A stretch of DNA of 27,944 bases. Source: Candidatus Bathyarchaeia archaeon (lineage in GTDB: Archaea; Thermoproteota; Bathyarchaeia; Bathyarchaeales; Bathycorpusculaceae). Of the stretch, positions 1-27,944 are shown piece by piece. Numbering within the stretch: the stretch's first letter is position 1; every line of letters begins with the position of its first letter. The position numbers were made by a program, and so were the translations under genes. The notes under the pieces are model-generated. The model was not told where the DNA came from, ran no database searches, and saw only the letters and a program-made list of their open reading frames with translations. The stretch is taken from assembly GCA_049969855.1 (NCBI GenBank), contig JBMFOB010000018.1:1-27944 (forward strand), given 5' to 3'.

Positions 1-358
1 TTCCTTCTCTTGCCAACATTCCATCTTTAACCAAATCTATTAGGGCGTGGGCTACTGCTGTTCTATCGTAGTGGAATCCGCGTTTTGCCATTTCGCTGTG
101 GACTTCGCTTAAGCCCTTAGCCGTTGCGAACCAGCCTTCTTCCCATAGTTTTTGGATTATGCCTTTGCATGTTTCTGCTCTTGGCGGTGGTGCTGCCCTT
201 TCGCTTATGATGGGCGATTCTTTTAGTTTTTCTGTTACTGTTGATAATATGCGGTCAACTGTTGCCTGCAACTGGTCTTCTTGGCATTCTATTTCGAATT
301 CTATTTCTCCTATTTTCATTTTTACTCGGATTGGTGGTTTTTGAGACGGTTCTGTCAA
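1..358 (-). CDS. Putative winged-HTH DNA-binding protein, 3' end outside window (not in ORF track)
   Basis: Manual translation from TTG at 358, preceded by SD-like GGTGG, is open to the window edge: MTEPSQKPPIRVKMKIGEIEFEIECQEDQLQATVDRIL...CKGIIQKLWEEGWFATAKGLSEVHSEMAKRGFHYDRTAVAHALIDLVKDGMLAREG. The C-terminal helix pattern ending in L..LV..G.L.R is wHTH-like. Confidence 0.75.
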   Translation of the reverse strand, partial: MTEPSQKPPIRVKMKIGEIEFEIECQEDQLQATVDRILSTVTEKLKESPIISERAAPPPRAETCKGIIQKLWEEGWFATAKGLSEVHSEMAKRGFHYDRTAVAHALIDLVKDGMLAREG

Positions 359-382
359 TTTTCCACCTTGTTGTTTATTGAA

Positions 383-415
383 TTGTGCATCTTGTTCATG
401 CACAACATTTAAATA
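383..415. promoter_or_regulatory. Inverted repeat TTGTGCAT-N7-ATGCACAA (383-405) next to a bidirectional TATA-like TTTAAATA (408-415)
   Basis: Perfect 8-bp arms in the 90-bp gap between the divergent wHTH and nurA genes. Confidence 0.6.
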
Positions 416-448
416 CATCTTCCCCAAACAATTGGCTATTGGTGAATC

Positions 449-1501
449 TTGGTGAACACGCAATACACTATAACAACAACACAGAAATATAATTTTCCAC
501 AACCAACCATGGAAACCGCTTTGCCCCAACGTCTCATACAATTAAGCCTTCAATCACTAAAAAACGTGCAAAACTTTCAACTAAACCAACAAACAATTCA
601 ACAAGGCATACACGCAATCCAATTTCTCCAACCCATACCACTAAAACCAAAACAAGAACCAATCATAGTCGCAGCAGTAGACACCTCAAGCATAAAAATC
701 GGCGAAACAAGCATAGGCATCCTAATCGCCATAAGAGGAGCAAACATTTGGAAACAAAACCGCACTTATCGCTATATCCGCTTAGGACCATTCATCCTCC
801 ACATAACAGAAGAAAACAAAAAAGAAGTATACAACACACTGCAAAACGCACTAAACCCAACAGGCGAAAACAACCAAAACCCACCAAACCTTCAACAAAT
901 GCCAACCCGCCTCGCAAGCCTCCTCGAAAGATGGCTCCAAAAAATGCTCTCAAAAACCCTAAACAATGCATTAATCCTCTTTGACGGCTCATTAACCAGC
1001 GGAACCCCAGACACACCAACAAAAACCATGAAAGAAATCTTGGAAACTGCAAGAAAAAGAGAAAACATAGTTTTAGCCTTTTCAAAAATGACGAATTTGA
1101 GGCTTAATGGACACATAATAACCGATATTTTACCAGCACATAAGCCGCCATACATACTTGAGGCTGTTGGCTTAAAGGCTAAGCCTCCAATAGTTTTGTT
1201 CGGCGACGTTTACGTTGCAAAACTATCCAAGGGCAATTACGCCTTCAGATTAGACATAGACAAAGAAACGCCATTAACGCAGAGAGTTGAGGCTGTCGAA
1301 AGGCTCTTAGGAAACGACCTCCTCGCTCAAGGGTATCCGGAAACGCTGCGGTTGGCGCATATACTCTGCACCTTCACAGCTAACGAAGTCATAGCCATGC
1401 AGCATTTTATAACGCGAAAATGCGGCGTCAAAATCATAAACAGACCAGACATGCATAAACTCTTATTCGGAATTTTCGGAAAAGGTGAGGGCAACCCATG
1501 A
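449..1501 (+). CDS. nurA: NurA-family nuclease
   Basis: AAVDTS, LFDGSL, AFSK and GYPETLRLAH motifs. ATGA overlap with the downstream HerA-like gene. The start is uncertain because the N-terminus is low-complexity. Confidence 0.85.
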   Translation: MVNTQYTITTTQKYNFPQPTMETALPQRLIQLSLQSLKNVQNFQLNQQTIQQGIHAIQFLQPIPLKPKQEPIIVAAVDTSSIKIGETSIGILIAIRGANIWKQNRTYRYIRLGPFILHITEENKKEVYNTLQNALNPTGENNQNPPNLQQMPTRLASLLERWLQKMLSKTLNNALILFDGSLTSGTPDTPTKTMKEILETARKRENIVLAFSKMTNLRLNGHIITDILPAHKPPYILEAVGLKAKPPIVLFGDVYVAKLSKGNYAFRLDIDKETPLTQRVEAVERLLGNDLLAQGYPETLRLAHILCTFTANEVIAMQHFITRKCGVKIINRPDMHKLLFGIFGKGEGNP

Positions 1502-2958
1502 AGCTGTACAAGAAAGAGGGCAACATAGTTCAAATCTTAAGCTTCCCAAACGAAAACGTGGAAAAAGGCGATTACTTGCTCATTGAGGATGCAGATGCTG
1601 GTAAGGCGTTAATTGCACAGGTTATTGACGTGCAATTCGCAAACATTCCAGGAATCCTTGAAGAACTCTTGCGCGGCTTGCCAGACGGCGGAGAACTAAT
1701 CCAAGGCGAAGATTTTGACCCACTAGAAATTGCGCCGCATATCACGTATATTCAAGACGCAAGCCTTCTCATCTGCAAGATTAGGGCTACAGTGGAGAAT
1801 GAAAGCCTAAGCCCAAGCAGTTCATGGCTTCCTTCACGCTCGCAATCGGCAATAAAGAAACTGCCAATACCGATGCTGCTTAAGCTGGCTCGGGTTGATG
1901 GAAAACTGCCAATATCATTAGGCTCCACAAAAGACTCTTCCCAACTGACAATTGACGCCACAGCTTTAGACGGAAGACTGAACATAATAACTGGAAAAAA
2001 GGAAACTGGTAAGTCGCATCTTTCAAAACTTTTGATTTCAAACCTTGTAGGATACAAAGCCACAGTTATCGTCTTTGACCTAAACGGCGAATATCTAAGC
2101 CTTGGAATGACGGCGGATGGAAAAAGAAACGCTTACTACGACAAAATTCACGTTTTAACGCCAGCACAAAACTTTAGAATAGCCCTAAAACAACTAAACC
2201 TCCACGTCCTACTGGACATTCTTATTCATGCACTTCATTTGCCTGGAACATCAGCCCGTGAATTTAGGCGCATATGGCAATCATTAAAGGAACGAGACAT
2301 GCTTAACATGCATGAGTTGGGCGAGGCTATAAGAAATTGGCATTGTAACCAGCATGTTAAAGATGCATTATTTTCACGTTATTATGCTTTGGTTAATTCT
2401 GGCTTTTTTACGGATAACGTGGCAGAAGCATCAATACTCGAAGAATGCCTATTCAAGGCGAAGGAACAAGGCGGAGCCATAATAATAAACTTGAGAAACA
2501 CTTCAATGATTGACCGCCAAATAGTCGTAGAATACCTACTGGGAAAACTTGTTGAACTTTTGACAAGCTGGAAATTGAAGGCTGTCTTCCTCTTCGCCGA
2601 AGAAGCCCACCTGTATTTGCGGGAAACCTATTGGGATGACATTGTAACGCGGATGCGCCACTTCGGCATATTCACAACTTTCATAACAAACCAGCCAGAC
2701 ACGATACGCGAAAACATTTACCGCCAAGCAGACAACATATTCCTATTCAACTTCACAAATGAGCATGATTTAGAAGTGGTTTCACGAGCAGCCCGAGTAG
2801 ACGCAGAAACAGTGAAGTCCATAGCCAAAGACTTGCCGCCCCATCACTGCCTAGTGCTGGGAAAAGTTGTTAAAGATTTTCCAATGGTTGCCAAAGTTAA
2901 AGCGTTAGACGTTAAAACAATGGGGGAAACACGCCTATTCTTCACAGACATGAATTGA
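1498..2958 (+). CDS. herA: HerA-like (DUF87) ATPase/helicase
   Basis: HAS-barrel-like N-terminus, Walker A GKKETGKS, VFDLNGEY, Walker B LFAEEAH, RMRHFG, TNQP. Coupled to nurA. Confidence 0.85.
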   Translation: MKLYKKEGNIVQILSFPNENVEKGDYLLIEDADAGKALIAQVIDVQFANIPGILEELLRGLPDGGELIQGEDFDPLEIAPHITYIQDASLLICKIRATVENESLSPSSSWLPSRSQSAIKKLPIPMLLKLARVDGKLPISLGSTKDSSQLTIDATALDGRLNIITGKKETGKSHLSKLLISNLVGYKATVIVFDLNGEYLSLGMTADGKRNAYYDKIHVLTPAQNFRIALKQLNLHVLLDILIHALHLPGTSAREFRRIWQSLKERDMLNMHELGEAIRNWHCNQHVKDALFSRYYALVNSGFFTDNVAEASILEECLFKAKEQGGAIIINLRNTSMIDRQIVVEYLLGKLVELLTSWKLKAVFLFAEEAHLYLRETYWDDIVTRMRHFGIFTTFITNQPDTIRENIYRQADNIFLFNFTNEHDLEVVSRAARVDAETVKSIAKDLPPHHCLVLGKVVKDFPMVAKVKALDVKTMGETRLFFTDMN

Positions 2959-3391
2959 ACCTTTCCAGTTTCTGCATGTTTCTTTGGATGAAGGCTCTGA
3001 AGGTTTTTGTTAAATCGTGTTTTTCCACTTCGTTTAGTGGAACCCATTTGAGTTCTTCTGCGTCGCTTGAAGCATTTAGTTTTCCGCCTTTAAGTTTGAC
3101 AAAAAAGTCTATTATGACAAAGTGATATTTGACCTCGCCATTGTCATCTCTAACCACATTGTCAACAACATCTATAAGCTCAGGCTCGCAGACTTCTAAA
3201 CCAGTTTCTTCGGCAACTTCCCTAACAACAGTCTGGTCAACGCTTTCGCCAAGCTCCACCAATCCGCCTGGAATGCTCCATTTTCCCCTTCCGGGCTCGT
3301 TTTTCCTTTTCTCAAGCAATATTTTTCCGTTTTGAATTATGACTGCGCCAACGCCTACAACTGGCTGTTTTGGATAGAGCCTCTTCACCAA
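2942..3391 (-). CDS. Nudix hydrolase (ADP-ribose pyrophosphatase-like)
   Basis: Nudix box GGLVELGESVDQTVVREVAEETGL. Confidence 0.9.
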   Translation of the reverse strand: MVKRLYPKQPVVGVGAVIIQNGKILLEKRKNEPGRGKWSIPGGLVELGESVDQTVVREVAEETGLEVCEPELIDVVDNVVRDDNGEVKYHFVIIDFFVKLKGGKLNASSDAEELKWVPLNEVEKHDLTKTFRAFIQRNMQKLERFNSCL

Positions 3392-3419
3392 GCGGGATGC
3401 CCTCGCATACTTAGTTTTG

Positions 3420-4691
3420 TCACTCGTATCTTAATGCTTCTACTGGTTTAAGTTTTGAAGCCCGCCAAGCAGGATAAATCGCAAAAATCACGCTTACAAT
3501 TATTCCGAAGGCAAAGGCGCCCAAGAAAACTGTTGGCGTTAAAACCGGAGTTATTGATATTTGCGTTGCTGCTGCGGCTGCTTGGTTTCCGCTTTGAATT
3601 CTTCCTCCAAAAATTCCAGCCCTTGCCACTATGTTTGCTAATCCCCAGCCTGAAGCTATGCCAATGGCTGAACCCAACAAGCCTATGATTATGGCTTCGC
3701 TTAAGAAAATCATAAGCACTGTCTTGTTTTTCATTCCTAAGGCTTTGAGGATGCCAATTTCACGGGTTCTTTCCATTAGGGAAACTATCATTATGTTCAT
3801 TATGCCAACTCCAGCAACTAAAAGCGATATTCCAGCAATACCAGCCAAGAAGAAATCAACATTTGAGAACACTGCTGAAATTATGTCAAGAACGGCTGTG
3901 GCTGAAGTGACAGAAACTTGATTGTTAAACTTGGCTTTTATGGCTTCAGAGACGCTGTCAATTGTTGCTTTATCATCATCCTTCAACAAAACAATAATTG
4001 TGCTACATTCATTAGTTTCAAAGAAACTTTGGGCTTGAGCAATTGGAATATAGATGCCAAGGTCTGAAGGTCCACCTATGTTGAAGCCTCCTATTTCCTT
4101 AAGAACCGCTGTTATTCGTCCAGTGTAAGTTTTGTTTTGGGGCGGGATTGTTCCGCTCCGTTTTGTCCATGTTATCTCAACAGTATCGCCAACATTAGCT
4201 ATTGTTGTTCCATTTTGCCATGGGTCACGTATTCTTGCGCCTATAACAACTGAGTCGTTTTCTGAAGTGATATTTCCTTCTGCAGCAACAAATGTGCTCT
4301 CGTAAATTGTTTCATATTTTGCGAAGTCTACGCCTACAATGTTGACTGTGAATGTTCTTCCACTTGCGTTTACGAAACATGTTTTTTGCATTATTGCCAC
4401 TGCTGCGCTTACATTTTCGCCTATTTCTTCTATTGTTTGGGTATCTGAAACAAAAAGTGGAATACTCGTATCTCCGCCGCCAAGTCCTCCCTTAGGCGAA
4501 ACTATGAGTGTTTTTGTTGCGAATCCTTTCTGAAGTTGCACTGTTATGGTGTCTTGTAAGCCTTGGCTGAAGGATAAGAGCGCCACTATGGCTGCTATGC
4601 CAATTATTACGCCGAGCGTTGTTAATGCGGCGCGGAGTTTTCGCAGTTTTATGGCGCCAAAAGCATAAGATAAAATGTCATTAACGTTCAT
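3420..4691 (-). CDS. ABC transporter permease, MacB/FtsX family
   Basis: LRAALTTLGVIIG TM1, large extracellular domain, ERTREIGILKALG, YPAWRASKLKPVEALRYE terminus. Confidence 0.92.
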   Translation of the reverse strand: MNVNDILSYAFGAIKLRKLRAALTTLGVIIGIAAIVALLSFSQGLQDTITVQLQKGFATKTLIVSPKGGLGGGDTSIPLFVSDTQTIEEIGENVSAAVAIMQKTCFVNASGRTFTVNIVGVDFAKYETIYESTFVAAEGNITSENDSVVIGARIRDPWQNGTTIANVGDTVEITWTKRSGTIPPQNKTYTGRITAVLKEIGGFNIGGPSDLGIYIPIAQAQSFFETNECSTIIVLLKDDDKATIDSVSEAIKAKFNNQVSVTSATAVLDIISAVFSNVDFFLAGIAGISLLVAGVGIMNIMIVSLMERTREIGILKALGMKNKTVLMIFLSEAIIIGLLGSAIGIASGWGLANIVARAGIFGGRIQSGNQAAAAATQISITPVLTPTVFLGAFAFGIIVSVIFAIYPAWRASKLKPVEALRYE

Positions 4692-5392
4692 TAGTTCATC
4701 ACATCCTTAACTATTAAGCCGTCAAGCATCTGCAGGGTTCTCTTTGCCTGTGAAGCTATGCGCTGGTCATGTGTGACAATTATTGTTGTTATGCCTTTTT
4801 CCTCATTCAATTTTTTAACAAGTGTTAATATTTCTCCAGCCGTTTTCGAGTCTATGTTCCCTGTGGGTTCGTCCATTAAGAGGAATTTTGGGTTATTTGC
4901 TAAGGCTCTGGCTATGGCTACACGTTGTTGTTCGCCGCCGCTTAGTTCTGCTGGTTTATGGTTCATTCTTTCTTTCAAACCAACCGTTTCGAGAAGTTCT
5001 TCAGCCCTCTTTCTTCTTTCAGATTTGCCAGAGCCAACTATAGCCATGGAAAGTTCAACATTTTCTCTTGCAGTAAGCCGTGGAATTAAATTGAAAAATT
5101 GGAAAACAAAGCCTATTCTCCGTCTCAAATCTGCAAGTTGATTGTCATTCAAAGTGGAAATGTCAATATTCTCTATGAAGATTTTTCCTTCTGTTGGCTT
5201 GTCTAATGCGCCAATCAAATTCAAAAGCGTTGACTTGCCGCTTCCAGATGGACCCAAAACTGCGAGGAATTCGCCTTCTTCAACTTTTAAGTTTATGCCT
5301 CTGAGGGCTTCGACTGGAACCTTGCCAAGCAAATAGGTTTTTCTAAGGTTAACTGCCTCAACAATTGTTGCCATGTTTTCTAATACCTTCAT
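4691..5392 (-). CDS. ABC transporter ATP-binding protein, LolD/MacB-type
   Basis: GPSGSGKST, LSGGEQQRVAIARAL, LLMDEPTGN, VTHD. Confidence 0.93.
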   Translation of the reverse strand: MKVLENMATIVEAVNLRKTYLLGKVPVEALRGINLKVEEGEFLAVLGPSGSGKSTLLNLIGALDKPTEGKIFIENIDISTLNDNQLADLRRRIGFVFQFFNLIPRLTARENVELSMAIVGSGKSERRKRAEELLETVGLKERMNHKPAELSGGEQQRVAIARALANNPKFLLMDEPTGNIDSKTAGEILTLVKKLNEEKGITTIIVTHDQRIASQAKRTLQMLDGLIVKDVMN

Positions 5393-5393
5393 T

Positions 5394-6329
5394 TTATTTG
5401 GTTAGGTATCTCCATGAAAGCACTATGCCGATTGCAGCTAAGACTATTGCAAATATGCTGAGATACGCGAAGTCAACCATTAACGCTGAAGCATCTAATG
5501 GCAGTATAGTCAACTGCCTAACAGCGTCTGTCACATAAGAGAGCGGGTTAACACGTGCTATTGCCTGCATCCAGTCCGGCATCAGAGAGATAGGGAAGAA
5601 AGTGTTGCTTGCAAACATCAACGGCATCATGATTAGGCTTATGATTTGCATTGGCCTCTCCATTCTTGTGGATCTTAAGGAGAACGCTATGAAAACGGAT
5701 GAAAGCCCTACGCCGAGTAGGAATATTGCAGCGTAAATTCCTAGCAGGTTAAGCAACGTGAAGGTTGAACTTAACTGCAACCCTAGAATGTATGCGAGTG
5801 CCAATATTATCGTCGCTTGAAACATTGCCCTCAATGTTGCGTTGAGAACTTTTGAAAATATTATTGCTCCGCGTGGCACTGGAGTGCTTAAAACTTTGTC
5901 TAGAAAGCCTAAGCGCCTATCCCAAACTATTGACATGCCGCTGAACATAGTCGTTGTCATAACAATCATGGATATCATGCCAACAGCCATATAGCTGAAA
6001 TAGTCTGCAACACCGAAAGTGCCCTGCATGATGCTTGTCCCCATGTTGGCGAACGTCTGCGCAAGCACTGTGCCATTAAGAATTACGGTTGTTCCAGGGG
6101 GAGAAAGAACAGCATTGCCTGGAATTGGTATTTGCTGGGGCAAGTTCATGTTGTTGGCTGAAAAGAGTGCGCCTATGTTCATTGATTTGCCCAAAAGACC
6201 CATCCATATTAACGGTTGAAGCACAAGCATCAAAACCATCACGGGGTCTTTTAGCCATTTTTTAAGCTCCCTAACTGTTAAAGCCCACAAACCACGAATG
6301 AGGCTTGGATGATACTCGTTTGCGCTCAT
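5394..6329 (-). CDS. ABC-2 type exporter permease (DrrB-like)
   Basis: RELKKW start, WDRRLGFLDKVLSTP, FASNTFFP...PDWMQ...NPLSY, about six TM segments. Confidence 0.9.
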   Translation of the reverse strand: MSANEYHPSLIRGLWALTVRELKKWLKDPVMVLMLVLQPLIWMGLLGKSMNIGALFSANNMNLPQQIPIPGNAVLSPPGTTVILNGTVLAQTFANMGTSIMQGTFGVADYFSYMAVGMISMIVMTTTMFSGMSIVWDRRLGFLDKVLSTPVPRGAIIFSKVLNATLRAMFQATIILALAYILGLQLSSTFTLLNLLGIYAAIFLLGVGLSSVFIAFSLRSTRMERPMQIISLIMMPLMFASNTFFPISLMPDWMQAIARVNPLSYVTDAVRQLTILPLDASALMVDFAYLSIFAIVLAAIGIVLSWRYLTK

Positions 6330-7330
6330 CCGCCTCTAGCCCTCCTAAGGGTTATCCTCTGCGCTCTAAAGGCTTCCTTGGATTCTTCAGTATCGCGCAT
6401 AGCCTTGCCAGTATACTCCAAATAAACCTCATCCAGCGTCGGCTCTGTAAGCGAAAGCTTTGTCACCGTGTAGCCCTTCTTCCGCAACGCCTCAATTATG
6501 AGCGGAGCGGTTACTTCTCCAGCCTCAGCCTTAATCCGATAGGCGCCATCTTCGTTTTTTACCTCTTTAACATTTTTAACGCCGCTGATAATTTCGCTCA
6601 CATCTACATTTTCCTTTATACCTATGGTAATTATGTCACCGCCTAAACCCTCTTTAAGCTCGCTCGGTGTTCCAGTCACAATTATTTTTCCATGATCAAT
6701 TATGGCTATGCGGTCGCATAGAGCGTCAGCTTCCTCCAAATAATGCGTCGTCATGAAAAGCGTCATGCCATACTCCTTCTTCAAACGCCTAATATAGTTC
6801 CATGTTGCAGTTCTAGTCTGCACATCCAAACCTAAAGTTGGCTCATCTAAGAAAAGCACCTTCGGCCTGTTAATAAGCCCACATGCAAGTTCAAGCCTAC
6901 GCCGCATTCCACCAGAGTAGGTTTCAACTCGCTTATCTTTGAAATTTGTCAGTTCCACAAGCTCGAGCAGTTCAAGAGCACGTTTCTTTGAGACTTCTCG
7001 CGGAATCCCATAAAGGTCTGCACATAAAATTATGTTTTCGTAACCCGTAAGATCCTCATCAGCTGTGTACTCTTGGGGCACAACACCTATGACCTTCCTA
7101 ACTTCGTTTGCTTGCTTATTAATGTCATAGCCCAAAACAGACGCTGTGCCCTCTGTTGGCTTTAACACGGTTATGAGCATATTTATGGTTGTGGTTTTTC
7201 CAGCACCGTTTGGACCCAAGAAACCGAAGATTTCGCCGTCTTTGACGCTGAAGTTCACGTGGTTCACTGCTGTTAGGGTTTTGTTGAAAACTTTTGTTAA
7301 TTCTTCAGCCTTAATTATATCGTCACTCAT
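6326..7330 (-). CDS. ABC exporter ATP-binding protein (DrrA-like)
   Basis: GPNGAGKTT, YSGGMRRRLE, LFLDEPTLGLD, TTHYLEEA, C-terminal PTLDEVYLEYTG. Confidence 0.92.
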   Translation of the reverse strand: MSDDIIKAEELTKVFNKTLTAVNHVNFSVKDGEIFGFLGPNGAGKTTTINMLITVLKPTEGTASVLGYDINKQANEVRKVIGVVPQEYTADEDLTGYENIILCADLYGIPREVSKKRALELLELVELTNFKDKRVETYSGGMRRRLELACGLINRPKVLFLDEPTLGLDVQTRTATWNYIRRLKKEYGMTLFMTTHYLEEADALCDRIAIIDHGKIIVTGTPSELKEGLGGDIITIGIKENVDVSEIISGVKNVKEVKNEDGAYRIKAEAGEVTAPLIIEALRKKGYTVTKLSLTEPTLDEVYLEYTGKAMRDTEESKEAFRAQRITLRRARGG

Positions 7331-7336
7331 AATGGC

Positions 7337-7870
7337 TTACTCTCCAAACTTTTTGTTTATCTCCTCAAGCTTATCAGCAGTCTCATCTAAAACTTTCTGA
7401 ACTTCCTCAATTACCTGCTCAGAGAAATGTTCTTGTAGGCTGCCTGCAAGCTCAAAGAATGCGCAAACAACCCTGTTCATGGATTCTCGAAGTTTAACAG
7501 TTTTTTCAGGCGGTATTCTAAACCATAAAGCTCCCAAGAAGGGTGGAGGCAGAAATTTGGCTTCCTTCTTTATTTTTCTTCCTTCTTCAAGAAGGGTTTT
7601 ACCCTTATCAGTTAACGTATAACGTTTCATTCCACCATCTTCAGCAACAATTTCCTTAACATAACCATTATCCTGCAACCACGCTAATAGAGGATAGACT
7701 GAGCCTGGACTTGGCTTCCACCTTCCGTTTGTTCGCTTTTCAATTTCATCTATAATTTCCGAACCCGACATGGGTTTCTCGTTTAACAACTCAAGCACAT
7801 TTTGCCTTAGGAATCCTTTTGGCACAAGGGCTGTGTGTCTCGTCCAATGTCTTCTGAAGGGAAACATCAT
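7337..7870 (-). CDS. PadR-family transcriptional regulator
   Basis: PMSGSEII...WKPSPGSVYPLLAWL...YTLTDKG. First gene of the exporter operon. Confidence 0.9.
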   Translation of the reverse strand: MMFPFRRHWTRHTALVPKGFLRQNVLELLNEKPMSGSEIIDEIEKRTNGRWKPSPGSVYPLLAWLQDNGYVKEIVAEDGGMKRYTLTDKGKTLLEEGRKIKKEAKFLPPPFLGALWFRIPPEKTVKLRESMNRVVCAFFELAGSLQEHFSEQVIEEVQKVLDETADKLEEINKKFGE

Positions 7871-7915
7871 ATCACCATTGATATCAACAGCGATATCAAC
7901 ACTGATATTTAAATC
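7868..7915 (-). promoter_or_regulatory. padR operon promoter: TATA TTTAAATA (7906-7913) with four imperfect 12-bp tandem repeats running into the start codon
   Basis: + strand units CATATCACCATT / GATATCAACAGC / GATATCAACACT / GATATTTAAATC. Confidence 0.6.
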
Positions 7916-7932
7916 TTTTCACAAAACAATAG

Positions 7933-7953
7933 AGTATACGGTATACTTATATA
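7933..7953 (+). promoter_or_regulatory. Candidate vapBC operator AGTATAC-G-GTATACT (7933-7947) abutting TATA TTATATA
   Basis: Perfect 7-bp inverted repeat about 36 bp upstream of the antitoxin ATG. Confidence 0.55.
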
Positions 7954-7983
7954 CCTGCATTCCTCACTATTTTCTGAACAAAC

Positions 7984-8217
7984 ATGCCAAAAACTAAAGT
8001 CACAAACAAATTCCAACTCACTATTCCCAAGGAGGTTCGTGAAAAAGTTGGAGTTGAACCTGGAGAAATTGTCAACGTAGAAAGCATTAGCGAGGAAGAA
8101 ATTGTTATTAGAAGATTTCGGAAGGTGAAAGAACCGCTGAAAGTGTTAATTGGCAAAACCGCCCTGCGTCGTCATGTACCTCCAGAAGAGTTTGAAGGGA
8201 AGGCTGAAACGAGGTAA
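7984..8217 (+). CDS. vapB: AbrB/MazE-type antitoxin (VapB)
   Basis: KVTNKFQLTIPKEVREKVGVEPGE swapped-hairpin motif, directly upstream of a PIN gene. Confidence 0.88.
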   Translation: MPKTKVTNKFQLTIPKEVREKVGVEPGEIVNVESISEEEIVIRRFRKVKEPLKVLIGKTALRRHVPPEEFEGKAETR

Positions 8218-8221
8218 AAAT

Positions 8222-8638
8222 TTGGCAGTTTACATTGACAGCAACGTTTTCTTTTATGCAAAAATTCTGGATCGCCAATATGGTGGAGCATGCGCTGAAA
8301 TTTTGAATAAAATAGAGAAAGACGAGCTAAGGGCTGCTACGTCAACTTTGGTTATAGTTGAATTAGCGAATGCCTTGAGTAAATATGGGCTAAGTGATGA
8401 AGTGAAGGATGTTGTTGACGCAATTTTTTCTTTGAATATGAGCATTTTTGAAGTTGACCCATTAGATGTAAGAACCGCCGCTAATGTTTATGACGAATTT
8501 AGAATAAGCCCATACGATTGCGTTCATATAGCAATTATGAAGAGAGCGAGTATTAGAGAGATTATCTCCGCAGACAAAGATTTTGACAAAATAACTTGGA
8601 TAAGACGATTGGATCCCAAAAATTTTAAGATTAAGTGA
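8222..8638 (+). CDS. vapC: PIN-domain toxin (VapC)
   Basis: VYIDSNVF, VIVE, YDCVHIA, IISADKDFD. Start moved from 8150 to TTG 8222, which follows SD GAGGT at 8211-8215. Confidence 0.88.
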   Translation: MAVYIDSNVFFYAKILDRQYGGACAEILNKIEKDELRAATSTLVIVELANALSKYGLSDEVKDVVDAIFSLNMSIFEVDPLDVRTAANVYDEFRISPYDCVHIAIMKRASIREIISADKDFDKITWIRRLDPKNFKIK

Positions 8639-8658
8639 ACATTCCATTAATCTGCAAT

Positions 8659-9342
8659 TTACTCAATTATTGTTCCAACACGTTCGCCATTAACCGCTAA
8701 CAAAACATTGTTAGGCTTGAAACCATTTACAACGGCAAACTTAACCCTCATACGCTTAAGAATTTTGATTGCCTCTGGGTCGATGATTTGGTGGATTCCA
8801 GCCTTATGCCTATTTTCTGAAAAAAATTTTGGCAAATCCTCAAAACGCAAATGCTTAAGCATAACTGCATCCGCATGCTTTTTAGGGTCTTTATCATATA
8901 CGCCTTCTTGGTCTGTGGCTTTAACAAGCAAATCCGCCTTAAGCCTTTCAGCAATTAGGGCAGCAACAGTGTCTGTGGTCATGCCTGGTTTTAAGCCGCC
9001 CATAACAGCAATTTTGCCTTCATGCACGCAGTTTGCGGCATCCTCAACTGTTAAAGGAACAATTCCACAGCTTAGTCTTCCAAGTTTTTCAACGAAAAGT
9101 TGAGCAAAAAGTCGCGAAACAGAAATTGCAATTTCATCCTGAGCCTTTTCAGCTAGTCCCAAATTTTTTGCAACTTGGATGAATTCTCTTGCTAAGGCAC
9201 CGCCCCCAACAACAACAACCACATCATGTCCCTTCTTTTTCAAAGTTTTCAATAAATCCGCATATTCGCCGATTAGGGTTTGGTTTATTGGTGAAGCAAT
9301 AACTGAACCGCCTATTCTCAGCACTATTCGCATTGAACCCAA
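8659..9342 (-). CDS. pyrH: Uridylate kinase (archaeal type)
   Basis: IVLRIGGS, VVVGGGALAR, PGMTTDTVAA, DQEGVYDKDP. True start may be ATG at 9333. Confidence 0.92.
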   Translation of the reverse strand: MGSMRIVLRIGGSVIASPINQTLIGEYADLLKTLKKKGHDVVVVVGGGALAREFIQVAKNLGLAEKAQDEIAISVSRLFAQLFVEKLGRLSCGIVPLTVEDAANCVHEGKIAVMGGLKPGMTTDTVAALIAERLKADLLVKATDQEGVYDKDPKKHADAVMLKHLRFEDLPKFFSENRHKAGIHQIIDPEAIKILKRMRVKFAVVNGFKPNNVLLAVNGERVGTIIE

Positions 9343-9383
9343 TCCTTCCAGAGCAGAGTATACAATTTTCTGGTTAAAACCTT

Positions 9384-10229
9384 TTAGAAAAACTTGTTTA
9401 AGCCTTGCTGAGTTTTTCTTCCAGCCTGAACGGTTATGGTTTCTCCAAAATTAATGCGCATGCCATCAGAAGCAGCAACCGTTGGAACACCAGTTTCTTC
9501 TTCTATAAGTTTCGCTTCGCTTGCCGGTCCCTTAAATATCATTTGCATTCCAAAATGGGTTAAAACCGCTTGTTCTGGACTGGCTTCTTTAACTATTTTT
9601 ATTGCATCATTGGTTGTCATATGCCCCTTCCATGGTTTTCCAGCGGGACGCATAACGCATAATAAGAGAAGCCTTACGCCCTCATAATATTTGCCTATTC
9701 CTTCAAAATATTCCGTGTCGCTTGTGTAGGCGAAATCTCCAAAATCTTCGGTTTCAAACCTAAAGCCAACAGTGTCCGGGTCCGTATGCCTAGCCTCCGT
9801 AACGGAAACGTTCACATTGTCAATTTGAAATTTCGTGTTTGGAACCACCTCAAATTTTTGCTCAGGCATTTGCTGATGATATTTTGAAATGGAAGGTTCA
9901 CATAAGGCATTTCCGCTCAGAACGCTTTTGGCTGCGGCGAGAACTCCACGTTTTCGAGTCATTCCACGCGTCATAGCTTCAATCAGGACTTCCGCATCCG
10001 TGTAATGGTCTGGGTGGCAATGAGAAACGAGGATGGCGTTAATTTTTTGCGGGTCTAATCCTTCATTAATTGAATGCACAAGGGCTCCGGGTCCAGGGTC
10101 CAAATGTAAGTTTAAGTTTTCGCTTATTATGCGGATGCCAGCGGTGCGCCTTTTCTGTGTTATTGTTGCGAATCTTCCACCGCCAGTTCCGAGGAGGATT
10201 ATTTCAAACTTTGAGCTCATGAGCAACAT
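9384..10229 (-). CDS. Metallo-beta-lactamase-fold hydrolase
   Basis: LGTGGGR, DPGPG, SHCHPDH, HTD, YTSDT, THFG. Confidence 0.88.
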   Translation of the reverse strand: MLLMSSKFEIILLGTGGGRFATITQKRRTAGIRIISENLNLHLDPGPGALVHSINEGLDPQKINAILVSHCHPDHYTDAEVLIEAMTRGMTRKRGVLAAAKSVLSGNALCEPSISKYHQQMPEQKFEVVPNTKFQIDNVNVSVTEARHTDPDTVGFRFETEDFGDFAYTSDTEYFEGIGKYYEGVRLLLLCVMRPAGKPWKGHMTTNDAIKIVKEASPEQAVLTHFGMQMIFKGPASEAKLIEEETGVPTVAASDGMRINFGETITVQAGRKTQQGLNKFF

Positions 10230-10280
10230 TATATTGGGTTAGATGATTTTTGCTTTACGTACGATTGCCTTGGTGAATGG

Positions 10281-11279
10281 TTAGAGGTAAAGGGTTGAGT
10301 AGGCGAATAGGTAAAGAATTATGAATAGCATCCCCGTTTTCTTGTCCAATTTTTCTCTTAATGCAAGAATTGATAAAACTATAATGGAACCGAAAAGCGC
10401 ATACAAACCAGTGGTTTCCGCAAATCTTCCAGAAATAGTAATTGGATAAAATAAGGGTCCAATTCCAATGGAAAAGCCAGCGTCAACAATGCTGCTTCCT
10501 ATGATGTCTCCTATGGCGATTTCATACTGTCGCTTTCGCACAGCAGTCAAATCCACAACAAGTTCTGGGAGGGATGTTCCAATGGCAACTAAAAAGAAGC
10601 TGATAAAATATTCGGGTATAAGCAGAACAGCTGACAAGTTGATTACTGACTCGATAACAATGAAAGACCCAGCGGCAACCCCTAGAAAACCAAGAATGGC
10701 AAACACTAAATGATATAATAATCCTCGACCAGAATGCGGCGCAACTTCAGGCTTTTTCATAACATTTCTAATTATTAGCATAAGGATTGGCCAACTGGCA
10801 ACTAAGAATATAGCGTTCATCCTTGAAATGTAAGCCTTTTCCACCATAGATATTGCGGCTATAAGCGCCAAAACCTCACAAGCACCCATAACCGTTATCT
10901 CTTCCTTTTTAACTTTGAATGTGCCTCCAAATATGGCAATAAGCCCCAACATTAGAGTCATTTGAGCCAAAACTGACCCGAAGGAATCTCCAACGTTTAT
11001 GTCGCCGTGACCTAAGGCTGATGAAAAAATTGAGTTGGCAATTTCTGGAAAATCAGTGCCCAACGACACTATTATTAGCCCTATCATGAGGGGAGACATC
11101 CCTAAGGCTGAAGCAATGCTAACGGAGTGCTCAACTGCCTTATCTGCAGAAAAAGCCAGTGAAACAATGCCAAAAATTAGTAGGGCTACTCCAATTGTCA
11201 AGTCAAAGGCCAGCCACAAACCAACCAAAAGAAGCGGCACGCCCAAAGCCAAAATAAAGAAGAGGACCCAATCCTTCAA
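10281..11279 (-). CDS. Sodium:calcium antiporter (CaCA/YrbG-like), paralog 1
   Basis: Alpha repeats GTDFPE and GTSLPE; GDSFGS and GDIIGSS; about 10-11 TM segments. Confidence 0.88.
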   Translation of the reverse strand: MKDWVLFFILALGVPLLLVGLWLAFDLTIGVALLIFGIVSLAFSADKAVEHSVSIASALGMSPLMIGLIIVSLGTDFPEIANSIFSSALGHGDINVGDSFGSVLAQMTLMLGLIAIFGGTFKVKKEEITVMGACEVLALIAAISMVEKAYISRMNAIFLVASWPILMLIIRNVMKKPEVAPHSGRGLLYHLVFAILGFLGVAAGSFIVIESVINLSAVLLIPEYFISFFLVAIGTSLPELVVDLTAVRKRQYEIAIGDIIGSSIVDAGFSIGIGPLFYPITISGRFAETTGLYALFGSIIVLSILALREKLDKKTGMLFIILYLFAYSTLYL

Positions 11280-11411
11280 AGGGTTTTCACCTTGTCTTAC
11301 AAAGAATTAACCTTAATCGTTCTTAAAATTTCCCTTTTCCTTTTTAAGTTTGAAACTGGGAGAAAACATTTTTAATCTTGCACAAAAAGGAATAGCAAAG
11401 GTGAATCATCC

Positions 11412-12389
11412 TTGTTTGAGGGAATGCTGATTAACGCATTGATTCTCCTCGTTTCTCTATTAATATTGGATAAAGCCAGCGACTGGACCATCACCAACTC
11501 CGTTAGAGTTGCGGACATAACTGGTTTCGGAAAAACAACGGTGGGCTTTATCCTAGTCGCTTTCGCCACATCCCTGCCAGAGCTTTCAGTATCAATTTTC
11601 GCAGCAATTGGACAAGAATCCATAGGCGTAGCCATCGGCAACGTCTTAGGCTCAAACATTGTAAACATATGCCTAATCCTCGGCTTATGCTTCATAATTG
11701 CAGCGTTAAAAAGCTCAAGTTATACAACGCTTCTTCCAGCCATGGCAAAGGAAGATGTGGGAAGCCTCTATTTCGGCTTATTCATAGCTTCAATAATTCC
11801 ATTAACACTGCTTTACATAGGCTATGCAAGCAGATTCATAGGAATAATTCTCCTCGCAATCTTTGTCTTCTACATTTATCAACTTTCAAAAATACGCAGA
11901 ATAAAAGAAGAAAGCAGCTTAGGAAAGGAAAAGGAAAAACTCGGAAAATACGCTTTCCTAACATTTTTAGGCGCAGCCTTAGTAGTCGCCAGCTCATATT
12001 TTATAGTGGACTCAGCCTCATACATCGCAGAAAGCGTAGGCATTCCAAAAGTTGTTATCGGCGCCACCGTTGTGGCTTTCGGCACAAGCCTACCTGAACT
12101 TGCCACAAGCATTGACGCCACGAGAAAGGGACATTTAGACATGGCTTTGGGAAACATTGTTGGAAGCTGCTTCATAAACATAACATGTATTTTGGGAGTA
12201 ACATTAACAGCCTCAACTTTAAGGGTTAATATGACGGCTTTCTCCGACCTCGTCATGTTTTCGCTTATAACAAATCTGCTTTTATGGTATTTTCTTTCAA
12301 GCGAAAAAATCAGCTGGAGGGAAGGCGCAGTCTTACTATTCATATACTTCATATTCCTAACCATCAGTTTTGGCGGCTACAAAGTCTAA
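11412..12389 (+). CDS. Sodium:calcium antiporter (CaCA/YrbG-like), paralog 2
   Basis: ATSLPE...GNVLGSN and GTSLPE...GNIVGSC alpha repeats. Confidence 0.9.
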   Translation: MFEGMLINALILLVSLLILDKASDWTITNSVRVADITGFGKTTVGFILVAFATSLPELSVSIFAAIGQESIGVAIGNVLGSNIVNICLILGLCFIIAALKSSSYTTLLPAMAKEDVGSLYFGLFIASIIPLTLLYIGYASRFIGIILLAIFVFYIYQLSKIRRIKEESSLGKEKEKLGKYAFLTFLGAALVVASSYFIVDSASYIAESVGIPKVVIGATVVAFGTSLPELATSIDATRKGHLDMALGNIVGSCFINITCILGVTLTASTLRVNMTAFSDLVMFSLITNLLLWYFLSSEKISWREGAVLLFIYFIFLTISFGGYKV

Positions 12390-12475
12390 GAGAAAATTCT
12401 GCTAAAAACCAAAAATGAAGGAAAAACTTTTCTAGAAAATGAAAGTTTAAAAACTTTCCCTCAGATTATCTTCAA

Positions 12476-13642
12476 TTGTGTCCAATATTGTTTGATTACG
12501 TTCTAATTCACTATGGCGAGCTTGGGCTTAAAGGATTAAACAGACCAAGTTTCGAGAAAAAACTGGTAGAAAACATAGTTAAAGCCCTTGACGGGTTAGA
12601 ATATGGGAAAATAAGGAAAATTCAAGGAAGAATACTTTTAGAACTTTCAAAAAAATCTGAAATAGAAAAAATTGAGGAAGCCCTCAAGAAGGTTTTTGGA
12701 ATATCATGGTTTGCCTTTTGTTTCACAACAGAAGCCCAACTAGACCATATAAAACAACTGATAAACAAAAATTTCAAAATAGAAGCTGGCACAAAATTGA
12801 GAGTTTCAACGAAAAGAGCAGACAAAACTCTGCCTTTCACTTCTATCGATGTAAACCGCGAATTAGGGGCTTATCTTGTCAAAAATTTCAATGCGGAAAT
12901 CTCCTTGAAAGAACCGCAAAAGGAAATTTTTGTTGAACTTGCAGAAGGAAAAGCATACGTTTTTGACAAGAAAATTAGAGGGTTGTACGGTTTACCAGCT
13001 GGTGTTTCGGGAAAAGTTTTACACTTGTTATCTGGCGGAATAGATTCGCCAGTGGCTGCATGGCTGCTAATGAAAAGAGGATGCCGAATAGATTTTCTAC
13101 ATTTCCACGCCTTCAAAAAGTTTGACGAGAAAAGATGTGAGAAAATTTTGAAACTGGGGAAGGTTTTAGCTCAATACAACCCAAATCCAACAATATTTTT
13201 CGTTCCATTTTATCCCTTTGAAGCAGAAGCCGTGGAAGCACCAGCCAAGTATAGGCTCATCCTGTTTAGAAGATTTATGGTTAGAGTTGCGGAGGAAATT
13301 GCAAAAAAATATGATATTAAAGCCTTAGGAAGCGGCGAAAACTTGGCGCAGGTTTCCTCTCAAACATTGGAGAATATGGCTGTAATAAGCAGAGCAACAA
13401 CCCTTCCAATCCTTAGACCATTATTGACTTATGAGAAAAATGAAACAGTTAATTTAGCCAAACAAATTGGCACTTTCGAAATTTCTATCACGCCATACAA
13501 AGACTGCTGCTCACTCTTTTTAACAAAACATCCCGCAACAAAAGCCAAACTGGAAATTGTGGAATCCCTTGAAAAGAAAATGAGCTTAAAAGAAGCCATA
13601 AAAGAAAGCCTCGAAAAAACCGAAACCGCAGAAATAAAGTAA
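12476..13642 (+). CDS. thiI: tRNA 4-thiouridine sulfurtransferase ThiI (THUMP + PP-loop, no rhodanese domain)
   Basis: YGELGLKGLNR, GLPAGVSG, LSGGIDSPVA, LAQVSSQT, RPL, DCC. Confidence 0.93.
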   Translation: MCPILFDYVLIHYGELGLKGLNRPSFEKKLVENIVKALDGLEYGKIRKIQGRILLELSKKSEIEKIEEALKKVFGISWFAFCFTTEAQLDHIKQLINKNFKIEAGTKLRVSTKRADKTLPFTSIDVNRELGAYLVKNFNAEISLKEPQKEIFVELAEGKAYVFDKKIRGLYGLPAGVSGKVLHLLSGGIDSPVAAWLLMKRGCRIDFLHFHAFKKFDEKRCEKILKLGKVLAQYNPNPTIFFVPFYPFEAEAVEAPAKYRLILFRRFMVRVAEEIAKKYDIKALGSGENLAQVSSQTLENMAVISRATTLPILRPLLTYEKNETVNLAKQIGTFEISITPYKDCCSLFLTKHPATKAKLEIVESLEKKMSLKEAIKESLEKTETAEIK

Positions 13643-13711
13643 GCTAAACTGAAAATCTAGAGGGGGAGGGTCGCTATTGGCTGATTTTCCAACCAAAAGT
13701 ATGGAGAAAAT

Positions 13712-14011
13712 TTAACGCTTCCTTCTCTTCACCTTCTTCGTGTTATCAAATTTTCTTTTCTTCTTTCCGAATAGCTGAGGATACCGCTGCACATCCTCAT
13801 AAATTGGTCTCGGAACATTAGTTCTCGGAAAATAAGCATCCATACGCCCCTCAGGAGGCATTAATGGGTATTTTGCCTTCTCTTTCTTGTAAACGAAACG
13901 ATAGAGAAAATAGAGGTATGCGAGGAAGCAACCAAAAACCAAAGTGGCGTAAAAGAATAATCTGGCTAGGACGGAGAGGAAAAACAAAGGGTATGAGTAG
14001 GCATATTCCAA
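13712..14011 (-). CDS. Hypothetical membrane protein with basic C-terminal tail (start uncertain, possible frameshift)
   Basis: Hydrophobic N-terminal segment followed by a Pro-rich, Lys/Arg-rich tail. Fills the thiI-rio2 gap. Confidence 0.55.
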   Translation of the reverse strand: MEYAYSYPLFFLSVLARLFFYATLVFGCFLAYLYFLYRFVYKKEKAKYPLMPPEGRMDAYFPRTNVPRPIYEDVQRYPQLFGKKKRKFDNTKKVKRRKR

Positions 14012-14097
14012 ACAGTAGGAAAAACCAAAATTTAATTTTCCTCTTTTGCATTTTCCAGTTTGCCTTTAAATAACCAGACAACATAATTTCTTTAACC

Positions 14098-14997
14098 ATG
14101 TCATCAGCCGAAGTTGCTGTTCAAGTGTTCTGCACGTTAGAAAACGAAGACATTAGAATACTGCAAGTTATAGAAGCAGCAAAAAGCAAACACGAATTTG
14201 TCCCAAAAGAGGTAATAGCAAAATATACAAAATTCAGTCCGCAAGAAACAGAATTTCGCCTAAACCGCCTAAACAAACTAAAACTCATATACAGAATGAA
14301 AGGCGCATATGTTGGCTATACACTGAATTATGCAGGCTACGATTGCTTGGCAATAAACGCCCTAGTAAAAGCCGGAGTTATCGAAGCCTTCGGAAAACCT
14401 TTAGGCGTAGGCAAAGAAGCAGATGTTTACGACGCCTTGAACCCGAAAGGGGAAAGAATAGCCGTAAAATTCCACAGGCTGGGCAGAATAAGTTTTCGCC
14501 AAACAATAAGAAAAAGAGGCTACACAACCGAACACGCCAACTGGCTTTTCCAGTCCAGACTTGCTGCGGAAAAAGAGTTTGAAGCCCTAAAACTCGTTTT
14601 TCCATACGGAGTTGCTGTTCCAAAACCAATAAGCCAAAACCGCCACGTCCTAGCAATGGGAATGATTGAAGGAGCAGAACTCGCAGAATTTAGGGAAATT
14701 CCAAAACCAGAAAAAGTTCTGAAGGAAATATTAAGCAACGTTAGAAAAGCCTATTTGAAAGCTGGCGTCATCCACGCTGATTTAAGCGAATACAACGTCA
14801 TCTTAAAACCCAACATGCACATCTTAATCATCGACTGGCCCCAATACGTTAAAAGGGAACATCCTAACGCCCAACAACTTCTAACAAGAGATGTCAAAAA
14901 CATTTTGGAATACTTTAAACGTAAACACATGGTGAAAGCGAAACTAAAAGAAGCCTTAGAATATGTTACTGGAAAAAACAGAACGATAAGCTTTTAG
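14098..14997 (+). CDS. rio2: RIO2 family atypical Ser/Thr kinase
   Basis: N-terminal wHTH (GYTLNYAGYD), GVGKEADVY, KFHRLGRISFR, IHADLSEYN, IIDWPQ. TATA TTTAAATA at 14065-14072 suggests a leaderless mRNA. Confidence 0.93.
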   Translation: MSSAEVAVQVFCTLENEDIRILQVIEAAKSKHEFVPKEVIAKYTKFSPQETEFRLNRLNKLKLIYRMKGAYVGYTLNYAGYDCLAINALVKAGVIEAFGKPLGVGKEADVYDALNPKGERIAVKFHRLGRISFRQTIRKRGYTTEHANWLFQSRLAAEKEFEALKLVFPYGVAVPKPISQNRHVLAMGMIEGAELAEFREIPKPEKVLKEILSNVRKAYLKAGVIHADLSEYNVILKPNMHILIIDWPQYVKREHPNAQQLLTRDVKNILEYFKRKHMVKAKLKEALEYVTGKNRTISF

Positions 14998-15227
14998 TGC
15001 ATATCAAGCACAATGTAGAGAATATTATTTCCACGCAGCAAAACATTCCCATAATTAGTGATTAACTGGTCTTCTCTACATTCAGTTGCTCCTTCCAAAA
15101 GAATATTCATGTGCCCATCACACTTAATCATCTTCCCCTTATATTCACATCCGTTTTTCAGCACAACAGCAATATTGGCATTTAACTGCTTAACAAGCAC
15201 ATTCAACGGTTTCTTACTAGGCTCCAT
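14994..15227 (-). CDS. Sm-like archaeal protein (Lsm, SmAP2-like)
   Basis: KPL..L, LKNG.EY.G, D.HMN..L, RGNNILYI Sm1/Sm2 motifs. Confidence 0.92.
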   Translation of the reverse strand: MEPSKKPLNVLVKQLNANIAVVLKNGCEYKGKMIKCDGHMNILLEGATECREDQLITNYGNVLLRGNNILYIVLDMH

Positions 15228-15463
15228 GACAGCACCAGATTATTTACATTAATACTCATATCCAAAACCACCAAATATAAAAGGTTTATGAAAACCTATT
15301 CCAAAAAATAATGCAAATTAATCATGTTCCAAATTTTCAAGCCTTTTTCAAAATATCCCTTTCCACAAAGCCCCGCCTAGGAAACTTCAAATTCTAAAAC
15401 AAAAAATTGCATCCAAAGAATTAAAATGAGAAGATTTTCTATTGCATAAGGGAGGAAAACGCC

Positions 15464-16987
15464 ATGCATGAAGTGCATATTGACGGAGAAACACTAACCA
15501 TAGAAGATGTTGTAAAAGTTGCAAGAGGAAACACAAAAGTTGTAATACCAGAAAAAGTGAAAGAGAAAGTGAAGAAAAGCCGAGAGGTTCTGGAAAAACT
15601 CATCAAAGAAAAACAGATAATCTATGGCGTTAACACGGGCTTTGGAGCATTAAGCAACAAAACCATCACACAAGAAGAAAGCAAAAAACTGCAAACAAAC
15701 CTCATAAGAAGCCACTCAACAGGAGTGGGAAAAAATTTAAGCACAGAAATTGTCCGCGCTTTAATGCTTTTACGAGCGAACACTCTTGCTAAGGGATATT
15801 CTGGCATACGCTTAGAAACTCTTGAAACAATTGTGGAAATGCTAAACAAAGGGGTGCACCCGATAATTCCAGCCAAAGGTTCTGTTGGAGCAAGCGGAGA
15901 CCTTGCCCCACTGTCGCATATGAGTTTGGTACTTATAGGCGAAGGAAAAGCCGAATACAAAGGCAAAGTGATGAATGGAAAAGATGCCTTAGAAAAAGCG
16001 AACATAAAACCAGTTCAGCTAGAATTTAAGGAAGGCATAGCCCTAAACAACGGCACCCAACTAATGACAGCCACAGCCGCACTAACAGTTTACGATGCTG
16101 AAAATCTAATTAAAACAGCGGAAATTGCAGCCGCCTTAAGCCTTGAAGCATTGCTTGGAGTTTCTGACGCCTTCCACGAGAAAATCCACAAAGTAAGACC
16201 GCATATCGGGCAAGCCGTAACAGCAAAAAACATAAGAGAAATGATTATTGGAAGCCAACTTGTCCAAACAGGAAAAGAAGCCTTTGAGAAACTGAAGCGT
16301 CCCCACGACCCCTACAGCCTAAGATGTACACCACAAATTTTGGGCGCCGCAAGAGACGCCATAGCCTACACAAGAAAAGTTGTGGAAACTGAAATTAATT
16401 CAGCCACAGACAACCCACTAATCTTCCCAGAAGAAAAACTCTGTCTCTCAGGAGGAAACTTCCATGGACAACCAATAAGCCTCGCCATGGACATGCTTGG
16501 AATAGCCCTAACAATTGTCGGCAACCTTTCAGAAAGAAGAACAGCCAGACTCCTCGACGAAAAACTCAACAATGGTTTACCAGCCTTCCTAATTCCGCCA
16601 GAGGCAAAAACTGGACTAAACAGCGGCTTAATGACACTGCAGTACACTGCAGCAGCCCTAGCATCAGAAAACAAGGTTTTAGCCCACCCAGCCTGCGTAG
16701 ACTCAATTCCAACATCAGCAAACTTTGAAGACTTCGTAAGCATGGGAACAACAGCAGCCCAAAAAGCCACGCAAATACTAGAAAACACAGAATACATAAT
16801 CGCCACAGAACTCATCTGCGCCGCCCAAGCCATAGAATACAGAGGACCAGAAAAACTCGGAAAAGGAACCAAAAAAATTTACGAGGTGATAAGAAAAGCG
16901 GTGCCAGCCCTAAAAGAGGATAAAGTGCTAAGCGAAGACATAGAGAAAATCAGAAAGGCTATGTACACTCTTTTAAGGCTTGAATAA
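15464..16987 (+). CDS. hutH: Histidine ammonia-lyase
   Basis: YGVNTGFG, LIRSH (HAL-type SH), MIO motif GASGDLAPL, YSLRC, SGGNFHG, EDFVSMG. SD GGAGG upstream. Confidence 0.92.
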   Translation: MHEVHIDGETLTIEDVVKVARGNTKVVIPEKVKEKVKKSREVLEKLIKEKQIIYGVNTGFGALSNKTITQEESKKLQTNLIRSHSTGVGKNLSTEIVRALMLLRANTLAKGYSGIRLETLETIVEMLNKGVHPIIPAKGSVGASGDLAPLSHMSLVLIGEGKAEYKGKVMNGKDALEKANIKPVQLEFKEGIALNNGTQLMTATAALTVYDAENLIKTAEIAAALSLEALLGVSDAFHEKIHKVRPHIGQAVTAKNIREMIIGSQLVQTGKEAFEKLKRPHDPYSLRCTPQILGAARDAIAYTRKVVETEINSATDNPLIFPEEKLCLSGGNFHGQPISLAMDMLGIALTIVGNLSERRTARLLDEKLNNGLPAFLIPPEAKTGLNSGLMTLQYTAAALASENKVLAHPACVDSIPTSANFEDFVSMGTTAAQKATQILENTEYIIATELICAAQAIEYRGPEKLGKGTKKIYEVIRKAVPALKEDKVLSEDIEKIRKAMYTLLRLE

Positions 16988-17915
16988 CTTTCTCAGCCAC
17001 GGCAACAGCCAGCCTCTTAAGGGTTTCCTCACAGCATGCCGCCAAATGCGGTGTGACAATAACATTATCCAGCCGCGTTAAAGGATTATCTGGGTTTAAA
17101 GGCTCACTTTCAAAAACATCTAAGGCAGCCCCTGCCACCTTTCCAGAAACCAAAGCTTCATACAATGCTTTCTCATCTATAATTGCGCCTCTAGCCGTGT
17201 TAACAATGTAAACGCCATGCTTCATTAACGCAAACTCCCTAAAAGAAATCATGTGATACGTTTCAGAGTTTAAGGGCAGATGAATGGATATTATATCTGA
17301 AATTCTCAAAAGCTCGTCGAAAGAGACGTATTTTACTCCAAGCGCCCTTTCAAGCTCGATGCTTCTGTTCCTCCTATAATAGACCAAATTGACGTTAAAG
17401 CTGCCAAGTCTTCTAGCAACAGCGCTTCCAATTCGCCCAAGTCCCAGAATCCCAACAGTCTTGCCCATAAGCTCGGCACCAACCAGAATATTGTATTTCT
17501 TATTCCACTCTCCCCTTCTTACGGTATCATCAGCCAATGATATTTTCCGCAACAAAGACAAAATAAGCCCAACAGTAAATTCGGCCACACTGTCTGATAA
17601 AGCCTCAGGAGTTCGAACTATACGAATGCCTCTTTTCTCAGCAAAATCCACATCGATATGGTCAACTCCTACCCCGTGAACCCCAATCACTTTAAGCCTT
17701 TCAGAAGCCTCCAAAACTTCCTTAGGAATTTTTATGAAGCCCCTCGTGATAAAGGCATCAGCATCACCACAAACCCTTAAAAGATCCGCCCAAGTAGCGT
17801 CGGGTCCAAGCTGAACAACTTCGCCATAACTTTCTAAAACCTTTATGCCACATGAATGAATGGGCTCCACAACAACTACCTTAAAACCTTTTCTCATACA
17901 TGTACCTTCAAACAT
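16959..17915 (-). CDS. D-isomer-specific 2-hydroxyacid dehydrogenase (SerA/glyoxylate reductase-like, no ACT domain)
   Basis: GVGVDHID, GLGRIG, NTARG, ALDVFESEP, TPHLA. Alternative start ATG at 17897. Confidence 0.92.
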   Translation of the reverse strand: MFEGTCMRKGFKVVVVEPIHSCGIKVLESYGEVVQLGPDATWADLLRVCGDADAFITRGFIKIPKEVLEASERLKVIGVHGVGVDHIDVDFAEKRGIRIVRTPEALSDSVAEFTVGLILSLLRKISLADDTVRRGEWNKKYNILVGAELMGKTVGILGLGRIGSAVARRLGSFNVNLVYYRRNRSIELERALGVKYVSFDELLRISDIISIHLPLNSETYHMISFREFALMKHGVYIVNTARGAIIDEKALYEALVSGKVAGAALDVFESEPLNPDNPLTRLDNVIVTPHLAACCEETLKRLAVAVAEKVIQALKECT

Positions 17916-17918
17916 TTA

Positions 17919-18083
17919 TGGTCGGGCGGGCAGGATTTGAACCTGCGACACTCCGGTTTCCGCTTTATGCGTGTACGCTTGGTAGGCTGAATGGACGCCC
18001 ACCATGGGTGGATGTCTACAGCGTCTCCGCCAGCTGGCATCTCCAGCAGGCTCGGAAGCTCTACCAAGCTGAGCTACCGCCCG
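17919..18083 (-). tRNA. tRNA-Tyr(GTA) with two introns (30/31 and 37/38) and encoded CCA
   Basis: Removing 18023-18052 (30 nt) and 17958-18015 (58 nt) gives a 77-nt cloverleaf: CGGGCGG/CCGCCCG acceptor with C1-G72 and A73 (archaeal Tyr identity), GCTC/GAGC D stem, TCCGG-CTGTAGA-CCGGA anticodon arm, GCAGG-TTCAAAT-CCTGC T arm. BHB motifs at both introns. Confidence 0.92.
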
Positions 18084-18136
18084 AACCAAAATTTCTAAAA
18101 TAAGAAGATTAGATTTATCCTTTTCGTAGTTTGACT

Positions 18137-18256
18137 TCACTTAATCCTATTATGGGATTTAAGCCAAAGGGCTCCCCCTACTATGACAAAAGCTATGGTT
18201 GTCCAGAAAAGGAATATTAACATTTTAGCAGCGTCTGAAGCTATCTCCTCAAACAT
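18137..18256 (-). CDS. Small single-pass membrane protein, 39 aa (45 aa from GTG 18274); not in ORF track
   Basis: MFEEIASDAAKMLIFLFWTTIAFVIVGGALWLKSHNRIK: acidic N-terminus, one TM, basic C-terminus. SD-like GGTGAG and AAGGA upstream. Confidence 0.55.
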   Translation of the reverse strand: MFEEIASDAAKMLIFLFWTTIAFVIVGGALWLKSHNRIK

Positions 18257-18442
18257 TTCCTTCAGCCTTCTCACCTACTAATTCCATTTTAAAGGTTAAA
18301 AGCAGAGTTTCCACGTTTGAAATAAGCACATTAGCAAACATATTTTGAATAGAGATATATACCCGTGCGAACAGCAAGCGTTTTATAAAAAATCAGTCTA
18401 TAAAAATTTTAACCCGAAAAGGGAGAAAGGAGAAGGCTTCCG

Positions 18443-20518
18443 TTACACTTTACGAATTTTACGCAAATCATAACAATAATACCAAGCAGTCCAACCGGAA
18501 CGAAAAGCCTCTTCCGCTTTCTTTCTTCTTCGTCTAAGATAAAGCCAAATCAGCAACAAAAGAATTATTAAAATCAAAAGCAACAAAAGCCACCAGAACC
18601 AACCAGGAACAAACCAACCCGTCACACCCTTTGCCTTCACTTCGACAAAACCATCAATATAGAGGTTGTTTTCCAAATTCTCTTCTTCGGGGACGGTGTT
18701 TGCCAAAGCGCTTAGAGTATAGTTTCCTTCAGCCACATTTTGCGTGTTCCAACTGAAATGTAACATTACTTGGGCATTAGATTCTAGTTCTTCAACGAGC
18801 AGCGTATCAATAATATTTCCATCATAAAAAATCGTAACATTGAAAGATTCTGTGAAATTCCCTTGATTTTTAACAATAACGTAGATTTCATCAATTTCAC
18901 CCGCATACAAAGATGTTAAAGAAGGGGATACCGTTAAAACTGCAATGTCGTGAAACAATAACAGATGCGGTTTAGCTTTAACTTGAACAACTCCATCCAA
19001 AAAAGTATTATCTGAGACATCTATGTCATCCGGAAGGGGAGCAAAAGCACTTATCCGATATACGCCTTCGCTCACGGAACTGGTATTCCACATGAAAGTT
19101 AATGTTTGCCGATCACCAGGTGCAAAGGCACTAACTTGTAAAGTTTCAATTAATATAAAGTCGTAGTAAACTCCTATGCTGAAATTTTCTGTTTCAGTTC
19201 CTTTATTGAGGATACTAACATTGATTTGAAGGGAATCGCCGATGTAAACAATGTTTGCTGATGGTTTGACATCAACTATTGCTATATTGTGAATAACCGC
19301 TGGTTTTTTAGGTTTAACCTCAACGATTCCATCAACAAAAATGTTGTCTGTTAAGTCTGCTTCATGTGCTAAATAGGGAATGGAAACGCTTATCGTGTAA
19401 TTTGCTGGAGCCACACCCGTGGTGTTGAAGGTGAAATTTAAAACTTTGTTGGAATGCGAGGCAAGCGTTAAAGAAAATGTTTCAATAAGAGAACCATCAT
19501 AATAGGCGCTTACATTGAAACTTTCAGTTTCTGTTCCCTCATTCTGAACTACCGCGCAAACATTCACAATTTGACCGACCTCAACAGAATCGGCAGAAGG
19601 AACAACCTCTACAACTGCAACATCATGAAAACTAATTGTTAACGGTTCATAGGGCAGAATGTAAAAACTTGTAGATACAGATGGACAATAAGGAACTCCG
19701 CTAGCATTTGGTGTTGTGGTTAGTGCTGATACATAAACCGTTGCTTTTCCTACATGTGCCCATTTAGGAATGTATAATTTGCAGTAAAGGAAAACCAGCT
19801 TTTCATTTGGTTGAACCTTAAAATCATATATTTCACAAAAACTAATCGGAACATCTAACTCGTCCTGTATCACTATGGCAATTGTAGCAGTTTTCGTAAC
19901 CATGGCAATGCTTTTTAAAGTAATCTCTAATCCTACGTCGCCATTGATGCCAAAATTTGTTCGATAGGTTAAATTTTCATCAATTGTTCTCACCGAAATT
20001 AATTCCACAAGCCAACTCACTTTAAAAGTTAAACTGTCCTGAAAAAGCTCATCTCCAATCACTGTATCTGCTAAGACATGCCATTCTCCAAAAACTTCGT
20101 TTTCACCATTTGTACAAGGCCATGGTATCGTAAAATTAATGGTTGCAATCCCGCTTGAATTAGTTTTCTCGGAAAAACTAAAGGAAGTCCCATTTGGAGT
20201 TTGCACGTAAAAAGCTACCAACAAGTTTTGGACAGGCATTTCGTTGTAAGTCACAAATGCATATAAAATGACGATTTCTTGCGGGCTGAAGGAGTCGCTT
20301 GGGTTGTTTGGTCCTTTTCCGCTGTATGGTTCTTTTTGTGTGAAAAGGTCTATTTTTCCGCTGGGGCTTTCTGAAATGGCAGTTTTCATGTTTGGCAGTG
20401 GTAGGCTAAGTAGGATTATGGTTATTGTTAGCATTAGAGCTAACTTTTTTAGCTTAAGATTCATTGTTATCAAGCATTTATTGAATGCGGAATTCTTTAA
20501 CAAATATTCCGTAATCAC
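18443..20518 (-). CDS. Cell-surface protein with three CARDB-like Ig repeats and C-terminal membrane anchor
   Basis: Signal peptide from likely start ATG 20464. Three H(D/N)(V/I)A..V.PS...G...N.G..TE.F repeats, many N-x-S/T sequons, poly-L/I TM followed by RRRRKK. Confidence 0.85.
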   Translation of the reverse strand: MITEYLLKNSAFNKCLITMNLKLKKLALMLTITIILLSLPLPNMKTAISESPSGKIDLFTQKEPYSGKGPNNPSDSFSPQEIVILYAFVTYNEMPVQNLLVAFYVQTPNGTSFSFSEKTNSSGIATINFTIPWPCTNGENEVFGEWHVLADTVIGDELFQDSLTFKVSWLVELISVRTIDENLTYRTNFGINGDVGLEITLKSIAMVTKTATIAIVIQDELDVPISFCEIYDFKVQPNEKLVFLYCKLYIPKWAHVGKATVYVSALTTTPNASGVPYCPSVSTSFYILPYEPLTISFHDVAVVEVVPSADSVEVGQIVNVCAVVQNEGTETESFNVSAYYDGSLIETFSLTLASHSNKVLNFTFNTTGVAPANYTISVSIPYLAHEADLTDNIFVDGIVEVKPKKPAVIHNIAIVDVKPSANIVYIGDSLQINVSILNKGTETENFSIGVYYDFILIETLQVSAFAPGDRQTLTFMWNTSSVSEGVYRISAFAPLPDDIDVSDNTFLDGVVQVKAKPHLLLFHDIAVLTVSPSLTSLYAGEIDEIYVIVKNQGNFTESFNVTIFYDGNIIDTLLVEELESNAQVMLHFSWNTQNVAEGNYTLSALANTVPEEENLENNLYIDGFVEVKAKGVTGWFVPGWFWWLLLLLILIILLLLIWLYLRRRRKKAEEAFRSGWTAWYYCYDLRKIRKV

Positions 20519-20592
20519 AAATATTGCTATAAACGATGTGTTTTAGAAGCATCATAACCTCACGATTTTATTTAAAAATGCTAAAGGTATTG

Positions 20593-20691
20593 TGGCGGGC
20601 CCGCCGGGAATTGAACCCGGGACCCCCGGGTTTCTTCTTTTGGGCTTTTGTTTAAAAGCCCGGTGCTCTATCCTTACTGAGCTACGGGCCC
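20593..20691 (-). tRNA. tRNA-Lys(TTT) with 21-nt canonical 37/38 intron (20632-20652) and encoded CCA
   Basis: GGGCCCG/CGGGCCC acceptor, G73, CCGGG-CTTTTA|A-CCCGG anticodon arm, CCGGG-TTCAATT-CCCGG T arm. Central helix CTTT/GAAG with AA|A bulge. Confidence 0.93.
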
Positions 20692-20764
20692 TCTTGGCTT
20701 TCGCTTTTAGAAGTCTTAGAAGGTGTTTTTTAGGGTTTCGATTGTTTTGGGTTTTTTAAAAAGT

Positions 20765-21136
20765 TTAGGGGGTGGATTGGACTTTTAGGAGTCCTGTTAT
20801 GAAGTTTTTTATTTTGTCGTTGGCGCTCAAAATGGTTTCTATTGTTTTTCTGCCTTTTTCTGTTAGCTGGTAAACTCTTTTTCTTTCGTTCCATGTTCCT
20901 TCGATTAGACCGTTTCTTTCAAGCGAGTATAGGAGTGAGTAGACGGTGCCTGAACTTACGAGGAGGTGGAATTTGTTGTGGATGAAGGAGATTACGTCGT
21001 ATCCGCTTAGGGGTCCGTTTCTTAGTTCTGCCAGTATTATTATGTCCATGAAGTTTTTGATTATGCGCTCATGCATTTTCTTTAATATTTTTCCCTCCAA
21101 TCTTTCACCGCCAATGATTATTGTCAGCGCCGTCAT
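20765..21136 (-). CDS. Short PadR-family transcriptional regulator
   Basis: DIIILAEL..GPLSGYDVI...VSSGTVYSLLYSLERNGLI...YQLTEKG. True start probably further downstream. Confidence 0.88.
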   Translation of the reverse strand: MTALTIIIGGERLEGKILKKMHERIIKNFMDIIILAELRNGPLSGYDVISFIHNKFHLLVSSGTVYSLLYSLERNGLIEGTWNERKRVYQLTEKGRKTIETILSANDKIKNFITGLLKVQSTP

Positions 21137-21186
21137 GTTTGTTCACGTTTTAAGATTTTAGGTTGGATATAAATATTTAAATTTTA

Positions 21187-21205
21187 TTCTAATTCCGAAT
21201 TAGAA
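21187..21205. promoter_or_regulatory. Perfect palindrome TTCTAATTC-C-GAATTAGAA, candidate operator
   Basis: 9-bp arms next to the AT-rich TATA region (about 21168-21182) of padR, in the divergent padR/cdvA-like spacer. Confidence 0.55.
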
Positions 21206-21451
21206 GTTGAAACAGATTATGAGAAGTTTATACTTCCCAACATCCATAAAATTTCGAAACAAATCACCTTCACAAACGTTTGCTGATGAATCAAATGTTT
21301 TAACATTTAGTTATATAAGAAGTTAACTGCACCCTCAATTTTTAAAGATAATTTCTCATTTAAATGCCAAAAGCAGACGTTCTTAACAGCCAGCGATATA
21401 TCTGCATATTAAAAAATGTTATTTCCTTCTTTAAAGGCATAAAAATGGACG

Positions 21452-22036
21452 GTGTTAAAATTGATTTCGTGGAAGCACTCTTTTAGGAGATTAAACGAAG
21501 AATACGAGATAGCGAAGAAAAAGAAGCAAGCTTTGGACAGTTTGTTAGGTAACGGCAGAATTTCGCAGTCTACCCATGAAATGTTTGACAAAGAAATAGC
21601 TGATGCCATTGCAGAAATTGAGAGGCAGAAGAGGGATTTGCTTGAGAAAATGAATTCAAAAGTTAGAGAACTTGAAAGCCAAATTAAGACATTAGAGGTT
21701 TTAGTTGCAAACTACGAGATTCAACACGTAACAGGCGAAGTAGATGAGGAAGTCTACCAGCGAGAAATTAGCCTTTTATCGGTTGGACTTGACACTGCGA
21801 GGAAAGAGCTGGACGCCGTTAAGGAAGCCCTAAACCAGCTTTCAGGCAACGTACAGATTCCAACAGCAACTGATGTGGCTCCCCAACAAGAAGTCAAACC
21901 CCAACCGCAAATGCAAGAGACAACGGTTGAAGTTTCAAAAGTGGAGACAGATTCTCCTCAAGCTCAGCAGGAACAAATTCAAGAAAAACCACAAATTGCA
22001 GAAGAAACGGCAAAGGTGGAAAAGACAGAAGGCTAA
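21452..22036 (+). CDS. CdvA-like coiled-coil protein
   Basis: Coiled coil with ALDSLLGNGRISQSTH and EIQHVTGEVDEEVY, resembling the CdvA helical region, followed by a Q/E/P-rich tail. Start may be TTG 21461 after GGTG. Confidence 0.65.
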   Translation: MLKLISWKHSFRRLNEEYEIAKKKKQALDSLLGNGRISQSTHEMFDKEIADAIAEIERQKRDLLEKMNSKVRELESQIKTLEVLVANYEIQHVTGEVDEEVYQREISLLSVGLDTARKELDAVKEALNQLSGNVQIPTATDVAPQQEVKPQPQMQETTVEVSKVETDSPQAQQEQIQEKPQIAEETAKVEKTEG

Positions 22037-22111
22037 GGAACCAATAAAACTTTCCCTTTTTCTATTTACAAACCCTTATAATAAAAGCGCAGCATCTTCC
22101 TTTAGGGAGAA

Positions 22112-23191
22112 ATGCGAATGTCTGAAAAGGTAATTATGACTTTCCATGAAAAGTTTAAGCAGTACGACTTAGGCGAAGGACACCCTTTTAGAGGGGACAG
22201 ATTTGTAAACGCCATAAAATTTTTTGAAAGCCAAGGGTTGTTCAACCTTTCTAAAATTGCCCTTGTGGAACCTCAACCTGCCTTAAAGGAAGATTTGCTA
22301 AGGGTTCATGATGAAAGTTATGTTGATTTCATTTTCCGCTTAGCAAGGGAAAAGAAGCCATATGATGTTGAGACTCCTGTTTCTCAAGAAATTCTTGAGG
22401 CTGCACTCTTAATCATTGGCGGTGCAATAGAATGCGGCAGAGCGGTTTTTGATGGAAAAGCGAAGCATGCAATTTCTATTGGCGGAGGTTACCATCATGC
22501 AGGCAGAAATCACGGCGGCGGATTCTGCCTATTTAATGACATAGCCGTCTTGATTGAATATTTACGAATAAAATATGGCGTCAAACGTTTTCTCGTTTTG
22601 GATTATGATGTGCATTTTGGAAACGGCACAAGCGACATTTACTATCGAGACCCAAGCGTGCTCTACATATCTTTACACCAAGACCCACGCACATTGTATC
22701 CTGGAACAGGATTCGTTTGGCAAATAGGAGAAGAAAAAGGCGAAGGCTACAATGTTAACGTGCCCCTGCCTCCAGGAACAGGCGATAACACGTATCTTTA
22801 CGCTTTAAAGGATATTTTTGTTCCTTTAGCTGGAGAGTTCAAGCCTGAAATAATTATTGCAAATGGCGGAAGCGACGCCCATTTTGCAGATATGCTAGGC
22901 GATTTAAATTTAACCGTTAAAGGCTTTTTCGAAATAGCCCGCTTAATCCGTGAAACTGCCGAGAAAGATTGCCATGGAAAACTTGTCCTGATACCTGGAA
23001 GCGGATACAACCCCAAAGTTTTGCCACTCTGTTGGTATGCACTTGTCGCAGGCATAATAGGTCTAGAAGAAATTAATGTGAAAGACCCTTACACTCCGCC
23101 GGAAGAACCGCCCTTCTGCCGAAAGAAAGTTGAAAGCACAATTGAAGAATTGAAGGGTTTGCTAAAGAAAAAATGGAATTGCTTCAGGTGA
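22112..23191 (+). CDS. Histone deacetylase family / AcuC-like deacetylase
   Basis: GHPF, GGYHHA, GGFCLFND, DYDVHFGNG, GGSDAH, GSGY. Confidence 0.92.
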   Translation: MRMSEKVIMTFHEKFKQYDLGEGHPFRGDRFVNAIKFFESQGLFNLSKIALVEPQPALKEDLLRVHDESYVDFIFRLAREKKPYDVETPVSQEILEAALLIIGGAIECGRAVFDGKAKHAISIGGGYHHAGRNHGGGFCLFNDIAVLIEYLRIKYGVKRFLVLDYDVHFGNGTSDIYYRDPSVLYISLHQDPRTLYPGTGFVWQIGEEKGEGYNVNVPLPPGTGDNTYLYALKDIFVPLAGEFKPEIIIANGGSDAHFADMLGDLNLTVKGFFEIARLIRETAEKDCHGKLVLIPGSGYNPKVLPLCWYALVAGIIGLEEINVKDPYTPPEEPPFCRKKVESTIEELKGLLKKKWNCFR

Positions 23192-23195
23192 AAGG

Positions 23196-23359
23196 CTAAA
23201 CTTTTCTTTCAATTAGTTTTGCGATTACGGCTGTTCCATAAGCTGCGAAGACTGGTTGTTCCCTGGAGTATGTCGCTTGTTTCAAAATCCTAAAACCTTC
23301 ACTATTTTATATCTGGGCAGTTCCGGCGTTGTTACAACGATTATTTCTTTTTCACTCAT
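23196..23359 (-). pseudogene. YbjQ (UPF0145) family pseudogene with internal deletion and frameshifts
   Basis: Frame 1 MSEKEIIVVTTPELPRYKIVKVLG then stop; frame 2 DFETSDILQGTT; frame 3 VFAAYGTAVIAKLIERKV*. Recognisable YbjQ N- and C-terminal motifs within only 164 nt. Confidence 0.75.
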
Positions 23360-23437
23360 TTTGGTTAACCCAGAGGCTTTAATAGTTGAAGCTATTTAAT
23401 TTGGTTTCTCATCCGGACAAGCAAGGGGACAAGCTTT

Positions 23438-24562
23438 ATGGAAAGCATTGATAAGGTTCGTGAATGGTTTCCCGTAACTAAGCATAAAGTTTTCTTAAAT
23501 CACGCTGCGCAATCGCCTCTTCCGAAAAGCGTTGCAGAGGCTGTTCGCAAGTATGTTGACGATTTCTCGAATTTCGGAGACACTTCGATGGAATGGAACG
23601 ACGGCGGAAAATCATTATTTGCGAAGTTGATTGGCGCAAAAAAGGAAGAAATAGCGTTCATCGAAAACACTTCTATTGGCATGAATATTGCTGCAAACGT
23701 GCTTCACTATCCGCGGGGCTCAAAAATTGTCACAACAGATTTGGAATATCCCTCTGTGGTTTATCCTTGGCTTCGCAAAAGCTTAGGCGTGAAAGTGCAT
23801 TATGTTAAAAATGTTGATGGTAAAATTTTGCTTGATGACGTGGAGAAGGTTGTTGACGATAAGACTGTGGCTGTTGCCATAAGCCACGTTGAATACGTTA
23901 ACGGTTTCCGCAATAACCTTCGAGCTTTAAGCGAAATAGCCCACAAACACGGGGCATACCTAATTGTTGACGCAATCCAATCCGCAGGAGCCATACCAAT
24001 AGACGTTAAAAGAGATGAGGTGGATTTTTTGGCAACAGCATGCTACAAGTGGCTTCTAAGTCCGCCTGGGGCTGGGTATCTATACGTGAAAGATGAGCTT
24101 ATTGAAAAGTTTGAGCCGCCATTTGTTGGTTGGGCAAGCGTAAAACCCGAAGTATTTGAGACAACAGATTTTTGGGACATTTGGAGTTTGAGGCTTTCGG
24201 AAACGGCAAGCCGCTTTGAAGTTGGTTCACCAAGCTTCATAAGTCTAGTTGGCGCGGCAGAAGCGCTGAAAATGCTGTTAAACTTTGGCATAGAAAACAT
24301 TGAAGATAGAATACTCAAACTGACAGATCATGCGATAGAGACTATAAAAAGTTTGGGACTGGAAATTTTCACTCCAGAAGAGAAAAAGTATCGTTCAGGC
24401 ATAGTCTTGTTCAGAATACGTAAGCCGCAGGAGTTGGTTGCGCAATTGCGTCAAAAGGGAATTGTTGTTTCCGCCAGAGCTCGTGGAATAAGGGTTTCGC
24501 CGCACTTTTACAATACTGAAGATGAAATTGACAGGTTGGTTGAAGAAGTCAAGAAATGGTAA
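23438..24562 (+). CDS. Aminotransferase class V PLP-dependent enzyme
   Basis: FLNHAAQSP, EYPS, VDAIQSAG, CYKWLLSPPGAG (PLP Lys), RFEVGS, IRVSPHFYN. Confidence 0.9.
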   Translation: MESIDKVREWFPVTKHKVFLNHAAQSPLPKSVAEAVRKYVDDFSNFGDTSMEWNDGGKSLFAKLIGAKKEEIAFIENTSIGMNIAANVLHYPRGSKIVTTDLEYPSVVYPWLRKSLGVKVHYVKNVDGKILLDDVEKVVDDKTVAVAISHVEYVNGFRNNLRALSEIAHKHGAYLIVDAIQSAGAIPIDVKRDEVDFLATACYKWLLSPPGAGYLYVKDELIEKFEPPFVGWASVKPEVFETTDFWDIWSLRLSETASRFEVGSPSFISLVGAAEALKMLLNFGIENIEDRILKLTDHAIETIKSLGLEIFTPEEKKYRSGIVLFRIRKPQELVAQLRQKGIVVSARARGIRVSPHFYNTEDEIDRLVEEVKKW

Positions 24563-24571
24563 AGAGATAGT

Positions 24572-25223
24572 TTGACGCTCAAAGTGGAAAAGGTTGATGA
24601 AAGCAATAAACAGCGGATTATGGATTTTCTAAAAGAAGACGTTATCAAGCATGTCTTCGCCGTATATGACCTTCAACACGACCTAAACAACACAATCGTG
24701 TATGCAGCCTTTGAAAACAGCGAATTGAAGGGGTACATTCTCATCTACAAAGACTTACGTTGAAAATTGGATGCTTGTTAAAAGGGGACGAGCAAACTTT
24801 TTCAGGTCAAATTTTGTGCGTAGGCTACACTCTGAAAATGATGCCCATAAACTCTTTACGCTTCTTTCCAGCCGTGAAGACCGCAGAGCTGGCACAGTGG
24901 AAAGCAGTTTGGAATGGATACGTAAAATGCCCACTTATGGAGTTTTCATAAAAGACGAATTAGTCTCTTATGCAAGCTCTTTTCTGCAACTTCCACAAGT
25001 GTGGATGATAGGTGGAGTTTACACGCATCCAAATCAAAGAAATGAGGGATATGCAACATTAGCCATATCAGCAGTAACAGAAGAAGCGTTAAAAAATGCT
25101 GAGTCAGCCGCCCTATTCGTAAGGTCTGATAATTATTCAGCCATCAGAGTCTATGAGAAAATTGGTTATCAAAAAATAGGCGAAAAAATTTGGGTTGATG
25201 TGGGAACTGGGCTTAAGCCCTAA
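24572..25223 (+). pseudogene. Split/frameshifted GNAT family N-acetyltransferase (fragments 24572-24763 and about 24756-25223)
   Basis: The first frame ends YILIYKDLR*. The +1 frame reads YVENWMLVKRG... and carries GNAT motifs IGGVYTHPNQRNEGYA and N.SAIRVYEKIGY. Confidence 0.6.
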
Positions 25224-25227
25224 AAGG

Positions 25228-27681
25228 TTAATATTCGCTTACGAAGCTTATTTCGGGAAATTCTCGAATTTGTCTACCATCACCTTTCTCAGATAAAATT
25301 TCAAGTTGTAAGATTTTGCATGTTCCAGCAATGTCTTCCTTGTTTTCGCTGATTATTTGTGCAAACTCGCTCTTTCCAGCGTATATTTTAACCCGTTTAA
25401 TAGGCGAGTTCAAGGGTTTTCTCTTCTCAGCCTTTTCGCGTCTGATCTCAGTTATCAAGGCTATCACTAAGTCGCCTTTCCGCTCAGCTTCCTCATTCAC
25501 AATTTCCATTTTTACTTCTGGCCAAGGAGTTATTTGTAGGCTTTTTTGTCCTATAGCTTCTGCGTATATTGTTTGGTAAATTTCCTCTGTTATGTGAGGC
25601 GTTATAGGCGCCAGCAGCTGAATTATGCGATACAAAACATTGTAAAGAGTGAATTGGACAGCTTTCTTTTTTTGTTCTCCGTAAATTTCTGGTTTGTAAA
25701 GTCTGTCCTTCACAGCTTCGATGTATTCGTCGCAGAAAATATGCCACGTAAAATTGCGAACTTCTTCAAGGACTATGTTAAATTGGCAGTTCTCTAACGC
25801 TTCTGTAACTCTTTGCGTAACTTTCTCAAGTTTGCTCAGAATCCATTTGTCTAAAAGTTGCAAGTCGCCCTTCTCTTCTGGTTTATAGTCTCTTATTTGG
25901 GTGCCAGTGAATCGTGCCGCATTCCAAAGCTTAGTCAAGAAGCGCCTTCCATAATCCACGTCAGACCAGCGAAATGGAACATCCGAACCAGTTGCTCCAC
26001 CGCCAGCTGCCCACTGTCTCGTTGCATCTGCGCCATATTTTGAAAAAACTTCTAAGGAAGGCACATAATTGCCTAAAGACTTGTGCATCATCCGCCCGTC
26101 TGTGCCCAAAACCATGCCATTAATTAGACAACTCTTGTATGGTTTCTCATCGAACAAAGCAAGATGTCTAACCATTAAGTAGTAGGCCCATGTGCGGATA
26201 ATGTCAACGCCGGATGGATGCATATCAGCTGGGAAAAGCCTACGCCAGTCCTTCTTGTCTGGCCAGCCGGCGTGAACCGCGCATGTTATTGAGGAATCAA
26301 ACCATGTGTCTAAAACGTCTCTTTCAGGCTTGAATTTGTTTGAGCCGCATTTTGGGCATTTTGTAATTTTTGGGTTTTCTATTTTCGGGTCTATTGGTAG
26401 CCATTCTGGTTCTGCTAGAATTGTTTCGCCGCAGTTTTGGCAGTACCATATTGGTATTGGCGTTGCAAAGACCCTTTGGCGGGATATCACCCAGTCCCAG
26501 TCAAGGGATTTTGCCCAGTTTATTAGGCGATATTTCATGTAGTCTGGGTACCACTTAACTTCTAAAGCGTTCTTTTCCAGTTTGTCCGTTAGAATGCGGG
26601 TTTTCATGAACCATTGTTCTCTTTCAAGAATCTCTATTGGAGTGTGGCATCTCCAGCAAACGCCAACTTCCTGCGTAAGCGTTTCAGTCTTTTCTAATAG
26701 CCCATCATTTTTCAAATCTTCGATTATGGCTTTCTTAGCCTCTTCAATGGTTAGTCCAGCATATTTTCCAGCATTCTCCGTCATTCTGCCTTTCTCGTCT
26801 ATGCACATTATGACTGGCAAATTATGTTTTACAACACTTTTTACGTCTGCCTTGTCTCCGTAAGTGCATATCATCACTACGCCTGTTCCGAATTCTGGTT
26901 CAACAAGTTCGTCTGTTATTATTTCAACTGTCCTGTTTGTTGTTGGTACATGAATCTTTTTGCCAATATATTGTTTGTAGCGTTCGTCGTGGGGGTTTAC
27001 GGCAACTGTTACGCATGCTGGAATCAGTTCCGGTCTTGTTGTGGCTATTGTTAGGAAACCGCCGTCATCCATTTTAAACCTAATATAATGTAAGGTGGCG
27101 GTTCTCGTTTCATATTCCACTTCAGCATCTGCTATGGCTGTTTCGCATCTCGGACACCAGTTCACTGGATGCGTTCCACGGTAAATGAAACCTTTCCTAT
27201 ATAACAGAACAAAGGAGAGTTGGGTGCGCCTCCAATAGTCCGGGTCCATAGTCTTATATTCGGTTGTCCAGTCTATTGAGCATCCAAGCCTATTGATGGC
27301 TTCCTTCATAAGTCCTATATATTTTTCCACATGTTCTTCGCAAAGTTTTCTAAACTTGTCTGGCGGAATGTCTGTCTTCTTGATTTTGTGTTTCTTTTCA
27401 ACTTCCACTTCTGTTGGCAAGCCGTGGCAGTCCCATCCTTGGGGAAAATGAACATTGTATCCTCTCATGCGTTTGTAGCGGGCTACTATGTCAAAATATG
27501 TCCAATTTAACACTAAACCCATGTGAAATTCGCCAGAAGGATAAGGTGGAGGAGTGTCAATGCTAAAGGTTGGGCGCTTTTTGTCCTTCCAGTCGAAACG
27601 GTAAACACCCATCTCCTCCCACTTTTCTTGCCATTTCCTCTCAATTTCGATTGGATTGAATTCTTTAGGCAAAGACTTCAC
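25228..27681 (-). CDS. valS: Valine--tRNA ligase (archaeal type)
   Basis: IDTPPPYPSG, GWDCHGLP, WCPRCETAIADAEV, ATTRPE, FGTGVVMICTYGD, DWVISRQR, DVLDTWFDS, MHKSLGN. Confidence 0.95.
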   Translation of the reverse strand: MKSLPKEFNPIEIERKWQEKWEEMGVYRFDWKDKKRPTFSIDTPPPYPSGEFHMGLVLNWTYFDIVARYKRMRGYNVHFPQGWDCHGLPTEVEVEKKHKIKKTDIPPDKFRKLCEEHVEKYIGLMKEAINRLGCSIDWTTEYKTMDPDYWRRTQLSFVLLYRKGFIYRGTHPVNWCPRCETAIADAEVEYETRTATLHYIRFKMDDGGFLTIATTRPELIPACVTVAVNPHDERYKQYIGKKIHVPTTNRTVEIITDELVEPEFGTGVVMICTYGDKADVKSVVKHNLPVIMCIDEKGRMTENAGKYAGLTIEEAKKAIIEDLKNDGLLEKTETLTQEVGVCWRCHTPIEILEREQWFMKTRILTDKLEKNALEVKWYPDYMKYRLINWAKSLDWDWVISRQRVFATPIPIWYCQNCGETILAEPEWLPIDPKIENPKITKCPKCGSNKFKPERDVLDTWFDSSITCAVHAGWPDKKDWRRLFPADMHPSGVDIIRTWAYYLMVRHLALFDEKPYKSCLINGMVLGTDGRMMHKSLGNYVPSLEVFSKYGADATRQWAAGGGATGSDVPFRWSDVDYGRRFLTKLWNAARFTGTQIRDYKPEEKGDLQLLDKWILSKLEKVTQRVTEALENCQFNIVLEEVRNFTWHIFCDEYIEAVKDRLYKPEIYGEQKKKAVQFTLYNVLYRIIQLLAPITPHITEEIYQTIYAEAIGQKSLQITPWPEVKMEIVNEEAERKGDLVIALITEIRREKAEKRKPLNSPIKRVKIYAGKSEFAQIISENKEDIAGTCKILQLEILSEKGDGRQIREFPEISFVSEY

Positions 27682-27712
27682 GTTCCAACATCCCAGTAGC
27701 CATTAACTTTAG

Positions 27713-27726
27713 GAAAGATAAATATA
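27713..27726 (+). promoter_or_regulatory. BRE/TATA-like element (GAAAG-ATAAATATA) for the riboswitch transcript, possibly shared with divergent valS
   Basis: About 25-30 nt upstream of the aptamer 5' end. Confidence 0.5.
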
Positions 27727-27753
27727 CGAGTAAATAACAATTACCCCACCCAA

Positions 27754-27850
27754 GGTTTGAGGGAGCTGGGTTATGACCCGGCTGAGAGGACGGCTGAAAG
27801 TCGTCGACCCCTAGAACCTGACCCAGATAATACTGGCGGAGGAAAGAACC
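27754..27850 (+). ncRNA. TPP (THI-box) riboswitch aptamer
   Basis: P1 GGTTT/GAACC; P2 AGGG/CCCT; P3 GCTGGGT-TATG-ACCCGGC; invariant CTGAGA; extra hairpin GACGGC-TGAAA-GTCGTC; ACCTGA; P5 CCAG-ATAATA-CTGG; CG-G-AGG closing P4. Confidence 0.9.
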
Positions 27851-27944
27851 GTGGAACAAAATAAGAGTATTTCAAAAGCTCCGGAAACAAAGATATTCGC
27901 TGAAATGATAGTTTTCATCGCTCTTGCAGAGGCTCTGTACATTG
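27851..27944 (+). CDS. 5' part of a probable thiamine transporter (ThiT-like ECF S component), truncated by window end
   Basis: GTG start 8 nt after GGAGG. MEQNKSISKAPETKIFAEMIVFIALAEALYI resembles the T+..aE...f.AL...L first helix of ECF S components, and lies directly downstream of a TPP aptamer. Confidence 0.6.
   Translation, partial: MEQNKSISKAPETKIFAEMIVFIALAEALYI

Follow-up and report, generated by a model that had tools for sequence, protein, structure and literature searches.

A compact TPP riboswitch candidate directly preceding thiT in a bathyarchaeal genome

How might a metabolite keep an archaeal ribosome off a transporter mRNA when the RNA that would sense it ends exactly where the coding sequence begins? 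This question is raised by the end of a contig from a Candidatus Bathyarchaeia archaeon (27,944 nt, forward strand; hereafter the window), which is the whole of contig C18, one of the 49 contigs of a 93%-complete genome of 1.28 Mb. An intron-bearing tRNA and a 16S rRNA 3′ end of GGATCACCTCCT, in which the anti-Shine–Dalgarno sequence is present, fit an archaeon. The relatives, including the same-genus genome G002 and twelve others, are MAGs of Candidatus Bathyarchaeia or Bathyarchaeota, in keeping with the bathyarchaeal host proposed in a preliminary description of this DNA. There, a TPP riboswitch in front of a ThiT-like transporter had been recognized from the letters of the window.

Archaeal TPP riboswitch candidates have been described since 2002 in Thermoplasmatales and other archaea (Rodionov et al. 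2002, cited in PMC5473149). With fluoride riboswitches they are listed as the most common classes in archaea, where riboswitches are used sparingly (PMC5473149). The archaeal counts of McCown et al. 2017 comprise 79 riboswitches in Euryarchaeota, 6 in Crenarchaeota, 1 in Korarchaeota and 1 in Thaumarchaeota, and the passage with these counts leaves Bathyarchaeota unmentioned (PMC5473149). As of 2021, the Thermococcus fluoride riboswitch is named as the only experimentally determined archaeal riboswitch (PMC8241225). Literature searches that paired riboswitch with Bathyarchaeota or Bathyarchaeia returned nothing relevant, and census supplements may list such matches.

Archaeal riboswitches are few, and the element described here offers a small, well-conserved test object of about 100 nt, from promoter through aptamer to start codon, on which to ask how a metabolite keeps the ribosome off a leadered archaeal mRNA. 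The vitamin-B1-sensing class itself is already well known, and the gain is incremental because the class is textbook material. Some interest attaches to its prevalence in Bathyarchaeia, to the Shine–Dalgarno (SD) sequence lying within the aptamer and to the exchange of genes behind a fixed switch; the main interest is the very compact layout.

Identity, fold and deviations of the aptamer

Scanning the whole window against Rfam with cmscan gave two matches, the intron-containing tRNA and RF00059 (TPP). The latter lies at 27749–27862 on the forward strand with a score of 61.6 bits (E 5e-10; gathering score 54.3 bits), and its alignment covers model positions 1–105 of 105 without truncation, which bears out the complete TPP riboswitch of the preliminary description. 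A genome-wide RF00059 search returned it as the sole TPP match in the 1.28-Mb genome (E 5.4e-12). The named sequence elements are likewise all found in the window: CTGAGA at 27782–27787, ACCTGA at 27816–27821, TAAT at 27828–27831 and CG-N-AGG at 27837–27842. In RNA terms, the conserved motifs of the TPP ligand pocket (CUGAGA, ACCUGA, the L5 UAAU and GCG-N-AGGGA) are present, except for an A at 27843.

The helices P1, P2, P3, P3a, P4 and P5 all form in the unconstrained minimum free energy (MFE) fold of 27749–27875 (−40.9 kcal/mol, z −2.96), and none of 200 shuffles folds equally well. This fold reproduces the TPP three-way junction of P1, the P2–P3 arm and the P4–P5 arm (Table 1). The start assigned earlier to the element, 27754, is the exact first base of P1, and the Rfam match starts 5 nt before it.

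Table 1. Features of the riboswitch locus, in window coordinates.
Feature	Position	Strand	Basis or remark
Valine–tRNA ligase (ValRS) gene, divergent upstream neighbour	25228–27681	−	NF009687, 1030.5 bits (cut-off 738)
Archaeal promoter-like block	27711–27726	+	BRE-like AGGAAAG at 27711–27717 and TATA-like ATAAATATA at 27718–27726; sequence inspection
Predicted transcription start region	27749–27753	+	TATA position; leader of at most about 5 nt before P1
TPP aptamer, P1 5′ strand to P1 3′ strand	27754–27850	+	Rfam alignment and MFE fold
P1	27754–27758/27846–27850	+	Rfam alignment and MFE fold
P2	27760–27763/27809–27812	+	Rfam alignment and MFE fold
P3	27764–27771/27776–27783	+	Rfam alignment and MFE fold
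CUGAGA junction, pyrimidine-sensor side	27782–27787	+	Invariant in 39/39 aligned copies
P3a	27789–27795/27799–27805	+	Rfam alignment and MFE fold
P4	27817–27819/27840–27842	+	Rfam alignment and MFE fold
P5	27823–27826/27833–27836	+	Rfam alignment and MFE fold
L5	27827–27832	+	Rfam alignment and MFE fold
GGAGG, P4 3′ strand (AGG) and probable SD	27838–27842	+	First base at −13 relative to GTG
thiT 5′ end (31 codons from GTG; truncated at the contig end)	27851–27943	+	94% identity to the congener ThiT N terminus

We then compared the element with its bathyarchaeal relatives. The 43 loci examined reduce to 39 unique copies after removal of three duplicates and of L039, a Bathyarchaeota thiT locus in which a motif search found no aptamer. 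Because kin are not independent, counts of loci overstate the number of independent events. From the 39 copies RNAalifold recovered P2, P3, P3a, P4 and P5, with double-sided compensatory changes in 9 of the 27 predicted pairs, including pairs of P3a and P5 (for example, alignment pair 54/62 with CG 25, UA 10 and GC 2, and pair 87/96 with AU 29 and GC 10). It returned no P1 because the alignment ends are ragged, and P1 was assigned sequence by sequence with a simple helix finder. The P1 variants found among relatives in this way are GGTTT/AAACC, GGTCT/AGACC and AGGGT/ACCCT, the latter two being compensatory; P1 is doubtful or missing in about ten loci, mostly outside the family (L009, L024, L025, L026, L028, L030, L037, L038, L041 and L043). 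Judged by every feature that can be tested on sequence, the element is a genuine TPP riboswitch and a member of RF00059.

Three non-canonical positions are flagged by cmscan: A27760·C27810, A27764 with a deleted partner, and G27820·G27839. The first is a mismatch within P2 (alignment pair 17/73) that no other of the 39 copies has (AC:1). It is also seen in a Logan contig of 1,152 nt from X1, the best-matching public run, which is labelled a hot-spring metagenome and may be the source sample. The A at 27843 stands in a column with at least 90% G among the aligned copies. Since the X1 contig reads G there at a depth of 52/52, A27843 probably reflects either a minority variant or a misassembly close to the end of the contig. 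The window copy also scores lowest among the five genomes of its genus, 10–17 bits below its congeners (61.6 versus 72.7–78.2 bits). Taken together, these deviations could be read as decay, that is, as a non-functional aptamer weakened by the P2 mismatch and by AGGAA in place of AGGGA. We regard this as very improbable: the score still exceeds the Rfam gathering score, the canonical fold is kept, the aberrant A is contradicted by the X1 reads, and the genome appears dependent on imported thiamine (see below), so that selection on the riboswitch locus should be strong.

A leader that ends at the start codon

Upstream of the aptamer lies the TATA-like box that had been pointed out earlier, preceded by a BRE-like element (Table 1). 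A strict TATA-like pattern occurs in 22 of the 39 unique loci, starting 43–46 nt before the GAGC anchor of P2/P3 in 19 of these 22, and loci lacking the strict pattern have other AT-rich boxes at the same place. The BRE/TATA-like block would, on this pattern, act as the promoter. In archaea the distance from TATA box to transcription start is usually about 26–27 nt. The position of the box would accordingly place the start near 27749–27753 and P1 at the extreme 5′ end of the RNA. A single hit from a sigma-70 promoter scan was disregarded as a bacterial-type signal in an archaeal host. A search of public sequencing runs found no RNA run containing the sequence; X21, which is labelled metatranscriptomic and is probably DNA, held only fragments of relatives. 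Raised depth over 27762–27827 in four mapped runs was rejected as a sign of expression, because many organisms share the conserved aptamer.

At its other end the aptamer leaves no room for a separate expression platform. The 3′ strand of P1, GAACC (27846–27850), reaches the base directly before the GTG start, with a spacer of 0 nt, and the GGAGG that contributes the 3′ strand of P4 lies where an SD sequence would be expected. Across 856 ORFs of the genome, GGAGG is most frequent between −14 and −12 relative to the ORF start (13, 12 and 12 ORFs) and falls to 0–1 per position further upstream, these spacings being measured from crudely called starts. The layout is largely shared by the 30 unique thiT loci: GGAGG is present in 29, the start codon follows its AGG by 7–9 nt in 26, and in 19 the helix finder places P1 immediately before the start, with 0 nt between them. 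Among the remaining thiT loci the spacing is 6, 12 or 37 nt, and L013 has ACG where a start codon is expected.

The GGAGG is created by a G at the N of CG-N-AGG, found in 37 of the 39 bathyarchaeal copies, and it comes at the cost of a G·G mismatch. It is this mismatch that cmscan flags, because the Rfam consensus has U at N, forming a G·U pair with the G of ACCUGA. A perfect SD is not required, since GAAGG or GTAGG takes the place of GGAGG in thiT loci from other families in which the aptamer likewise abuts the start. The G at N may also be partly inherited rather than selected, because thiC and cytX loci of the family whose start lies 76–87 nt further on still keep GGAGG.

We consider it quite probable that the element is a functional TPP riboswitch that makes up essentially all of the 5′ leader of a thiT mRNA carrying this gene alone and controls translation without a separate platform. 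Transcription would start a few bases before P1, from the conserved BRE/TATA promoter. No separate expression platform would follow, the 3′ strand of P1 reaching up to the GTG, and the ribosome-binding GGAGG would double as the 3′ strand of P4. When TPP is plentiful, its binding would lock P4/P5 and P1, so that the SD and the stretch from there to the start codon are buried and thiT stays untranslated; when TPP is scarce, the weak helices would breathe and allow the ribosome to load. Ligand-free ensembles were calculated for the 30 loci with generic parameters at 37 °C, although the best-matching run of the organism is labelled a hot-spring metagenome. They give the SD a mean unpaired probability of 0.48, and P4 appears in the MFE structure of 12 of the 30. 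Such a half-accessible SD fits a marginally stable set of helices that the ligand would tip closed.

The same junction bears on a rival reading, in which a real aptamer affects not translation initiation but transcription, through oligo-U termination, or RNA stability, through ligand-dependent decay. With no spacer between P1 and the start, no T run of five or more in the first 93 nt of the thiT ORF, no terminator-like site in a scan of 27600–27944, and the SD held inside the aptamer at optimal spacing in 26/30 thiT loci, we think this unlikely. It draws some support from the fact that archaeal terminators need only a U-run, for which a simple terminator scan is not designed, and from the 76–87 nt that separate aptamer and start in the thiC loci and some cytX loci of the family, which indicate that other platforms exist in the lineage.

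For control at the level of translation, the folding calculations suggest one further refinement. In the centroid fold, the GGUUU of the P1 5′ strand pairs with the conserved internal GAACC of ACCUGA, which would break P4 and free the SD. GGTT occupies the P1 5′ position in 26 of the 39 copies, so the alternative pairing is possible in these. A toggle of this kind, releasing the SD when TPP is absent, is kept here as a hypothesis because the clearest compensatory variants of P1 (L005 and L010) would weaken it.

SAM-II, preQ1-II and similar riboswitches are translational switches with the SD inside the aptamer. The bathyarchaeal element appears to resemble them in that ligand-stabilized helices would bury the ribosome-binding site directly, with no alternative hairpin. 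It differs in its aptamer class, in its archaeal host and in the apparent co-option of the universally conserved CG-N-AGGGA as an SD.

Comparison with bacterial TPP riboswitches, such as those of Escherichia coli thiM and thiC and the Lactococcus lactis thiT leader (RSthiT; PMC8862789), shows the same aptamer, helices and junction motifs and, in the thiT cases, the same kind of regulated gene. The surroundings of the aptamer are different. In an Rfam scan, 18 of 20 bacterial thiT loci carried a TPP riboswitch, with 33–220 nt from the end of the model to the ORF match, whereas here the Rfam model overlaps the thiT start by 11 nt. A run of at least five T lies between aptamer and ORF in all 17 bacterial loci that the motif search caught (17 of 65 examined), and N is T in all 17 of these copies, many of them near-identical, as opposed to the G that prevails here. 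The terminator-type platform of Bacillota thiT, a hairpin followed by a U-run, contrasts with the direct contact of P1 and start codon in the window, and the promoter here would be of the archaeal TATA/BRE type.

The regulated gene and the thiamine economy of the host

The membrane-protein ORF noticed downstream of the aptamer starts with the GTG at 27851 and leaves the contig after 31 codons. As the window is the entire contig, the gene is cut by the contig end rather than by the limit of the window. The 31 residues are 94% identical in alignment to the N terminus of the 182-aa ThiT of the congener G002 (90% by tblastn) and match a ThiT HMM built from relatives with an E value of 3.9e-6. The full-length congener protein in turn scores 149.4 bits with PF09515 (cut-off 25.8) and 134.3 bits with TIGR02357 (cut-off 108.45), and it matches the ThiT chains of solved ECF transporter structures (PDB 3RLB and 4MES; E 2e-16). 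Homology thus points to thiT as the gene behind the riboswitch, in accord with the ThiT-like transporter suggested at the outset. It differs from the ThiT of known ECF transporters in being represented by 31 codons in this assembly and in an identity to bacterial ThiT of at most about 47%. The rest of thiT was not found on the other 48 contigs of the genome. On the opposite strand, the preliminary description had mentioned a single spurious antisense ORF; antisense ORFs are indeed listed here, and there are two (27665–27859 and 27811–27942).

The product of thiT is the S-component of an ECF-type thiamine importer. On contig C3 of the same genome, two ABC_tran genes and a CbiQ/EcfT gene are consecutive and precede a SIS-domain gene; the three form an ecfA-ecfA′-ecfT-type operon without an adjacent S-component of its own. 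Profile searches of the 93%-complete genome gave no match to ThiC, ThiE (TMP-TENI), ThiN or the TPK catalytic domain. ThiD is represented by a marginal match (Phos_pyr_kin, 27.2 bits), and Thi4 by weak, partial matches of the kind that other flavoproteins give; ThiL is clear, at 276.1 bits against a cut-off of 184.15. Because ThiC, ThiE, ThiN and TPK are unmatched and the ecfAA′T module is present, the organism looks like a thiamine auxotroph that would take up the vitamin by means of ThiT associated with a shared ECF module, and the single riboswitch of its genome looks like the guard of that importer. With TPK unmatched, a HypE/ThiL-like PurM-fold paralogue on contig C15 is one candidate for the enzyme that turns imported thiamine into TMP or TPP.

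ThiR is reportedly a ThiN-domain repressor of thiamine genes. No ThiN-domain protein (PF10120) or ThiR-type regulator was matched in the 93%-complete genome, which upholds the earlier contrast between an RNA sensor here and ThiR elsewhere; in a congener, ThiN occurs only fused to ThiD, that is, as an enzyme.

Distribution of the switch and exchange of the genes behind it

Within the family, RF00059 is found in 32 of the other 36 genomes. It also occurs in 8 of 24 genomes from other families of the order and, across the class, in 93 of 151 sampled genomes, the window's own included (92 above the cut-off; 49 of 80 genera). In a sample of the phylum it is found in 30 of 151 genomes; outside the class the count is 20 of 131, concentrated in four families. 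These sets are samples, and absence from an incomplete genome proves nothing. Within this bathyarchaeal lineage the TPP riboswitch is the norm, and its earlier framing as a rarity does not hold. The archaeal candidates from Thermoplasmatales and others are of the same class and likewise precede genes of thiamine transport or biosynthesis; they belong to a different phylum, whereas the element described here occurs at least once in each of these 93 genomes of Bathyarchaeia, within Thermoproteota/TACK. A large uncultured archaeal class would thus routinely sense vitamin B1 by RNA and not by a ThiR-type protein.

The position of the element is conserved as well. A tblastn search with ValRS gave matches at 27 of 42 motif-bearing loci, corresponding to 24 of the 38 other unique bathyarchaeal riboswitch loci, and in 20 of these, as in the window, about 100 nt separate the ValRS start from the aptamer CUGAGA downstream of it. 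In the congener G002, a leftward ValRS gene is followed by the rightward riboswitch and thiT and then by leftward fdhD and ATP-grasp genes. The fdhD and ATP-grasp side of the locus is carried in the window's genome by contig C35, which begins within fdhD and matches the congener locus in gene order from about 0.8 kb further on. Independently of this assembly, the X1 Logan contig spans 27686–27944 with one difference and extends about 890 nt past the contig end. GC content is flat along the window, at 0.38–0.45. Given the ValRS synteny, the flat GC content, the X1 contig and the gene order of C35, a bacterial chimera at the contig end is effectively excluded, and no junction of the kind considered earlier is seen.

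The gene behind the switch varies while its surroundings stay. Among the 39 unique loci it is thiT in 30, an NCS1/cytX-like permease in 5, thiC in 3 and a ParA/MinD-like ATPase in 1 (L020). The one NCS1 permease that was tested against the NCBIfam CytX model scored 297.9, just below the cut-off of 309.85. Exchange is seen even within the genus: the slot between ValRS and fdhD holds thiT alone in G002, and evidently in the window's genome too, and in G001 it holds cytX, a thiD/thiN fusion, thiW and a P-loop protein, with the same promoter and riboswitch in front in both. Because the module of promoter and riboswitch keeps its ValRS neighbour whether thiT, a cytX-like gene or thiC follows, it looks resident, rather than a passenger of thiT. 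This runs counter to the suggestion of the preliminary description that the riboswitch was possibly acquired with the transporter gene, although an ancient co-transfer keeps a small probability.

That the riboswitch and thiT were jointly acquired from bacteria by horizontal transfer, or that the contig end is chimeric, is for the same reasons improbable. The order ValRS–promoter–riboswitch is conserved whatever gene follows, the element is common in the class and also occurs elsewhere in the phylum, and the bacterial copies differ in layout, with platforms of 33–220 nt and T instead of G at N. Transfer has on its side that the nearest non-archaeal ThiT proteins found, in a collection weighted towards close kin of the query and a single bacterial family, belong to Lachnospiraceae and other Clostridia (35–47% identity), and that a TPP riboswitch also stands before thiT in 18/20 such bacterial loci.

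From the residence of the module and its layout we tentatively derive a broader proposal, to which we give somewhat less than an even chance. The bathyarchaeal TPP riboswitch may have evolved into a minimal, platform-less translational switch, in which the conserved CG-N-AGGGA was recruited as an SD, N was fixed as G at the sacrifice of the outer P4 pair, and P1 closes on the start codon, with the GGUUU toggle as a possible addition. The module beside ValRS would then serve as a fixed dock for exchanged thiamine cargo, and close relatives may have swapped thiT, cytX-thiDN-thiW or thiC behind it. Independently of this proposal, close relatives with the same vitamin need keep different uptake or salvage genes behind one switch, which matters for how microbial communities of sediments and hot springs depend on vitamins.

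A comparable variety is seen further afield in the class. Among 20 loci from eleven other families, four ORFs gave no Pfam match and three encode NCS1 permeases (one tested and two judged by similarity); the others are thiT in 5, thiW in 5, and thiD/thiN, thiC and a gene for a solute-binding protein in 1 each.

Regulatory site and gene content between ValRS and fdhD

Within a single genus, the same promoter and riboswitch precede either thiT or a four-gene operon (in G002 and G001, respectively; see table). The alternation between these two contents, both located between the valine--tRNA ligase gene (ValRS) and fdhD, looks like an exchange of cargo behind a fixed regulatory site. The sequence separating the TATA-like box from the inferred transcription start is kept in many genera of relatives in the form …AACTAAATAACAATTAyCCC…, a degree of conservation that exceeds what would be expected of a spacer. 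This stretch may serve either as a promoter-proximal element or as an operator for a protein.

Downstream of the aptamer, the thiT gene of two identical loci (L013 and L035) carries ACG at the exact position of the ATG of relatives, 8 nt past GGAGG, and no in-frame canonical start was found over the next 90 nt. Despite this, the ThiT frame is intact (182 aa). Either translation begins at a non-AUG codon or the start codon was lost very recently.

Coordinates of features in the window, its genome and related genomes
Feature	Position	Strand	Description
tRNA gene with 22-nt intron	window 20596-20691	-	intron in anticodon loop
TATA-to-start stretch	window 27727-27748		CGAGTAAATAACAATTACCCCA
Second PurM-fold paralogue	G000:C15:18724-19578 (L121 1501-2355)		3.7 kb away from thiL
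Slot, four-gene version	L127 (G001:C8) 1602-5403		NCS1/cytX-like, thiD/thiN fusion, thiW, 191-aa P-loop protein
Slot, single-gene version	L126 (G002:C6) 1603-2151		thiT alone
Paired TPP riboswitches	G080:C19:6091-6202 and 8438-8549 (L143, L144)		2.3 kb apart

Riboswitch-linked genes in other relatives

Several genomes of family f24 contain up to four copies of the TPP riboswitch. The paired riboswitches of G080 have near-identical 3′ flanks, with thiW following one and an NCS1-type permease the other. Directly behind a full-scoring riboswitch (66.3 bits) in G017 (L020, contig C1, 1604-2341) lies a gene for a ParA/MinD-like P-loop ATPase rather than a thiamine gene. In three loci from other Bathyarchaeia families (L134, L146 and L148), TPP riboswitches precede predicted membrane proteins of 178-221 aa, for which a Pfam search returned no match and which are candidates for thiamine-related transporters that have so far gone unrecognised.

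PurM-fold paralogue and read depth

The window's own genome gave no match for TPK. The second PurM-fold paralogue, on contig C15, falls under the cut-offs of both HypE (127.6 versus 251.6) and ThiL (101.6 versus 184.15).

In the best-matching public sequencing run (X1, labelled hot-spring metagenome), the contig over window 27686-27944, which comprises the riboswitch and thiT, has a depth of 52, while exact-match contigs across ValRS reach only 12-17. The riboswitch-thiT locus is probably common to several co-occurring strains, and this sharing may be why the assembled contig breaks there.

Follow-up and report, generated by a model that had tools for sequence, protein, structure and literature searches.

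A TPP riboswitch aptamer in a Bathyarchaeia genome lies directly in front of thiT, the gene for the S-component of an energy-coupled thiamine transporter, and we consider it likely that it represses thiT translation directly, without a separate expression platform. The Shine-Dalgarno (SD) sequence of the gene is a strand of the aptamer itself. TPP binding, the transcript start, the occlusion of the ribosome-binding site and the OFF logic are what we infer in this reading from the sequence and its comparison with relatives. The window, that is the whole stretch of DNA analysed, comprises 27,944 nucleotides and is the entire contig JBMFOB010000018.1 of assembly GCA_049969855.1; the contig stops after the first 31 codons of thiT, and the remainder of the gene was not found in the assembly.

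Aptamer, promoter and start codon

The features of the region are, with strand and supporting evidence:

25228..27681, minus strand: valine--tRNA ligase gene (valS), divergent, 817 codons, GTG start at 27681; ORF listing and NCBIfam
27711..27726, plus strand: putative archaeal promoter of the riboswitch, BRE-like AGGAAA (27711-27716) and TATA-like ATAAATATA (27718-27726)
27731..27745, minus strand: second conserved AT-rich box, TAAATAAC (27731-27738) and minus-strand GGTAAT (27740-27745)
27749..27862, plus strand: TPP riboswitch aptamer, Rfam RF00059 match
27750..27752, plus strand: possible outward extension of P1, CCA with UGG at 27852-27854; a prediction only, from the MFE fold and duplex prediction
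27754..27758, plus strand: P1 5' strand GGUUU; Rfam alignment
27759..27811, plus strand: pyrimidine-sensor arm with P2, P3, CUGAGA and P3a; Rfam alignment
27817..27842, plus strand: pyrophosphate-sensor arm with P4, P5 and J5/4; Rfam alignment
27838..27842, plus strand: candidate Shine-Dalgarno sequence GGAGG within J5/4 and the P4 3' strand, complementary to the 16S 3' end of the same assembly
27843..27850, plus strand: 8-nt spacer AAAGAACC, ending in the P1 3' strand GAACC (27846-27850)
27851..27943, plus strand: thiT 5' end, GTG start and 31 codons, then contig end
27905..27907, plus strand: in-frame ATG (Met19), not the start codon; ThiT alignment

RF00059 matched 27749-27862 over its full length (model positions 1-105) with 61.6 bits, a gathering score of 54.3 and an E value of 5e-10, and this aptamer was the one match in the 1.28-Mb assembly. 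In the Rfam alignment P1 has five pairs, GGUUU/GAACC, formed by G27754 to U27758 and G27846 to C27850. P2 joins 27759-27762 to 27808-27811 with a mismatch of A27760 and C27810; the P3 hairpin (27765-27782), the CUGAGA stretch (27782-27787) and the P3a hairpin (27789-27805) follow. The second arm holds the P5 hairpin (27823-27836), J5/4 (C27837 and G27838) and the P4 3' strand, G27839 to G27842, in which the pairs are A27840-U27819, G27841-C27818 and G27842-C27817, while G27839 stands mismatched opposite G27820. The earlier note had read GGAGG as the J5/4-P4 strand with AGG pairing to CCT, in agreement with this alignment. The core motifs of the window are CTGAGA (27782-27787), ACCTGA (27816-27821) and CGGAGG (27837-27842).

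The family sample consisted of 51 non-identical Bathyarchaeia leaders; leaders in which a long ORF starts 6-12 nt after the motif were termed direct. The core-motif columns CUGAGA, ACCUGA and CG-N-AGG were invariant in all 51. Standard pairs occupied 87.8 % of the cells, a value reached by none of 500 shuffles, and the covariation score was 0.181 versus 0.116 for the shuffles, again with 0/500 reaching the observed value. Sliding the 3' partners lowered the pairing to 33-57 %. Paired cells amounted to 90.7 % in P2, 99.2 % each in P3 and P3a and 87.7 % in P4/P5. Changes on both sides of a pair occurred in 10-11 sequences for P3a and, as AU-to-GC exchanges, in 12 sequences for P5, and the CCU/AGG pairs of P4 were the same in 51/51. 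The identity of the aptamer and the conservation of its structure are established; TPP would be its ligand.

The MFE fold of 27748-27870 at 37, 60 and 75 °C was the aptamer fold, with a predicted extension of P1 that takes in two start-codon bases, U and G; UGG at 27852-27854 comprises these and the base that follows. When 40 nt of coding sequence were added, the prediction for 37 and 60 °C changed to an alternative, with the P1 5' strand paired to GAACCU (27814-27819, on the P4 5' side) and GGAGG to CUCCG (27879-27883); the latter pairing is not conserved in the relative L009. The pairing of the P1 5' strand with GAACCU was considered as the apo fold and is suggestive at most, appearing in the window only with the 40 coding bases added. 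Its mean duplex energy in the family was -5.65 kcal/mol for direct and -6.36 kcal/mol for indirect leaders, versus about -3.7 kcal/mol for shuffles, and at class level -4.50 and -3.62 kcal/mol, versus -3.8 and -3.6 kcal/mol.

The 31 residues encoded in the window match ThiT, and a thiamine-related downstream gene is thus present. They are identical (31/31) to the N-terminus of a 182-amino-acid ThiT of the relative L045, likewise started by GTG, which scored 133.1 bits against TIGR02357 (cut-off 108.45). The full-length ThiT of L009 passed TIGR02357 and also matched PF09515; this ortholog has ATG where the window has GTG.

Upstream, the divergent gene was assigned to valine--tRNA ligase by NCBIfam NF009687 (1029.8 bits, cut-off 738); valS adjoins the riboswitch in 27 of 42 loci. 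The block TTTAGGAAAAATAAATATAC, the majority consensus of the leader alignment in this region, keeps a fixed distance from the aptamer. Archaeal promoters have BRE and TATA consensus elements with a spacing of -26 to the transcript start. Because of the conserved BRE/TATA-like block, transcription probably starts near A27748, about 5 nt before P1. The second AT-rich box probably is the promoter of valS. The tRNA gene in the window was uninformative for a calibration of archaeal promoter spacing. RNA runs gave no match to the locus; two runs labelled metatranscriptomic matched the conserved parts of relatives only.

The embedded Shine-Dalgarno sequence

GGAGG is the only plausible ribosome-binding site of thiT and lies inside conserved nucleotides of the aptamer. 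The 16S rRNA of the assembly ends in ...GGAUCACCUCCU, and the tail CCUCCU is complementary to GGAGG. The GTG at 27851-27853 is 8 nt past GGAGG, without an intervening terminator or sequestor. As the P1 3' strand ends at 27850, G27851 is the first base after P1, in accordance with the position that the earlier note had given from the sequence and that the Rfam alignment reproduces. With 0 nt between P1 and GTG there is no space for a hairpin or a U-tract; the claim that none separates SD and start codon stood, and a pattern scan of 27600-27944 returned 0 terminator-like sites.

The presence of GGAGG is by itself no proof of an SD role, since the pentamer is nearly forced by the aptamer consensus: as a one-base variant of the universally conserved motif CG-N-AGGGA it is not beyond chance. 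What is beyond chance, in the sequence comparison, is its fixed distance to the start codon. Genome-wide, for ORFs of at least 100 codons, the counts of GGAGG ahead of starts were highest at spacers of 7, 8 and 9 nt (32, 29 and 35). Spacers of 3-6 and 10-12 nt had mostly 10-18, with up to 19-28 at a spacer of 2 nt and at positions beyond 12 nt within ORFs. The control CCTCC gave 9, 11 and 6 at spacers 7-9 and 2-19 overall. The 8 nt in the window fall within this 7-9 nt peak of the genome.

A check of homologous leaders for GGAGG and its spacing, asked for by the earlier note, confirmed both. GGAGG was present in 49 of the 51 leaders and the direct arrangement in 42, 37 of them at 7-9 nt; the individual spacers were 6 nt (2 leaders), 7 nt (10), 8 nt (19), 9 nt (8), 11 nt (2) and 12 nt (1), and 221 of their 340 bases were A. 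ATG (24), GTG (13) and TTG (5) interchange as start codons at the same place. Exceptions were L014, where ACG occupies the start position, and L031, which starts 37 nt downstream without an SD. In the class-level sample the aptamer was found in 93 of 151 Bathyarchaeia genomes; 30 of 69 loci were direct, preceding ThiT (23), ThiW (4), other ECF S-components (2) or DUF2284 (1), and 37 of 69 had long downstream platforms (indirect leaders). Selection of the GGAGG-completing G for SD function was rejected as evidence: the G occurs in 22/30 direct leaders and also in 18/37 indirect archaeal leaders. This G costs the fourth P4 pair, with a G-G mismatch in 49/51 leaders, and is rare in bacterial thiT leaders (1/25).

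P1 was less constant. Its columns were only 50-68 % paired in the MAFFT alignment of the leaders. A strict helix finder detected no P1 in 15/51 leaders and a duplex predictor often chose non-homologous pairings; for these reasons P1 was compared in Rfam alignments of 11 direct leaders, the window and 10 relatives. Four of these had 0-1 mismatch and seven had 2-5. Of the two helices that had been proposed as switch elements, P4 stood, while P1 did not hold beyond close relatives, at least two of its five pairs being lost in 7/11. Since P1 cannot pair at the Rfam position in these seven leaders, occlusion by P1 cannot be the general mechanism. By the sequence comparison, a P1 that abuts the start codon is a trait of close relatives only and the SD within P4 is the invariant part; P4 would be the conserved occluding element.

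In the proposed mechanism GGAGG, itself the J5/4-P4 3' strand of the pyrophosphate-sensor arm, would be the only SD available to thiT, with GUG directly at the base of P1. When TPP is scarce, P4, of only three base pairs, and P1, weak and rich in A/U, would breathe, the CCUCC of the 16S tail could pair with GGAGG and the transporter would be made. TPP, bridging both sensor arms, would lock P4/P5 and P1; the SD would then be either base-paired or hidden within the ligand pocket and the start codon pinned at the helix end or partly inside it, with binding of the 30S subunit blocked. As the SD is shared with the ligand pocket, ligand and ribosome would compete for the same nucleotides. The 16S tail, the spacing peak and the conserved arrangement speak for the minimal translational OFF switch suggested in the earlier note.

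Other possible outputs of the aptamer

A translational riboswitch may also operate without GGAGG as SD, the ribosome entering at an A-rich unstructured region with an accessible start codon over which TPP closes P1. The strong A-richness of the spacers fits such entry, as do the 24 of 34 leaders whose detectable P1 touches or overlaps the start codon and the predicted extension of P1 over the U and G of GUG, and haloarchaea are reported to initiate on leadered mRNAs independently of an SD (PMC8241225). P1 is nevertheless unpairable at the model position in seven of the 11 direct leaders, yet the distance from SD to start stays at 6-9 nt, and the genome has a clear SD spacing peak and CCUCC in its 16S tail; we regard this variant as improbable. 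About the same low probability is given to an output at the RNA level, by premature termination, polarity or decay, with the translational block secondary or absent. Long downstream platforms in 37 of the 69 class-level TPP leaders and a hairpin followed by a T-run in some thiC leaders agree with it, and archaeal transcription can terminate when translation is lost. Here, the start codon follows P1 at 0 nt, no terminator-like site lies within 27600-27944 and the 94 coding bases present contain no run of at least 5 T, which argues against it.

The two remaining readings leave the aptamer or its GGAGG without function and are less probable still. A thiT transcript that begins within or downstream of the aptamer, as a leaderless or short-leader mRNA without riboswitch control, is very unlikely. 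An AT-rich stretch, AGATAATAC (27826-27834) in the L5 loop region, lies about 22-26 nt ahead of GTG, and a sigma-70 scan, which is not meaningful for archaea, flagged TCGACC-16-GATAAT at 27804-27831. Against an internal start, the L5 sequence is a universal feature of the aptamer and has no BRE-like purine run ahead, the upstream BRE/TATA-like block is kept at a fixed distance, and the aptamer, whose helices covary, shows strong purifying selection in different genera. Translation from ATG 27905, with the embedded GGAGG irrelevant, has next to no probability. ATG is the commonest start codon and 27905 is in frame, but no SD precedes it, relatives have ATG at the P1-adjacent position, and of 18 aligned ThiT sequences the window and L009 alone have Met in this column. 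A start at 27905 was rejected, as the protein would then lack two residues upstream of Met19, the nearly invariant T13 and, in the TKIxAE motif, the invariant E18; the choice of GTG 27851 in the earlier note was correct. Direct repression of thiT translation through the embedded SD remains the preferred reading.

Related riboswitches and significance

The architecture is not new and less novel than the earlier note implied; it is an archaeal case of the direct translation attenuation predicted for bacteria. The term was defined by Barrick and Breaker 2007, citing Rodionov 2002, and TPP is named there among the classes in which it is most common (PMC2258182). According to the same source, the bacterial examples have the same aptamer class, a conserved purine-rich 3' region as ribosome-binding site, likewise no separate expression platform, and a predicted OFF logic (PMC2258182). 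They differ from the present case in the host, here an archaeon, and in that the arrangement dominates one family (42/51 leaders).

Bacterial thiT leaders (Lachnospiraceae and other Bacillota, L057-L121) have the same aptamer class ahead of the same transporter family. Outside the archaea, the closest ThiT proteins were 35-47 % identical to the L009 protein used as query. The distance from aptamer to ThiT-aligned region was 54-253 nt in the 25 bacterial thiT leaders that have a detectable aptamer; SD-preceded in-frame starts, taken as the real ones, lie 50-159 nt downstream in 20 of the 22 leaders having one. The bacterial leaders thus carry a separate platform, a CCUCC...GGAGG sequestor hairpin or a terminator, whereas the direct leaders of Bathyarchaeia are without one. 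GUAGG replaces GGAGG in 24/25 bacterial leaders. In SAM-II and SMK box riboswitches the SD lies inside the aptamer. The ligand-stabilised aptamer likewise sequesters the ribosome-binding site in these two and in the preQ1 and SAM-I riboswitches, all bacterial and with other folds and ligands. For preQ1 and SAM-I, an SD inside the aptamer is described in PMC2258182. RSthiT of Lactococcus lactis has the same aptamer class ahead of the same transporter family (PMC8862789).

Among archaea, TPP riboswitches of Thermoplasmatales precede multi-transmembrane proteins (Rodionov 2002, cited in bioRxiv 10.1101/538918) and their expression was seen in metatranscriptomes (bioRxiv 10.1101/538918); the aptamer is likewise placed before a putative transporter, in a different phylum. 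The fluoride riboswitch of Thermococcus kodakarensis, with a different aptamer and ligand, is also a natural archaeal riboswitch and presumed translational (Speed et al. 2018, cited in PMC8241225); it was the only natural archaeal one determined experimentally according to that 2021 paper (PMC8241225). A literature search found no published mechanism of an archaeal TPP riboswitch and no title or abstract naming Bathyarchaeia with a riboswitch.

A further idea extends beyond thiT. In this family the promoter, the TPP aptamer with its embedded SD and the start codon may together be a portable cassette fixed beside valS, in which the cargo thiT, cytX or thiC is exchanged and translation of a leader ORF relays the TPP signal; as a whole we hold this to be rather unlikely. 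Nine leaders of the family have thiC or cytX as cargo, with an own distal SD 76-88 nt downstream, and in all nine the embedded SD and start open a leader ORF of 9-26 codons, one with ACG. The relay might act by coupling, since the ORF stop overlaps either the thiC SD or the start of cytX, or by termination at a T-run that holds the stop codon of the ORF. If true, it would be an archaeal hybrid of riboswitch and leader-peptide attenuation. Leader ORFs as a class-wide feature of indirect leaders were rejected: a start 4-14 nt after the aptamer occurs in 16/37, near the rough chance level of about 0.4.

The archaeal case leaves the known range of TPP riboswitch mechanisms unchanged. For riboswitch control of archaeal genes, this leader of roughly 105 nt is about the simplest conceivable test case: one helix strand would be both the wall of the ligand pocket and the SD, and the host genome has SD-dependent spacing. 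If confirmed, a translational riboswitch mechanism of the bacterial type would work on archaeal ribosomes, and the leader would be a compact part for thiamine-responsive control in thermophilic archaea.

The TPP aptamer and the thiT start codon

The assembly holding the window comprises 1.28 Mb in 49 contigs (93 % complete, 41 % G+C), the window being one entire contig, and contains a single TPP riboswitch match, located upstream of thiT at the 3' end of the window. The following features were identified:

27749-27862, + strand: TPP riboswitch (RF00059), Rfam score 61.6 bits (gathering score 54.3)
G27754-U27758 with G27846-C27850, + strand: P1 (Rfam alignment)
C27817, C27818, U27819 with G27842, G27841, A27840, + strand: P4 (Rfam alignment)
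C27837, G27838, + strand: J5/4 (Rfam alignment)
27838-27842, + strand: Shine-Dalgarno (SD) motif GGAGG, formed by J5/4 and the P4 3' strand (sequence and Rfam alignment)
27843-27850, + strand: SD-to-start spacer of 8 nt (sequence)
27711-27726, + strand: putative BRE/TATA-like block AGGAAA-G-ATAAATATA (conservation; purine-rich BRE-like element)
27731-27738: second box TAAATAAC, conserved and AT-rich, flanked by GGTAAT on the - strand (27740-27745)
20596-20691, - strand: tRNA gene (Rfam tRNA, 59.6 bits) whose anticodon loop is followed by a 22-nt intron

Since the Rfam alignment places J5/4 and P4 there, GGAGG is part of the aptamer, and the observation in the earlier note, which had put this strand 8 nt before GTG 27851, was correct in every detail. 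P4 is flanked by a mismatch of G27820 opposite G27839, and the first base past P1 opens GTG 27851. A pattern scan of 27600-27944 detected no terminator-like sites, in agreement with the claim that no terminator separates aptamer and start. The aptamer has two peculiarities: P2 contains an A-C mismatch at A27760, a position with G in relatives, and GGAGGA occurs in the window alone, while 48 of 51 family leaders have GGAGGG; one near-identical DNA contig of the sequencing run X1 carries G at 27843. The differences at A27760 and A27843 explain the Rfam score being lower than the 72-78 bits of same-genus relatives.

The ORF from GTG 27851 covers 31 codons up to the contig end, and the remainder of thiT was not found in the assembly. 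With the N-terminus of a 182-aa protein from a same-genus genome (L009) the 31 encoded residues share 90 % identity, and with that of another Bathyarchaeia protein (L045) they are fully identical (31/31). Both are ThiT, the S-component of an energy-coupled thiamine transporter: L009 matches PF09515 (E 1.5e-43), and L009 and L045 pass TIGR02357 with 134.3 and 133.1 bits (cut-off 108.45). The start position is occupied by GTG in the window and L045 and by ATG in L009. The downstream ATG 27905, encoding Met19, was rejected as start, because among 18 aligned ThiT sequences only the window and L009 have Met in that column, and T13 (nearly invariant) and E18 (invariant) of the TKIxAE motif lie upstream of it; the start at GTG 27851 proposed earlier thus stands. 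ThiT variants of four loci (L019, L022, L040, L169) are 237-248 aa long and contain some 65 inserted residues in mid-protein.

Conservation of the embedded SD in Bathyarchaeia

TPP matches were present in 41 of 61 genomes of relatives and in 32 of 36 genomes of the window's family, mostly one per genome; the first count includes the window's own. From these loci and named Bathyarchaeia records, 51 non-identical leaders were assembled, three duplicates and one aptamer-less locus being excluded. Standard pairs filled 87.8 % of the cells, a value reached by none of 500 shuffles, and sliding of the 3' partners lowered pairing to 33-57 %. Compensatory changes occurred in P3a and P5, and the CCU/AGG pairs of P4 were invariant. 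The check suggested in the earlier note, an alignment of leaders for motif and spacing, was favorable: GGAGG was found in 49 leaders (GUAGG in two), and in 42 of the 51 the start codon of a long ORF followed within 6-12 nt. The spacers of these direct leaders were A-rich and measured 6 nt (2 leaders), 7 (10), 8 (19), 9 (8), 11 (2) or 12 nt (1); start codons were ATG (24), GTG (13) and TTG (5). Most direct leaders precede ThiT, three a CytX-like permease, one another ECF S-component and one a ParA/MinD-like ATPase. The latter, unusual as the cargo of a TPP riboswitch, is a 246-aa P-loop protein (L021:1604-2341) behind a TTG 9 nt past GGAGG; it matches PF13614 and is weakly similar to ApbC/Mrp Fe-S carrier models.

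The nine remaining leaders were L014, where ACG occupies the start position, L031, which has a TTG 37 nt downstream, and seven thiC or cytX leaders with the main start 76-87 nt downstream and an own UUUUGGAGG ahead of it. In L014 (identical to L048) and L027, ACG is located exactly where relatives carry ATG, GTG or TTG, and the frame behind it stays open, in L014 for a thiT of 182 codons; this codon may be a near-cognate start, or it results from recent mutation or from a sequencing error.

At class level, 93 of 151 sampled genomes, the window's own included, had TPP matches, and 69 further loci were analyzed. The start was direct, 5-11 nt past AGG, in 30 loci (ThiT 23, ThiW 4, other ECF S-components 2, DUF2284 1), borderline at 14 and 17 nt in two, and distal in 37 (ThiC, ThiD-ThiN, CytX, ThiW, nine ThiT and unknowns), thus both designs coexist in the class. 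The DUF2284 protein (L188:247-951) is a predicted metal-binding protein, and the S-components behind direct leaders in L038, L160 and L179 match PF07155, a riboflavin-type model, rather than ThiT or ThiW. Many distal platforms (for example in L155, L159, L162, L164, L170, L172, L173, L184 and L190) contain UUCUCAGC 15-30 nt past the aptamer; this sequence is the complement of the conserved aptamer GCUGAGA(A) and likely a conventional platform's anti-aptamer or SD-sequestor strand.

The 16S rRNA 3' end of the window's genome, at the start of contig C7, reads ...GGAUCACCUCCU. For every genomic GGAGG the distance to a start codon opening an ORF of 100 or more codons was counted. Spacers of 7, 8 and 9 nt formed a peak (32, 29 and 35 counts), those of 3-6 and 10-12 nt had mostly 10-18 counts, and spacer 2 and in-ORF positions beyond 12 nt reached up to 19-28. 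GGTGA peaked at 4-6 nt (45, 38, 47), and the CCTCC control yielded 9, 11 and 6 at 7-9 nt and 2-19 across the whole range. The thiT spacer of 8 nt lies within the GGAGG peak.

Putative promoter region and short leader ORFs

The divergent valS (ValRS by NF009687) starts at 27681, 72 nt from P1, and the interval contains the two conserved AT-rich boxes. Judged by the general BRE/TATA consensus and spacing of archaeal promoters, the BRE-like block points to a predicted transcript start near A27748, and the 5' UTR would then include the aptamer in full. The TAAATAAC box probably serves valS. In 27 of 42 loci (window 25228-27862; L003-L042) riboswitch and valS are arranged back-to-back, with about 70 nt of the intergenic block (TTTAGGAAAAATAAATATACAACTAAATAACAATTACCCC) conserved, and the gene after the aptamer is thiT, cytX or thiC. 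This looks like a fixed promoter-riboswitch cassette next to valS with exchanged cargo.

All nine leaders of the family with a distal main start (L013, L017, L027, L028, L029, L032, L033, L134, L135) have kept a short ORF of 9-26 codons, beginning 7-13 nt past the aptamer AGG, once with ACG. Its stop overlaps the main start in cytX leaders (ATGGTTAA), lies inside the thiC SD in L013 and L135, and in L029, L032 and L033 falls within a run of T that follows a small hairpin showing compensating changes. Class-wide, short ORFs were not enriched (16 of 37 indirect leaders).

Bacterial leaders and the proposed occluding element

The nearest non-archaeal relatives of the Bathyarchaeia ThiT proteins (L044-L056) belong to Lachnospiraceae and other Bacillota (L057-L121; 35-47 % identity), which raises the question of a cross-domain transfer of thiT together with its aptamer. 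Twenty-five leaders of these bacteria with a detectable aptamer served as control. They carry GUAGG in 24 of 25 cases, in contrast to GGAGG in the Bathyarchaeia family, and their ThiT-aligned region starts 54-253 nt past the aptamer AGG. An SD-preceded in-frame start was findable in 22, in 20 of them 50-159 nt downstream and preceded by CCUCC...GGAGG hairpins or by hairpin-U-tract terminators. The other two, both TTG (at 26 and 28 nt), were regarded as spurious, being more than 200 nt ahead of the aligned region. In-frame ATG or TTG codons 5-10 nt past the aptamer in four leaders were read as chance, because ThiT homology begins about 90-240 nt past the aptamer; SD-preceded starts lie 64-77 nt downstream in L070 and L085, the only plausible one in L061 is 253 nt downstream, and none was found in frame in L105.

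In the window and its closest genera, P1 is an A/U-rich helix of 4-6 bp directly adjoining the start codon, and in 24 of 34 leaders where the helix finder saw a P1 the start abuts or overlaps it. The minimum free energy fold predicted for 27748-27870 corresponds to that of the aptamer and extends P1 outward by three pairs, CCA 27750-27752 with UGG 27852-27854, covering two start-codon bases. Of the window and a diverse set of ten direct leaders, each aligned by Rfam, four of the 11 had 0-1 P1 mismatches and seven had 2-5 of five, two of these all five. Predicted duplexes of the 5' and 3' flanks had means of -4.1 and -2.9 kcal/mol in direct leaders and were stronger in class-level indirect leaders (-5.7 kcal/mol). 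Invariant are the P4-embedded SD and a short, A-rich spacer, and P1 is variable, hence the P4 strand, not P1, is the predicted general occluding element; of the earlier proposal that P4/P1 occludes the ribosome-binding site, the P4 part is supported by comparison and the P1 part would apply to some leaders. The fold of a longer construct predicted an alternative helix of the P1 5' strand with GAACCU 27814-27819, which would free both SD and start; comparative support for this helix is weak.

Direct competition between ligand and ribosome is the best-supported reading of the mechanism. With TPP, P4/P5, and P1 where present, would be locked, which would deny the 30S subunit access to GGAGG and the start codon; when TPP is absent, P4 with its three pairs would open and the SD pair with the 16S tail. 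Comparison of conserved SD position and spacing supports the proposed translational OFF switch without expression platform. Barrick and Breaker (2007, PMC2258182) define such control as 'direct translation attenuation'. In archaea, TPP riboswitches have been known from Thermoplasmatales since 2002, according to McCown (2017, PMC5473149) and bioRxiv 10.1101/538918, and Rodionov (2002) may already have noted this arrangement for Thermoplasma. According to a 2021 paper (PMC8241225), the fluoride riboswitch is the only natural riboswitch of archaea to have been determined experimentally. Our search of the full-text literature found no paper on the mechanism of archaeal TPP riboswitches or on Bathyarchaeia riboswitches. 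The riboswitch in the window has a known architecture, and the archaeal example is new; it will not surprise the specialist, and offers a clean and widespread test case for riboswitch action on archaeal translation.
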